NCBI GenBank assembly: GCA_040904565.1
Contig: JBBDTI010000075.1
Coordinates: 170,508-234,507, forward strand
DNA length: 64,000 nt
From: Rhodothermales bacterium
GTDB taxonomy: Bacteria > Bacteroidota > Rhodothermia > Rhodothermales > VXPQ01
Reading direction: 5' to 3'
Positions 1-64,000 of the stretch are shown in pieces (the stretch's first letter is position 1; the number at the start of each line of letters is the position of its first letter). The notes beneath the pieces are model-generated. The model searched no databases and was not told where the DNA came from. It worked only from the letters and a program-made list of their open reading frames with translations. A program made the position numbers and the translations under genes.

Positions 1-53
1 ACGGTAGACACGGATGCCGGACGTCCCGGCTGCTACTTAATCCACAAAGCTGC

Positions 54-2699
54 TCATTCCACAATGTCGAGGAGTAACCGTTGGGCTTCTCGGAAGTCCG
101 GCGCGGCCTCCAGGGCGCGCAAGACGGCCCGTTTGGCTTCCGCAGAGCGGCCGGCGTGCCGCAGGCTGCGCGCCATGGCGTAGAATGCGCCGGCGCGGTC
201 GGGCGGATTCAGCGCGACGACGGCTCGCCGATGCCGTACGGCCTCATCGTAGCGCCCCATCGATTCATAGAGCTCGGCGAGGTGCTCCCGTACGTCGGCA
301 TCATACGGAATGACGTACAGCGTCTGCGCCAGCACCGCAGCGGATCGTGACGATTCGTCGCGCGCCTCGTACAGCGCGGCAAGCTCGAGGGCGGCGTCCG
401 TTTCATGCTCCGCCCGGCTCAGGTACTCCGTCAGGATCTCCACGAGCGCTTCTTCATTGTCCATAGCACGGTACACGGAGGCGAGTCCCTCGTACGCGTT
501 CCCGGGCCCGACGTACCCATCGTACATGGAAAGCGCGCGCTGGAAGGCCGTCTCAGCCGCCCCGTACTGCTCGTCGGCAAGGTAGGCGCCTCCTTCACGC
601 AGCGTCTCGAAGAAGGGACCTCGCGCCGCGCCGATGGATTCAGACGTGATCTCCGCCTCCTCGTCGCCGAGCACGTCGGGCAGCCCCTCGAGAGCCTGCC
701 GGGCCGCGTTCGCTTCCCGGCGCATGGCGTCCAGGAAGCCGCGGTCGATCTCCGCGACGTCGGCGCCGGTAGCCTGCGCGAGGGCCTCCTCGTCGGATGC
801 CCCCTCACGAAGTGCATGCAGCATGTCCACGATGGCCTCGAACCCGTACGTGTCGGCGACATATTTGACGAGCCTGCCGGCGTGGTAATAGGACAGCTGA
901 ATCTGGCCCGGGAACGACGGCCTCGTGAAGCCGCGATCGATCTGTTCGAGGGGCAGCAAGAGGTCCCGCTCGAGGGCCGAGAAGAAGCCGAGGTCCATCT
1001 CCCGTGCCCATTCCGGCCGTGCGCGCTGCTCTTCGTAGACGGACAGGCCCTCCGTGAACCAACGCGGCACGTTGTTCTCCGAAACCCCCATCGCCATCGT
1101 GTGAGCTATTTCGTGCCAGAGCGTGCGCGCCCAGTTATAGGGGCGCCCGGTCTGTGCGCGGGGCGTGTTGACGGCCAGCACGTCCCCGAAACTCACGCCC
1201 AGGAGTCCACGGTGCGGCACCCCCGCGATGCGTACGGCAAAATCGTCGGCATCACCATAGGCCTCGATGAGGATCTTGCCGGACGGCTCATACGGATAAC
1301 GCGCTCTCAGCGAATCGAAACTTTCCTCCGCCACGGCCAGCATGTCCGCGCCCAACACGTCTCGCTCGTCGTCGTGGATCAAGAGCCGGAAGTGCTCGCT
1401 CTCCAGCGTCGAAAAATTCTCGTAGCCATCCAGCAGCGTCAGCATGTTGGAGGCGTAGAGATTAAAGGGGTCGCCGTCGAAGGCCGCCTCGAGATGCCGT
1501 CGGGCCTCCTCACGCTGACCGAGCCGGAGCAGCGCCGTCCCCAGCTCGGCGCGCGCCTGAAGGTCCGTCCGGTTCACCTCGACGGCCCGACGGGCGAACG
1601 ACGCCGCGTCTACGTAGCGGAAGCGAAGCGTCGCATTCTCGGCGAGCTCGAGATAGAAGTCACTGGCCTGCGGGTCGACCTCCAGGGCACGTCGCTCGGC
1701 TCCCTTAAACGCGGCCGTATCCCCCCGCAAGTGATGGACGGACGCGAGCTGCGCCAGGGCGGAGATGGACGCCGGATTTACCTGAAGGGCGCGCCGCGCC
1801 ATCACCTCGGCTTCATCATACTGCCCATCCAGCACGCGGAGTCCGGCCAGTAGGGTGAGCGCATCCACGGCGTTCGGGTTGATGGAGCGCGCATTCCCAG
1901 CCAGCTCCTCCTTCCGTTCGAAGTTGGACGACAGGCGGGCCAGGCCGATCAATGAAGGCGCGTGTCGTTCGTTGAGCCGGAGAGCGTCTTCGAAGGTACG
2001 GGTCGCATCGGCCTCGTTATACTTTGTCCGAAACAATTCCGCCCAGAAGTACAGGTTGTCCACGTCCTGCCCGTCCAATCGAAAGGCGGTACGGAAGGCC
2101 TCGTTCGCGTCACGAAATTCACCGACCTCGGCCGCGGCGCGTGCACCTGCCGTCAACGTATGGGCCGTACGGAAGGTACCCTGCTTGTACTGCTGGTAGA
2201 CCGTTCGGTAAATGGATTGTGCCTGCCGATCCCGGCCGGTGCGAGCAAACAACTCGGCGATATCTACGCCACCCGTCCACAGATCGTTTTTCAGCGTAAG
2301 CGCCTCGCGAAAGTCCGACTCTGCCTCCTCGTACCGACCGACGGCGACGAGCAGGCGGCCTCTCGCCTGATAGAGCCGCGGCGCGTCGGACGCCGCCGCG
2401 ATCAGCTCCGCTAAACGCTCCACGCCGACCTCATACGCTCCGGTCAAAAGGAACGTCTGCGCATAGTCCAGCGCACCGTCGTGGTGGGGTGTCTCATCGA
2501 GCAGGCTTCGAAGGACGTTCCGTGCCTCCTCGTACCGGCCTGCGTTCAGAAGATCGTCCCCCGCGCGATACAGGCTGTCCGCATCCGCCCCGCCCGCACC
2601 CACCGCCTGCGCATAGCCGACACGGACAGGCGACGCGGCCATCAGGCACAATACGGCAGCGGATACGAACGCTCGAAGAGAGATGAGACGAGATTGCAT
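54..2699 (-). CDS. Secreted TPR-repeat protein with central peptidase MA-like (gluzincin) domain
   Basis: 881-aa ORF with N-terminal signal peptide. Many TPR-like helical repeats flank TLWHEIAHT (HExxH) followed by PRWFTEGLSVYEE. Confidence 0.8.
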   Translation of the reverse strand: MQSRLISLRAFVSAAVLCLMAASPVRVGYAQAVGAGGADADSLYRAGDDLLNAGRYEEARNVLRSLLDETPHHDGALDYAQTFLLTGAYEVGVERLAELIAAASDAPRLYQARGRLLVAVGRYEEAESDFREALTLKNDLWTGGVDIAELFARTGRDRQAQSIYRTVYQQYKQGTFRTAHTLTAGARAAAEVGEFRDANEAFRTAFRLDGQDVDNLYFWAELFRTKYNEADATRTFEDALRLNERHAPSLIGLARLSSNFERKEELAGNARSINPNAVDALTLLAGLRVLDGQYDEAEVMARRALQVNPASISALAQLASVHHLRGDTAAFKGAERRALEVDPQASDFYLELAENATLRFRYVDAASFARRAVEVNRTDLQARAELGTALLRLGQREEARRHLEAAFDGDPFNLYASNMLTLLDGYENFSTLESEHFRLLIHDDERDVLGADMLAVAEESFDSLRARYPYEPSGKILIEAYGDADDFAVRIAGVPHRGLLGVSFGDVLAVNTPRAQTGRPYNWARTLWHEIAHTMAMGVSENNVPRWFTEGLSVYEEQRARPEWAREMDLGFFSALERDLLLPLEQIDRGFTRPSFPGQIQLSYYHAGRLVKYVADTYGFEAIVDMLHALREGASDEEALAQATGADVAEIDRGFLDAMRREANAARQALEGLPDVLGDEEAEITSESIGAARGPFFETLREGGAYLADEQYGAAETAFQRALSMYDGYVGPGNAYEGLASVYRAMDNEEALVEILTEYLSRAEHETDAALELAALYEARDESSRSAAVLAQTLYVIPYDADVREHLAELYESMGRYDEAVRHRRAVVALNPPDRAGAFYAMARSLRHAGRSAEAKRAVLRALEAAPDFREAQRLLLDIVE

Positions 2700-3243
2700 G
2701 CTTGTCGCTGGCCGTTGAACCTCTTACTACGCGCTCACGAAAGCGCCGGCGACGACGGGGCGGGCCCACCGACGGTCGCGCGACGTACCGACAGATATTT
2801 CCGGCTGACAGACGGACTACCCGTGTCGGACGACCTCGCTTAGCCGATCTGCGCCGGCAACGACGCTCCGTCCACGCCATGCAGTCCATCCCATCCAACA
2901 GGAAACAACGGAGCCTGGATGGCGATGTATGGATGGCAGCGACCGGTATCGAAAGCGCGATCGATCTATAGAGATAAAGACCGGAGCCCCAACCTTCGTT
3001 CCCTCTTCACAATGCAACGTTACGAAATGCACTCCAATGTCGTAGATGGAGGGAGGGCTCTTCAGCGCCTGACGCGAACGCCTCGTACTATGGTGCGACG
3101 GATCGACTTCGCGATGCCGATCGATCCATTAGGACGCCATTCTCTAGGCCGCACGACATCAACGTCCAGCCGTGACGCCGTTGCGGATTCGGCATCATTG
3201 CGGTAACATACACCACGACTTCTCTCTCAACTAGCATCCGCCC

Positions 3244-4263
3244 ATGCGATCCGCCATGCTCCCGGCCGTGATAGCCCTCCTCGGTCTCACGGCCACCTCC
3301 GCACCGGCCCAGAACGCCGCCCCGTCGATGACGGAAGCCGCAACGGCCTTTCTGGCGCTGCTCGACGAAGACGACGCCCGACAGGCCATGATGCCGTTCG
3401 ATGGCGACGAGCGCTTCAATTTTCATTTTACGCCCGTTCCGCGAAAGGGGTTGACGCTGAAGGACATGTCGCTGGACCAGCGGAGGGCCGTACATGCGCT
3501 GCTTCGAAGTGGACTGAGTTCTCGGGGATACCTCAAGGCGACGAGCGTGATGCAGCTCGAGAACATCCTCCGGCAGATCGAAGAGCCAGGGTGGACGCGC
3601 GACCGGGCCCTGTACTACGTCAGCATCTTCGGCACGCCTTTAGAGGACGAACCGTGGGGCTGGCGCCTCGAAGGCCACCACCTCTCTCTCAACTACACGT
3701 CGGTGTCGGACGCATTGACCGTCACCACGCCCGCGTTCTACGGGTCCAATCCGGCCGAAGTACGGACCGGCCCGACGGCCGGACTCCGCGTGCTCGGAGC
3801 CGAAGAGGACCTGGCCCGCCACCTCGTCTCCCTGCTGAATGCGGAGCAGCGCAGGCTGGCCGTCATCAACGAGGCGGCGCCACGCGACATCATCACGGGG
3901 AACGATCGCTCCGCACAACTGGAAGGGTATGAGGGACTGGCCGCAGCCGAGATGACGACGGAACAGAAGGAGGCGCTGTGGCGCCTCATTAGGGAGTACA
4001 CGGGCAACCAGCAGCCCGAGCTCGCCGAGCAGTACCTTGAGAAAGTCGAACGCGCGGGGATCGAGTCGTTTTACTTCGCGTGGGCCGGCGGACTCGACCG
4101 CGGCGACCAGCACTATTACCGCGTCCACGGTCCCACGCTGCTCATCGAATACGACAACACCCAGGGTGACGGCAACCACGTCCACTCCGTCCTCCGCGAC
4201 CTGGAGAACGACTTCGGCGGCGACCTGCTTCGCAGGCACTACGAAGAGCATACGCACGACTGA
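3244..4263 (+). CDS. DUF3500 family secreted protein
   Basis: Signal peptide; family-typical motifs WGWRLEGHHLSLN and YYRVHGPTLLIEYDN..NHVHSVLRD..NDFG. Confidence 0.85.
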   Translation: MRSAMLPAVIALLGLTATSAPAQNAAPSMTEAATAFLALLDEDDARQAMMPFDGDERFNFHFTPVPRKGLTLKDMSLDQRRAVHALLRSGLSSRGYLKATSVMQLENILRQIEEPGWTRDRALYYVSIFGTPLEDEPWGWRLEGHHLSLNYTSVSDALTVTTPAFYGSNPAEVRTGPTAGLRVLGAEEDLARHLVSLLNAEQRRLAVINEAAPRDIITGNDRSAQLEGYEGLAAAEMTTEQKEALWRLIREYTGNQQPELAEQYLEKVERAGIESFYFAWAGGLDRGDQHYYRVHGPTLLIEYDNTQGDGNHVHSVLRDLENDFGGDLLRRHYEEHTHD

Positions 4264-4298
4264 TATCTTCGCGATAGCACGCGTGTGAGGTCAGACGG

Positions 4299-5072
4299 CT
4301 AGATCTGCGAGTAGACCGTCGGCCGAAGTATGAAATCGCTGATGGCGGAAACCGTCTCGGCGTAGTACGGATTGGCGCTGAGCTCCGCCCAGTCCGGGTG
4401 CGCCCGAAATCGATCCCAGGCCGCGTCGCGTTCCGCCATGTTCTCGAAGGCGAGCATGTAGGTCAGATTGGGAAGCTGATCCCCGATCAACGATTCCCCG
4501 AAGAAGACGGGATGCAGTCCGACCTCACGAAAGATCGAAATCTCTCCGTTATTGAACATTTCGATCTTCCGGAGCGCGGCCTCGTCCGTCGGACTCTCGT
4601 AAAATCGCAGTTCGAAGAGTCGTCCGTCCGTGCCGACGGGCGTTTCGATCCTTTCCATTCCGTCGAACGCTTTCAACAGTGAGCTTTCATAGCGGACGTA
4701 ACCCGGATCGGCCATGGATCGCTCAAGAAAAGAGGCCCCCGCCCGCACATACTCATCGTCCGCCGCAAGCCGGCGCCGCAGCGTCTCGACCGACTCGAGG
4801 GAGGGATGCGGCAGCAGGACGTACACAGACGGACGGTTCGGTCCATACGCGACACTGAACCCTCCCACCGGTTCGATACCCAGCCGGTTGTATGCCGGGA
4901 CGGCCACCTCCCCGAGGAATTCGTGCAATGCGTTCTGCTTCGAATTATTCAGCAGGTGGTAGCGTCGCAGTTCGAAATATTGCGGCACCATTGACGAACC
5001 GGATCCGAAAGCAACCGTGTGGGCCAGTGGGGCCCCCAGCATCGATGAAGTAATAAATCTGCGTCTATCCAT
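4299..5072 (-). CDS. NIPSNAP family protein (two domains) with twin-arginine leader
   Basis: MDRRRF Tat motif; YFELRRY and LFELRFYES..LTYMLAF...RDAAWDRFRAHPDW NIPSNAP motifs. Confidence 0.85.
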   Translation of the reverse strand: MDRRRFITSSMLGAPLAHTVAFGSGSSMVPQYFELRRYHLLNNSKQNALHEFLGEVAVPAYNRLGIEPVGGFSVAYGPNRPSVYVLLPHPSLESVETLRRRLAADDEYVRAGASFLERSMADPGYVRYESSLLKAFDGMERIETPVGTDGRLFELRFYESPTDEAALRKIEMFNNGEISIFREVGLHPVFFGESLIGDQLPNLTYMLAFENMAERDAAWDRFRAHPDWAELSANPYYAETVSAISDFILRPTVYSQI

Positions 5073-5206
5073 TCCTGTGTTCAGACTGCTTATAAGGGGT
5101 ACCTGCCGGCCCGTCGCCTGCGGTAGAACCAGAGGCGGCTCGGGCCGGGGTGATTACGACGCTGCCATGCCGGCAACGGCGATCCGACGGCTATATTTCG
5201 CCGGCC

Positions 5207-5535
5207 TCACTCCGGCTGCGCCCAATCCGGATCCGGCGTGTTCGGGTCGAACAGCTCGTCGACGTAGTATTCCCGCCAGTGCTCTCATTTGCCCCTCCGA
5301 TACCGCACAGCTCGCCACCTCTACCGCTTACAACGTCTTCGGTCGTGATAACGAGCTGACCCGGCTTGAAAAGATGTCCGGTCCTTCCCCGGGCTCCAGC
5401 TTCGGCGAGGAACGTGTCGACGTGCCGCCGAATCTCGACCTTTGGATCGACGTCTTCTTCCGCCTCACCACTCTGAAGCACGTCGCAACTCGTGAGCATC
5501 AGCAGCACGAGCAGGATCCAGGCCCTCCCTCCCAT
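5207..5535 (-). pseudogene. Probable lipoprotein gene remnant with internal deletion/frameshift
   Basis: ATG 5535 with lipobox LMLTSC. The protein-like N-terminus degenerates near 5290. A second frame (5284-5207) reads EHWREYYVDELFDPNTPDPDWAQPE-stop. Confidence 0.55.
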
Positions 5536-5607
5536 CCGTAGGGCCTCCATCGGTAACATCATGAAGGAATGCTTTGCAATCGGGCGCAAGATACGGCATG
5601 CGTGGAT

Positions 5608-6066
5608 CTACTTCTCAGGATCGGCGGGCCGCTCGATGCCCTTGTTGTCCCATTTCCAGACCACGAAGTGAAGCGGCGCCGACCCCGTATTGGTGATGCC
5701 GTGGACGTCCCATGGCGCCGCATACAGCATGTCTCCCGCGGCGGCGGGGAAGTCCTCCCCATTCAGATGCCACGTCCCCTCGCCCTGCGTGACCAGCATG
5801 TACTCTTCTTCCGTGTGTCGATGCGGCGGATGGATCTCCATGCCCGCGTTGATGACCGCAACGGCCGCCAGGGCGTTCTCCGTACCGAACGTTTCGCCCT
5901 CGAAGTAGCTGAACAACGTTCCCCAGTCGAAGTCGTCTCGGCTCGCCTCCGCTTCGGCCACGACGGCCGACGATACGGGAGGCTGCATCCGGGATCCCAG
6001 TGCGATGCCCACGGCGAAGACGAGCGCCACTCCAAGTAGCGCAGTGCCGGTCTTAACGATTTTCAT
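5608..6066 (-). CDS. Cupin domain protein, exported or membrane-anchored
   Basis: HPPHRHTEEE...GDMLYAAPWDVHG cupin metal motifs; hydrophobic N-terminus. Confidence 0.85.
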   Translation of the reverse strand: MKIVKTGTALLGVALVFAVGIALGSRMQPPVSSAVVAEAEASRDDFDWGTLFSYFEGETFGTENALAAVAVINAGMEIHPPHRHTEEEYMLVTQGEGTWHLNGEDFPAAAGDMLYAAPWDVHGITNTGSAPLHFVVWKWDNKGIERPADPEK

Positions 6067-6169
6067 GTCGATCTATTGGTATCTGGTTGAGGCAATTGGA
6101 CGATGGGCCGGACGATCATGGGCCGCCATGCTGCCGGTCCGGCGCCGCCCGGCAGGTCGGTCGGGCACG

Positions 6170-7666
6170 TCATTCCGTATCCGAATACCATTCCGGCGTA
6201 CCGAACCAATCGTGCATCTCCTGCTCGAACGGTTCAACGACGTACGCCGGTTCCGGATAGATGCCCTGGTCTCCCGTTTCCACGATCCACGTATCGAGCG
6301 CCGCGCGCATACGTTCGAGAACGGCCCGATGCTCCGGGTCGCCGGATTCCGCGAGATTATTGATCTCGTGGGGATCCGCCTGCGTGTCGTAGAGCTCCTC
6401 GTACGGCAGCGGCTCCATGAGGGCCGCGGCGGGTCCCATGAGTTCGTCCTCGAAATGCATCTCGCGCATGAGCTGCTTGATGAGAAAGCATTTTTCCTTG
6501 TACCGGTTCAGCGACGCGAAGCCCATCTCCGGCATGTAATTGCGGAGGTAGTGATAGCGCTCGCCTCGAACGGATCGGATCCGGCTTACGGTCTCGTCGA
6601 TGCGATCGCGCATGCTGAACGCATAGGTGCGTTCCGGATCCGGGCGGTCGCCCAGAAAGAGGCGGCTCTGCATACCCAGGGGGCGTTCGATACCCGCCAT
6701 CCAGAGCGTCGTCGCGGTCAAATCGAGCAGGCTGATGACGTCGTCGATCGCGGCGCCGGGCTCGTACTGCGGGGGTGCCGGGTAATTCTCCGGCCAGTGA
6801 ACGATCATCGGCACGTGAATGCCGGGGTCCCAGAGCCAGTGGATGCCGCGCGGCGTGAGCCGGCCGTTGTCTCCAAAGAAGACGATAATCGTATTGTCCG
6901 CCACCCCGTCCTCCTCCAGCTGCTCGAGGATCCAACCTACGCGCACGTCCATCCCCGAGATCGAGTTGAGGTACCGGGCCCACTCCTCGCGCACGATCTC
7001 ATGATCGGGGTAGTACGGAGGCGGATTCACATTGTCCACCGTGGCCACCTGTGGATGCCACTCCTCCCCTACGAACGGCACGCGTTCCTTTTCGGCGGAC
7101 TGACCATCGTAGATGTCGTATTCGACCTCCGGCATGTTGATCGTTGCAAAGAAAGGCTCGTTGTCCTTCAGCTTCGACCAATCCTGCGAATCGTAGAGCG
7201 GTCCTTCATTGACGAAATTGAGGTCGAGCTTCCCCGTGCCGGCCACCCGGTCGCCGATGTTGACGATATTCGCCGTGTAATAGCCGACGTCGGCGAGTCG
7301 ATGCGTAAGCGGACGCACTCCCGGCGGCAGGCGATAGTCGTCGTCCCGGTGCGACCGCATGTTGTGGGTGTCCGTCGTGTTCTGATACATGCCCGTCATG
7401 AAGGCGGACCGGCTCGGAGCACAGACCCCCGACGTGGCGAACACGTTCGTGAAGCGAATGCCCTCGGCGGCCAGGCCATCGATGTTCGGGGTCTCCACGT
7501 TCTCTGCGCCGTAAACCCCGAGATCGAGCGCGATATTCTCGCCTACGATCCAGAGAATATTCGGACGATCGGGCGGTTCGGAGGCCTCTACCGGCGCGGT
7601 CTCGTCCGCGCCAAACAGGCTGGTCGCGAGCAGTATGGTCGTCAGTACCAGTTTGATCGATGTCAT
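6170..7666 (-). CDS. Sulfatase (S1 family, Cys-type formylglycine)
   Basis: RPNILWI, CAPSRS (CxPxR), GDNG and EELYD..DPHEINNLA motifs. Start moved to ATG 7666 (MTSIKLVL signal peptide). Confidence 0.9.
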   Translation of the reverse strand: MTSIKLVLTTILLATSLFGADETAPVEASEPPDRPNILWIVGENIALDLGVYGAENVETPNIDGLAAEGIRFTNVFATSGVCAPSRSAFMTGMYQNTTDTHNMRSHRDDDYRLPPGVRPLTHRLADVGYYTANIVNIGDRVAGTGKLDLNFVNEGPLYDSQDWSKLKDNEPFFATINMPEVEYDIYDGQSAEKERVPFVGEEWHPQVATVDNVNPPPYYPDHEIVREEWARYLNSISGMDVRVGWILEQLEEDGVADNTIIVFFGDNGRLTPRGIHWLWDPGIHVPMIVHWPENYPAPPQYEPGAAIDDVISLLDLTATTLWMAGIERPLGMQSRLFLGDRPDPERTYAFSMRDRIDETVSRIRSVRGERYHYLRNYMPEMGFASLNRYKEKCFLIKQLMREMHFEDELMGPAAALMEPLPYEELYDTQADPHEINNLAESGDPEHRAVLERMRAALDTWIVETGDQGIYPEPAYVVEPFEQEMHDWFGTPEWYSDTE

Positions 7667-7983
7667 GTCTACGATTCGGTGGATTTGTGGATGACTCCTT
7701 ACGAACGCGCCTGGAGCGCTGCGTACCGTCCGTTCGCCCGGCGAACATAACCGAGAGTACGTTGAAGATGCACGATAGCGATGACGACAGCAAGGCATCC
7801 CGCCAGAATGCTCGTCAGCCAACCGGGCCTCACCGGCTTCGTTCGTCCTGGACGCGTAGACGTTCTGAAGGCCTTAGCGGCCATCGGACGACGCTCCGGC
7901 TTCCGATTGGGAAGCCCCTCTCCATTCGGGTCGCCCGTCGCCGTAACATGGGCCCAATAGGACGATGTCCAGTTAATCCGCTT

Positions 7984-8562
7984 CTATTCGATGCGCTGCG
8001 TAATGCCGTGCTGACGCCGGATTTCAGCCATCTCTTCAGCATCCATGGGCACGCAATCCGTGCCCGGCGGCACGCCGATATCCCTGAAGAACCCTTCCAG
8101 GCCGGGCGGCGACACCACCCATACCAGATTTACATTTTCGCTCGCCGCGTTCTCGACCCCGTGCCATACGCCCCGCGGCACGTATACGGTCGTCCCCGGC
8201 CCTACGGCCACGGACGAATCGCCGAAGACGCCCGTCGCCCGCCCTTCGTGGATGAAGAGGATCTCATCCTGATGTTCGTGCCGGTGAACCGGAATCAACT
8301 CGCCTCCCGGCAGCGTCTGCGTACCCATGGCGAGACGCGTGGAACCCGTGGTCTGCGGATCAGCCTTGATAACCCATCGCGCATCCGCGGACGACTCCTC
8401 CCGGCACGGCACCAGCACCTCGCCGTCGTCGGGAAACATGACGTACCCCATCGTATCGCGCACCGCCGCGTCGTAGGCTGACGCCGCGCTGTCTCCCTCC
8501 GGCTGCCCGCAGGCCGTCACGAACAAGAGCGCAGCTGCAGCCCATCCCCATATTCCAGTCAT
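7984..8562 (-). CDS. Cupin domain lipoprotein
   Basis: Lipobox FVTAC; IPVHRHEHQDE...VPRGVWHGVEN cupin motifs. Confidence 0.85.
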   Translation of the reverse strand: MTGIWGWAAAALLFVTACGQPEGDSAASAYDAAVRDTMGYVMFPDDGEVLVPCREESSADARWVIKADPQTTGSTRLAMGTQTLPGGELIPVHRHEHQDEILFIHEGRATGVFGDSSVAVGPGTTVYVPRGVWHGVENAASENVNLVWVVSPPGLEGFFRDIGVPPGTDCVPMDAEEMAEIRRQHGITQRIE

Positions 8563-8743
8563 GGTACGTCCTCCGCAAAAGTCATCAGGCTATGGCATTC
8601 GGCGGACCGACTGCCGTCCGTACGCAGGGTAAGACCCGGTGAGTACGTGTGGAGACCCTGCTGCCACGCAGACCCTATGCGTACTCATTTTCCACGACTG
8701 CTCGTGATGCTATTACTGATGGAATGCGCATACTGACGGAAGG

Positions 8744-9607
8744 CTAGTACTGATGAAACGCCTGCGAGACGAAATGGAGCACGGACGGCAGCGACTCACG
8801 CCAGTAGGTCCACGTGTGGCCGCCGTCGCGAATTCGGAACTCATGAGGGATGCCCCGTTGACGCATGGCTATATGCACGAGCGAATTTCCTTCGTAAAGA
8901 AAATCGTCGTCGCCGCAGTCGATATACCAGCGCACCGACGAAATGTCGTCCTCCGGCAGGCTGCGAACGAGCTCCACGGCACTGTGACGTTCAAAGTACG
9001 TCTGTAGCCGCTCCTCCGAGACGGCGTTTGCTTCTTCACCCAGTCGTTCCCGGAGGTCTTCAAGCGTCAGCGAGCCCGTGCTGGCGCTCAGCGGCGCGGC
9101 GGATGAGAACATGTCTGGACGGTGCAGTGAATACATGAACGAACCGCCCCCGCCCATGGAGAGCCCGGCCACGGCACGGTACCGTTTTTCGCTCTTGATG
9201 CGGTACGTCGACTCGACGTACGGAATGAACTCATCAAAAAAGAAATCTTCGTAGCGCCACTCCCCCGCCACGTCGTTGAAATAGCCCCTGCGACCTTCAC
9301 TGGCGTCGGGCATGACAATAACCATCGGCGTGGCCTTCCCTTCCTCGATCACTCTATCGGCAATATGGCGCACCTCGCCGAACTGCACCCATCCGGTCTG
9401 GTCGTCTCCGCCGCCATGGAGCAGATACAGGACGGGATAGCTGCGCTCGGACGTGTCGTAGTCCGGCGGAAGGTAAACGGCATACCGCCGTTCGCCGTCG
9501 AGGATGTCGCTGCTCATAGACAGATTGTCGAACACCTTGCTGAACTGCGCCAGTACGGTGGCGGGCAAGAACAGGCCAAGCAGGATTACGGTGGCATATC
9601 GGTGCAT
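8744..9607 (-). CDS. Secreted esterase (alpha/beta hydrolase, CE1-like)
   Basis: VYLPPDY, YPVLYLLHG, GLSMGG nucleophile elbow, DCGDDDFL and GGHTWTYW motifs. Likely start ATG 9607. Confidence 0.88.
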   Translation of the reverse strand: MHRYATVILLGLFLPATVLAQFSKVFDNLSMSSDILDGERRYAVYLPPDYDTSERSYPVLYLLHGGGDDQTGWVQFGEVRHIADRVIEEGKATPMVIVMPDASEGRRGYFNDVAGEWRYEDFFFDEFIPYVESTYRIKSEKRYRAVAGLSMGGGGSFMYSLHRPDMFSSAAPLSASTGSLTLEDLRERLGEEANAVSEERLQTYFERHSAVELVRSLPEDDISSVRWYIDCGDDDFLYEGNSLVHIAMRQRGIPHEFRIRDGGHTWTYWRESLPSVLHFVSQAFHQY

Positions 9608-9702
9608 TATCACGGTTCGACAATCCAGTTTGTGAAGGGCAGGAACTGACTGCAATAAACGGATCCCGCGAACGGATCGCTATGGGATCACGACAGACGA
9701 CG

Positions 9703-10155
9703 TCACGTGCGACGCGCCAGGTACTTCCGGATACCTGCAAACGTCTCCTTCCATCCGGTCACGCACGCGTCGTAGAACGCATCGGCCTCCTTTCCGGCCG
9801 GAAACCCATCTTGCTCAACGCGGAGCGTGCAGCCGCCATCGGATGCCGTGACGCTGAAGGTGACCCTGAAATCGGCTTCGAACGGCGGCTGGCCCTCGCG
9901 GGCATGGTAGCGATAATCAGTCAAAACCATGCGCCGCGGCGGTTCAAACGATTCAATGGTCGCGACGCTCACGTAATCGGGATCGTCCTCGGTCCCGCCC
10001 CAGACGGCAGCCCAGATGCCTCCGTTCTCGGGAAGAACGATGGCGCGGTCGGCGCCCCACCATCCTCGGATGGCGCTCGGCGTATGCAGCAGCGCAAAGA
10101 CATCCTGAGGTGCGACGGCGAACGATTCCTCGTGTACGTGTTTTCTTGTTTCCAT
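9703..10155 (-). CDS. SRPBCC/AHSA1 (START-like) domain protein
   Basis: VFALL....IRGWWG, FEPPRRMVL and C-terminal GW..TFAGIRKYL helix. Confidence 0.8.
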   Translation of the reverse strand: METRKHVHEESFAVAPQDVFALLHTPSAIRGWWGADRAIVLPENGGIWAAVWGGTEDDPDYVSVATIESFEPPRRMVLTDYRYHAREGQPPFEADFRVTFSVTASDGGCTLRVEQDGFPAGKEADAFYDACVTGWKETFAGIRKYLARRT

Positions 10156-10362
10156 ATGATATCGCCCCACGATTTCGATTCATTTCGGCGACCCATATCA
10201 TAGCTCGACCGACTCCGACCGTGTTTCTTGTCTCCATAGGCGCACGGCCGTCTCTGCACGCCGTCACCCACGGAGGCCATGTACGGAAAGAGCGCCTCGT
10301 GCTCCGGATATAGAATAGTCTCTGCGCGTCCTGATCCCTTTCGTCCGGCAGTACCTGGTGCA

Positions 10363-10749
10363 TCAACCGGCGATGAGTGAGAACAGGGCACACTGCCGCG
10401 CTTCGGTCCGGGACAGCACCCATCCGTCTATCTGAACCGTTCGCCCCCTGTCGAAATCGCGGCGGACCTGTTTCTCGATATCTGCTTGATTCGCCGCGGA
10501 GCCCCCGGAGCGTTTCATATCGCCCGTGATCTGAGCGGCCAGCACGTGAACGTCATCTTCGAACGGTACCGTTCGCCGGTACGACGCTCCGATGGCTCGA
10601 ACGGACTCCCGGTCTCTGAGGATGTGAAGCAGGCCCGGCTCGGCCAATCGATGGAGCTCCGACTGACTCGCAACCGAGATCGCCGCGCCAGGTAACGAGG
10701 CGGCTATCAGTCCGGCCGTTCCCAGTTGCAAAAATCTACGTCGTCTCAT
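10363..10749 (-). CDS. Small Tat-signal protein, probable partner of the GMC oxidoreductase
   Basis: MRRRRFLQ twin-arginine leader; C-terminal DFDRGRTVQIDGWVLSRTEARQCAL; starts 54 nt after the GMC stop. Confidence 0.7.
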   Translation of the reverse strand: MRRRRFLQLGTAGLIAASLPGAAISVASQSELHRLAEPGLLHILRDRESVRAIGASYRRTVPFEDDVHVLAAQITGDMKRSGGSAANQADIEKQVRRDFDRGRTVQIDGWVLSRTEARQCALFSLIAG

Positions 10750-10803
10750 GGTCTATCCCGTTTCGCACTGTGTATTGGAGAATTCGGTTGGAAGGAGTGG
10801 CGC

Positions 10804-12348
10804 CTAGCTCAGCTCGTCGCGCAGGTGATCGGACAGGCGCAGCGTAAGCGCGACGAGCGACAGCGTCGGGTTTACGCACCCCGCCGTCGGAAAGGGTCCC
10901 GACCCCGCCACGTAGAGGTTGCCGAGGCCGTGCACCTTGCAACGTGGATCGACGACGCCTTCACGTGGGCTTTCGGCCATGCGGGTCGTTCCCATATGAT
11001 GCCATCCCCCGCCGAGAAAGGACGGCCATCCGTCCTCCATCAGCCAGTCGTGCAACTGCACGCGCGCGACGCCGCTTCGTCCGGCTTCATGTCCGATGAT
11101 TTCATAAAACCGGCGAATCGTATGCTTGTCAAGCTCGGTTAGCTGCCAGTCGAGCTGAACGCGCGGCACGCCGAGCGCGTCGCGTTCGCTCCCGATCGTG
11201 ACGCGCGAGTTCGGGTTGGGTGCCTGCTCCTGCCGGGAGAACAGCTGATATTCGAGGGGGTAGTCCAACGACGCCCCGTCGGACCCTTCGTTTGCCGCTT
11301 CCTGCGCGGCCTCGTCCATGCCCTCGACGTCGCGCAGCCGTTCGACGGCATCCGGCGGAATTTGATCGAACATGCCCTGAAGCGGCTCGTCCCGCTCCGG
11401 AGCGTCACGAAACGAGCACACGCCGTTCAGTACGGAGTTTTCTCGCTGCGCGGATTCTGAAAGCGTCAGCTCGGCGGCCGGGTACTTGTACTCGGGGTAA
11501 TGAAACTCGTAGAGGCGCATGCGCCGGGGCTCGGTCAACGCCAGGCGCGCGCCGGGCATCTCGAGATGCTCCATGAAGTAGCGGCCGACCAGGTCATGGT
11601 CGTTACCCAGTCCCTCGGGTGCACGTTCGTTCGAGGCCAGAAGAAGTCGTGCATTCTGGATCGCACCGCACGCCAGAACGTACGCATCCGCCCTCACGCG
11701 CAGTTCCTTGCCTTCGAGCGTTCGGATGCGCAGGCCGGTGACGGCCGAGACAGGCTCGTTGGCTTCTATCCGGGTAACATTGGCGTGCGTGTAGAGATGT
11801 ATGTTGGGTGCGTCGACGATCTCATCGCGGTAGGTTCGCCCGAAGCGGGTTGGTGGACTGAACTGCCATATCTTCGTCCGTACGATGTCGCCGTCGAAGG
11901 GCAGCAGCGCGTTGTCTTCGTGCTGCGCCGCCCAATAGGCCGGATCCCATTCGAACGGACCGAGCTGAAGGATTTCGTGCGCCCGGGGATAGTAGGCCAT
12001 CATGTCGTCGTAGCTGATCGGCCATCCGCTATGCGGGACCCAATCGCGCTCCTCGAAATCGATTGGATCGAGAATCGAGCAGAATCCGGCCCAGTGGTTG
12101 GTCGTTCCGCCGAAAAAGTGCAGTCTGGCGGCCTCCAGAGGGAAATACCTCTCCCCTACGATGTCGCCTCTATAGAGCGACTGTACGTCGGCGTCCACGT
12201 CGAAACCGCCTCCTTCAAGCAGGACGACGTCTTTATCCGTTCCGATCCACTCCATAGCCATACTGATGCCGGCGGCGCCGGCACCCACGATACAGAGATC
12301 CCCCTCGATAACGGATCCGTCATCTAACGTTCGAGCGTCTGTATGCAT
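10804..12348 (-). CDS. GMC family FAD oxidoreductase
   Basis: IVGAGAAG FAD motif, GGTTNHWAG, ACGAIQNARLLL, GRYFMEH, HHMGTTRM and NPTL motifs. Confidence 0.9.
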   Translation of the reverse strand: MHTDARTLDDGSVIEGDLCIVGAGAAGISMAMEWIGTDKDVVLLEGGGFDVDADVQSLYRGDIVGERYFPLEAARLHFFGGTTNHWAGFCSILDPIDFEERDWVPHSGWPISYDDMMAYYPRAHEILQLGPFEWDPAYWAAQHEDNALLPFDGDIVRTKIWQFSPPTRFGRTYRDEIVDAPNIHLYTHANVTRIEANEPVSAVTGLRIRTLEGKELRVRADAYVLACGAIQNARLLLASNERAPEGLGNDHDLVGRYFMEHLEMPGARLALTEPRRMRLYEFHYPEYKYPAAELTLSESAQRENSVLNGVCSFRDAPERDEPLQGMFDQIPPDAVERLRDVEGMDEAAQEAANEGSDGASLDYPLEYQLFSRQEQAPNPNSRVTIGSERDALGVPRVQLDWQLTELDKHTIRRFYEIIGHEAGRSGVARVQLHDWLMEDGWPSFLGGGWHHMGTTRMAESPREGVVDPRCKVHGLGNLYVAGSGPFPTAGCVNPTLSLVALTLRLSDHLRDELS

Positions 12349-12554
12349 TCCTTACTTCCTTGCATGAAGAAACTACACGTCCCGCGGCCGAAGGGGCCGC
12401 AGCCAATCGAAAAGATAGAAGATTGCCGCCTCAAAAAAACTCCGGTCGCCGTCGACAAGCCGCAGGGATCCTACCGCTGATTCAGAGACATCGAACCGCG
12501 CGGCCTCCACGATGACCGTACGTCGATCCCGAATTCGAGACGGTTTACCGTGCG

Positions 12555-13085
12555 CTACGCCGATTCGTGGGGGTCGTCATGAAGGATTGCGAGCAACCCG
12601 TCCAGGTCCAGCGGACGGGTATACATTGCGAGGTTGCCCGCATCGTCTACGGGCCAGGCATCCGCGGGTCGGTCCCAATACAGTTCCACGCCGTTGCCGT
12701 CGGGATCCCTCAAGTACAGGGCCTCGCTGACGCCGTGATCCGCCGCACCGTCAAGCACGACGCCCGCCGACATGACCCGCCGCAGCGCGTAGGCAAGCGC
12801 TCGACGGGTCGGATACAGAAATGCGACGTGATACAACCCCGTCATCCCGCTGTTTGGCTGCGAACCGCCGCGGCTCTCCCACGTGTTGAGGCCTATGTGA
12901 TGGTGATACCCGCCCGCACTCAGGAATACCGCCGAGCGACCCATCCACTGAGTAATCTCGAACCCGAGTACGTCCCGGTAGAACGCCAGCGCACGATCGA
13001 TGTCCGCCACCTTTAGATGCACGTGTCCGACACGAACGCGCGCCTGGTCGTCACGTTGCTCAACCTCCTTCCCGTCCTCCATCAT
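12555..13085 (-). CDS. VOC/glyoxalase family protein (CatE-like)
   Basis: GHVHLKV, FLSAGGYHHHIGLNTW, GLYHVA and DHGVSEALYLRDPDGNGVELYWD motifs. Confidence 0.88.
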   Translation of the reverse strand: MMEDGKEVEQRDDQARVRVGHVHLKVADIDRALAFYRDVLGFEITQWMGRSAVFLSAGGYHHHIGLNTWESRGGSQPNSGMTGLYHVAFLYPTRRALAYALRRVMSAGVVLDGAADHGVSEALYLRDPDGNGVELYWDRPADAWPVDDAGNLAMYTRPLDLDGLLAILHDDPHESA

Positions 13086-13277
13086 TCCGGCTGCCTAGAC
13101 AGCGTTCGTTCTTCAGCCACCAATTACCCGTATGAATCAAATGTACGCGCCCGCATCACGACCGTTCGGGCACCGATCGTCGCGGCCATCCTGCCATTCG
13201 TATATTCCGTTGCGGTCTATCCGCCCGTCAGCTAGATTGTATGGACAGCGTCTACCGTACAGATCACGGATCATATC

Positions 13278-14579
13278 ATGAATAGACGAGACTTTCTTGC
13301 CACCGCATCTTCCGTTGTGGTACTGCCGCGGAGCGTCCTCGGTGGTCCCGGCTTCAAGGCCCCAAGCGACACGCTCAATATCGCCGGCGTCGGAGCGGGT
13401 GGGATGGGCGGTGCGTACCTCCGTGAGCTGAGCAGCGAAAACATCGTGGCGCTGGCGGACGTGGACGACGAACGGGCTGCGGAAACCTATGCCCGGTTCC
13501 CCGACGCTACACGCTATACGGATTTTCGGCGTCTGTTCGACAGCGAGCAGAATATCGATGCCGTCGTCGTCGGCACGCCCGATCACACGCATGCCATCAT
13601 CGCCGTCGACGCACTGGAACGAGGCAAGCACGTATACTGCGCGAAGCCTCTCGCCCGCACTATCTATGAGGTGCGGCGCATGACCGACGCCGCTCGGGAA
13701 GCGGGCGTCGCCACGCAGATGAGCACCCAGCAGAATGCGCACGACGATCATCGGGTCATCGCCGAGATGATCTGGGACGGTGCGATCGGTCCGGTCAGAG
13801 AAGTCCACATCTGGGACAACCGACCCATTTGGCCGCAGGGCATAGAACGGCCGCCGGAGACGCCGCCCGTTCCCGATACGCTCGACTGGGAGCTCTGGCT
13901 CGGCCCCGCCCCTAGACGCCCGTATCATCCGATCTACGTTCCGTTCAGCTGGCGCGGCTGGCTCGACTTCGGCACCGGTGCACTCGGCGACATGGGCTGC
14001 CACCATTTCGACCCGGTGTTTCGCGCGTTGAAGCTGGCGGCGCCCGACAAAGTGCATGCGAGCTCGACCGAGGTCAATGAGGAGACGTTTCCTACCGCCT
14101 CCATCGTCCACTACGACTTCCCGGCGCGGGAGGATATGCCGCCCGTACGCGTGACGTGGTACGACGGCGGACTGAAGCCGCCGCGGCCGGAAGGCCTGCC
14201 GGACGGCGAACCGATGGGCGTTCCCGACCCGGGCGGGGCGTACTTCGTCGGTGATGGAGGCATCCTCATGACGGACGGCACGGGCCACAACCCGCGGCTG
14301 CTATCGGCCTCGGCGGCCGATTCGTACGACATGCCGAGTCCGGCCCTGCCGCGGTCCATCGGACACTACCAGGAATTCATCGAAGCATGTAAGGGAGGCC
14401 CTCGACCGGGCGCCCATTTCGATTACGGCGGCCCTATCACGGAGGCCGTGCTTCTCGGGAATATCGCGATCCGCACGGGCAAGACGCTCCGATGGGATGC
14501 CGAAAACATGCGCATCACGAACGACGACGAAGCCAATCGCTTCGTCCGCGAGCCCTACCACAACGGCTGGACGCTGTAG
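13278..14579 (+). CDS. Gfo/Idh/MocA oxidoreductase with Tat leader
   Basis: MNRRDFL; GAGGMG; TPDHTHA; HVYCAKPL; WRGWLDFGTGALGDMGCH. Confidence 0.9.
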   Translation: MNRRDFLATASSVVVLPRSVLGGPGFKAPSDTLNIAGVGAGGMGGAYLRELSSENIVALADVDDERAAETYARFPDATRYTDFRRLFDSEQNIDAVVVGTPDHTHAIIAVDALERGKHVYCAKPLARTIYEVRRMTDAAREAGVATQMSTQQNAHDDHRVIAEMIWDGAIGPVREVHIWDNRPIWPQGIERPPETPPVPDTLDWELWLGPAPRRPYHPIYVPFSWRGWLDFGTGALGDMGCHHFDPVFRALKLAAPDKVHASSTEVNEETFPTASIVHYDFPAREDMPPVRVTWYDGGLKPPRPEGLPDGEPMGVPDPGGAYFVGDGGILMTDGTGHNPRLLSASAADSYDMPSPALPRSIGHYQEFIEACKGGPRPGAHFDYGGPITEAVLLGNIAIRTGKTLRWDAENMRITNDDEANRFVREPYHNGWTL

Positions 14580-14612
14580 CGAATCGTTGTCGTCGACCGG
14601 CTTCTCCAGGCT

Positions 14613-15116
14613 CTAGAACGAGACGACGGCGCCGACGAGCAGTCCGGCGGCCCAGGGGCCCGGCGCGCGTCCGGCCGACAGCTGTATGGAAGCATCGAAT
14701 TGTGACGTGACGGCGTAGTCCACACCGACGTCAGCCTGCACTACGCCCCCGTCGCCCCAGTCCCCTCCCGCAGCGCCCCCGCCTAGCGAGGCGAAGGGCG
14801 TCCACTTCCCCTTCGGAAAACGCGCACGTATGGAAAGCTGCATGGTCCTCGCCGCGCTGTAGACCGCCACGTTTCGGAATTCCTCGTCGGACGACGTCGC
14901 GCGGTACTGGGCGTATCGCAGTCCGGCCCACCACGTCTCGCCGCCGAGTCTACGCCACCAGCCGAACTGAATCCCTCGAAACAGCTCCTCGCCATCCACC
15001 GCGGCGCCGCCGCGGAGCGACACCTTCCAGCCGAAATCCTCCGCCTGGGCCCGAGTGTCTGCCGCCGTAAAGCACGCTAACAGAAGCAGCAACACAGCAC
15101 ACCGGCTGCCGCCCAT
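14613..15116 (-). CDS. Putative small outer-membrane beta-barrel protein
   Basis: Signal peptide from ATG 15116, amphipathic Gly/aromatic strands, C-terminal VGAVVSF (terminal Phe). Confidence 0.5.
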   Translation of the reverse strand: MGGSRCAVLLLLLACFTAADTRAQAEDFGWKVSLRGGAAVDGEELFRGIQFGWWRRLGGETWWAGLRYAQYRATSSDEEFRNVAVYSAARTMQLSIRARFPKGKWTPFASLGGGAAGGDWGDGGVVQADVGVDYAVTSQFDASIQLSAGRAPGPWAAGLLVGAVVSF

Positions 15117-15250
15117 CGAATGTCTTGACGCCGGCGTGCCGGTCCACCTGCGAGCACTTACGGACCGGCGTGTCCCACGCACGCACTTGATCGGCACGTT
15201 TCCTAGTTTCCTTCCTGAGTTACACGAAAGCTCGCTCATGAACCTTCACC

Positions 15251-16111
15251 ATGTTTATGGATGACGACAGCGTCCGCCTGTTCAGAACCGGTACCGGCAT
15301 CATCGCCGAGGTCGACGGCCGATCCTATGTGGTTCGCCACGCGGACTGGGACGTGCTGTTCAATACGCCGAACCTGCGCGAGCGGTTGATCGAGGTGGTG
15401 CGTGAGCGTTCGCCCGCTCCATCCTTCGATCGTGGTGACCTGCTCCCGCCGGTAGGCAGACAGGAAGTATGGGCCGCAGGGGTCACCTACATCCGCAGCA
15501 AGACGGCCCGCATGACCGAAGCGCAGGACGCCGGCGGGGGCGACTTCTACGATAGAGTCTACGTCGCGGATCGTCCCGAACTCTTTCTGAAGGCGACGCC
15601 GCATCGGGTGGTCGGGCATGGGGCCGACATACGCATTCGTCGCGATGCCGACTGGAACGTTCCCGAGCCCGAGCTGGCGCTCGCCGTCAACGTCGACGGC
15701 TCGATCTTCGGGTATTCGATCGGTAACGACATGAGTTCTCGTGATATCGAGGGGGACAACCCCCTATACCTGCCCCAGGCCAAAGTATACGACCAGTCGT
15801 GCGGCCTCGGTCCGGGCCTCTTCCTTCCCGCCGGGCCGCTGCCCCCTCAGACGCTCATCCAGCTGGACATCCTCCGGGGCGGAACGTCTGTATTTTCGGA
15901 TGAGATTTCACTTACGGAAATGAAACGGTCACCCGACGAACTCGTCAAGTACCTGTACCGCGACAACAGCTTCCCCTTCGGATGCTTCTTGCTCACGGGA
16001 ACGGGGATCGTCCCGCCCGACTCGTTTACGCTGCACCTCGGCGACGTCGTCCGCATCACTATCGAACCCATCGGCACGCTCCAAAATCAGGTCATACAGC
16101 ATCATGAGTAA
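15251..16111 (+). CDS. FAH-family 2-keto-3-deoxy-pentonate dehydratase (KdxD/XylX-like)
   Basis: [35 protein letters not shown] and [22 protein letters not shown] motifs. Confidence 0.85.
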
Positions 16112-17693
16112 CCCCTCTTATCACGGCGGCAATCTCATCGGACGCGACACTTCCAAAGAGGGCACGTCCACCTATACTGCTACCGATCCGTCTACCGGAA
16201 CGATACTACCGGGTACATTTTACGAGGCGACGGACTCCGAAATCGACCGGGCGGTGACGCTGGCCGACGAGGCGTGGCAGGCGTCTGCTGACGTGGAGCC
16301 TGAGGACCGCGCACGGCTGCTCGAGCGGATGGCCGACGAGATCGAACGGCTCGGAGACGCGTTCGTGGAACGGGTCGTGGCAGAAACCGGACTCGGCGAC
16401 GGACGCGTTCGCGGTGAACGCGGTCGTACCACGAGCCAGCTTCGCATGTTTGCGGAACTGGTCCGCGAGGGATCCTGGGTGGATGCGCGCATCGATCCGG
16501 GTAATCCGGAAGGCGACCCGTCGCCGAAACCGGACGTACGCCGCATGCTGATGCCGCTCGGTCCGGTGGCCGTGTTTGGTGCCAGTAATTTCCCTCTCGC
16601 CTTTTCCGTCGCCGGCGGCGACACGGCCTCCGCGATTGCGGCGGGGTGTCCGGTCATCGTAAAGGCGCATCCGGCGCATCCCGGAACGTCCGAGCTCGTC
16701 GGCGAAGCCTTGCGTCGTGCCGTCGACGCCGCCGGCTTCCACCCCGGCACGTTCTCCATGATCCACGGTCGCGACCCCGACGTCATCATGACGCTGGTAC
16801 GCCATCCGCTCCTGCGCGCCGTCGGATTCACCGGGTCGCTGCATGCGGGACGGGCGATATTCGACGCCGCCGCCGCACGCCCTCGTCCTATCCCCGTCTA
16901 CGCCGAGATGGGAAGCGTTAACCCTATCTTTCTGCTCCAGGGCGCGCTCAAGCAGCGGCCGGATGCACTGGCAGAAGGACTCGTCGGCTCGGTCACGCTG
17001 GGCGCGGGCCAGTTCTGCACGAACCCTGGACTCGTTTTTGGTCTCTCCGGCGACGGTCTCGACTATTTTGTCGACGCCGTCTCCGAAGGGCTCGGGCAAA
17101 CGCCCGCCTTCACGATGCTCCACCGCGGCATATGCGACGCGTATGTGGAGGGCCTCCGACGGCTCTCCGACGTCGACGGCGTAGAGGTGGCGGCGCAGGC
17201 GGAGTCCGGCGACGGAAGAGCGGGCGCGGCTGTTCTTACGACCTCCGCCGGCGTGTTTCTACGTGCACCGCGGCTGCACGAAGAAGTCTTCGGACCGAGC
17301 ACGCTCGTCGTCCGCTGCAAGGACCTGGAGGAGATGGAGCGTGTCGCGGCCGATCTCGAAGGCAATCTAACGGCCGCACTGCACGGCACGCGTGAAGACC
17401 TGATTGAGGCGGACGCCTTGCTCGGCATCCTGCGTCGGCGTGTGGGACGGCTGATCTTCAACGGCTTCCCCACGGGTGTGGAAGTAGGCCACGCGATGCA
17501 GCATGGGGGCCCCTATCCCGCGACGACGGACGAACGCTCGACGTCCGTCGGCACCGCCGCGATCGAACGTTTCGCTCGTCCGATCTGCTATCAGGATTTC
17601 CCACAGGATGCGCTCCCCGCCGAGCTGCGCGATCACAATGAGCGGGGCATCTGGCGCCGGATCGATGGCGCCCTAACACGCGATGCCGTGTAG
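16104..17693 (+). CDS. Aldehyde dehydrogenase (NADP+), alpha-ketoglutaric semialdehyde dehydrogenase-like
   Basis: [42 protein letters not shown] (catalytic Cys) and HGGPYPAT motifs; overlaps the FAH gene by 8 nt. Confidence 0.88.
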
Positions 17694-17731
17694 CGGGTGG
17701 GTTCCTCCATATGAACTTCGCCGGCAGCCGT

Positions 17732-19204
17732 CTACTCGGCGTCCGCGCGCTCGACACGCACCGCCACGTCGTAGCCGTACGACGGAGGTGCCAGAGAAAG
17801 GAGACCGCCCTCGTGCGTCAGGCGCGCCGAGCGAACATGCCGCCCCGTCACGACGTCTATCCACCAGATGTCGTACGTACCGGCCGGAACGTCGAGCACC
17901 AGGTCCTCTCGCAGGCGGCCGGCGAGATATACGGCGTAGCTTCGACCCTCGTCCACGAGGGCTTCGCGAAGTGCACCGGGCGCGCGAACCACGACGCGCG
18001 CATCCGGCGTCATTTCGACGAAGGGCATGTCGTCTAAAAACTGCTTCAGGCTGCCAAGCTGATTGCGCAGCGTGGTGCCTCCACCTCCCGGCGCGTCATT
18101 GCTGGCTGCCCCACCAGGATGCTCGACCGTGAAGGAATAGTCCAGGTTGTTATAGAGCCCGCCGCCGGCCATCATGAACCGCCATGCAAGCACGCGGTAC
18201 GTACTGTCGGCCGTGCCTGCGAATCCCGTCTCATCCAGTCCAAGCACGCGATCCCACCCCAGGTTCATCTCCACGGCGTCCGGCGTTGCGTAATGGAAAT
18301 TGAGAATGGAAAGGCGCGGATCGACGCCGTATAGCGGGTATCCGAAGTTGACGAAGTTCTCGGCGATTAGATGCTTCTTCGGCAGCGCCTCTTCGGTCTC
18401 CCGGATCACGTCGATTATGGCAGCCTGCCACGCGAGGGCCGCATCGGTAGGATATTCGATTCGGCCCTGCCAGGACGCGTCCGAGGACGGCACGCCAGGA
18501 TTCAGCACCCCGGCGACGTAGCCGTTGTCCGCCCACGGCTCGTTCTGAATCTCGTAGAAGACGTTGTCGAAGTCGTTCAGCGCCTCGACAATCCGTGCTA
18601 CGACCCGTTCCTGGTATGCGAGGATGGGCCCGTTGTCGAGCGTATGCACGGCATGCCGCTCGACGTTGCCGGTATCGTTGACGTTGTTGGCCGGATTGAA
18701 TGGGTTGATAGCCCACTGGGCGTCACCGTAGATCGACGAGAAAAACGTCACCTCCACAACGATTCCGTAGGTATCCGCCGTGCGCACGAAGTCAGTCAAA
18801 CGCTCGAAATACGCCTCATTCCACCGGTCCAGGTCGAACGGACCCGTCGCGCCGATGGCGCGCGGCCAGGGTGCCACGACCGCTTCCGGCCGAGGCGCAA
18901 GAGTGTTGTGCCGGATGCCGAACGCGCCTGGCGGCTCGAAATACGTCCCCGCAAAGACGCGTGTGTAGTTCAGGCCGTCCTCGGCCAGCGCCGCGAGGTA
19001 CGTTTCGTAGTCGAAGTCGCCGTTTACGACGGCGCCGTAGTGCTCGGCGGACGTCACGAGCACCGTCGGTTCTCCGCGAAAGAGGAAATAGTGGGGGTTG
19101 TCCGGGTGGAGCGCAATCGGCTGCGCCCCGACGCCGACCGCCCCCGCGACGAATCCCCACACTAAGAGCAGCAGCATACATGTATTCAGCAGAGTCGCTC
19201 TCAT
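17732..19204 (-). CDS. Secreted GH-A-clan-like TIM-barrel protein with C-terminal beta-sandwich (DUF6298/collagen-binding-like)
   Basis: Signal peptide; HPDNPHYFLFRG, FDLDRWNEAYFERL, YEIQNEPW; C-terminal YAVYL...G.YDIWWID..TG. Confidence 0.6.
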   Translation of the reverse strand: MRATLLNTCMLLLLVWGFVAGAVGVGAQPIALHPDNPHYFLFRGEPTVLVTSAEHYGAVVNGDFDYETYLAALAEDGLNYTRVFAGTYFEPPGAFGIRHNTLAPRPEAVVAPWPRAIGATGPFDLDRWNEAYFERLTDFVRTADTYGIVVEVTFFSSIYGDAQWAINPFNPANNVNDTGNVERHAVHTLDNGPILAYQERVVARIVEALNDFDNVFYEIQNEPWADNGYVAGVLNPGVPSSDASWQGRIEYPTDAALAWQAAIIDVIRETEEALPKKHLIAENFVNFGYPLYGVDPRLSILNFHYATPDAVEMNLGWDRVLGLDETGFAGTADSTYRVLAWRFMMAGGGLYNNLDYSFTVEHPGGAASNDAPGGGGTTLRNQLGSLKQFLDDMPFVEMTPDARVVVRAPGALREALVDEGRSYAVYLAGRLREDLVLDVPAGTYDIWWIDVVTGRHVRSARLTHEGGLLSLAPPSYGYDVAVRVERADAE

Positions 19205-19229
19205 CAATCGTCCCGATGTCTTGAGGATC

Positions 19230-21173
19230 TCACAAATCCAGCTCGTCCACGTCGGCCGCGTGCGTCATGATGAAATCGAACCGAGCAGAGGAGTCTTTCC
19301 CCATCAAATCCGAAATGACGCGCTCTGTCTCGAGCCGCTCGTCGTCACCTATTTTGACCTGGAGCAGGATCCGTTTCTCCGGATCCAGCGTCGTCTCTTT
19401 GAGCGTCTTAGGCATCATCTCACCGAGCCCCTTGAACCGCTGAATGTCGACATTGACCTTCCGCTTGCCCTTGTTGATCTGTCGGATGATGCGGTCCTTG
19501 TCCGCATCGTCAATCGCCCAGTACGTCTCCTTACCCGCGTCGAGCCGGTAGAGCGGCGGCTGGGCGATATAGACGAATCCGTCGTCGATGAGTGGCCGCA
19601 TGTAGCGGTAAAGGAAGGTGAGAAGCAGCGTGGCGATGTGATGTCCGTCCGAGTCGGCATCCATCAGAAGGATCACCTTGTGATAGCGCAGGCGCGAGAG
19701 ATCCAGTTGATCGCCCAGGCCGCAGCCCAGCGCGTCCACCACATTGGATAGTTCCTTGTTCTCCTGCACCTTCTTGAGCGTCGCCTGCTCGGCGTTGAGC
19801 ACCTTCCCCCGGAGCGGAAGAATGGCCTGAAACATTCGATCGCGCCCCTGCTTGGCGGATCCTCCCGCCGAATCCCCCTCCACGATGAACAGCTCGCTGT
19901 TGACGGGATCGGTCGACGAGCAGTCGGCCAGCTTCCCGGGCAGATTCAGTCGGTGGCTGACGCTCGACTTCTTCCTTGCGGTCCGCGCCGCCGCACGGGA
20001 GGCATGGCGCGCTTTCGCCGCCTGAATGACCCTCGTCGCGATAGCCTCCCCCGTAGTAGGGTGCGCGTTGAGGAACTGCTCCAGCTCCAGGCGAATGGAC
20101 GAAACCACGAGCGACCGCGCCTCGGGGTTATTCAGCTTCTCCTTCGTCTGCCCCTGAAATTGCGGATCGATGACGAACAGGTTTACGATGGCGACGAGGC
20201 CTTCTCGTATGTCGTCCGCGGAGATGTCTACGCCTTTCGGCATCATATCGTGCGTTTCCATATACGATCGGACCGCACTGCGGACCGCGTCGCGGAAGCC
20301 CTGTTCGTGCGTACCGCCTTCGATCGTAGGAATGCCGTTAACGAAGGAGCGGACGTTCTCCCTGGGAGCTTCGGTCCACTGCAGGGCCACCTCGACGCGG
20401 GCGCCCTCCGCCAGCTCCTCCTGCCGCTCGAGGAACTGTTCCTGATGCACGGGCCGTTCTCCGAGGTCCTTTACGACGCGATCGAGATACTCCGCGATGC
20501 CGCCCTCGTGGTGGTATTCATGGCGTTCGCCCGTCGCCTCGTTCCGGAAGGTGATTCGCAGCGCGGCATTGAGGTACGTCTTGACCTCGAGATTTTCCTT
20601 GATGGATTCCGTATCGAACTGGACCGACTCGAAGATGTCGGCATCCGGGCGAAAGTAGATCGACGTCCCCGTCCCTCGAGAACTTGCATCAACTTTCTCC
20701 ACCTTCGTCATGGGCACGCCCCTTTCGTACCGCTGCCGCCAGGTCGCTCCCTCGCGCTTCACCGTCGCCACCATCTCTTCGGAGAGTGCGTTCACCACGG
20801 ATGCACCCACGCCGTGGAGTCCGCCCGACGTGATATAATTCGTCTGATCGAACTTGCCGCCGGCGTGGAGCGTGGTCAGGATGAGCTGAAGGGTCGACAC
20901 CTTTTTCGTCGGGTGTTTGTCGACCGGTATGCCCCGACCGTTGTCGGTTACGGTCACGGACCGGCCATCCTGATGCACGATCACCTCGATCTGAGAGGCA
21001 TAGCCGTTCGTGGCCTCATCCACGGCATTATCGACCACCTCCCAGAGCAGATGGTGCAGGCCCGGCTTGCCCGTCCCGCCGATGTACATTCCGGGACGCT
21101 TGCGCACGGGCTCCAGCCCCTCCAGGACCTGGATGTCCGCCCCCGTGTATCTTCGCGTAAGTACTTCAGCCAT
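19230..21173 (-). CDS. parE: Type IIA topoisomerase subunit B (topo IV ParE-like)
   Basis: LEGLEPVRKRPGMYIG, DNGRGIP, GLHGVG, EGDSAGGSAK, PLRGK and DADSDG motifs. Family is certain; ParE vs GyrB is inferred from the partner. Confidence 0.75.
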   Translation of the reverse strand: MAEVLTRRYTGADIQVLEGLEPVRKRPGMYIGGTGKPGLHHLLWEVVDNAVDEATNGYASQIEVIVHQDGRSVTVTDNGRGIPVDKHPTKKVSTLQLILTTLHAGGKFDQTNYITSGGLHGVGASVVNALSEEMVATVKREGATWRQRYERGVPMTKVEKVDASSRGTGTSIYFRPDADIFESVQFDTESIKENLEVKTYLNAALRITFRNEATGERHEYHHEGGIAEYLDRVVKDLGERPVHQEQFLERQEELAEGARVEVALQWTEAPRENVRSFVNGIPTIEGGTHEQGFRDAVRSAVRSYMETHDMMPKGVDISADDIREGLVAIVNLFVIDPQFQGQTKEKLNNPEARSLVVSSIRLELEQFLNAHPTTGEAIATRVIQAAKARHASRAAARTARKKSSVSHRLNLPGKLADCSSTDPVNSELFIVEGDSAGGSAKQGRDRMFQAILPLRGKVLNAEQATLKKVQENKELSNVVDALGCGLGDQLDLSRLRYHKVILLMDADSDGHHIATLLLTFLYRYMRPLIDDGFVYIAQPPLYRLDAGKETYWAIDDADKDRIIRQINKGKRKVNVDIQRFKGLGEMMPKTLKETTLDPEKRILLQVKIGDDERLETERVISDLMGKDSSARFDFIMTHAADVDELDL

Positions 21174-21213
21174 CCCGTTCTTTTCGTTCTCCTCTAGGTT
21201 CGTTCCCCATCCG

Positions 21214-23535
<2,322 letters not shown>

Positions 23536-23806
23536 CGTATACAGTATGACAACTTGGATCAGCGGCGGTGCCCTGTGGAGATGGCGTCTCCGCCGCCCTG
23601 GAATGTCGCATCGGAACCACCCGCGCTGCCCGACCCGCGGGGCTTCGTGCAGCCAACACCCATATCTCCAACACCCTATCTAATGCAATAACGGCGCTAG
23701 GAGAGGCCCGTGAGTACAGCAGCTGCTCCGGCGTTTCCGCGCGGCGCCCCTGTGGCATCCTGGCAGTGTCGGCAGCAGTCCCAACGAAATCGATTGGGAT
23801 CGCCGC

Positions 23807-23832
23807 TCGCAATAACGGATCGCAATAACGGA
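23807..23832. repeat. 13-bp tandem direct repeat TCGCAATAACGGA x2
   Basis: Exact copies at 23807-23819 and 23820-23832; the core GCAATAACGG recurs at 23685-23694. Confidence 0.9.
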
Positions 23833-23992
23833 TTCCGGCTCCCGATAATGTACAAATTATCCTGCAGCAGTGACAGTAGTGCGTCATCGCCGGCGAACAA
23901 AAGGCCATCGGCCGACCCGAATCCCTTGTGACGGGTGTCGATGCGACGCCGGGATGCAGCGGCGACGCTGGCACGGTGCAGCCTGGATGCTT

Positions 23993-24640
23993 CTATGATT
24001 CGTAGGCCAGCGTGAAATAGTCGTGGCGGTGATCGGCATGCAATCGGAGCACGTTGGCGCGGGTCAGCAGCACGAGCGTGCTCGAAGCCCGGCCTCTGGA
24101 GATGTTGGCGATCCGGGCGAACTGCTTGACCGTGATCTTCCCGTATTTCTCGAGGTACCGCATGAGCATGAGCTCGTTGTCGCCGAATTCGAACGTTACG
24201 GCCGAGGCGTCCTCGTCCTTCATCAGCCGGATCGCTTCACGACTGGCTTCCACGCTTTTGTCGTTCACCCGTACGTAGGCACTGTGATCGGATCCATTTT
24301 TACGGGAGCGCAGATAGTGGGGCCTACTGGAACTTGCCGGCACATGCACGATCACGACGTCGCGGCGCCGCGCCACGGGCACCCGTTCCGCCGTAAATTC
24401 GAGCGGAGGTGAAACGTGAGCGTTGAGTGCCCGTCGAAGGGCGAATTCTTCTTCCTCGGCATCGCGGAGGCCGACGATCGTACCGTCGTCGTCGACGCCC
24501 AGGAGCAATCGCCCGCCCTTCGTATTAGCCAGGGCGATCATCTCCTTCGCAATTCGCTCCGGCTTCGGGACCTTGCGCTTAAATTCCAGATTGGCACCTT
24601 CGCCCAGGGAAACGAGCTGTGCCAGTTCTTGAAGCGTCAT
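23993..24640 (-). CDS. AlbA_2 (Schlafen-like) DNA-binding domain protein with C-terminal HTH
   Basis: GEGANLEFKRK, ALANTKGG.LLLGVDDDG, AYVRVNDKS; C-terminal YL..YGKITVKQF winged-HTH. Confidence 0.85.
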   Translation of the reverse strand: MTLQELAQLVSLGEGANLEFKRKVPKPERIAKEMIALANTKGGRLLLGVDDDGTIVGLRDAEEEEFALRRALNAHVSPPLEFTAERVPVARRRDVVIVHVPASSSRPHYLRSRKNGSDHSAYVRVNDKSVEASREAIRLMKDEDASAVTFEFGDNELMLMRYLEKYGKITVKQFARIANISRGRASSTLVLLTRANVLRLHADHRHDYFTLAYES

Positions 24641-24700
24641 GACACTGTCCGGGTCTGTTCACCGCAAAACTAACGAAATGTCCTCCGGACAAAAAGGATC

Positions 24701-24709
24701 TGTGGATAA
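24701..24709 (-). promoter_or_regulatory. Consensus DnaA box (TTATCCACA)
   Basis: TGTGGATAA on the + strand in the gpsA/AlbA intergenic region, with a near-inverted copy at 24738-24751. Confidence 0.45.
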
Positions 24710-24799
24710 CTCGGCTCATCATGGCTGGCAGTAACCCGTTATCCTACAGATAGTTACACACCGACGCGCCACGGGGCCCTTACTGCCTGGCGCTCCCCC

Positions 24800-25825
24800 T
24801 CAGGTCAGTACGTCCGGCAGCCAATCTTCCCGCTTCGGGGCGCGCGTCATGAGCTCATCCACGGCGATCTGCGGCTGCTTGCCGTCGAACAGGATTCCGT
24901 ACACCGCTTCCGTGATCGGCATCTCGATCCCGTATCGAACGGACAGCTGATGCACGGAGTCCGCCGTTCGAACACCTTCCGCCACCATGCTCATGTCACG
25001 TTCCACTTCTTCAAGCCGCTTCCCCCGTCCGATCAGCTCTCCGACGTGCCGGTTGCGGCTGTGGCGGCTCATACACGTAACGACCAGGTCACCGATGCCG
25101 GCGAGCCCGGAGAACGTGCTGCCTTCCGCACCCATCGCAAGTCCGAGCCGCTTCATTTCCGCGAGGCCGCGCGTGACGATGGCCGCCTTCGTGTTGTCAC
25201 CGTAGCCCAGTCCGTCCCCGATACCGGCACCGATGGCCATCACGTTCTTGACGGATCCTGCGATCTCCACGCCCAGCACGTCATGATTCATGTATACCCG
25301 CAATCGGGAGGTCGCGAACGTGCTCTGGATTTCGTGAACCGTATCGGTTGAGTAGGCGGCCGCGACGACCGTCGTGGGCTTTTCCTCCGCTACTTCCTCG
25401 GCGTGGCTGGGACCGGAGAGGACGCCGAGGTGCGCCATGGGCACGGTATCGAGGACGTCGTGGAGGACCCGCGTCGTCGTCAGCAGACTGTTGTTTTCTA
25501 TGCCCTTGGCCACCGATACGCAGAGAAGATCATCGGATGCATGCCCGCGCACGTTCTTCGCACAGTCCCTGATCGCATGTGACGGCGTGGCGAATACCCA
25601 CATGTCGCAACCGGTCACGGCATCTTCCATCACGGACGTGACGGACAGTTCGTCCGGAAGCTGCGCGCGCGGCAGATAGGTGGGGTTGCGGCGGTGTCGG
25701 CGCATGTGCTCCGCCGCCTCCGGTCGGCGAGCCCACAGCGTCACCTCATGGCCCGATTTCGCCAGCACGATAGCCAGCGCCGTACCCCAGCTGCCCGCAC
25801 CCAGCATTGCTATCCGCTTGGCCAC
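24800..25825 (-). CDS. gpsA: Glycerol-3-phosphate dehydrogenase NAD(P)+
   Basis: GAGSWGTALA, KGIE, LSGPSHAEEV, KNVMAI and GDLVVTC.S.HSRNR motifs. Confidence 0.95.
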   Translation of the reverse strand: MAKRIAMLGAGSWGTALAIVLAKSGHEVTLWARRPEAAEHMRRHRRNPTYLPRAQLPDELSVTSVMEDAVTGCDMWVFATPSHAIRDCAKNVRGHASDDLLCVSVAKGIENNSLLTTTRVLHDVLDTVPMAHLGVLSGPSHAEEVAEEKPTTVVAAAYSTDTVHEIQSTFATSRLRVYMNHDVLGVEIAGSVKNVMAIGAGIGDGLGYGDNTKAAIVTRGLAEMKRLGLAMGAEGSTFSGLAGIGDLVVTCMSRHSRNRHVGELIGRGKRLEEVERDMSMVAEGVRTADSVHQLSVRYGIEMPITEAVYGILFDGKQPQIAVDELMTRAPKREDWLPDVLT

Positions 25826-25900
25826 GTCGGTTCTGTATCTCTGAATACGGACGAAGAGAAAACGAGCCGGGCGCCTGCCGGCGCCGGCACCGCCTGCGCG

Positions 25901-26584
25901 CTAGAGATCGCCCCTGCCTCGCAGTCCGCGAGCCGGGCGAAACGAGCTAATTCGACTCTCGGTGCCCGTCAACAAGCGGCGGATGTTCGATCGATGGGCG
26001 TAAAGGATGCCGAGCGCCATAAGCCCGCTGAAAATGAGCAGGCTCGGATCCAGGGCGTCGATGCCGAAGACGTAGCGGCGAATGGCGAGCGCGGAAGGAA
26101 ACGCCACAACGGCCGAAATGGACGCCAAGGATACGTATCGCGAGGTGAGAAGCACGACGACGAATACGGCGAGGGTGATCCACATCGTGATGGGCGTAAG
26201 CGCGAAGAGCACGCCGCCCGCCGTATTGACGCCCTTACCTCCCCGGAATCCGGCCCATACCGGATACATGTGCCCCACGACGGCGGCCAGGCCGGCCAGC
26301 AGCCGTACGACGGTCCCCATCTGCCAGACCTCGATGCCAACCGGAAGCGCATCGAGGCGGAGCGACGCCACGACGCCGGCCGCGAAAAGGCCTTTTCCGA
26401 GATCTACGACCGTCGCCAGCACGCCGGCCTTCCACCCGAATACGCGGAAAACATTCGTCGCCCCCGCATTACCGCTGCCGTACGCGCGAACGTCGTCGCC
26501 GTAGAGCAGCTTACCAACCCAGACGCTGCCCGGTATCGAACCGACCAGGTAGCTGAGAATCAGTATGACGATCAAAGATAGCAT
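25901..26584 (-). CDS. plsY: Glycerol-3-phosphate acyltransferase PlsY
   Basis: YLVGSIP, GSGNAGATNVFR, GHMYPV..GFRGGKGV and HRSNIRRL motifs. Confidence 0.95.
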   Translation of the reverse strand: MLSLIVILILSYLVGSIPGSVWVGKLLYGDDVRAYGSGNAGATNVFRVFGWKAGVLATVVDLGKGLFAAGVVASLRLDALPVGIEVWQMGTVVRLLAGLAAVVGHMYPVWAGFRGGKGVNTAGGVLFALTPITMWITLAVFVVVLLTSRYVSLASISAVVAFPSALAIRRYVFGIDALDPSLLIFSGLMALGILYAHRSNIRRLLTGTESRISSFRPARGLRGRGDL

Positions 26585-26727
26585 CTGGCGCTACAAAATC
26601 CGAAAATGTGCTGGATACCCGGTTGACCCGGAGCGGTCGTCTGCACACGAGAGTTCTCCTGTGCGATCACTCCAAAAGATAGTACATAAACGTTTTTGAT
26701 ACCGGGTTTGGTTTCCTCAGGGGCGGA

Positions 26728-27735
26728 TTACCCGGTCGACGGGCGGATCGTACCGATCTCGAACGACGTCTCTCGCAGGTTCTCGAGCAGCGTCTGAACG
26801 CGAGAAAGGTCGGCCCCTGAGACGATCACGACGAGTCCGACGCCCAGGTTGAGCGTGCGCCTCAGGTCGTCCTCAGGCACGCCGCCCCGCTGCTGGATGA
26901 GATCGAAGATAGGCGGGCGCTGCCAGGCGTCGTAATCTACCTCGAACGTCAATCCGTCAGGAACGACGCGCGCCGTATTGCCCGGAATGCCGCCGCCCGT
27001 GACGTGCACGATGCCGCGCGCCAGCCCGGCCTCTACGAGTGCCCGGATCGGCTTGAGGTAGGATCGGTGGATGGCAAGCAGAACCTCGCCGACGCTCTTT
27101 CCTTCCAGCTCGTCCGGACGAGCGTCGACGTCGAAATGCTCGAACAATACCTTCCGAGCCAGCGAGTATCCGTTCGTATGCAGGCCGGACGACGGCAGGC
27201 CGAGCAGAACATCTCCTGACCGGATGGCCGATCCGTCCACAATCTTGTCCTTTTCGACGACGCCCACGACGGTTCCGGCCAGGTCGTATTCGCCCGGAGC
27301 GTAGATATCGGGCATCTCGGCCGTCTCACCACCGATCAACGCACAACCGTTCTCTTTACACGCCGTCGCAAAGCCTCTCACGACGTCCTCCGCGGCCCCC
27401 GGATCGAGCCGGCCCGTAGAGAAGTAATCGAGGAAGTACAGCGGCTCGGCACCGCACACGGCGATATCGTTGACGCAATGATTGACGAGATCCTGCCCGA
27501 CCGTGTCGTGCCGGTCCATCTTAAAGGCCACCTTGAGCTTCGTGCCGACGCCGTCGACGGACGAAACGAGGACCGGACGCTCGTAGCGAGCGACATCCAG
27601 CTCGAAAAACGCTCCAAAGGCGCCGATGTCCGTCAATACACCCGGCGTAAAGGTTTCGCGCACCAGGGGCTTGATGCGTCGAACGGTTTCTTCGCCGGCT
27701 TCGATATCGACGCCGGCGTCGCGGTACGTGGTCAT
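26728..27735 (-). CDS. purM: Phosphoribosylformylglycinamidine cyclo-ligase
   Basis: YRDAGVDI, DGVGTK, GGETAEMP, SSGLHTNGYSL and HVTGGG motifs. Confidence 0.96.
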   Translation of the reverse strand: MTTYRDAGVDIEAGEETVRRIKPLVRETFTPGVLTDIGAFGAFFELDVARYERPVLVSSVDGVGTKLKVAFKMDRHDTVGQDLVNHCVNDIAVCGAEPLYFLDYFSTGRLDPGAAEDVVRGFATACKENGCALIGGETAEMPDIYAPGEYDLAGTVVGVVEKDKIVDGSAIRSGDVLLGLPSSGLHTNGYSLARKVLFEHFDVDARPDELEGKSVGEVLLAIHRSYLKPIRALVEAGLARGIVHVTGGGIPGNTARVVPDGLTFEVDYDAWQRPPIFDLIQQRGGVPEDDLRRTLNLGVGLVVIVSGADLSRVQTLLENLRETSFEIGTIRPSTG

Positions 27736-27812
27736 GGTCTATCTGAAGATCAGGTGGTTGAAATCGACGGCAACGTCTTCTCCGAGCACTCTTCTGAGGA
27801 TCAGGCCCCGCA

Positions 27813-28646
27813 TCAGGCGCGGAAGGTCGTGCGACCGAACCGGGCCTGAAACCGGACCTGAAGGCGGTAGCGCAGTGACAGTTCGATCGGCTCGGACCAG
27901 AGATCGAATTTCCGCCGTTGTATCTCGTTGAGAATTTCCAGACCGCCCAGCCACCATCTCTTCAAGGCGTTAGCCTGCCGAGACGGAACCTCGTTGGCAA
28001 GTTGTTCGCAGTGGGCAAACGCATTCTTTGCACGAATGGTCTGCTTCCAGAGCAACCGCTTCATGTTTTCGTCCACGCGTCCCGCGCGAAGTTGTTCGAG
28101 AGGTACCCCATGCTGCTCCAGATCGGCTAGAGGGATGAACAAGCGGTCCCGGGCGAGATCGTCTTTGAGCGTCATCAACCGCCCAACCCAGAAGAGTCCC
28201 GTCGCCATCTCGTCTGCGAATCTCAGCTGCCACGAGCCCGTTGCGCGCGCCAGGTGAGCCAGCGCACGCGCATGGGATCCGGCCCACTGCCTTACAAACG
28301 CCTTGACCTCACGCGAATCCGCGAAGCGCGCCGGACGAGAAAACGTCTCGGATGCCGCGACCTGCGCCGCCAGAAGTTCGATGGGTATGCGGCCCTCCGC
28401 ACAGCCGGCATAAGCGTCCTGGGCCACGTCGGAAGGCACCACCTTCAGCGCCTCCGCATCCAGCACCCTATCACGCTCCGCCGTGAAATATGCCGTGAGA
28501 TCGGAGCCGTCGAGCGATGGCGCATACGGATCGGTCAGGGCCAGATGGAAATGCCAGAGTGCACGGGCAATCGGTCGCTGCTGACGCGTCCATCCATCCC
28601 GGTAAAAAGGTTTCGGAAGTCCCTCTTCTTCTGTCGGCTCCCTCAC
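27813..28646 (-). CDS. Squalene/phytoene synthase-fold protein, degenerate
   Basis: DDLARDRLFIPLADL and ILNEIQRRKFD match the family C-terminal half, but the Asp-rich motifs are absent. GTG start overlaps the aconitase stop. Confidence 0.65.
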   Translation of the reverse strand: MREPTEEEGLPKPFYRDGWTRQQRPIARALWHFHLALTDPYAPSLDGSDLTAYFTAERDRVLDAEALKVVPSDVAQDAYAGCAEGRIPIELLAAQVAASETFSRPARFADSREVKAFVRQWAGSHARALAHLARATGSWQLRFADEMATGLFWVGRLMTLKDDLARDRLFIPLADLEQHGVPLEQLRAGRVDENMKRLLWKQTIRAKNAFAHCEQLANEVPSRQANALKRWWLGGLEILNEIQRRKFDLWSEPIELSLRYRLQVRFQARFGRTTFRA

Positions 28647-30598
28647 GCGTCCTCCATCCTGCGCTTTACGACACCGATCAGACTCCCTTCCAGCACCATC
28701 TCCACCTCCCGGTTCGTCAAGTCATGCGTCATCTCGTAGCGTTCGTCCCTCGTTCGATTGTGGATCGATACCGAAGCGCCCGTCCGAAGCGCATCGCGCA
28801 GGCCCTCCGCGCCGAGTTCGTCGTCCTGCTCGATGCGATCGTAATCCGAGGGGTCGGCAAACATCAGCGGAAGTATACCAAAATTCGCAAGGTTCTGCCG
28901 GTGGATACGGGCGTAAGATTTGACCAGAACGGCGCGCAGGCCTAGATGTCTCGGTGCGAGCGCCGCATGCTCTCGGCTCGACCCCTGCCCGTAATTGGCC
29001 CCGCCGACGACGAAGAATCCCGACTCCCGATAGGGCTCCGTCCTTTCGTAAAACGTGTCGTCTACCTGCTCGAAGACGAACTTGCTGATCTCCGGAATGT
29101 TGCTCCGGTATGGAAGAATCCGTGAACCGGCAGGCATGATCTCATCCGTCGAAATGTCGTCCCCCACCTTGAGCAGCACGGGTCCGGCGAGCCGGTCCGG
29201 AAGCCCGTCGAATTCCGGCAGCGATACGACGTTGGGGCCCTTTTCGAGCGCAACGTCCGAGACATGCGAAGCCGGTTCGACGAGCTGATCGGTATTCACC
29301 TTGACCGTCTCCGGTTCGACGACCCGGGGATAGGTCATGTCGAAGAGAACCTCCAGATCGCGGGGATCCGTGATCGCGCCGGTCAGCGCCGAGGCGGCCG
29401 CCGTCTCCGGGCTGCAGAGATAGACGGCGTCTTCCTTCGTTCCGCTTCGACCCGGGAAATTGCGCGGCACGGTCCGCAGGCTGATCCGCCCGGTGGCCGG
29501 GGCCTGCCCCATACCGATGCAGCCGTTGCAGCCCGCCTGATGAATCCGCGCACCGGCCCGCGTCAGTTTCTGGAGCTCTCCGGCATCCATGAGCTGCTCG
29601 AGAATCTGCCGCGAGGTCGGATTGACATCGAACGAAACCCGGTCGTGCACCTGCCTGCCCGCTACGATACGCGCCGCCACGGCAAAATCACGGAATCCGG
29701 GGTTGGCGGACGAACCGACGTACGTTTGGTAGATTTCCTGACCTTCTACCTCGCGCACGGGAACGACGTTACCTGGACTGCTCGGCCTGGCGATCAGGGG
29801 AACGAGGTGGGAAAGGTCGATCTGCTCCTCGTCGTCATATCTCGCATCGTCGTCGGCCACGATCTCCGTCCAGTCCTGCTCGCGACCCTGCGCTTTAAGG
29901 AAGCGGCGCACGGCGTCATCCGACGGAAAGACGGTCGTCGTGGCTCCCAGCTCGGTGCCCATATTCGCGATCACGTGCCGGTCCATCGCAGAAAGGCTCC
30001 GCAGTCCCGGTCCGTAATACTCGATGATCCGTCCCACTCCCCCGTCCACGTCGTGACGGCGAAGCATTTCCAGTACCACGTCCTTGGCACTAACCCAGTC
30101 CGGCAGCTCCCCGGTAAGCCGCACCCCCCAGATCCCCGGCATGTCGATGTGATAGGGGTCGCCGGCCATCGCCAGCGCCACCTCGAGGCCCCCCGCGCCC
30201 ATGGCGAGCATGCCGATGGCGCCCGCCGCCGGTGTGTGACTGTCCGACCCGAGCAGCGTCTTGCCGGGCTTACCGAAGCGCTCCTGATGCACCGGGTGGC
30301 TGACGCCGTTTCCCGGTCGACTATACCAGACGCCGTATTTCCGGCAGGCGCTGCGCAGAAAAAGGTGATCGTCCGGATTTTTGAAATCCGTCTGCAGCAG
30401 ATTGTGGTCCACATACTGCGCCGACAGTTCGGTCTTAACCCGACGCAGCCCCATCGCCTCGAGCTCCAGCATGACCAGCGTGCCCGTAGCGTCCTGGGTC
30501 AGCGTTTGATCGATTTTAAGGGCAATCTGCTCGCCGGGAGTCATCTCACCTTCGATGAGGTGATCGGCTATTAATTTCTGCGCGACGTTCCTTCCCAT
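28643..30598 (-). CDS. acn: Aconitate hydratase (compact single-chain type)
   Basis: TQDATGT, DHN, DSHT, GCNGCIG, RNFPGRSG, STDEI and NYGQGSSREHAA motifs. Confidence 0.85.
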   Translation of the reverse strand: MGRNVAQKLIADHLIEGEMTPGEQIALKIDQTLTQDATGTLVMLELEAMGLRRVKTELSAQYVDHNLLQTDFKNPDDHLFLRSACRKYGVWYSRPGNGVSHPVHQERFGKPGKTLLGSDSHTPAAGAIGMLAMGAGGLEVALAMAGDPYHIDMPGIWGVRLTGELPDWVSAKDVVLEMLRRHDVDGGVGRIIEYYGPGLRSLSAMDRHVIANMGTELGATTTVFPSDDAVRRFLKAQGREQDWTEIVADDDARYDDEEQIDLSHLVPLIARPSSPGNVVPVREVEGQEIYQTYVGSSANPGFRDFAVAARIVAGRQVHDRVSFDVNPTSRQILEQLMDAGELQKLTRAGARIHQAGCNGCIGMGQAPATGRISLRTVPRNFPGRSGTKEDAVYLCSPETAAASALTGAITDPRDLEVLFDMTYPRVVEPETVKVNTDQLVEPASHVSDVALEKGPNVVSLPEFDGLPDRLAGPVLLKVGDDISTDEIMPAGSRILPYRSNIPEISKFVFEQVDDTFYERTEPYRESGFFVVGGANYGQGSSREHAALAPRHLGLRAVLVKSYARIHRQNLANFGILPLMFADPSDYDRIEQDDELGAEGLRDALRTGASVSIHNRTRDERYEMTHDLTNREVEMVLEGSLIGVVKRRMEDA

Positions 30599-30779
30599 GG
30601 TTGGTCGCCGTTGTTGTTGTCCGTTTCGTACACTTATTCTGTTGCGTACTTAAAACCGTACACTAACAATGTACCGTGCTGCCCGGCGAATGATCGACGG
30701 AATCGACGCGTCGCCGCGGGCTTCACATTTTCGTCGCGTTTTTTTTCGACGCCTCCCACATCGCATCTATATCGTACCC

Positions 30780-32219
30780 ATGACCTACGTGACATCGGTC
30801 CGTCCCTCACGCATCGACCTGCACGCGATCACCCTCATGCTGCTCGCCCTCTTGCTGCCGACTTGGGGCTGCGGTGACGGCGCGATGCCGGTGGGCGAAG
30901 GTGTACAGGCCCGCATCCATCCATCCGCCGAGCAGCCCCGCTACTGGCAGATGGGCGACGAGCCCGTCATGCTCCTGGGCGGCTCACGCGAAGACAATCT
31001 CTTTCAGATCGACGACGTCGAGGATCACCTTGACCTGCTCGAATCCGCAGGTGGCAACTACGTCCGCAACACGATGAGCTCGCGCGACTCCGGCGATGTA
31101 TGGCCGTTTGCCCGGCTCGAAAGCGGACTGTACGACCTCGAGCGGCCGTCCGAGGGCTACTTCGACCGTCTCTCCCACCTCCTGAAGGCCGCGCACGAGC
31201 GCGGCGTGGTCGTGCAGATCGAACTGTGGGACCGCTTCGACTATGCGCGTGAGCCCTGGCTGGCGAATCCGTTCCGTCCAGCCAACAACATCAATTACAC
31301 GATCGAAGAAAGCGGGCTACGCAACGAGTATCCCGCCCATCCGGGCAGCAACGACAATCCTTTCTTTCGCACGGTCCCGGGCGAAAATGATCACGCCCTG
31401 ATCCTCCGCTATCAAAGAGCCCACGTCGATCGCATTCTCGATCTAACGCTTCCTTATCCGAACGTGCTTTACACGATGGACAACGAGACGAACGGTATCG
31501 AGAGCTGGGGCGCGTATTGGGCGCGCTACATCCAAGAGGCCGCCGATCGGGCGGGGGTGGACGTCTACACGACGGAGATGTGGGATGCATGGGACCTTCG
31601 CGACGAACAGCACCGACGTACGCTGGATCATCCCGACCTCTACGCATTCGCAGACGTCTCCCAGAACAATCACAACACCGGACAGGAGCACTGGGACAAC
31701 CTGCAGTGGGTGCGGTCGTACATCGAAGCCGACCCACGCCCCCTGAACACGGTCAAGACGTACGGCGCCGACGGTGGCCCATACGGCTCGAGCCGTGACG
31801 GAACGGAACGGTTCTGGAGGAATGTTGTCGGAGGGGCGGCATCGGCCCGATTCCATCGCCCACCGTCGGGCCTCGGACTCAGCCCCCTCGCACAGGCGCA
31901 TCTCACGAGCGCACGCCTGTTCGTCGACGCGTTCGATCTCTTTCGCGCGCAACCGGATGTCGATCATGTCCGATTGACGGACCGGAATGCGAATGAGGCC
32001 TATCTCTCACATATCCCCGGCGATCAATCCGCCGTGTATTTCACCGACGGCGGCTCGGTCGGACTCGACCTGTCGGGCGAAACGGGTACGTATGCCGTGC
32101 GATGGCTGGATGTGGAGGGCCGCCGATGGCAGCCGGCTAACGACGTGGAGGCCGGCGGCGTGATACGACTCGATGCACCGCCGGACGGACACTGGGTTGC
32201 GCTCCTCGAGCGGCTGTAG
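30780..32219 (+). CDS. Lipoprotein, GH-A-clan-like TIM barrel with C-terminal beta-sandwich
   Basis: Lipobox TWGC; YDLERPSEGYFDRL, YTMDNET; C-terminal AVYF..GG...Y.VRWLD. Resembles the 17732-19204 protein. Start uncertain (30780 or 30837). Confidence 0.6.
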   Translation: MTYVTSVRPSRIDLHAITLMLLALLLPTWGCGDGAMPVGEGVQARIHPSAEQPRYWQMGDEPVMLLGGSREDNLFQIDDVEDHLDLLESAGGNYVRNTMSSRDSGDVWPFARLESGLYDLERPSEGYFDRLSHLLKAAHERGVVVQIELWDRFDYAREPWLANPFRPANNINYTIEESGLRNEYPAHPGSNDNPFFRTVPGENDHALILRYQRAHVDRILDLTLPYPNVLYTMDNETNGIESWGAYWARYIQEAADRAGVDVYTTEMWDAWDLRDEQHRRTLDHPDLYAFADVSQNNHNTGQEHWDNLQWVRSYIEADPRPLNTVKTYGADGGPYGSSRDGTERFWRNVVGGAASARFHRPPSGLGLSPLAQAHLTSARLFVDAFDLFRAQPDVDHVRLTDRNANEAYLSHIPGDQSAVYFTDGGSVGLDLSGETGTYAVRWLDVEGRRWQPANDVEAGGVIRLDAPPDGHWVALLERL

Positions 32220-32277
32220 TAGGCCGTCGATTCGTCCGCATCTCAGGGTCGCGCCGGCCGCGACGGGCCCTCGCCGG

Positions 32278-33063
32278 TCACGACGTCTTCCAGGGCGGAT
32301 CAACCTTCTTCAGAAACGCTTCGATACCGGCCCGGCAGTCATCCGTGCTGCGAGCCCGGGCGTTAAGCTCCACCGCATATCTGAGCGCCTCGTCCATATC
32401 CATATCGACCGTATCGCCCAGCATGCGCTTCGTCATCCGAACCGCCGAGGAGCTCGACTCGACGGTGAGATCGCGCACGAGGCCGTCCACCTCCGCGTCG
32501 AGATCGACCCGCGAGACGGCCTTCGTAATGAGCCCGAGCCGAGCCGCTTCCTCAGCCTGGATGACGTGCCCGCGCAGCAGCAGATCGCGCGCGGCCGCCT
32601 CTCCCACCTTACGCCGGACGAAGATGCCCACGATGGCCGGGACGAAGCCGATCCGAACTTCCGTGAATCCGCATTTCGCATCCTCAACTGCCACCGCAAT
32701 GTCGCACACGGCTGCCAGTCCACATCCTCCCGCGATGGCGTGGCCGTTAACCCTTGCAATAACGGGCTTCGGGTGGACGTAGATGCTTCGGAACAGATCG
32801 GCCAGGCGTTGGGAATCCGCTTCATTTTCTTCCCTCGTCGCATCCTGAAGCGCCCCGAGCTCCGCGAGGTCGGCACCGGACGAAAAGGCGCTGCCCGCAC
32901 CCGTCAGCACGATGCAGCGTACCGCGTCGTCCGCTCCGGCGGCTTCCATCGCTCGTCCGAGCGCATCGACGACCTCCCCACTGAGCGCATTACGCTTTTC
33001 CGGGCGATTGAGCGTGATCCTCGCGACGCGATCTTCGATATGGGTCGTGACGGGCGGCGTCAT
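32278..33063 (-). CDS. Enoyl-CoA hydratase/isomerase (methylglutaconyl-CoA hydratase-like)
   Basis: ITLNRPEKRNAL, FSSGADL, NGHAIAGGCGL and FTEVRIGFVPA motifs; ATGA overlap with the thrC stop. Confidence 0.85.
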   Translation of the reverse strand: MTPPVTTHIEDRVARITLNRPEKRNALSGEVVDALGRAMEAAGADDAVRCIVLTGAGSAFSSGADLAELGALQDATREENEADSQRLADLFRSIYVHPKPVIARVNGHAIAGGCGLAAVCDIAVAVEDAKCGFTEVRIGFVPAIVGIFVRRKVGEAAARDLLLRGHVIQAEEAARLGLITKAVSRVDLDAEVDGLVRDLTVESSSSAVRMTKRMLGDTVDMDMDEALRYAVELNARARSTDDCRAGIEAFLKKVDPPWKTS

Positions 33064-34340
33064 TGCGGGAGATGCTCGCGCAGGGCATCCAGCATAGCCG
33101 GCACCGTCTCGACGGCCACGTCCCGATCCCACAGGGCCGAGAGCCGGTCGGGCGACTCCGGCTCGATGCCGAGTGCGCGTTCGACCGTCTCGGGAAATTT
33201 AGACGGATGTGCCGTGGAGAGCACGACGACCGGCCGAGATACCGGCCGGCGTCGTACGGCTTCGAGTCCGACCGCCGTGTGCGGATCGGCGACGTATCCC
33301 GTCTCATCGTACACGCGCTGCATGGACGCGATCGTTTCATCGTCCGTTACGCTCTCACCGGCGATGAGCGTTCGCATACGCTGCCTCGAAAGGAGCGCAT
33401 CGAGGCGCTCGAAGTTGCTGGGCGCCCCGACATCCATCGCGTTCGAGAGGGTACGCACCGTAACACCGAACTCCACCTCCTCTCCCGAAAGGACGCGTGG
33501 GAAAAAGTCATTCGCGTTGTGGGCGGCGAGAAATCCGCTCACGGGTAGGCCGGAAAGGTACGCCAGGACACCGGCCGTCAGATTGCCGAGGTTTCCACTC
33601 GGCACGCAGCACGTCAGCGGGACATCGCCGAGGTGCTTCACGGCCCACGCGTAGTAGAGCATCTGCGGCAAGAGGCGCCCGATGTTAATGGAGTTGGCGG
33701 ATGACAGACCGGCATCGGCCAGGTCGGGGGCCATGAAGGCCTCCTTCACCATTCGCTGGCAGTCGTCGAAATCGCCTTCTACGGCGAGGGCGCGTACGCC
33801 CGGTCGGGCGACGATGAGCTGGCGTTCCTGAACGGGACTTACCTTTCCCTTCGGGTAGAGTAGTACGACGTCGATGCGATCCTGGCCCGCGAAGCCGTCG
33901 GCCACGGCGCTCCCCGTGTCCCCCGACGTAGCGACGAGTATCGTCACGTCCTCGTCCCTCCGATCGAGAAAATGACCCATCCAGCGCGCCATCGTGCGTG
34001 CCCCGAAATCCTTGAACGACAGCGTGGGACCGTGAAAAAGCTCCAGAACGTGGACGCCGTCCCATTTCGGGGCTTCGAGCGGGATCAGGGGAACGGGGAA
34101 ATTGAGGGCGTCGGTCGTGATGCGGCTGAGCGCATCCCGGCCGATCTCGTCGCCGACCCACGTGCTGAGTACGCGCCGGCCCATCTCTGCGAAGTCGGCG
34201 GCTTCGAAGGCATGGTCGAAGTCCGGTCTCGGGACCTCGGAAGGAACGAAGAGCCCTCCGTCAGGTGCTAATCCCTGCAGAAGTGCTTCTTCGAACGTTC
34301 GGCCGTCGCCGCCGCGCGTACTGCGATAGAAAACGGGCAT
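33060..34340 (-). CDS. thrC: Threonine synthase
   Basis: GLAPDGGLFVP, ELFHGPTLSFKDFG (PLP Lys), ATSGDTG, VPSGNLGN and TAHPSKF motifs. Confidence 0.95.
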   Translation of the reverse strand: MPVFYRSTRGGDGRTFEEALLQGLAPDGGLFVPSEVPRPDFDHAFEAADFAEMGRRVLSTWVGDEIGRDALSRITTDALNFPVPLIPLEAPKWDGVHVLELFHGPTLSFKDFGARTMARWMGHFLDRRDEDVTILVATSGDTGSAVADGFAGQDRIDVVLLYPKGKVSPVQERQLIVARPGVRALAVEGDFDDCQRMVKEAFMAPDLADAGLSSANSINIGRLLPQMLYYAWAVKHLGDVPLTCCVPSGNLGNLTAGVLAYLSGLPVSGFLAAHNANDFFPRVLSGEEVEFGVTVRTLSNAMDVGAPSNFERLDALLSRQRMRTLIAGESVTDDETIASMQRVYDETGYVADPHTAVGLEAVRRRPVSRPVVVLSTAHPSKFPETVERALGIEPESPDRLSALWDRDVAVETVPAMLDALREHLPQ

Positions 34341-34350
34341 ATCGGCTCGA

Positions 34351-35340
34351 CTATGCTTCGACGGCTTCCGCGCTGCGTTCGGCCATCTCCGCTACGCCGT
34401 CATCGTTAGCGTACGTGACGATACCGCGCGACGGAACACCCTTCGCGCGACTGGCCTTTACCATGGCATCGCGGATCGATACGGCGTCCTCGCGCGATCC
34501 CGCTACGGCGAACATGGCCGGACCCGACCCGGTGAGCGCACAGCCGAAAGCGCCCGCATCGAGCGCCGCGCTGCGCACGTTGTCGTAGCACGGAACGAGA
34601 CCGGCGCGGACCGGCTCTACGAGCCGATCCTCCATCGTGCACCGTCCGACGGTCTCCCAGTCACCGCATCGGTAGGCATCGACCAGGAACGCAAGCTCGG
34701 ACGCATTGTGGACGGCGTCTCGAAGCGACACCCTCTCGGGGAGCATGTCACGTGCCTCCTTCGTCAGCACCTCCACTTCAGGGAGCAGCAGGGCAAGATG
34801 AAGGGTTCGGGGCAGCTCGATGCGGCGATATCGCGACGGTTGGCTCGACGAGACGAGCACGAGTCCGCCCAGCAACGCCGGCAGGGCGTTGTCGCCGTGG
34901 CGCCCGCCCGAGGCGAGATCCTCTGCGTCCAGCACGGATTCGATCAGGGCTTCTTTTTCGAGCGGACATCCATAGACCACGTTGGCGGCCCACGCACCGG
35001 CGACGGCACTGGCCGCGGAGCCCCCGATGCCTGAGCCGAGGGGAATACCTTTCTTGAGCGTAAAGGCAACACCGCCGTCCACTCCCAGAATATCCAGGAC
35101 GCCCTTTGCTGCAATGACGGCCGTATTCATGTTCGGGTCCCTCGGGGCGATCCAGGATACGTCGCCCTGCGCGTGAGCGAGGTGGACCCCCGGCGCATCG
35201 GCACGCCGGGCCGCAATGACGTCCCCGATACCTGAGATGCAAAGGCCGAGGGCGTCGAAACCGGGCCCCAGGTTGGACAGGGATGCAGGCCCGAAAATGT
35301 GAACCTCGGCACTCGTTTGGTCGACTTGAATATCACTCAT
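34351..35340 (-). CDS. thrB: Homoserine kinase
   Basis: SNLGPGFDALG, IPLGSGIGGSAAS (GHMP motif), HGDN and GSGP motifs. Confidence 0.93.
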   Translation of the reverse strand: MSDIQVDQTSAEVHIFGPASLSNLGPGFDALGLCISGIGDVIAARRADAPGVHLAHAQGDVSWIAPRDPNMNTAVIAAKGVLDILGVDGGVAFTLKKGIPLGSGIGGSAASAVAGAWAANVVYGCPLEKEALIESVLDAEDLASGGRHGDNALPALLGGLVLVSSSQPSRYRRIELPRTLHLALLLPEVEVLTKEARDMLPERVSLRDAVHNASELAFLVDAYRCGDWETVGRCTMEDRLVEPVRAGLVPCYDNVRSAALDAGAFGCALTGSGPAMFAVAGSREDAVSIRDAMVKASRAKGVPSRGIVTYANDDGVAEMAERSAEAVEA

Positions 35341-35415
35341 AGGGTACAGGGATACGGCCGGATTCGACGCCGCGCACGGTCGCTGCGGCGTCCCATATAA
35401 CGGGCGCTCTTAACG

Positions 35416-36885
35416 TCAGCGTACTCGTGGAAGATCCCCCACCCCCTTCGTCGGAAGCGTCGTTTCCGACTGGCGAAGATATGCATCCACCCCCCGGGCG
35501 GCCTCGCGCCCTTCGGCAATGGCCCATACCACGAGCGACTGCCCTCTGCGCATGTCTCCGGCCGCGAATACACCGGGGCGCGAGGTCATGTAGTCGTCGT
35601 CCGTCTTTACGTTGCCCCGTTCGTCCAGGTCGACGTCGAGCGCTGCAATCACGCCGTCCGGTTCCGGTCCGACGTATCCGATGGCGAGCAGCACGAGATC
35701 CGCGTTCCACAGATGTTCGGACCCCGGCTTTTCTTCGAAGCGCATGCGGCCGGATTCATCTTCCTGGGGAGACACCTCGACCGTACGCAGTTTCTCCACC
35801 ACGCCGTCGCTGCCGAGAAATTCCTTCGTCATGATACTCCAGCGCCGGTCGGCACCTTCCTCGTGCGAGGAGGTGATCGAGAGGACCATCGGCATGAACG
35901 GCCAGGGCTGGTGCGGAGGGCGGTCTTCCGGTGGAACGGGGAGCAGCTCGAACTGCGTGATCGACCGGGCGCCCTGCCGGTTGGCCGTGCCGATGCAGTC
36001 GCTCCCGGTATCACCGCCTCCAATGACGATGACGTCCTTGTTCGTGGCGAGGATCGGATCGACGCCGTCCAGTTCGTCACCTTCGTTGCGCTTGTTCTGC
36101 TGCCAGAGAAAGTCCCACGCGAAATGGACGCCGTCCAGCTCCCGCCCCGGCACGGGCAGATCCCGCGGCTTCGTCGAACCGCCCGACAGCACGATAGCGT
36201 CGAAGTGATCGAGCCGCGAGACGGGGTAATTCTTCCCTACCTCGGCGTTCGTGACGAACTTGACGCCTTCCTCCCGCATCACGTCGACGCGCCGTTCGAC
36301 GATCCACTTTTCGAGCTTGAAGTCGGGAATCCCGTAGCGCAGCAAACCGCCGATGCGATCGTCGCGCTCGAAGACGGTAACGGAGTGCCCCGCCTGATTG
36401 ACCTGATCCGCCGCTGCGAGTCCGGCCGGCCCCGAACCCACCACGGCGACCTCGCATCCCGTGCGCTCGACCGGCGGACGCGGTGCGTACCACCCTTCAT
36501 CCCATCCCCGATCGGAGATATTCTTCTCGATCTGCTCGATCGTGACGGGTGGCTCGTTGATCCCCAGAACGCAGGCCGACTCGCACGGAGCCGGACAGAT
36601 GCGACCGGTAAATTCCGGAAAGTTGTTCGTGGCGCGAAGCCGCTGAAACGCCTCGTCCCATCGATCGCGGTATACCAGGTCGTTCCAGTCAGGAATGATA
36701 TTCCCCAGGGGACAACCCGACTGGCAAAACGGCACGCCGCAGTCCATACACCGCGCCGCCTGCTGCTTGACCTTCTTGACCGGCAGCTCCAGATAGATGT
36801 CACGAAAATCCTGCTTGCGTTCCTCTACAGGGCGCCGAGGAGCAAGCTCCCGGTCATACTCAATGAAGCCTGTTATCTTTCCCAT
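35416..36885 (-). CDS. gltD: Glutamate synthase small subunit
   Basis: RCMDCGVPFC..GCP, GRICPAPCE, GSGPAG, GGGDTGSDC and GDMRRGQSLVVWAI motifs. Confidence 0.96.
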   Translation of the reverse strand: MGKITGFIEYDRELAPRRPVEERKQDFRDIYLELPVKKVKQQAARCMDCGVPFCQSGCPLGNIIPDWNDLVYRDRWDEAFQRLRATNNFPEFTGRICPAPCESACVLGINEPPVTIEQIEKNISDRGWDEGWYAPRPPVERTGCEVAVVGSGPAGLAAADQVNQAGHSVTVFERDDRIGGLLRYGIPDFKLEKWIVERRVDVMREEGVKFVTNAEVGKNYPVSRLDHFDAIVLSGGSTKPRDLPVPGRELDGVHFAWDFLWQQNKRNEGDELDGVDPILATNKDVIVIGGGDTGSDCIGTANRQGARSITQFELLPVPPEDRPPHQPWPFMPMVLSITSSHEEGADRRWSIMTKEFLGSDGVVEKLRTVEVSPQEDESGRMRFEEKPGSEHLWNADLVLLAIGYVGPEPDGVIAALDVDLDERGNVKTDDDYMTSRPGVFAAGDMRRGQSLVVWAIAEGREAARGVDAYLRQSETTLPTKGVGDLPRVR

Positions 36886-36955
36886 CTATATACATCTCTA
36901 TGTGCTCAACTCATCTCGTACATCCACACCGGCCTGTGCGGACCGGCCGCCGCGA

Positions 36956-39900
36956 TCAGGCCGCGACCTGTTCCGACAGGGCTTCGTCGCCCGATTCCTC
37001 CTCGAGGCGCAGCAGCGCATTGCGATACTCGACCGGCATAACCTTGACGAACTCCTCGAGAGAAGCCTCCCAGTTCTCCAGCACCCAGCGCGCGGTCTTG
37101 CTGTCCGTGTAGCGGTAGTGGTTTTCGACCATTTCACGGAGCTCCGTAATGTCGGCTGGATCGGTGACCTCTTCGAGGTCCACCATCTCGATATTGCACC
37201 TAAGGGTTCTAAACTCCAGGGTTCCGTCGAGCACGTAGGCGACGCCCCCGCTCATCCCCGCCGCGAAATTGCGGCCCGTCGGTCCGAGCACGACGACGCG
37301 CCCGCCCGTCATGTATTCGCAGCCGTGGTCCCCGATACCTTCGACGACGGCACGGACGCCGCTGTTGCGAACGCCGAACCGCTCACCGGCCTGCCCGCGC
37401 ACGTATACCTCGCCGCGCGTCGCACCGTAGAGGGCCACGTTCCCGACGATGATGTTATCGTGAGGCGTGTAGGAAGCTGTTTCGGGCGGACGGATAATCA
37501 GGCGTGCGCCGGAAAGGCCCTTTCCGAAGTAATCGTTTGCATCGCCGCTCAACCGCACCGTGATACCGCGCGCCCCGAACGCCATAAAGCTCTGTCCGCC
37601 CGAACCCGTCATATTCATCCGGATCGTGTCGTCGGGAAGGCCCTTCAGCGGATAGCGCTTGCTGACTTCGGCCGACAGCAACGTGCCGACCGTACGATGA
37701 GTATTGTTGATCTTCACGTCGAACTCCACGGGCTGGCCACGCTGGAGTGCATCCTCCGCCTTCTTGATGAGCAGATGGTCGAGCGCTCGCTCGATGCCGT
37801 GATCCTGCTCGGTCGCGTGAAACTTGCGAAGCGCGGGCGGCACCTCGGCCTTGACGAGGATGGGGGAGAGATCGAGGTGCCGCGCCTTCCAGTGCTTGAC
37901 GCCGGACCGGGCCTTCAGCCGCTGAACCTGTCCGACCATCTCGTCGATCGTCCGAAATCCGAGCTGCGCCATCACCTTGCGCAGCTCCTCCGCCACGAAG
38001 TGGAAGTAATTGATCACGTGCTCCGGCTTGCCCTCGAATTTCTTGCGGAGCTCCGGATCCTGCGTGGCGATGCCGACGGGACACGTGTTGAGGTGACACT
38101 TGCGCATCATGATGCAGCCCATGGCCACCAGCGGCGCCGTGGCAAAGCCGAATTCGTCGGCTCCGAGCAGACAGGCAATCGCCACGTCGCGCCCGGTCTT
38201 TAGCTGGCCGTCACATTCGAGCTTTACGCGGCTGCGGAGGCCGTTCCGCATGAGCACCTGGTGGGCTTCCGAAAGCCCGAGCTCCCAGGGCAGTCCGGCG
38301 TGCATCAGCGAAGTCGCCGGCGACGCGCCCGTCCCGCCGTCATGGCCGGAGATGAGAATTACGTCGGCCTTCCCCTTCGCCACGCCGGCAGCCACCGTGC
38401 CGACACCCACTTCGGAGACCAGCTTGACGGTCACCCGCGCGTCCGGATTCGAATTCTTGAGATCGTGGATGAGCTGCGCCAGGTCCTCGATCGAATAAAT
38501 GTCGTGGTGCGGCGGTGGAGAGATCAGTCCGACGTACGGCGTGGAATGACGCGTCTTGGCGATCCACGGATACACCTTCTCACCGGGCAGCTGACCACCC
38601 TCGCCGGGCTTGGCACCCTGCGCCATCTTGATCTGGATCTCGTCGGCGCTCGTCAGATAGTCGATCGTGACGCCGAATCGTCCGGAGGCCACCTGCTTGA
38701 TGCGGCTCCGCTTCTCACTGTCCCGACGATACCGGCTCGGGTCTTCTCCCCCCTCGCCGGTGTTGTTCTTACCGCCGAGGCGATTCATCGCCACGGCCAG
38801 CGTCTCGTGTACCTCCTGCGAGATGGAGCCGTACGACATGGCGCCCGTCTTGAAGCGCTTTACGATTTCGGTCCACGGTTCTACCTCGTCGAGAGGCACC
38901 GGGTTAACGTCCGCGTCGTCGAATTCCAGCAGGCCGCGCAGCGTACCCAGGGTCTTCGTTTGATCGTTGATCCGCTCGGCGAAATCGTCGTACGTATCGG
39001 GCTGCCCCGAACGCACGGCATGCTGAAGGCGGGCGATCGACATGGGATTGAACATGTGAAACTCGCCGTTGCGACGCCACAGGTATTTCCCGCCCGGCTC
39101 GAGGTCCGTCGCAAAGGATATTTCGACCTCCGGATACGCCTTTCGGTGGCGGATCCGGGCTTCCTCGGCGATGACGTCGAGGCCGATGCCGCCGATCCGG
39201 CTGGCCGTCCCGGCGAAATAGTCGTCGATGACCTCCTGCGAGATGCCGATGGCCTCGAAGATCTGCGCGCCGCGATAGCTCTGCACGGTGGAGATGCCCA
39301 TCTTGGACATCACCTTCAGGATGCCCTTCCCGACGGCCTTGATATACTTTGCCTTCGCCTCGTCGGACGATACGTCTTCGTCTGCCAGGAGGCGCACGAT
39401 GACCTGGAGCGCCAGGTAGGGATTCACCGCGTCGGCTCCATAGCCGATGAGCGCGCAGAAGTGATGCACCTCCCGCGGCTCACCGCTCTCGACGACGATC
39501 GAGGCACGCGTCCGCAACCCTTTTCGGATGAGGTGATGATGTACGGCGCCCGTTGCGAGGAGTGCAGGGATTGCCACCCCATCCGGGCCGGCGCGGCGGT
39601 CGGAGAGCACGAGGACGGAGCGGCCTTCCTCCACCGCCTTTTCCGCCTTTCGGCGGATACCGTCGAGAGCCCCGCGGAGTGCATCCCCGCCACCGTCCGC
39701 ATCGAATATCATGTCCAGCCGTTCGGCCTGGAGCTCGTCGATACCTGAATTCGGCAATCGAGTAAGATCCCGATCCGTCAGTATCGGCTGCTTGAGTATG
39801 AGCTTCCGGCAGTGCTGCGGCGTTTCCTTAAAGAGATCGCGTTCCGACCCGAGCTGCGTAAACAAGGAGGTCACCAGCTCCTCGCGTATAGCGTCGAGAG

Positions 39901-41488
39901 GAGGATTCGTCACCTGCGCGAAGAGCTGGCGGAAGTAATCGTAGAGCAAGCGCGGGTTGTCCGACAGCACCGCGATCGGCGTGTCGTCCCCCATGGAGCC
40001 CAGCACCTCCTTGCCGCGCATCCCCATCGGCTTCATGAGGACGCGCTCGTCTTCCAGCGTATAGCCGAAAAGCTTCTCCCTGGTATGCAGCTCATCCTGA
40101 TCGTACCCCGCCGGCTTACCGTGATCCGGCAGATCCTGGATGTGCACCGTGTTGTCGCGGATCCACTCCCCGTAAGGCCGGCGCGTGGCCAGCCGGGTTT
40201 TGATTTCCTCGTCGCTGATAATTCGATGCTCCTGCAGATCCACAAGAAACATCTTCCCGGGCTGCAGGCGTCCCTTCGACTCGACGTTCGCTGGATCCAC
40301 TCTCAGCACGCCGGTCTCCGACGAGAGAATAACGCAGCCGTCTTTCGTGACCGTGTAGCGCGACGGGCGGAGGCCGTTTCGGTCCAGCACGGCCCCGATG
40401 TACCGGCCGTCCGTGAACGGCAGGGTGGCCGGTCCGTCCCACGGCTCCATCAGGCAGGAATGATACTCGTAGAACGCACGTTTCTCCTCACTCATCTCGT
40501 TCGCATACTCCCACGCTTCCGGCACGAGCATCATCATCGCGTGGGGCAGGGAGCGGCCCGTATGATAGAGCAGCTCGACGGCGTTGTCCAGCACCGCCGA
40601 ATCGCTCTGCCCTTCCGTGAGGATAGGCAGCAGTTTCTTCATGTCGTCCCCGAAAAGATCCGACTCGAAGAGTTCCTGCCGCGCGTTCATCCAGTTGACG
40701 TTCCCGCGCAGCGTGTTGATCTCGCCGTTATGAGAGATAAAGCGGAACGGCTGAGCGAGGCTCCATTGCGGCAGCGTATTCGTCGAGAAGCGAGAGTGAA
40801 CCATGGCGAGCGCGCTCTTCATGAGCGGATCGCTGAGATCGGGATAGTACTCGCCGAGCTGCTCGACGGTCAGCATGCCCTTGTACACGAGCGTACGTGA
40901 GGACAGAGACGGAATGTAGCACGTATCCTTTTGCTTCAGATCCGAGTCCGCAATACTGTGCTCGACGACCTTTCGGATCACGAAGAGCTTGCGCTCGAAG
41001 GCATCCTGATCCTTAACTCCGCGTCCCTTTTCGACGAAGACCTGCCAGATGTCGGGTTCCTGCTGGCGGGACGCCTCTCCCACGCGCGCGTCGTTAGTCG
41101 GTACTCGGCGCCAGCCGATGACCTTCTGGCCTTCGGCCTGAACCACTTCTTCGATTTTTTCTCTGCAGGCGGTGCGCTCGTCGTAGTCCTGCGGCAGAAA
41201 TACGAGTCCGGCCGCATACGATCCCGGCTCCTTCGATCCGGCGCCCAGGTCGTCCAGAATGGATGCAAAAAATTCGTGCGGCAGTTGCATGAGGATTCCC
41301 GTCCCGTCGCCCGTCCGCTCGTCACAGCCACACGCACCGCGGTGCTCCAGGTTGATCAACATTTCGATCCCCTTCTTCACGATATCGTGCGAGGGCGTAT
41401 TCTGTACGTTACAGATAAAGCCTACGCCGCACGCGTCGTGCTCGTAGAAGGAGTCGTACAAGCCTTCGCGAGTACGTGAGTATTGCAT
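36956..41488 (-). CDS. gltB: Glutamate synthase large subunit
   Basis: [47 protein letters not shown] and GXGXG repeats. Confidence 0.97.
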
Positions 41489-41573
41489 GTGCTCCTCGGT
41501 AATTGTGATCTATTTGAAAGAACGCCGGTCAGGTCAGGCCACAAGACCGGCCGTTAATGCAGTCGAAGCCTGT

Positions 41574-43265
41574 TCAGGCAGGCGGCATCGCCGATACCGT
41601 CGCCTGCTCCGCTGCGGCACCGCCGCCGGTCGACGCCGTTCTCTTTGCAATCGTAGCTCCTTTTCGCATCAATTCGTAGCGGACGCCGTCGGCGATCGCC
41701 TGCCAGCTCGCCTCCAGAATATTTGCCGAGACGCCCACGGTGCTCCACGTTTCCTCACCGTCGGTATGCTCGACGAGCACGCGCACATAGGCAGCCGTGC
41801 CGTCCTTCGGACTGACGACGCGTACTTTGTAGTCGGTCAGGCGAATGTGCTCGAGACCCGGATAGAAGGCCACGAGCACTTTTCTCAGCGCGTTGGAGAG
41901 CGCATCGACCGGCCCGACGCCTTCGGCGGCGAGCAGCTCGCGATTGCCCTCGACGCTGAGCGCGATCGTTGCTTCGGTGCAGTCCACCCCCTGGTCGTTC
42001 AGCTCGCTCCGTACCCGGAGGCGCTCGAGCGTGAAGAAACTCGTTTCCTCGCCCTGTATCTGCCGGAGCAGCAGTTCGAACGATGCTTCCGCCCCTTCGA
42101 ACTCATAGCCCAGGTGCTCGAGCTCCTTGATGCGCTTGACGGCCCGTGCCGCCTCGTCGTCCTCGCCGAGTTCGAGCCCCAGCTCTTCCGCCTTGTATCG
42201 AACGTTGCTGCGCCCGGAAAGGTCGGAGACGAGGACGCGGCGCTTATTGCCCACTTCGTCCGGCACCAGGTGCTCGTAGGCCCGGGGATCTTTCATCACG
42301 GCCGAGACGTGGATGCCCCCCTTATGGGCGAACGCACTTCGCCCGACGTACGCCGAACGATCGATGGGATCGAGATTGGCGATCTCGTTGACGTAGTGCG
42401 CGAGATCCGTCAGCTCCCGGAGACGATCCGGCGGCACGCAGTCGTAGCCCAGCTTTAGCTGGAGCCCGGGTACGACGGCCGTAAGGTCCGCATTGCCGCA
42501 CCGTTCGCCGATCCCGTTAAACGTCCCCTGAACGTGGCGCGCGCCCGCTTCGACGGCCAGCAGGGTGTTTGCCGTCGCGCAGCCCCCATCATTGTGTGCG
42601 TGGATGCCGAGCGTGGTATCGAAGCTCTCGCGGACGTCGGCCATGACCGGAGCGATCTGATTGGGCAGCGTGCCGCCGTTGGTGTCGCAGAGAACCAGCA
42701 CGTCCGCGCCGGCATCGGCCGCAGCTCTCAGCGTCTCCAGTGCATACTCCCGATCTTCGAAATAACCGTCGAAGAAATGCTCCGCATCGTAAATAACGCG
42801 GCGACCGTGCGAGCGCAGGTACTCGATGGAGGAATGAATGAGGTCCAGGTTTTCGTCCTTCGAGACCCCGAGGGCCACTTCCACGTGCAGCGTCCAGCTT
42901 TTACCGAACAGGGAGACGACGGACGTATCGGCCGCCAGCATGGCCTGAAGATTGGGATCGTCTTCCGGCGCGTACTGGACGCGTCGCGTCGAACCGAACG
43001 CGCAGATCTTGGCCGTCTCCCACTCCACGTCCCGGGCCATTTCGAAGAACTCCTGATCCTTCGGATTCGAGCCCGGCCAGCCGCCCTCGATAATGTGAAC
43101 CCCGAACCGGTCCATACGCCGCGCAATCTGCAGTTTGTCGTGCGCCGTCATCGTGACGTGCTCGCCCTGCGTACCGTCTCTCAGCGTCGTATCGAAGAGC
43201 TCTATCGCTCTGCTCTCGGTGGAATGCGTGGAAGAATTGGCCATGGGTTGTCGTCTTTCATTCAA
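41574..43265 (-). CDS. cimA: Citramalate synthase
   Basis: DTTLRDGTQGE, EGGWPGSNPKD, FGKSW, YDAEHFFDG and AFAHKGGIH motifs. Alternative start at 43244. Confidence 0.9.
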   Translation of the reverse strand: MNERRQPMANSSTHSTESRAIELFDTTLRDGTQGEHVTMTAHDKLQIARRMDRFGVHIIEGGWPGSNPKDQEFFEMARDVEWETAKICAFGSTRRVQYAPEDDPNLQAMLAADTSVVSLFGKSWTLHVEVALGVSKDENLDLIHSSIEYLRSHGRRVIYDAEHFFDGYFEDREYALETLRAAADAGADVLVLCDTNGGTLPNQIAPVMADVRESFDTTLGIHAHNDGGCATANTLLAVEAGARHVQGTFNGIGERCGNADLTAVVPGLQLKLGYDCVPPDRLRELTDLAHYVNEIANLDPIDRSAYVGRSAFAHKGGIHVSAVMKDPRAYEHLVPDEVGNKRRVLVSDLSGRSNVRYKAEELGLELGEDDEAARAVKRIKELEHLGYEFEGAEASFELLLRQIQGEETSFFTLERLRVRSELNDQGVDCTEATIALSVEGNRELLAAEGVGPVDALSNALRKVLVAFYPGLEHIRLTDYKVRVVSPKDGTAAYVRVLVEHTDGEETWSTVGVSANILEASWQAIADGVRYELMRKGATIAKRTASTGGGAAAEQATVSAMPPA

Positions 43266-43314
43266 TGCCGTGGACTGCCTGTATGCGCGGCGACCCGGTC
43301 GGTCGCCCGACGCA

Positions 43315-43878
43315 TCACGTCGGCATGAGGCCGGCGCGGCGCGCGTATTCGAAGACGTTGCCGGCTTCGAGAATGTCGGCCACGTCGCCGAGCGGCTTGA
43401 GCAGGTATTCTTCGCCGGTCGTATGGTTGGTCAGCTTGCCGACGGACGTATCGATCTCCAGGTCGTCGCCGGTGCGCACCCGTTCGACGAGCCGCTCGAT
43501 CGACTCGAACGGCACGACAAAGCCCCCATCGACGGCGTTTCGATAGAAGATCCTGGCGTAGCTCTCCGCTACGACGGCCTTACACCCCGCTTGCTGCAGG
43601 GCGAAGGGAGCGTGTTCTCGCGACGATCCGCAGCCGAAATTAGATCCGCCCACGATGATCGCGTACTCGCTCTCGAAGGCCTCTTCCTCCGTAAACGGCT
43701 TGCCGCCGTACGGAAGTCCTTGCTGATCCGTCGGCACGCCGCTCAGCGCGAAGCGTCCGTAAAACTTCTTCTCCTCGGGATCGGAGAGGCTGTAGACGAG
43801 GTGCTCGGCCGGAATAATCTGGTCCGTGTCGATCGCGTCTCCCAGCACGTAGGCCTTTCCTTTAATGATGTCCTGCAT
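43315..43878 (-). CDS. leuD: 3-isopropylmalate dehydratase small subunit
   Basis: [23 protein letters not shown] and ARIFYRN motifs. Confidence 0.92.
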
Positions 43879-43926
43879 GTCGTCTCCCTTCTCTCCTGAA
43901 TCTACAAACTGTGCATCGGCGCCGGT

Positions 43927-45219
43927 TTAGACGAGCACCTCGCGGGGGTCCGTGATGACGCCGGCAACCGCCGAGGCGGCTACCGTGAACGGCGAGGCTA
44001 GGTACACCGACGCATTCTTCGACCCCATTCGACCCGGGAAATTCCGGTTCGTGGTCGATATCACGACCTCCGTACCGTGCGTGCGTCCGAACGTGTCCGT
44101 CGGGCCGCCCAGGCAGGCAGCACAGGAAGCCTGACCGAGCTTGCAACCGGCCCGCTCGAAGATATCGTAGAGCGTCTCCCCGTCTACCCGCGTCGTATGC
44201 AGCTCGTTGCCAATATGGGTCGTCGCCGGCACGATGTACGTATCCACCCGCACTTCCTGTCCTTTGAGGATTCTGGCGGCCGCCACGAAGTCTTCCAGCT
44301 TGCCGCCCGTGCAGCTGCCCACGTAGGCACGGTCGAGCCGGGTGCCGACAACTTCCGAGACGGTAGCCTTGTTATCCGGACTGTGAGGCTTGGCCACGAG
44401 CGGCTCCATCTCCTCGACGTTGTACGTCTTGAACGTATGGAAGCGTGCGTCGTCGTCGCCGTAGACGGCCTCGAACGGGGCGTCCGTCCGGGCGCGCACG
44501 TACTCGAACGTCTTCTCGTCGGGCGGTATGATTCCGTTCTTTCCGCCGGCTTCGATGGCCATGTTCGTCAGCGTCATTCGCTCGTGAACGGGCAGATCGA
44601 AGACGGCTTGTCCGTCGAACTCGAGAGCGCGGTACGTACCGCCGTCCGTGCCGATGTCGCCGATGACCTGCAGGATGAGATCCTTGGCCATCAGATACGG
44701 CGGCAGCGTCCCTTCGAAGACGAACTTCATCGTCTCGGGGACTTTCACCCACATCTTGCCCGTCCCCAGGATCAACGCCGCATCGGTGTTCCCCACACCC
44801 GTGGAGAACATCCCGAACGCCCCCGAGGTGCAGCTGTGGCTGTCCGTGCCGACGAGCAGCGAGCCGGGACGGTTGAAGCCTTCCTCGGCCAGCGCCATGT
44901 GGCATACACCTTTATAGTTCGGCGTACCCGGATCGTAGTAGTAGGGCAGGTCGTGCTCCGCCGCAAACTCGCGGAGTATCTCCACGTTGCGGTTCGCGTG
45001 GTGGTTTTTCGTGAAGATATAGTGGTCGGGTATGATGACCAGCTTCTCCTTGTCCCACGGCACGGCATGTTCGCCGAACTCGCGCTTGAAGATGTCGATC
45101 GTGGGCGGTCCGCAGACGTCGTGCGTCATGAGGATGTCCACGTCGACCCAGATATTGTCGCCTGGTGCCACGCGCTCGCGCCCGGCATGCCGGGCCAGTA
45201 TTTTTTCGGTAATCGTCAC
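43927..45219 (-). CDS. leuC: 3-isopropylmalate dehydratase large subunit
   Basis: MTITEKIL, DSH, GSCTGG, CAACLG and TTNRNFPGRMG motifs; overlaps the leuA stop. Confidence 0.92.
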   Translation of the reverse strand: MTITEKILARHAGRERVAPGDNIWVDVDILMTHDVCGPPTIDIFKREFGEHAVPWDKEKLVIIPDHYIFTKNHHANRNVEILREFAAEHDLPYYYDPGTPNYKGVCHMALAEEGFNRPGSLLVGTDSHSCTSGAFGMFSTGVGNTDAALILGTGKMWVKVPETMKFVFEGTLPPYLMAKDLILQVIGDIGTDGGTYRALEFDGQAVFDLPVHERMTLTNMAIEAGGKNGIIPPDEKTFEYVRARTDAPFEAVYGDDDARFHTFKTYNVEEMEPLVAKPHSPDNKATVSEVVGTRLDRAYVGSCTGGKLEDFVAAARILKGQEVRVDTYIVPATTHIGNELHTTRVDGETLYDIFERAGCKLGQASCAACLGGPTDTFGRTHGTEVVISTTNRNFPGRMGSKNASVYLASPFTVAASAVAGVITDPREVLV

Positions 45220-46826
45220 GCTGTTCCCCCCTGAAATGACCTCATGATTCCGTTTCCGACAAACGCCATGTTCTCTTCGTCGGAGCGATAGGCTTCCAGA
45301 TGGTTGAGCGCATTGATATAGGCATCGGCGGACGCCTGGATCACGTCCGTATGCTGGGCTCGCCCCTTGAAGTAAGCCCCGTTCTCACCAACCAGCACGG
45401 TCACCTCGCCGATCGCGTCGGCGCCTTCCGAAACGGATCGGATGGAGTAACTCTCCAGCTCGTGGGTGCTCCCAACGGCGTGGTTGATCGCACGGTAGAC
45501 GGCGTCGACCGGACCGTCCCCCGTTCCGCGCTCCTTGCGCCGTTCCCCGGTCCGGGTGTAGAGCACCTCCACCTCCGCCTCGGGCTGCCGGCCCGTGCCG
45601 ACCGACACGGACATGTTCTCGAGGGTATAATGTGGATGCACGGCGTGCTCCTCATTGCCGCGCACGAGATGAACGAGATCCTCATCGAAGATCTCCTTCT
45701 TCCTGTCCGCCAGCTGAACGAAGAGCCTGTAGAGCGTATCCTTCCGGCTCTCTTCGACCTCCAGGCCCAGCCGCTCGAGGCGGCTGAAGAATCCGTGGCG
45801 GCCGGAGTGCCGGCCCAACCGGATCTGCTCCGCGGTCTGTCCAACCTCCGCCGCCTGCATGATCTCGTAAGTATCCCGCCGCTTCAACACCCCGTGCTGG
45901 TGAATTCCGGCTTCGTGGCTGAAGGCGTTCCGTCCCACGATGGCCTTATTGGGCGGCACGGGAAAGCCCGTCGCGACGGAGACCATCTTACTCGTCTCGG
46001 TCAGGTAGGTGGATTCGATGCCGGTATCCACGCCGAACTGTTCACCGCGCACGCGGAGTGCCATGACGACCTCTTCGAGCGCGGCGTTGCCGGCACGCTC
46101 GCCGATGCCGTTGACGGTGCATTCGATCTGGCGCGCTCCGGCACGTACGGCCGCTATCGAATTGGCCACGGCCAGTCCGAGGTCGTCGTGGCAATGGGCG
46201 GAAAGCACGACGTCCGCGCCGTCGGGGATGCAGTCCCACGCGGCCTCGAACATCGCCGCGTACTCGTTCGGGGTACAGTAACCCGTCGTATCCGGAATGT
46301 TGATGGTCGTCGCGCCAGCCTCCACGGCCGCTCCGATGACCTCGCATAGAAAGGCGTGATCGGTACGACCGGCATCCTCGGCACTGAATTCGACGTCGTC
46401 GGTAAACGCGCGGGCCAGCTCCACCGCCTCGCGCGCCATGCGTACGATCGTGTTGCGCTTGGCCTTCAGTGTTTTACCGAACTTCGCTTCACCGAACTTC
46501 GCGTCGATGTGGATGTCGCTCGTGGCGATGAAGGTGTGGATGCGCGTCTTTTCCCCTCCGGCAAGCGCCTTGCCGGCCGCTTCCACGTCGCTCTCGAGCG
46601 CCCGCGCCAGCCCGCAAATCACGGGCCCTTTCACGTCGCGCACGATGCGCGCCACGGCTTCAAACTGGCCGGGAGAGGAAATGGGGAATCCCGCCTCGAT
46701 AACGTCCACCTTCAGCTTGGCCAGCTGCTCGGCAATCCGGACTTTCTCCGGAACGGTCATCGACGCTCCGGGAGCCTGTTCCCCGTCGCGCAGCGTCGTG
46801 TCAAAAATGAATACGTGGTCTTTCAT
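45216..46826 (-). CDS. leuA: 2-isopropylmalate synthase
   Basis: [38 protein letters not shown] and a C-terminal regulatory domain. Confidence 0.95.
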
Positions 46827-46990
46827 GAGATCAGGTCATCGACATTCTTGCATTGAGCTACTGGCAGGGCTCCAGACGGCATCCGGACGCGCGGACGGTG
46901 AACCGTCCTGCCCTTGTTGCGCCGGATGCGCCGTAAGTCGAAGTCGCTCCCGATACACGGCACCTCTGCCTGAGCGGCGTACATACGCAT

Positions 46991-47061
46991 CGTTCATGGC
47001 GTCTCGGTCGGTCGCTATCACGTTCATGGCGAAGCTGCTGGTGGCGAGGCTATTCATGACG
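46991..47061. repeat. Three 11-bp motifs at exact 30-bp spacing
   Basis: CGTTCATGGCG at 46991 and 47021; TATTCATGACG at 47051. Confidence 0.7.
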
Positions 47062-48154
47062 GTATCTTCTCTGCGGCGGATACATGCTCGGCAATGCGGC
47101 GCCCTACGTCCTTTGTCCCAACCGCCGGGTGGAGGTCGTCGGCGATGTCGGCCGTTCGCATTCCGCTCGACAGCACGGCCTCGACGCCTTCTCGCACGGA
47201 GGCCGCGGCTTCCGCTTCCTGCCAGTGGTCCAGCATCATGGCCGCACTCAAGACGGCCGCGATCGGATTCGCAACGCCCTTGCCGGCAATATCCGGTGCA
47301 CTGCCGTGCACCGGCTCAAAAAGTCCGACCCGCCCGCCTACGCTGGCCGACGGCAAGAGTCCAAGTGAACCCGGAAGGGTGGCCGCTAGATCCGAAAGGA
47401 TGTCACCGAACAGATTTCCGGTGACGATCACGTCGAAATCAGAGGGCCGCCGAACGATCTGCATGGCCGCATTGTCGACGTAGAGATGATCGAGCTCCAC
47501 GTCGGAAAAAGACGCTTCGTGCACCCGCGCGACCACGTCGCGCCACAGCCGGGAGACGTCGAGCACGTTCGCCTTATCGACCGACGTTACGCAGCCGCGG
47601 CGGCGGCGCGCCCAGTCGAACGCAACGCGCGCGATGCGCTCCACCTCGTGCTCGGCATACCGCATCGTATTGAACGCCTCCTCTTCCTCGGTCGATATAC
47701 GTCCTTTCGGCTCGCCGAAGTAAATGCCGCCGGTCAGCTCGCGGACGATCAACATGTCCGTTCCGGCGACGCTGCTTCGCCGTAAGGGGGACGAGTCCAG
47801 GAGCGCATCCGGCACGGACACGGGCCGCAGGTTGGCATACACGCCGAGCTCCTTCCGAAGTCGGAGCAGGCCGGCCTCCGGCCGCTGATCGCCCGTCCGG
47901 TCGTCCCACCGGGGCCCACCGACGGCACCAAGCAACACGCCGTCGGATGCCTTGCAGGCCTCCAGTGTCGACGCCGGAAGGGGCGTGCCGTCCGCGTCGA
48001 TAGCCGCTCCGCCGGCGCGATGCTCCTCTACCTCCAGCTGAAAACCGTAGCGGATTCCCGCCTGTTCGAGCACGCGCAGCGCTTCTTCCGTCACCTCACG
48101 CCCGATCCCATCTCCGGGAAGCCACGCAATACGATATGTCGTCTTGCTACCCAT
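47054..48154 (-). CDS. leuB: 3-isopropylmalate dehydrogenase
   Basis: LPGDGIG.EV, VRELTGGIYFG, DKANVL, NLFGDILSD and EPVHGSAPDIAG motifs. Confidence 0.95.
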   Translation of the reverse strand: MGSKTTYRIAWLPGDGIGREVTEEALRVLEQAGIRYGFQLEVEEHRAGGAAIDADGTPLPASTLEACKASDGVLLGAVGGPRWDDRTGDQRPEAGLLRLRKELGVYANLRPVSVPDALLDSSPLRRSSVAGTDMLIVRELTGGIYFGEPKGRISTEEEEAFNTMRYAEHEVERIARVAFDWARRRRGCVTSVDKANVLDVSRLWRDVVARVHEASFSDVELDHLYVDNAAMQIVRRPSDFDVIVTGNLFGDILSDLAATLPGSLGLLPSASVGGRVGLFEPVHGSAPDIAGKGVANPIAAVLSAAMMLDHWQEAEAAASVREGVEAVLSSGMRTADIADDLHPAVGTKDVGRRIAEHVSAAEKIPS

Positions 48155-48160
48155 GCGCTT

Positions 48161-49213
<1,053 letters not shown>

Positions 49214-49298
49214 TTAGTGGTAGGGTCAAATGGTGGGCTTCAGATCGCGGCCGCGACGGAATCCGGTACGCCGCGCCGACCGAGCATAGGCAGGCCGG

Positions 49299-49877
49299 TC
49301 AGTCGCCAAAATGCAGGGCGCGGTGCATGGCAACGCGCCCGCTTCGAGCCATCTCCTCGATGCCGTGCTGTCGCATCATCCCGATGAAGGCGTTGATCTT
49401 CTTCGACGGTCCGGTCAGTTCGAACGTCATGGTATCGGGCGTGACGTCGACGACCTTCCCGCGGAAGATGTCGAGCGTATCCATCATCTCCGAGCGGTTC
49501 TGTTTGGTATAGCTCACTTTCAGCAAGCACAGCTCGCGTTCGACGTGTTCATTCGATGTCAGGTCGATCACCTCGAGCACGTCGACGAGGCGATTGAGCT
49601 GTCGGTTCACCTGCGCGATGATCCGATCGTCCCCCGTCGTCACGATGGTCATGCGGGAGATGGTCGAGTCGTCCGTCTCACCTACCGTGACACTCTCGAG
49701 GTTGAACCCGCGCGCGGAGAACAGGTTGATCACGCGGTTCAGCGCGCCGATCGTATTTTCGAGACGTACGGCGATGATGTGCCGATGCTCGTGCTTCTTT
49801 TCACCCGATTCGATCGGCTCGCCCTGAGCCTTCTTCCGGATGATCTGCTGTGGCGTTAAAGTGCTCGTGTCAGCCAT
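49299..49877 (-). CDS. ilvN: Acetolactate synthase regulatory subunit
   Basis: LEN..GALNRV..LFSARGFNLESVTV ACT domain, ERELCL and EMARSG motifs. Confidence 0.94.
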   Translation of the reverse strand: MADTSTLTPQQIIRKKAQGEPIESGEKKHEHRHIIAVRLENTIGALNRVINLFSARGFNLESVTVGETDDSTISRMTIVTTGDDRIIAQVNRQLNRLVDVLEVIDLTSNEHVERELCLLKVSYTKQNRSEMMDTLDIFRGKVVDVTPDTMTFELTGPSKKINAFIGMMRQHGIEEMARSGRVAMHRALHFGD

Positions 49878-49901
49878 CGTATACTGCTCGATATCAAGTG
49901 T

Positions 49902-51701
49902 TTAAACGAACGCGTTCGGCGTGAGGCGCTTCGTAATCATCTCATCCGTCGACGCACCGGAGGGCACCATCGGGAAGACCATTTCTTCCTTGATGACCCG
50001 GAACTCCATCACCACGGGGCGATCGTTGACCTCCCAGGCTTGCTTGATGATCTCGTCGACCTCCTCGGGCTTCTCGGCCCGCAGTCCGACGCAGTGATGC
50101 GCCTCGGCCAGCTTGACGAAGTCCGGGTTCGTCTCCGTCAGATCCGTGTGACTGAATCGCTCCTCGTGAAACAGCTCCTGCCACTGGCGCACCATGCCGA
50201 GAAAGTTGTTGTTGATGACGACGATTTTGAGAGGCAGCTTGTGCGCGGCCGCCACGCTCAACTCCTGCGCGTTCATCACGAAACCGCCGTCGCCGTTGAT
50301 GGACACGACCGTACGGCCCGTCCCCCTCAACCCGAACGCGGCACCCATGGCCGCAGGCAGGCAGAATCCCATCGTTCCGAGTCCACCCGACGTAATGTGG
50401 GAACGAGGATGGATGAACCGTCCGTACTGGGCGGCCCACATCTGATGCTGCCCGACATCCGTCACCGTAACGGCCTCGCCCTTTGATTGCTCGCGGATGC
50501 GCTGCAGGACGTACTGTGCACGCAGCCGGCCGTCATCCTGATCGTACTCGAGAGGTGCCTTTTTTCTCCACGCATCGATCTGCTGGAGCCATGCGTCCGT
50601 ATCGCCGGCTTCTACGAGAGGCTCCAGCCGCTCGAGCGCGTCACGCGTATCGCCGACGATGGCGCAATCCACGTACACGTTCTTCGAGATGCTCGACGGG
50701 TCGATATCCATATGGATGATCTTTGCGTGCGGCGCCCACGATTCGAGCTTGCCCGTAACCCGATCGTCAAATCGTGCGCCGACGGCAATGATCAGGTCCG
50801 AGTTCTGCACGGCCATATTCGCGTACCACGTTCCGTGCATGCCGAGCATGCCCAGCGAAAGTTCATCGTCCTCCGGAAAGGCACCCAATCCATGTAGCGT
50901 CGTCGTGACGGGTATGCGAGTCTTTCGCGCCACCTTCGTCAGGATTTCGGAGGCATCACCACCAACGGTCCCTCCACCTACGTAAAACAGCGGCTTCTTC
51001 GCTTCAGCCATCATGCCTGCCGCACGGCGAATCTTGTTCTCGGCTCCGTGGGCCGTAAACGAATAGCCGCGAAGATCGACATCTTCGGGATACACGAACT
51101 CCGTCTCATCCAGCAGGACATCCTTCGGCAGATCCACGACCACGGGTCCGGGCCGCCCCGTGCGCGCTATATGGTAGGCATGCTTCACCGTCCTGGCCAG
51201 GTCCTTCACGTCCCGCACCAGAAAGCTGTGCTTCGTGATGCTGCGGGTAATGCCGATCGTGTCGCACTCCTGAAACGCGTCGTTCCCGATGAGGTGGGTG
51301 GGCACCTGCCCGGTGAACACGACGATAGGCACGGAATCCAGGTAGGCGTCGGCGATACCCGTAACCGTGTTGGTGGCGCCGGGCCCGCTCGTCACGAGCA
51401 CGGTGCCGACCTTTCCGGTCGCCTTCGCGTAGCCCTCGGCGGCGTGCGTGCCTCCCTGCTCGTGTCGGACGAGCACGTGCTCGAAATCCGGCTTGATGCG
51501 CGCCATCTCGTCGTAAATCTTGATGACCGCACCGCCCGGATGCCCGAATACCACCTCGACGCCCTCAGCGTCCAGGGAGCGTAGAAAAATCTCCGCGCCG
51601 CTCATGCGTTTCGATCCGTTGACGGATGTCCGAGCCTGCTCGATACCGTCTTCTCTCGTCTCAGGCATGGACTTGGTCGTTGTGTTCTGGTCGTCTTTCA
51701 T
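49902..51701 (-). CDS. ilvB: Acetolactate synthase large subunit
   Basis: PGGA, RHEQG, TSGPGATN, DVGQHQMW and GDGG...NN ThDP motif. Start taken at ATG 51701. Confidence 0.94.
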   Translation of the reverse strand: MKDDQNTTTKSMPETREDGIEQARTSVNGSKRMSGAEIFLRSLDAEGVEVVFGHPGGAVIKIYDEMARIKPDFEHVLVRHEQGGTHAAEGYAKATGKVGTVLVTSGPGATNTVTGIADAYLDSVPIVVFTGQVPTHLIGNDAFQECDTIGITRSITKHSFLVRDVKDLARTVKHAYHIARTGRPGPVVVDLPKDVLLDETEFVYPEDVDLRGYSFTAHGAENKIRRAAGMMAEAKKPLFYVGGGTVGGDASEILTKVARKTRIPVTTTLHGLGAFPEDDELSLGMLGMHGTWYANMAVQNSDLIIAVGARFDDRVTGKLESWAPHAKIIHMDIDPSSISKNVYVDCAIVGDTRDALERLEPLVEAGDTDAWLQQIDAWRKKAPLEYDQDDGRLRAQYVLQRIREQSKGEAVTVTDVGQHQMWAAQYGRFIHPRSHITSGGLGTMGFCLPAAMGAAFGLRGTGRTVVSINGDGGFVMNAQELSVAAAHKLPLKIVVINNNFLGMVRQWQELFHEERFSHTDLTETNPDFVKLAEAHHCVGLRAEKPEEVDEIIKQAWEVNDRPVVMEFRVIKEEMVFPMVPSGASTDEMITKRLTPNAFV

Positions 51702-51835
51702 ACTGATACGCTGATCCTGGCGTGGATGCTCTCCGTGAGGTTGCTTGCACTGGGTAACGATGCATCCGACCCATCGTCGAAAAGCGACGTTCCCTTCCAC
51801 CACCGGGGCGCGCTGTGCTCCCGGTCGCCGGCATT

Positions 51836-52032
51836 CAATAAATAATTACAGGGGGGCCGCATCGGCTTCGCGGGCGTCGTCTGAGGGCCAACCCCTCAAC
51901 GTCCGTCTGATGCCTGATTGCACACCTGGAGAAATGCTAGGGGATTGACCGGGGGACTTAGCCCGAAATAATAATAAGGCTAACAAGGAGGACGACCGCT
52001 AGAAGCCGTCCACTACGTACAAGGTCAATCCC
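51836..52032 (-). promoter_or_regulatory. Transcription attenuator with alternative helices 1:2, 2:3, 3:4 upstream of ilvB
   Basis: Transcript segments: seg1 GGGAUUGACC (52032-52023), seg2 GGUCAAUCCC (51950-51941), seg3 GGGGUUGGCC (51895-51886), seg4 GGCCCCCCU (51858-51850), then GUAAUUAUUUAUU. Confidence 0.7.
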
Positions 52033-52119
52033 TGAAAGGACCCGCGCGTCCACATTGATCCGCTCGACGCCACACCGCTTGATGGCGCTGACTGCGATAT
52101 GTGACTGCGGATAATACAT
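51958..52119 (-). CDS. Branched-chain amino acid operon leader peptide (IlvL-like)
   Basis: 53-codon ORF absent from the ORF track, ending RLLAVVLLVSLIIISG-TAA. 11 of 13 consecutive codons are Leu/Val/Ile. Start is ATG 52119 or GTG 52053. Confidence 0.75.
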   Translation of the reverse strand: MYYPQSHIAVSAIKRCGVERINVDARVLSGIDLVRSGRLLAVVLLVSLIIISG

Positions 52120-52463
52120 GCTCGTGTGCGTGTGACGTGGTACTGCGCTGAAGGTCCTGCGTCAGGTGTGTCCAAGAACGTTAATCCTAACGCGCTCGTC
52201 AAGTGATAGATCGGGCAATTAATCAAGTCCCCCCACAGAGAGGGGCTCTCCTCGGTAGCGCTTACAGTTTACTTATATAGTTTATATCTGATATATACCT
52301 CTCTTTTTCAGTCTCTTAAGACAGCTACCCTAATACTATTATCTGCCAGGTCACTAGCTGGGGCTCGATCCGCCTTCCATTTCATGCTATCTTCACCTCT
52401 ATCCACCTCGGGGCGCCGGCCCAAAGAGCCTTCACATACGCTTCACCGGCATTCACTGGCCTA

Positions 52464-52506
52464 AAAAGCGCTTTTACGCACGCCGCCAAAATTGAAAGCG
52501 CTTTTA
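52464..52506. promoter_or_regulatory. Two LacI/GalR-type palindromic operators
   Basis: AAAAGCGCTTTT (52464-52475) and TGAAAGCGCTTTTA (52493-52506); centres 30 bp apart. Confidence 0.6.
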
Positions 52507-52541
52507 TTATTCGAGGTATTGAACTGTTTGTGCTCTTATCC

Positions 52542-52560
52542 TTAACATTGCAAGTGTTAA
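52542..52560. promoter_or_regulatory. Palindrome TTAACA-N7-TGTTAA upstream of amt
   Basis: Perfect 6-bp inverted arms ending 45 nt before the amt ATG. Confidence 0.45.
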
Positions 52561-52605
52561 TCCGGATTTCGCCTTAATTCTTTAGGCCATAACGAGATCA
52601 CACTT

Positions 52606-54000
52606 ATGATACGCGCAATACTCCTAGCCCTTGTCCTCGCCGTGGCGGCACCCGTCGCGGCTTTTCCCACCGCACCGGCATCCCCTGCACCGCAAGAGCA
52701 GGTCGAAGGCGCCGATGCCATGACGGAGGCGCCTCCTGAGGAAGCGCCGGTCGAAGTCGCTCAGGCACCCGATACGCAGGCGAATCTCGACTTCGTCTGG
52801 ACGATCCTGGCGGCCGTACTGGTCTTCTTCATGCAGGCCGGATTCGCCCTCGTAGAGACGGGCTTCACGCGGTCGAAGAACGCCGTGAACATCATCATGA
52901 AGAATTTCATGGATGTATCCGCGGGCGCACTCGTGTTTTTCACGGTCGGGTTCGGACTGATGTTCGGGACCACGGCCGGCGGTTGGATCGGAACGGACGG
53001 CTTCTTCCTGGCCGGACTCGCTGACGATCCGTGGACGTGGGCCTTCTTCCTGTTCCAGGCCGTGTTCGCCGCCACCGCGGCGACGATCGTGTCCGGTGCC
53101 GTGGCCGAGCGGACGAAGTTCACGGGCTACCTCATCTTCTCCGTCCTGATCACGGCGTTCATCTACCCCGTCTTCGGTTCGTGGGCGTGGGGCGGCCTGT
53201 TCAACGGCGCAGGATGGCTCGAGGCCCTCGGCTTTATCGACTTCGCCGGGTCCACCGTGGTGCACTCCGTGGGCGCATGGGCCGCGCTGGCCGGTGCCCT
53301 CGTCGTCGGGCCGCGCGTGGGCAAGTACGACGAGCACGGCAAGCCGCGGCACATCGCGGGGCACAGCCTTCCGCTCGCCGCACTCGGCGTGTTTATCCTC
53401 TGGTTCGGATGGTTCGGCTTCAACGCCGGTTCCACCACCGCCGGTACGGTTGACATCGCACTGATCGCCTTGAATACGTTCCTCGCCGCGGGCGCAGGAG
53501 CCACCGCGTCAATGATCACCACGTGGATCCGAAACGGCAAACCCGACGCTCCCCTGACGCTGAACGGCGTGCTGGGCGGACTCGTCGGCATCACGGCCGG
53601 GTGCGCGAACCTCTCGCCCGGATTCGCCATCATCACGGGAGCGATCGCCGGTGTCATCGTCGTCTATTCGACCATGCTGCTCGATAAATTCGTCGACGAC
53701 GCCGTAGGCGCCATCACGGTTCACGGCGTGTGCGGAGCGTGGGGAACGCTTGCTGCCGGACTCTTCAATGCCGGCAACATGTTCGACATGAGCATCGTGA
53801 GCGTGCAGCTGATCGGTATCGCTGCCGCCTTCCTGTGGACCTTCCCGGTCAGCTTCGTGCTGTTCAAGCTCATCGATTCGATCGTCGGACTGCGCGTCAA
53901 CGGGCAGCTCGAAGAGATCGGACTCGATCTCCACGAGCACGACAACCAGGCCTATCCGGAGTTTCTGCCGGAGGACGAGCTTTCGCTCTCCGAGGTCTAA
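52606..54000 (+). CDS. amtB: Ammonium transporter
   Basis: FMQAGFALVE, DFAGSTVVH (His), LWFGWFGFNAGS, DDAVGAITVHG (His) and EEIGLD motifs. Confidence 0.95.
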   Translation: MIRAILLALVLAVAAPVAAFPTAPASPAPQEQVEGADAMTEAPPEEAPVEVAQAPDTQANLDFVWTILAAVLVFFMQAGFALVETGFTRSKNAVNIIMKNFMDVSAGALVFFTVGFGLMFGTTAGGWIGTDGFFLAGLADDPWTWAFFLFQAVFAATAATIVSGAVAERTKFTGYLIFSVLITAFIYPVFGSWAWGGLFNGAGWLEALGFIDFAGSTVVHSVGAWAALAGALVVGPRVGKYDEHGKPRHIAGHSLPLAALGVFILWFGWFGFNAGSTTAGTVDIALIALNTFLAAGAGATASMITTWIRNGKPDAPLTLNGVLGGLVGITAGCANLSPGFAIITGAIAGVIVVYSTMLLDKFVDDAVGAITVHGVCGAWGTLAAGLFNAGNMFDMSIVSVQLIGIAAAFLWTFPVSFVLFKLIDSIVGLRVNGQLEEIGLDLHEHDNQAYPEFLPEDELSLSEV

Positions 54001-54024
54001 TCCGCACCCACCCAAACGTACCGC

Positions 54025-54056
54025 GCCCGCTCCGCCGAAAGCCCGGCGGAGCGGGC
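54025..54056 (+). terminator. 13-bp GC-rich hairpin between amt and the porin gene (weak terminator or mRNA stabiliser)
   Basis: GCCCGCTCCGCCG-AAAGCC-CGGCGGAGCGGGC with no immediate U-tract. Confidence 0.55.
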
Positions 54057-54114
54057 CTGCGGTTTCGAGATCGACCCTGCCTGTCATTCCATAAACATAG
54101 ATCACACGCTTACA

Positions 54115-54810
54115 ATGAAAAAACTTCTTACCATCGGTACACTCCTGATTACGGTAGCCATCATGACCGGCGTTTCGACACCGGTTGCCGCTCAGGACGT
54201 CAGCCTCGGTGCCGACGTGGTCAGCCGCTATGTCTGGCGCGGCACGGACTTCGGTGAATCAGCCAGCATCCAGCCATCCCTGTCGTTCAACTCGGGTGGA
54301 TTTGAAGTCGGCACGTGGGCCTCCTACGCCGTCAGTCCGGTCTCGGCCGGACTCAACGAACACGACATCTGGGTCGGCTATACGGCCGGTCCGGTGTCGG
54401 TCGGCGTGACGGACTATTACTTCCCGGCACCCGGCGGGAGCGGCTTCTTCGATTTCGATAATGGAGAAGGCGCGCATACGCTCGAACCGTACGTCGCCTT
54501 CGGCGGCACGGAAACCTTTCCCGTATCGCTGTTTGCCGGTTACCTGGCCTACAACGACCCGGACAACTCACTCTACCTGAATGCGTCCGTACCGTTCGCC
54601 GTGAGCGGTGTGGATATGTCGTTCGGCGTAGGTGCCTCTGCCGGCGAAAGCGGTTGGTACGGAACGGATGGCTTCGCCATCATCGACGTGGCACTGACGG
54701 GCTCCAAAAGTATTCCGATCACGGACTCCTTCGAGCTGCCCGTCTTCGTGCAGTACGTGCTGAACCCCGATGCCGAACGAACCTTCCTGGTCTTCGGCGT
54801 CTCGCTCTAG
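54115..54810 (+). CDS. Putative outer-membrane porin (TorF/TIGR02001-like)
   Basis: Signal peptide; ADVVSRYVWRG.DFG....IQP....GGFEVGTWAS; TDYYFP; beta-strand C-terminus LVFGVSL. Confidence 0.7.
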   Translation: MKKLLTIGTLLITVAIMTGVSTPVAAQDVSLGADVVSRYVWRGTDFGESASIQPSLSFNSGGFEVGTWASYAVSPVSAGLNEHDIWVGYTAGPVSVGVTDYYFPAPGGSGFFDFDNGEGAHTLEPYVAFGGTETFPVSLFAGYLAYNDPDNSLYLNASVPFAVSGVDMSFGVGASAGESGWYGTDGFAIIDVALTGSKSIPITDSFELPVFVQYVLNPDAERTFLVFGVSL

Positions 54811-54964
54811 CACCTGAACGTCAGCCGGACCGGCAGCCACGCGTCGTACGGCCGGTCGCTATTGCACGAGCAGCGGACCGCTCCGCCATCGGGCGACGCA
54901 TGACAGCAACCGGACGGTGGTGGAACACCCTGCTCAACCAGGAGGACGTCCGCGTCTTCTTAGA

Positions 54965-54990
54965 AACAGGCCCCGGCAACGGGGCCTGTT
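54965..54990. terminator. Hairpin terminator between convergent genes
   Basis: AACAGGCCCCG-GCAA-CGGGGCCTGTT: 11-bp stem with a GNRA loop. Confidence 0.7.
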
Positions 54991-55006
54991 CCGCGTTCAT
55001 GGAAGA

Positions 55007-55759
55007 CTACGTGGCCGGTGAGGCAATCTCCGGATACCGATCTCGCAGCCTTGCCAGCACGGCCCTCGTTCGTCTCAGCCCACCCTCGACCTCGTCCACC
55101 TCCTCCGCCAGGCGAACCAGGTCCGCCGGCGTGTCGACGTCATACCACGTCGGTAATACCGTCAGCCCCGCTCCCCCCTCTGCTACACGACGAACCGTTT
55201 CATCGAACACCGCATCGTGACTGTATGACATCTCGTGGAATACCTCCGGCCTCAGGTCGTTCATCCCGAGCAGGTAATAGCCGCCGTCCTCTGCCGGACC
55301 CACGACGACGGTTCGCGGTGTCGCGAGGTGCTCGATCGCTTTCTCAAGAAAGGAGCTGGGCATCGTAGGATGGTCCGTCCCCACGATGACGACCCGTCCA
55401 TAGCCCGCCGAGAAGGTTTCCGCGAAGGCCCTGAGCATACGCTCGCCCAACATCGCGCCGCGTTGCGTAAATGTCTTCATCTGCTGGAAGAGGTCGGCGA
55501 TTCCGGCGTCCAGCGCGCCGTCGGACGGAGCTGCGTCGGACGGAGCTGCGCCGGACGCATCGTCGTCTGCCGCCGATGACGGCGCCGCGAGGTAAAGTCG
55601 AACGTCCGCCGTAAGACCGGTGTACTGCTCCACCGCATCTCCCAGAAACGCAGCATATACGTCCGCCGCCTCACGCTCCGTCAGGAACGGTGTGAGCCGC
55701 GTCTTGACGCCACCCGGTACAGGCGGCTTGGCAAATACGATGAGTGCCGCATCGTTCAC
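55007..55759 (-). CDS. DUF2064/TIGR04282-family glycosyltransferase-like protein
   Basis: IVFAKPP.PG.VKTRL, QRG..LGERM, VGTDHP, GPAEDGGYYLLG and WYDVDTPADL motifs. GTG start at 55759. Confidence 0.85.
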   Translation of the reverse strand: MNDAALIVFAKPPVPGGVKTRLTPFLTEREAADVYAAFLGDAVEQYTGLTADVRLYLAAPSSAADDDASGAAPSDAAPSDGALDAGIADLFQQMKTFTQRGAMLGERMLRAFAETFSAGYGRVVIVGTDHPTMPSSFLEKAIEHLATPRTVVVGPAEDGGYYLLGMNDLRPEVFHEMSYSHDAVFDETVRRVAEGGAGLTVLPTWYDVDTPADLVRLAEEVDEVEGGLRRTRAVLARLRDRYPEIASPAT

Positions 55760-55773
55760 AAACGAACACCACT

Positions 55774-55833
55774 GTCTGCTGAGCGGTCTGCTGAGCGGTC
55801 TGCTGAGACGTCTGCTGAGATGTCTCCCGAGAC
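55774..55833. repeat. 12-bp tandem repeat x5 (GTCTGCTGAG-NN)
   Basis: gtctgctgagcg x2, gtctgctgagac, gtctgctgagat, gtctcccgagac. Confidence 0.9.
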
Positions 55834-55880
55834 GTGCACGGGCCATGCTGCCAGACGTATTCCGCGGCGGCTTCGCGCGC

Positions 55881-57065
55881 TCATCGGGATACAGCCTCCG
55901 ATCGCATCCTGCCGTGCGGCATGCCGTTCAGCATGCGGTGCAGCACGCGGTCGAGCACGTTGACGGCTTCCTCGACGTCGGCCTTCGACGTCGCCCTGCC
56001 GACAGAAAACCGGATCGCGGCCGAGGCCCTGGACGCATCCATGCCCATTGCCGTGAGGACGTGGCTCGGTTCGACCGCCCCGCTGGTGCACGCCGAGCCG
56101 GCCGATACGTGCATACCCTCCATATCCATGTTTAGCAGCAACATCTCTCCATCGACCTCCTTGCCGTCGACCGGCGGCGCGACGACGTGGACGATGTGCG
56201 GCGCGACGGGAGCGGCATCGATCGGCGTGACGACCTCAACGCGATCGCCCACGACGTCGCGGAGACACGCCGCGAGATGATCCCGAACGCTCTCCGCATG
56301 CCGCCGTCGCGCCTCGGCCTCTTCGATCGCCAGTTCGAACGCTCGAGCCAACCCGACGATGGCCGGAACGTTCTCCGTTCCGCCTCGGCGCCCACGCTCC
56401 TGCGCCCCGCCTTCCAACAGCGGGCGGAGCGCTGCACCGCCCCGTACGAAGAGCACGCCGACGCCTTTCGGGCCGTAAAACTTGTGTGCAGAGACCGTCA
56501 GAAAGTCGACGTCGATCCGGTCGACCCGGATCGAGCCGTACCCCGCCGTCTGCACCGCGTCGCAGTGGAAGGCCGTACCGTTCGAACGACACACCTCAGC
56601 GATGTCTTCGATGGGCGAGATTGTACCGACCTCGTTGTTGGCATGCATGATCGAAACGAGCCCGACGTCCGAGTCCAGCTGCCCTTCGACGTCCGCCGCA
56701 GAGACGGATCCTCCCGGTCCCGGCTTCATCACACGAACGAGGCGACCCTGTTCGCGCAGGCGCTCGACTGGACGCAAGACGGATTCATGCTCTGCGGCGC
56801 AGGTCAGAATCCCCCCATCCACGCCCCGAAGCACCGTGTTATTGGCTTCCGTCCCACCGCTGGTAAACAAAATCTCTCCCGGCTCCGCGCCGAGCAGTCC
56901 GGCTACCGTCTCCCGACTCTCTTCCACGGCGAAGCGCGCCTTCCTCCCGGCCCCATGCACCGACGAGGCGTTGCCGAAATGATCCGTCAGGTAAGGCCGC
57001 ATGGCCTCGAACACGCGCTCGTCGAGCGGCGTCGTAGCAGCATGGTCGAGATAGATCCGTCTCAT
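55881..57065 (-). CDS. iscS: Cysteine desulfurase (IscS/NifS group I)
   Basis: IYLDHAATTP, FTSGGTEANN, HCDAVQ, SAHKFYGPKG and SAGSACTSG (catalytic Cys). Start ATG 57065. Confidence 0.9.
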   Translation of the reverse strand: MRRIYLDHAATTPLDERVFEAMRPYLTDHFGNASSVHGAGRKARFAVEESRETVAGLLGAEPGEILFTSGGTEANNTVLRGVDGGILTCAAEHESVLRPVERLREQGRLVRVMKPGPGGSVSAADVEGQLDSDVGLVSIMHANNEVGTISPIEDIAEVCRSNGTAFHCDAVQTAGYGSIRVDRIDVDFLTVSAHKFYGPKGVGVLFVRGGAALRPLLEGGAQERGRRGGTENVPAIVGLARAFELAIEEAEARRRHAESVRDHLAACLRDVVGDRVEVVTPIDAAPVAPHIVHVVAPPVDGKEVDGEMLLLNMDMEGMHVSAGSACTSGAVEPSHVLTAMGMDASRASAAIRFSVGRATSKADVEEAVNVLDRVLHRMLNGMPHGRMRSEAVSR

Positions 57066-57103
57066 CCGTCGTCTTTTGTGGGCCGTTTTTCCTGTCGCCG
57101 ATT

Positions 57104-57151
57104 TTCGCTCGTGCCGGACTTCCCTCGTGCCGATATTCCCTCGTGCCGGAA
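57104..57151. repeat. 16-bp tandem repeat x3 (TTCCCTCGTGCCG-NNN) in the iscS/murA divergent region
   Basis: ttcgctcgtgccggac, ttccctcgtgccgata, ttccctcgtgccggaa; a degenerate fourth unit at 57088-57103. Confidence 0.85.
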
Positions 57152-57411
57152 TGCCCAACCGCCGGGCTCGCCTCAGGCCAACATAGCGCATCGTGCCGAG
57201 CCGCGTGTAACCAACGCACCAGCGCCGGGCCGGATTCCCGCCAGATCGTTCGCGAAGATGCGAACCCGAAAGCAGCGGGCCCGGTATCAACGTCACGCCG
57301 CTGCCAGGGCATGGGCTCCCTCCGATTGCGTCCTCCAAGGATCCCACTCGGGCGGGCACCGTAGGCTATCGACCACAGCACGCCATCCAGTCGCTTCATC
57401 ATTCGGGATAC

Positions 57412-58731
57412 ATGGACAAACTCGTCATACAAGGTCACCAGCCGCTCGTAGGATCGCTGCCGGTCAGCGGCTCTAAGAATACCGCCCTTCCCCTGATGGC
57501 CGCCGCCGTTCTGGCGGACGGTCAAACCCGTCTGTCGAATATCCCGAATCTGCGGGACGTAGCTACCTTCGCCAATGTGATCCGCATTTCCGGCGCCGCC
57601 GTGCGGTTCGACGCAGACGAGCACTCGATGGTCGTCGACGCCGGCAACGTCCATCACCCCGAAGCTCCCTACGATCTCGTGAAGAAGATGCGGGCGTCGT
57701 TCTACATGCTCGGCGCACTGCTTGGGCGCTGCGGACGCGCTCGCGTCTCGCTGCCCGGAGGCTGCGCGTGGGGACCCCGCCCCGTCGATCTGCACATCGA
57801 AGGCATGAAGGCGTTCGGCGCCAGGATCGACCTGGACGAGGGATATGTGGTCGCTGAGGCGGCGGGCGGACGCCTGGAAGGCGGTTCCTTCAAGATGGAG
57901 CCCTCCAGTGTGGGCGCCACCATCAACCTCCTGCTGGCCGCCGTGACCGCCCGCGGCTCCTCACGCATCGAGAACGCGGCGCGCGAACCGGACGTCGTGG
58001 TCTTTGGAAAGATGCTTCAGGCGATGGGTGCCCGCATCAGCGGCCTCGGAACGTCGACGCTCGAAATAGAGGGCGTCGACGCGCTCTCGCCCGTCGACTT
58101 TAACAACGCACCGGATCGCATCGAGCTGGGGACGTTCATGATCGCGGCGGCCCTCTGCGGCGAGCCGGGCCAGGTGGTCCGCATGACCGATGCCGACCCC
58201 GACGACCTCGGCGAGGCATTCATCGAGGCCTTCCGGCAGACAGGCACCGAGTTTACACTGGGAAAGGATTATGTGGATGTCATTGCTTCGGAGGAGATCG
58301 AGCCCGTGTCGATCGAAACGGGTGTCTTTCCGGGATTTCCGACCGACCTGCAGGCGCAGTGGACCGTCCTCATGACACAGGCGAAAGGCAATGCCCGAAT
58401 ACGCGACACGATCTACTTCGACCGGTTCAAGCACATCCCCGAACTCAGGCGCATGGCCGCCAACGCCATCGTCGTCCAGAATGAAGTAGTGGTCGAGGGA
58501 ACGAGCGCCCTGCAAGCGGCTACGGTCATGAGTACGGACCTGCGGGCCAGCGTCTCGCTGGTCCTCGCCGCCATGGTGGCTAAAGGCGAGACGCACGTCC
58601 TCCGCGTCTATCATCTGGACCGGGGGTACGAAAACCTGGACGGCAAGCTGGCCAACGCCGGCATCTCGATCCGCCGAGAGCAGTACGACGAGTTCGCCAG
58701 CTCGACACCCGAGGAGCTGCGTTCCGAATAG
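57412..58731 (+). CDS. murA: UDP-N-acetylglucosamine 1-carboxyvinyltransferase
   Basis: SGSKN, MRASF, LPGGCAWGPRPVDLH (active Cys), FPGFPTDLQ and HLDRGYE motifs. Confidence 0.96.
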   Translation: MDKLVIQGHQPLVGSLPVSGSKNTALPLMAAAVLADGQTRLSNIPNLRDVATFANVIRISGAAVRFDADEHSMVVDAGNVHHPEAPYDLVKKMRASFYMLGALLGRCGRARVSLPGGCAWGPRPVDLHIEGMKAFGARIDLDEGYVVAEAAGGRLEGGSFKMEPSSVGATINLLLAAVTARGSSRIENAAREPDVVVFGKMLQAMGARISGLGTSTLEIEGVDALSPVDFNNAPDRIELGTFMIAAALCGEPGQVVRMTDADPDDLGEAFIEAFRQTGTEFTLGKDYVDVIASEEIEPVSIETGVFPGFPTDLQAQWTVLMTQAKGNARIRDTIYFDRFKHIPELRRMAANAIVVQNEVVVEGTSALQAATVMSTDLRASVSLVLAAMVAKGETHVLRVYHLDRGYENLDGKLANAGISIRREQYDEFASSTPEELRSE

Positions 58732-58766
58732 ACGTCAGATAACCGTCTTGCCACTCCGATCGCCGG

Positions 58767-59687
58767 CTAGAGCGCCAGCACGCGGTTCATCCGCACGGCG
58801 ATCTCCGCGAGACGCTCCCGCCCCCCGCCGCGAATTTCCGCCGTGGCCCATCCGCTGTAACCGACGTCGTCAAGCGCGTCCAGCACGCCCGGCCAATTCA
58901 CGTCGCCCTCGCCGAGCGGAGCTCGGAATCCGGCTCCCATTCCTTCCTCATCCCGCAGCTCGTTGCTGAATTCCTTCACGTCCAGCTTCAGCGTCCGCGC
59001 ACCCAGGATGCGGATCCAGTGCTCGGGCCAGCCGAAGGCCACGACGTTTCCGATGTCGAAATACGCACCGATCCATTCGCTCTCGAACTCATCGATGTAG
59101 CGAGCGAACTCGAGCGGACTCAACAGGAATTCGTTCCACACGTTCTCGATGGCGATGCGGACGCCGAGCGATTCGGCCTCCGGTAGCATCGTTCGTATTT
59201 CTTCCTGGGACCGTTCGTAGGCCACGTCGTACGGCACCTCGGCCGTGACGACGGCCGGAACGAGGAGGACGGTCGACGCACGCCAGGCCGCCGCGTCGTT
59301 CAGCGCCGTGCGCAGCCCCTCCCGGCCCGCTTCCCGCACGCGAGGGTCGGGGTCGGACAGCGGCTGGTTCCAGTGGACCATGTCGACCACCCCGTGTATG
59401 GGAAGCCCGACGTCCCGCGAGGCGTCGAGCACCTCCTGCCGGGAAAGGTCGGTTGGACTGTGCATCTCCACGCCGTCGAAGCCCAGCTCCTTCAGCAGCG
59501 CAAACTTCTCGCGCACCGTGGCGTCGACGTCGATCATGTTGAACTTGACGGCCTTCATGAGGTCGGGGGGCCGTCCATCCGCCGAGTACGCGGTGGTGGA
59601 CGAAGCCGCCATGGGCCCCAGCATCGCCCCGCCGGCCGCCGCCGCGGAGGCGGTCAAAAACGTTCGTCTATCCATCATTGGACTCAT
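58767..59687 (-). CDS. Sugar phosphate isomerase/epimerase (xylose-isomerase-like TIM barrel) with Tat leader
   Basis: MDRRTFL; GFDGVE, IENVWN, YFDIGN, LDVKEF and ATAE motifs; ATGA overlap with the upstream gene. Confidence 0.88.
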   Translation of the reverse strand: MSPMMDRRTFLTASAAAAGGAMLGPMAASSTTAYSADGRPPDLMKAVKFNMIDVDATVREKFALLKELGFDGVEMHSPTDLSRQEVLDASRDVGLPIHGVVDMVHWNQPLSDPDPRVREAGREGLRTALNDAAAWRASTVLLVPAVVTAEVPYDVAYERSQEEIRTMLPEAESLGVRIAIENVWNEFLLSPLEFARYIDEFESEWIGAYFDIGNVVAFGWPEHWIRILGARTLKLDVKEFSNELRDEEGMGAGFRAPLGEGDVNWPGVLDALDDVGYSGWATAEIRGGGRERLAEIAVRMNRVLAL

Positions 59688-61030
59688 CCGTTGCGTTGCG
59701 TTTCGGCGTCGGCGAGGTACGACCTGTTGAGCCGCGTCTTCCCCGGGACCGGCACCGATCCCGCCGGCATCTCGCCGAACGTGAGTGATTTCGGGACGAG
59801 ATCCATCTGTGCGGTCAGCATGTCGTCCCACGATACTTCCTGGCCGGTATACGCGCTCTCACGGCCCAGAACGCCGATCATCGTGCTGTCAGCGATCTGC
59901 CGCGCCTCATTGACGGGTTGGTCGTTGCGGATGGCACGGACCAGGTCCGTATGCTCGACGACGTAGCCGTTGGCGCCCCGTTCCGGGATGCGCAGCAAAA
60001 CCTCTCCGTCGTGGGAGCGGATGATCGAGCTGTCCGTGTTCAGATCCGCCACTCCTTCCGTGCCTACGACCCGGTTCGTGATGCGCCCCGCAGCATCCTC
60101 GAACTGGCGGCACTTGGCTTCTACGCGAACGTCGCCCGGGAAGGCGTACTCGACGGAGAAATGATCGTAGATGTGTCCGTATGAAGGATCGACTCTGGCG
60201 AGACGCCCTCCCATGGCCAGCGCGCTTTCGGGCGGCGAGCCCATAACCCATTGAATGACGTCCAGGTTGTGCACGAACTGCTCGACGATGTGATCGCCGG
60301 AGAGCCATGTAAAGTAGTACCAGTTGCGGCACTGCCATTCCATGTCGGACATCCCCGGCTGCCGTTCACGAAGCCAGATCGGTCCCGTAAGATAGTAGGC
60401 CTGCGCCGCCGTAATCTCACCGATCATGCCGTCGTGAATGGCCTGTATGGCCTCGACGAAGCTCGGCTGCCTACGATAGAGCGTGCCGGCTACGATCGAC
60501 AGACCGCGTTCGTCGGCGAGCCGGCCCGATTCGACGATCGAATGATACCCCGCCACGTCCACCTGCGACGGTTTCTCCATAAAGACGTGCTTGTCCGCCT
60601 CGACCGTGTACCGAAGCTGTGCCGGACGGAACCCGGGCGGTGTCGCCAGAATGACGTAGTCGACGTCGGCATCGGCGACGCCCTTGTAGTTGTCGAAACC
60701 GGTGAACTTCCGCGCGTCGGGCACATTGAGCGCGTCACCCGCATGTTCCCGCAGCCGGCCGTAAGAGTCGTCCAGTCGATCCTCGAATAGATCACCCATC
60801 GCATAGATCTCGACGCCCTCGGCAGACTCGACGGCGTTCACGGCGGCGCCGGTACCCCGGCCTCCGCATCCCACCACGCCAACCCGCATGAGATCCGATC
60901 CGGCGGCGTACGCGAAATTGCTCGATCGCATCAGGACGGATGCGCCGGCGGCTGCCGCAGCAGACGACTTGATAAAATCGCGCCGCGTAAGTCCGGCGTC
61001 GTTCGTTGCAGTCTCTTCCACGTCAGGCAC
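59684..61030 (-). CDS. Gfo/Idh/MocA oxidoreductase with Tat leader
   Basis: TRRDFIK; GCGGRGTGA; ATPPGFRP; HVFMEKP; RNWYYFTWLSGDHIVEQFVHNLDV. Confidence 0.9.
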   Translation of the reverse strand: MPDVEETATNDAGLTRRDFIKSSAAAAAGASVLMRSSNFAYAAGSDLMRVGVVGCGGRGTGAAVNAVESAEGVEIYAMGDLFEDRLDDSYGRLREHAGDALNVPDARKFTGFDNYKGVADADVDYVILATPPGFRPAQLRYTVEADKHVFMEKPSQVDVAGYHSIVESGRLADERGLSIVAGTLYRRQPSFVEAIQAIHDGMIGEITAAQAYYLTGPIWLRERQPGMSDMEWQCRNWYYFTWLSGDHIVEQFVHNLDVIQWVMGSPPESALAMGGRLARVDPSYGHIYDHFSVEYAFPGDVRVEAKCRQFEDAAGRITNRVVGTEGVADLNTDSSIIRSHDGEVLLRIPERGANGYVVEHTDLVRAIRNDQPVNEARQIADSTMIGVLGRESAYTGQEVSWDDMLTAQMDLVPKSLTFGEMPAGSVPVPGKTRLNRSYLADAETQRNG

Positions 61031-61211
61031 CTCTCTCTTGTCGATTCCGTATTCGGTTCAATATAAGCGAGACCCGGCTTCATTGCGTCGCGCCGCAGCA
61101 CGGACGTCCAACGCGGCGCATACCCATGAAGACCGCGGTGCACGGCCGCATGGACGAGGTACGACCCTCCAACGCGGCGCGCACCCTGCCCCGAGATCCG
61201 CCGGTACCGCG

Positions 61212-62510
61212 TCAGGCGGACCGCTTGACGACGAGCAACGTGGTGTCGTCGTGCTGCTCTACCCCATCGACGTGCTCTGCAAGGCGCGCCGTGATTGCGT
61301 CGAGTACGTCCGACGCACTGCCCCCTCGCGAGGTGGCCAGCACGTCCCGCAGCCGATCCTCACCGAACTCCTCGCGTTGGGCATTTCGGGCCTCGCTCAC
61401 TCCGTCGGAATAGAGCAGCAATACGCCCCCTTCCGGGATCCGGACCTGATCGAGCTCGTAACGGGCCTTTTCGAGTGCACCCAGTGCAATCCCTGCCTTC
61501 TCCAGCACACGCACGCTGCCGTCGCCATCGCAGAGCAATGGCCGATTGTGTCCGGCATTCGCATATCGGAACAGGTGGTCGCGCGGATCGACGATGCCGT
61601 AGACCATCGACACGAACGATCCGCTCTTCGTGCTGCGATAGAGCAGTCGCGTGAGCGTTTCAAGACAGGCCGCCGGGTCGGGTGCGTCCTCGTGGCGGGC
61701 CCGCAAGGAGGCCTGGACGGTCGCCATCAGGAGCGACGCCGCCAATCCCTTCCCTGAAACGTCAGCCACAGAAACCCCGATGGATCCATCCACGCGAAGC
61801 AGAAAATCGTAATAGTCTCCGCCCACGTTTTCCGCCGGGTCGCTCCGGCCCGCCAGATCGTAGCCGGGCACCTTCGGCGCCTTTTGCGGGAGCAGACGAT
61901 TCTGAATGTCGGCCGCCACCCGCAGATCCTGCCGAACCTGCAGCAGCGCGCGCTCCTCTTCGTACAGGCGGGCGTTTTCGACGACCTGGGCGGATTGCGC
62001 GGCGATGATGGTCAGGAGGCGCTGATCTTCCTCCGTAAATCCGGCATCCGATTTCTTGTTGAAAACGGTCAGGATGCCGATAAGGTCGGAACGGGCCAGT
62101 AGCGGGACGCAGAGGATGCTGCGCACCTCGTCATCCCAGTGGGTCCCGGGGAAGCGTGCGTCATCGTGCGGGTCGTTCAGCAGAATGGGCTGGCGGTGGT
62201 GAAACATCCACCCCAGAAGTTGCTGGTTGGCACGCATGGGTGCGTGACGAGCCGAGCTCGTCGACGTCCGGACCAGCGTTCGCGTCGGATCCGGGGCCTC
62301 CAGATCGACCAGCGAAATGACGCCCTGCTCCGCATCGAGCGCTCGGATCGAACGCTTTACGATCCGCCCCATGACCTCCTTCGCATCCCGGGATGCACCG
62401 ATCTCGCGAGCGAGCTCGTTGAGGACGGAGAGCTCCTCGACGGCGCGCTTGAGCCGTTCATTCTCACGACGGAGCCGCTCGACCGACGTATTTTCCTCAG
62501 GGTCATTCAT
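61212..62510 (-). CDS. GAF-domain PP2C/SpoIIE phosphatase (RsbU-like)
   Basis: N-terminal coiled coil and GAF domain; VGGDYYD, DVSGKG, NAGH, YSDGVSEA and DDTT motifs. Confidence 0.9.
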   Translation of the reverse strand: MNDPEENTSVERLRRENERLKRAVEELSVLNELAREIGASRDAKEVMGRIVKRSIRALDAEQGVISLVDLEAPDPTRTLVRTSTSSARHAPMRANQQLLGWMFHHRQPILLNDPHDDARFPGTHWDDEVRSILCVPLLARSDLIGILTVFNKKSDAGFTEEDQRLLTIIAAQSAQVVENARLYEEERALLQVRQDLRVAADIQNRLLPQKAPKVPGYDLAGRSDPAENVGGDYYDFLLRVDGSIGVSVADVSGKGLAASLLMATVQASLRARHEDAPDPAACLETLTRLLYRSTKSGSFVSMVYGIVDPRDHLFRYANAGHNRPLLCDGDGSVRVLEKAGIALGALEKARYELDQVRIPEGGVLLLYSDGVSEARNAQREEFGEDRLRDVLATSRGGSASDVLDAITARLAEHVDGVEQHDDTTLLVVKRSA

Positions 62511-62611
62511 GGGATCGTCGCATGCTCAAGCTCCATCCGCGGTGCCACCTGCTTGGGATACGCGAGTGCGCTTCAATGTAGTGAAACGAATCCACTCGCT
62601 CGTCGGGCGGA

Positions 62612-64000
62612 CTAAAAGAGTGCACTCAGCTGTACCTGCATGCTGTGAATCACCCGGGCGTCCGACGGCGCTCGTCCGTCGTAGGACAGGGTCGCCCGGA
62701 GATATTCGTTGACCGTATACTGCCCCCGAAGCGACCAGAGATACGACCTGCCCGGCCCCCGCCCGTCGGTCAGCTCGAACCGTGCCAGTCCCAGCGCCGT
62801 CCCCTGCACGTCCACCTCCGCCACCTCGAACCGTGCCGTCGCCCGCAGCTTTCGCGGGACGTTGTACCGCAGCTCCATGGGAAGCTTTACAAGCCGGGCC
62901 CGCCGTTGGCCGACGCCGTCCCGCTTCCACCCGTAGGCGATGGACGAAACAAGCTGGACGCGATCGGACACCGCGTAAGACGCTTCCGGTTCGAGGCGAA
63001 CGCCTGAGATGTCGTAGCGTCTGGACTCGAACGTCGCGCTGAAGAGGCGATCCTGTTCGAGCGCGGCCACGGCACGCAGTCCCCACGGCCCACCCGGCCG
63101 CGCCGTCCCCTCGGCACGCCACGTATTGACGAACCGCTCCTCGCTTCCGGCCGCCAGCTCGCTCAGGCTTCGGAGCCGGCTGAAGGAAACGTCCAGCCCG
63201 TAGTCCGGCCGACCGCGGAACAGGAAGACGTCCTGTGCCACGCGCACCCGTCCGTTCATGGTATGTACGGGATCGCGGAAGCGCCTCAGGTCGAGCAAAT
63301 ACACGCGCGTCACATTCGGGTCCCGCGACTTTTCTCGTACCTCCAGCACCGTGCGCGTGCTGACCTCGGAAAGCCATCGCTGCCACCGCGTGTCCGGCGA
63401 CGGCCACCATCGCCGAGGGTCAAGCTCCAGGCGGAGGCGGCTCTGCACGTTCACGACGGAGGTCAACGTATCCGACGGAATGAACGTCTTGACGTACGTC
63501 CCCTCGTTCGGAAGGCGCTCCGGAAGGAGCTCGTCGATCTGGACGATGCCGTCGTCATTCGCGTCCTCCCAGACGTACTGGCCGATTTCCGGCCCCGTTC
63601 TCACGTAGATCTCTTGCAGCGTGGGCGTACGCTCCGTCATCCCCTCATACAGAAGATTGATGCGCACGGCGCGCTGCAATGGGCGAAAGCCGCCGTTGAA
63701 CCGGAGGAGGAGGGATTGAACGTCCTTCCTGTTTTGCTCGATGCGAAATCGCTCCTCGAACCGTCGCGACCGGAAGCCGACGCTGCCATCCACGTCCAGC
63801 TGCGGGAACGGCCGGTATCGAACGGTAGACCGACCGGTCCAGGACGTCGAGGCCGGACGTATCGATCCGTCGATCCAGTCGTCTTCCGTGCGCCGCTCGA
63901 CGTATCCTCCGACCTCCAGATCACCGCCGTCCCACGCAAGGCCGGGACGTACCTCGACGAACCGAAAGGATGGGCGCACCAGGCTGTCCGCCCCGGCAGC
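62612..64000 (-). CDS. C-terminal part of a large outer-membrane beta-barrel protein (5' end outside window)
   Basis: Open frame runs to the window edge; alternating amphipathic strands; GQYVWEDANDDG loop; ends QLSALF. Confidence 0.7.
   Translation of the reverse strand, partial: AAGADSLVRPSFRFVEVRPGLAWDGGDLEVGGYVERRTEDDWIDGSIRPASTSWTGRSTVRYRPFPQLDVDGSVGFRSRRFEERFRIEQNRKDVQSLLLRFNGGFRPLQRAVRINLLYEGMTERTPTLQEIYVRTGPEIGQYVWEDANDDGIVQIDELLPERLPNEGTYVKTFIPSDTLTSVVNVQSRLRLELDPRRWWPSPDTRWQRWLSEVSTRTVLEVREKSRDPNVTRVYLLDLRRFRDPVHTMNGRVRVAQDVFLFRGRPDYGLDVSFSRLRSLSELAAGSEERFVNTWRAEGTARPGGPWGLRAVAALEQDRLFSATFESRRYDISGVRLEPEASYAVSDRVQLVSSIAYGWKRDGVGQRRARLVKLPMELRYNVPRKLRATARFEVAEVDVQGTALGLARFELTDGRGPGRSYLWSLRGQYTVNEYLRATLSYDGRAPSDARVIHSMQVQLSALF

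Follow-up and report, generated by a model that had tools for sequence, protein, structure and literature searches.

The eight-gene ilv-leu-cimA operon of this Rhodothermales genome is probably preceded by a leader that a ribosome reads as a sensor of leucine, isoleucine and valine, with a translational output. For the order as a whole, we consider it an evenly balanced proposition that an undescribed Rhodothermales family of branched-chain amino acid (BCAA) leaders acts as a translational attenuator. In such a leader a peptide of about 50 residues would, by way of a three-way junction, bury or free a start codon, with a second open reading frame (uORF2) serving as a relay in the family to which our genome belongs. 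Both proposals are built on sequence comparison and predicted folds. We refer to the whole 64,000-nt stretch of DNA that was analysed as the window; all features described below lie on its minus strand.

Leader ORF and Codon Usage

The leader ORF (52119-51958) starts with ATG, runs for 53 codons to a TAA stop and encodes MYYPQ...GIDLVRSGRLLAVVLLVSLIIISG, with the tail LLAVVLLVSLIIISG; a second in-frame start, GTG at 52053, would give 31 aa. A preliminary description of this DNA had placed the end of such an ORF and four pairing segments (seg1 to seg4) on the minus strand, and reading that strand recovered all of them in place. The C-terminal Leu/Val/Ile codon run LLAVVLLVSLIII (51967..52005) consists of rare codons, and Leu, Ile and Val account for 14 of the ORF's final 25 codons. 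The AT-ending codons, which had been called atypical, are indeed so: from seg1 on, all four Ile codons are ATT and the Leu codons are four CTT, one CTA and one CTC, whereas across ten genes of the window ATT makes up 15% of Ile codons, and CTT and CTA 7% and 2% of Leu codons (GC3 0.79). Ahead of seg1 all three Ile codons are ATC; the rare codons begin at seg1.

The BCAA-rich tail was found upstream of ilvB in relatives as well. Conservation of the codon run had been named as a point to check, and the run is kept in all 53 distinct related sequences, with Leu, Ile or Val at 6-12 of the final 14 leader residues. The leader stop codon lies 5-10 nt ahead of seg2 in the same 53 of 53. An in-frame ATG that gives a leader peptide of 51-58 aa is present in all five sequences from genera g1-g6, and the seg1 motif GGG-AT(T/C/G) stands in the leader frame in 35 of 36 sequences. 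The distance from seg1 to the stop takes 14 distinct values between 48 and 117 nt, every one a multiple of three. Outside the tail the peptide sequence is not conserved, and no NCBIfam family matched it. The leader ORFs of genus g8 are 135, 144 and 147 nt long and vary equally at all three codon positions, which fits a frame that matters and a peptide that does not. On sequence comparison, the view that the BCAA-rich leader ORF is translated is well supported.

Upstream of the ORF, the most AT-rich 40-mer (52269..52308, 80% A+T), at -350 from the end of the leader stop, is a candidate promoter region. A promoter scan of the minus strand returned no promoter-like site or consensus promoter, and 11 of 12 leaders had neither a TAnnTTTG pattern of the Bacteroidota type nor a TTGAC-type pattern upstream.

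Competing Helices in the Leader

Seg1 (52032-52023, GGGATTGACC) encodes Gly-Ile-Asp(-Leu) and is, as had been reported, the exact reverse complement of seg2 (51950-51941, GGTCAATCCC), which begins 7 nt past the stop codon. Pairing of the two closes a predicted three-way junction. The other partner of seg2 is seg3 (51895-51886 as first drawn, GGGGTTGGCC), with which it forms the described 10 bp, two of them G-U. The ORF tail, seg1, seg2 and seg3 are all conserved in relatives. Two hairpins lie within the leader ORF between the strands of the 1:2 helix. Hairpin Hx (51990..52011) stands between seg1 and the C-terminal BCAA run, and its arms vary among relatives yet stay complementary, as judged by eye and from predicted folds. 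Hairpin Hy (TTAGCC...GGCTAA, 51958..51983) holds three ATT codons in its loop and the stop codon in its 3' arm, and pairs at six of six positions in leaders L001-L003, L005 and L054. The seg1-to-seg2 domain has a predicted energy of -36.3 kcal/mol (z -3.4 against shuffles), and z scores of -3.4 to -5.6 were obtained for the three-way junction in nine of ten lineages; over the full 296 nt, predicted stability does not exceed that of shuffles (z -0.41).

Compensatory change among the relatives' leaders, proposed earlier as a check, was found in the 2:3 helix. On plain MAFFT alignments, RNAalifold chooses this helix with 10 pairs, of which two show compensatory change in 21 sequences and four in 23 sequences. 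When 53 distinct sequences were aligned to the model, 98.5% of cells were paired and five of the ten pairs had changed on both sides, a result that none of 500 shuffles equalled; our alignments A5 and A10 were fitted to the same structures that were counted on them, and some rows of A10 are visibly mis-fitted. An ungapped count of the 1:2 helix gives an invariant 7-bp core with register shifts beyond it, and covariation in this helix is thin for that reason. The seg1 partner is present in every lineage except genus g8, in which a conserved seg1 was not found. Coordinated change affects all three segments in L149/L154, and seg1 together with seg2 in L035. The predicted competition of seg1 and seg3 for seg2 is well supported by comparison.

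How a ribosome would tip this competition depends on where it stands. Given the 5-10 nt between stop and seg2 in every related sequence, a terminating ribosome could mask seg2, as the preliminary description had proposed. Of the control codons, only the first (Ile-Asp-Leu-Val) fall on seg1, and the main run lies 18-65 nt downstream. In our modelling, free window RNA adopts the 1:2 helix together with the P-domain described below, and a ribosome footprint on seg1, or an A site at the CTT at 52005, leads to the 2:3 helix. The modelled footprints gave a switch at early codons only, with none for stalls at the last Ile codons; to include the latter, steric effects or queued ribosomes would have to be invoked, purely as conjecture.

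Predicted Pairing of a Downstream Start Codon

Seg3 also takes part in a long irregular hairpin, the P-domain (51849..51928; base CAGG:CCTG; predicted -31.1 kcal/mol), whose tip is formed by a local seg3 hairpin and whose 3' strand contains the uORF2 ATG. The local hairpin (51882..51898; TGAGGG, loop GTTGG, CCCTCA) has a pair probability of 0.93, and five of its seven pairs have changed on both sides among relatives. Below it, helix P joins a conserved 5' arm, GCATC (51909..51913), to a 3' arm, GATGC (51859..51863), that includes the ATG at 51862-51860. In the window helix P has only these 5 bp, with an adjoining G-G mismatch, and in the window's predicted fold the ATG pairs in another register, with GCAATC at 51921-51916.

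The comparative evidence extends to this element. Over 24 sequences, helix P and the seg3 hairpin are paired in 93.2% of cells, with changes on both sides at 10 of their 13 pairs; none of 500 shuffles did as well, and slid controls were at most 55% paired. An anchored test of ATG pairing gave a modest result: of 39 sequences, 59% had a helix of 6 bp or more, as against 24% of 544 control ATGs. Counted from where seg3 begins, the first ATG stands at +17 to +35 in 44 of 53 sequences. In many relatives the helix-P ATG is itself the start of a structural gene: that of IlvD in L134 and L139 (confirmed by NCBIfam) and in eight more whose N-terminus was recognised, and that of IlvB in L149, L154, L157 and L158. 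In all seven sequences of genus g10, including one Rhodothermus sp. record, TTCACAGG...CCTGTGAGG pairs with GAGG just upstream of the ilvB ATG.

The 2:3 helix and the P-domain are mutually exclusive in the predicted folds. By these predictions the leader has a start region that is paired in one fold and freed in the other, the arrangement of a translational attenuator. Since the conserved partner of seg3 is a local hairpin within an ATG-pairing helix, the conserved output looks translational.

uORF2 and the Operon

In the window the paired ATG opens uORF2 (51698..51862), the candidate relay ORF, which has 54 codons and whose TGA (51700-51698) overlaps the ilvB ATG (51701-51699) as ATGA. Its product matched no NCBIfam family. 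The first structural gene, ilvB (49902..51701), encodes the large subunit of acetolactate synthase (TIGR00118, 783.7 bits), and we placed its start at 51701 by the overlap with uORF2. The rest of the operon (41574..49877) consists of ilvN (49299-49877), ilvC (48161-49192), leuB (47054-48154), leuA (45216-46826), a leuC-type gene (43927-45219), a leuD-type gene (43315-43878) and cimA (41574-43265). A search of the leuB-leuA gap for a second leader found none.

Where the helix-P ATG is not a gene start, it opens an ORF of 20-85 aa whose sequence is not conserved. No more than 34 nt separate the end of this ORF from the ilvB ATG in all 17 sequences of family f1 (13 overlap the ATG), and also in all five other lineages in which this could be judged. 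The overlap reads ATGA in the window, L003 and L005, and measures 8 nt in 10 of 12 g8 sequences. A stop that overlaps or abuts the next start, and does so in relatives, is what a coupled pair of ORFs would be expected to have. The uORF2 frame is open, but stops are not dense in the remaining frames (4, 16 and 37 in total over 17 related sequences). Earlier stops occur in L015 and L011, and L012/L013 require a second ATG. In the window's family, all that appears to be conserved of the relay ORF is that its ATG is sequestered and that its stop overlaps the start of ilvB.

Proposed Mechanism

A ribosome would read the leader of about 53 codons through seg1 (Gly-Ile-Asp-Leu), Hx and the rare Leu/Val/Ile run to the stop 7 nt before seg2. 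In the OFF state, seg2 would be held in the seg1:seg2 three-way junction when no ribosome is stalled, or covered by a terminating ribosome; seg3 would then form its own hairpin within the P-domain, which would pair the ATG at 51862-51860. When charged BCAA-tRNAs are scarce, a ribosome would stall on or near seg1 and seg2 would pair with seg3. This ON state would block the P-domain and expose the same ATG, so that the 54 codons of uORF2 would be translated and ribosomes handed to ilvB at the overlapping ATGA. Passage of ribosomes over uORF2 may also suppress termination in the leader, at 51848-51837 or by Rho. The phylum Bacteroidota is reported to initiate translation largely without Shine-Dalgarno pairing, and occlusion of the start codon rather than of a Shine-Dalgarno sequence would suit such a phylum.

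Possible Termination in the Leader and Other Rival Readings

The strongest competitor, though in our view an unlikely one, is classical transcription attenuation, in which the P-domain (51928-51849) and the U-rich tract that follows it form a terminator, the 2:3 helix an antiterminator, and the 1:2 helix or a ribosome at the stop an anti-antiterminator; uORF2 and its paired ATG would here be incidental. The tract (TAATTATTTATT, 51848-51837) lies directly past the base of the P-domain, at codons 5-9 of uORF2, so that a hairpin of -31.1 kcal/mol runs straight into it, and the 2:3 helix would exclude that hairpin. The arrangement in L005 is similar, the only case among genera g1-g6 of a tract comparable in kind and position. 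Genus g8 has a canonical hairpin followed by TATTTT about 125-150 nt past the leader stop, and its stem varies by species with complementarity kept. These terminator-like signals in the window, L005 and g8 indicate that termination may contribute, or dominate, here; the tract at 51848-51837 is a possible point of intrinsic termination in this genome.

Several observations speak against this reading. A scan of 14 leaders for a hairpin followed by U residues gave none in nine of them (L002, L003, L004, L006, L020, L054, L035, L042 and L043), the sole match in L043 lying beyond the ilvB start; in the window's leader the only match of a terminator scan was Hx, inside the ORF. After the conserved seg3 hairpin comes A/C-rich sequence or an immediate gene start, not a U-rich tract, and in many lineages the gene begins 5-20 nt past this hairpin, which leaves no room for a terminator. 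The g8 terminator is predicted to fold with or without the 2:3 helix. In the window itself, the 4-bp base of the hairpin (CAGG:CCTG) beside an internal loop would make a weak intrinsic terminator.

The preliminary description had drawn the terminator differently, as a helix of seg3 and seg4 (51850..51858, GGCCCCCCT). The two can pair around a 2-nt bulge with the U-rich tract next to them, but seg4 is not conserved and in the predicted fold forms part of the P-domain's 3' strand. Enforcing the 3:4 helix costs 7.4 kcal/mol relative to the minimum free energy fold and its pair probability is about zero, so the alternative-fold check went against it. As a conserved element we rejected it, with 8 of 8 pairs here and at most 4 of 8 in 22 relatives. 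A GC-rich 3:4 hairpin with a U tract before the first gene was not found; what the window has is the long hairpin and a U-rich tract.

Less probable again is that Rho-dependent attenuation forms the main output, with the switch deciding whether the 150-400 nt of leader RNA that follow the peptide stay free of ribosomes, Rho loading on C-rich, G-poor RNA past seg3, and ilvB initiating uncoupled. The leaders are long, most are without an intrinsic terminator, the RNA right after the seg3 hairpin looks by eye C/A-rich and G-poor in several lineages, and ilvB starts within A-rich sequence. However, such a scheme leaves unexplained both the constant position of the ATG in helix P and an ORF that ends at the ilvB start, and there is no room for it where ilvD or ilvB begins right after the hairpin. 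We regard as very improbable an untranslated ORF, that is, a riboswitch-like or protein-binding RNA whose BCAA frame is a by-product of U-rich, structured sequence: it would account for a peptide conserved in its tail only, for the equal variation of g8 codon positions and for the pairing constraint on several codons (in seg1, Hx and Hy), but not for the in-frame position of seg1 (35 of 36), 14 distinct spacings that are all multiples of three, a stop always 5-10 nt before seg2, rare codons that begin at seg1 or an in-frame ATG at 51-58 codons in all five g1-g6 genomes, and no Rfam family matches the window or eight diverse relatives.

Distribution

The leader proposed here as a translational attenuator is a single-copy element. 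A covariance model found one copy in this genome and matches in 54 of 151 sampled Rhodothermales genomes (28 of 73 genera), always one per genome; it found none in the other 97 genomes of the order or in 139 Bacteroidota genomes outside Rhodothermales. Loci were fetched for 50 of the 54 matched genomes. Model R1 returned nothing significant on 70 other ilvB loci (best E values 0.23 and 0.43), which included 14 other Rhodothermales, with 1.5 kb of flank only, and loci from Balneolales and Smithella. The Balneolales and Smithella ilvB loci have BCAA-rich uORFs of their own. Model R2, built on the OFF structure, mostly recovered its own training set with default filters; switching the filters off and admitting E up to 1 added six off-site or antisense matches, and we therefore recounted at E up to 0.085.

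Searches against Rfam, whose models include ilvB-OMG, leader families, and ppGpp and T-box riboswitches, were negative throughout: over the entire 64-kb window with gathering scores, over 51500-52600 with E values as high as 10, and over eight diverse related or comparable leaders with E values up to 1. Among 22 runs listed, the sole RNA run contained 0.12 of the sampled words, in the form of contigs, from which transcript ends cannot be read. Our literature search found no published description of such a leader switch in Rhodothermales, in agreement with the preliminary description. Going by its title, work from 2010 by Lopatovskaya et al. may cover Bacteroidetes attenuators.

Relation to Known Attenuators

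The closest known systems are the enterobacterial BCAA leader-peptide attenuators ivbL-ilvBN, ilvL-ilvGMEDA and leuL. Like these, the Rhodothermales leader has an upstream ORF dense in codons for the amino acids that the operon itself makes, rare control codons, mutually exclusive 1:2 and 2:3 helices, and a stop placed for masking of seg2. It differs in its longer peptide (about 50 aa, as against 14-32), in having most control codons between seg1 and seg2, within the three-way junction, in a "3:4" element that is a hairpin plus an ATG-pairing helix with no conserved U-tract terminator, in a second ORF between switch and gene, and in its lineage (Rhodothermales, Bacteroidota). Of the ilvL/ivbL logic first ascribed to this leader, the BCAA leader ORF and the competition of seg1 and seg3 are supported; the 3:4 terminator as first drawn is not, and the geometry differs. 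The principle of the enterobacterial systems is outlined in PMC1183508.

In erm/cat translational attenuation, mentioned for ermC in one passage of PMC2965389, a stalled leader ribosome likewise re-pairs the mRNA and frees the initiation region of the next ORF, and the dependence of ermB on two leader peptides, as reported in PMC8274638, loosely resembles the proposed relay from leader to uORF2. By contrast with erm/cat as outlined there, the signal here would be a shortage of charged tRNA at Leu/Ile/Val codons rather than a ribosome with bound drug, the genes regulated would be those of a biosynthetic operon, and it is the start codon itself, not mainly a Shine-Dalgarno box, that would be occluded. 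Seliverstov et al. (2005, PMC1262725) described an actinobacterial LEU element ahead of leuA that is likewise predicted to encode a leader peptide with a Leu run, in a structure pairing with the site where translation of a BCAA-pathway gene begins. In that element it is the Leu codons that pair with the Shine-Dalgarno box, within a pseudoknot, whereas here a separate three-segment switch (1:2, 2:3, and hairpin plus P) would control the ATG. The ilvB-II, ilvB-OMG and ilvB RNA motifs (Narunsky et al., 2023, PMC10272879) are structured ilvB leaders with BCAA-rich uORFs, read as attenuators; they have been described from Corynebacterium, Leptospira and assorted phyla, as attenuators of transcription (PMC10272879). 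Those descriptions, and the absence of an Rfam match in the window and in eight leaders, set the Rhodothermales leader apart from these motifs.

Leader-peptide control of amino-acid operons is textbook biology; to our knowledge, nearly all known cases involve the termination of transcription in Proteobacteria, Actinobacteria and some Firmicutes. The Rhodothermales leader is a well-conserved example whose conserved output element is a paired start codon, with a relay through a second ORF apparent in one family. If confirmed, it would count as a new RNA family, given that it matches no Rfam model, and would imply that ribosome-sensed control can be built without a terminator. Gene calls would be corrected as well, because annotation can readily overlook or misplace the leader ORF, uORF2 and an ilvB start at 51701. 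The leader would also offer a way to study translation initiation and coupling in a phylum that follows initiation rules unlike those of E. coli.

Leader ORF and Its Distribution

On the minus strand, NCBIfam matches and ORFs place ilvB (49902-51701), ilvN (49299-49877), ilvC (48161-49192), leuB (47054-48154), leuA (45216-46826), a leuC-type gene (43927-45219), a leuD-type gene (43315-43878) and cimA (41574-43265) behind a leader ORF of 53 codons (52119-51958, minus) ending in ...GIDLVRSGRLLAVVLLVSLIIISG. The features that the preliminary description had read upstream of ilvB were all found in place: this ORF, seg1 (52032-52023), seg2 (51950-51941), seg3 (51895-51886), seg4 (51858-51850) and a U-rich tract (51848-51837), all on the minus strand. 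Seg2 begins 7 nt after the stop and complements seg1 exactly; seg3 can form 10 bp with seg2, two of them G-U. The description's remark on atypical codons also held. From seg1 on, Ile is ATT in four of four cases and Leu mostly CTT or CTA, and within their own codon families in 10 window genes these account for 15% (ATT), 7% (CTT) and 2% (CTA); the three Ile codons before seg1 are the common ATC.

The gene following cimA on the minus strand, after 85 nt, encodes a glutamate synthase large subunit (36956-41488; 1510 aa, with GATase_2, Glu_syn_central, Glu_synthase and GXGXG domains). Divergent from the leader (52606-54810, plus) are an amt-family ammonium transporter gene, from 52606, and a TorF-family putative porin gene, and an AT-rich intergenic region (~52260-52340) is common to both sides.

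Comparison of ilvB loci from 30 relatives and 80 public records revealed an ORF tail rich in branched-chain amino acids (BCAA) that ends at a constant distance ahead of ilvB; it occurs across the whole of the window's family and in several of the order's other families. A covariance model, R1, covering the region from peptide tail to seg3, matched the window's genome once and 54 of 151 sampled Rhodothermales genomes, one copy each, in 28 of 73 genera; in a phylum-wide sample it matched 7 of the 12 Rhodothermales genomes and none of the 139 others. The R1 matches yielded 53 distinct sequences. In every one of them the leader stop precedes seg2 by 5-10 nt, and the proposed BCAA codon run is conserved, with 6-12 Leu/Ile/Val among the last 14 residues. 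Of the 36 sequences with a seg1, 35 show GGG-AT(T/C/G) in the reading frame of the leader ORF; seg1-to-stop distances take 14 different values (48-117 nt), every one a multiple of three. All five sequences from genera g1-g6 have an in-frame ATG that would give 51-58 residues. Genus g8 (12 species) conserves the frame but not the peptide, as expected of a leader peptide: ORF lengths are 135, 144 or 147 nt, and variation is equal at all three codon positions. By sequence comparison this is a real, order-wide leader.

In some families (loci L137 (G028) and L139 (G025), as against L023 and L019) the leader precedes ilvD, with ilvB ~1.9 kb further downstream, which explains the lack of a leader immediately before ilvB in such loci. 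Other BCAA-rich uORF tails occur upstream of ilvB in Balneolales/Cyclonatronaceae (L074-L076) and Smithella/Syntrophales (L072, L073, L077-L079, L083, L088), ending in ...IIILIIDLLIGIL and ...VLVLVVVVLTGSAALYL before the stop. These look like separate leader families, since R1 does not match their loci.

The Proposed Switch

Covariation across relatives, suggested as a check in the preliminary description, was found for the 2:3 helix. RNAalifold recovered this helix as consensus from MAFFT alignments built without reference to structure, with compensatory changes at 2/10 pairs (21 sequences) and 4/10 pairs (23 sequences). On the model-fitted alignment of all 53 sequences, which leans towards the 2:3 structure, 98.5% of cells pair, double changes occur at 5 of 10 pairs, and 0/500 shuffles reach this level. 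Covariation in the competing 1:2 helix is thin because its core hardly varies; it comes from L149/L154, where all three segments change jointly, and L035, where seg1 and seg2 do. In all lineages but g8, seg1 precedes the stop by 54-132 nt, and together with two hairpins inside the ORF, Hx (51990-52011) and Hy (51958-51983), it gives a three-way junction whose stability exceeds that of shuffles in 9/10 lineages (z -3.4 to -5.6). A short version in L042, with the Leu run directly after seg1, has the classical geometry. Genus g8 is without a conserved seg1 and has a hairpin joining Pro-Gly-Leu codons to sequence just after the stop.

Ribosome footprints were modelled on the leader of the window to predict its folds. 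Free RNA is predicted to form, at -67.4 kcal/mol in all, 1:2 and the P-domain (51849-51928), a long irregular hairpin with seg3's own hairpin at its tip. With a footprint on seg1, or the A site at CTT 52005, 2:3 forms in the model; moving the A site on to the last ATT codons or to the stop restores the P-domain. On modelled thermodynamics, the early control codons are the only ones that would act; for the long C-terminal run, sterics, queued ribosomes or kinetic effects would have to be invoked.

Output of the Leader

The proposed seg3:seg4 terminator did not survive comparison: the two segments pair at 8/8 positions in the window but at no more than 4/8 in any of 22 relatives, ruling out seg4 as a conserved partner, and enforcing the helix costs 7.4 kcal/mol, with pair probability ~0. 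No hairpin-plus-U signal lies between leader stop and gene in 9 of 14 leaders scanned, no conserved terminator was seen among them, and in many lineages the space for one is absent.

The conserved alternative is a local seg3 hairpin, TGAGGG/CCCTCA (51898-51882, minus), enclosed by helix P (GCATC:GATGC). The hairpin stem varies among lineages with complementarity kept. Across 24 distinct sequences, in an alignment also structure-fitted and with some poor rows, 93.2% of hairpin and helix P cells pair, with double changes at 10 of 13 pairs; 0/500 shuffles reach this, and slid controls give at most 55% pairing. The 3' arm of helix P holds an ATG, and the first ATG falls +17 to +35 from the seg3 start in 44/53 sequences. 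This ATG is the IlvD start in L134 and L139 (NCBIfam alignment from residue 1 and residue 5), with the same N-terminus in eight further sequences, and the IlvB start in L149, L154, L157 and L158. In all seven sequences of genus g10 (one a Rhodothermus sp. record), the GAGG immediately ahead of the ilvB ATG is paired within an outer helix, TTCACAGG:CCTGTGAGG. Pairing at these starts argues that the conserved output element of the leader is start-codon occlusion. In L140 (G109) the ATG is ATA, and ilvD begins 25 nt beyond it; a matching change in the opposite arm (GGTATCC:GGATACC) suggests that helix P is retained even so.

In the window, the helix-P ATG (51862-51860, minus) opens a second ORF, uORF2, of 54 codons (51862-51698, minus), whose TGA overlaps the ilvB ATG (51701) as ATGA. 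The same overlap occurs in L003 and L005, and gaps of 4 nt and 20 nt in L002 and L004. Ten of the 12 g8 species have an 8-nt overlap, the other two gaps of 3 and 22 nt, and in a further five lineages the ORF opened by the helix-P ATG is 20-69 aa long and ends 15-34 nt before ilvB. The peptides are unrelated in sequence; only ORF extent is conserved. The uORF2 would act as a relay, the switch gating its translation, which would deliver ribosomes to ilvB. Support for a relay is moderate: stops in the spacer over 17 related sequences number 4 in the uORF2 frame, and the other two frames carry just 16 and 37. The leuB-leuA gap (227 nt, 46827-47053) holds a 55-codon ORF (MRMYAAQ..., 46823-46990, minus) whose TGA likewise overlaps the leuA ATG as ATGA; it has no BCAA-rich tail, and no leader-like uORF was found in this gap.

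Genus g8 (L006-L018) carries a canonical hairpin and TATTTT terminator ~125-150 nt after the leader stop, inside uORF2 (codons ~12-20), its stem differing between species with complementarity kept. In the window, the U-rich tract forms uORF2 codons 5-9, directly after the P-domain (-31.1 kcal/mol). Because terminator or tract falls inside uORF2, its translation could also suppress termination in the window, and termination may contribute in this genome.

Comparison With Known Systems

PMC10272879 describes leaders with BCAA-rich uORFs before ilvB in Corynebacterium, in Leptospira and in the ilvB-OMG motif, and PMC9723704 reports "strong clues" of leader-peptide attenuation before amino-acid operons in Flavobacterium psychrophilum. 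Our literature searches found no paper joining Rhodothermus with a regulatory leader peptide and none on a Rhodothermales leader, in agreement with the preliminary description.

The 1:2/2:3 logic is that of enterobacterial ivbL/ilvL. The attenuation reading made by analogy with these is partly supported; their defining feature, the terminator, fails in the Rhodothermales leader. Its output would instead resemble the translational attenuation of erm genes. It would also be similar to that of the actinobacterial LEU element, whose Leu codons, according to PMC1262725, pair with the leuA Shine-Dalgarno box.
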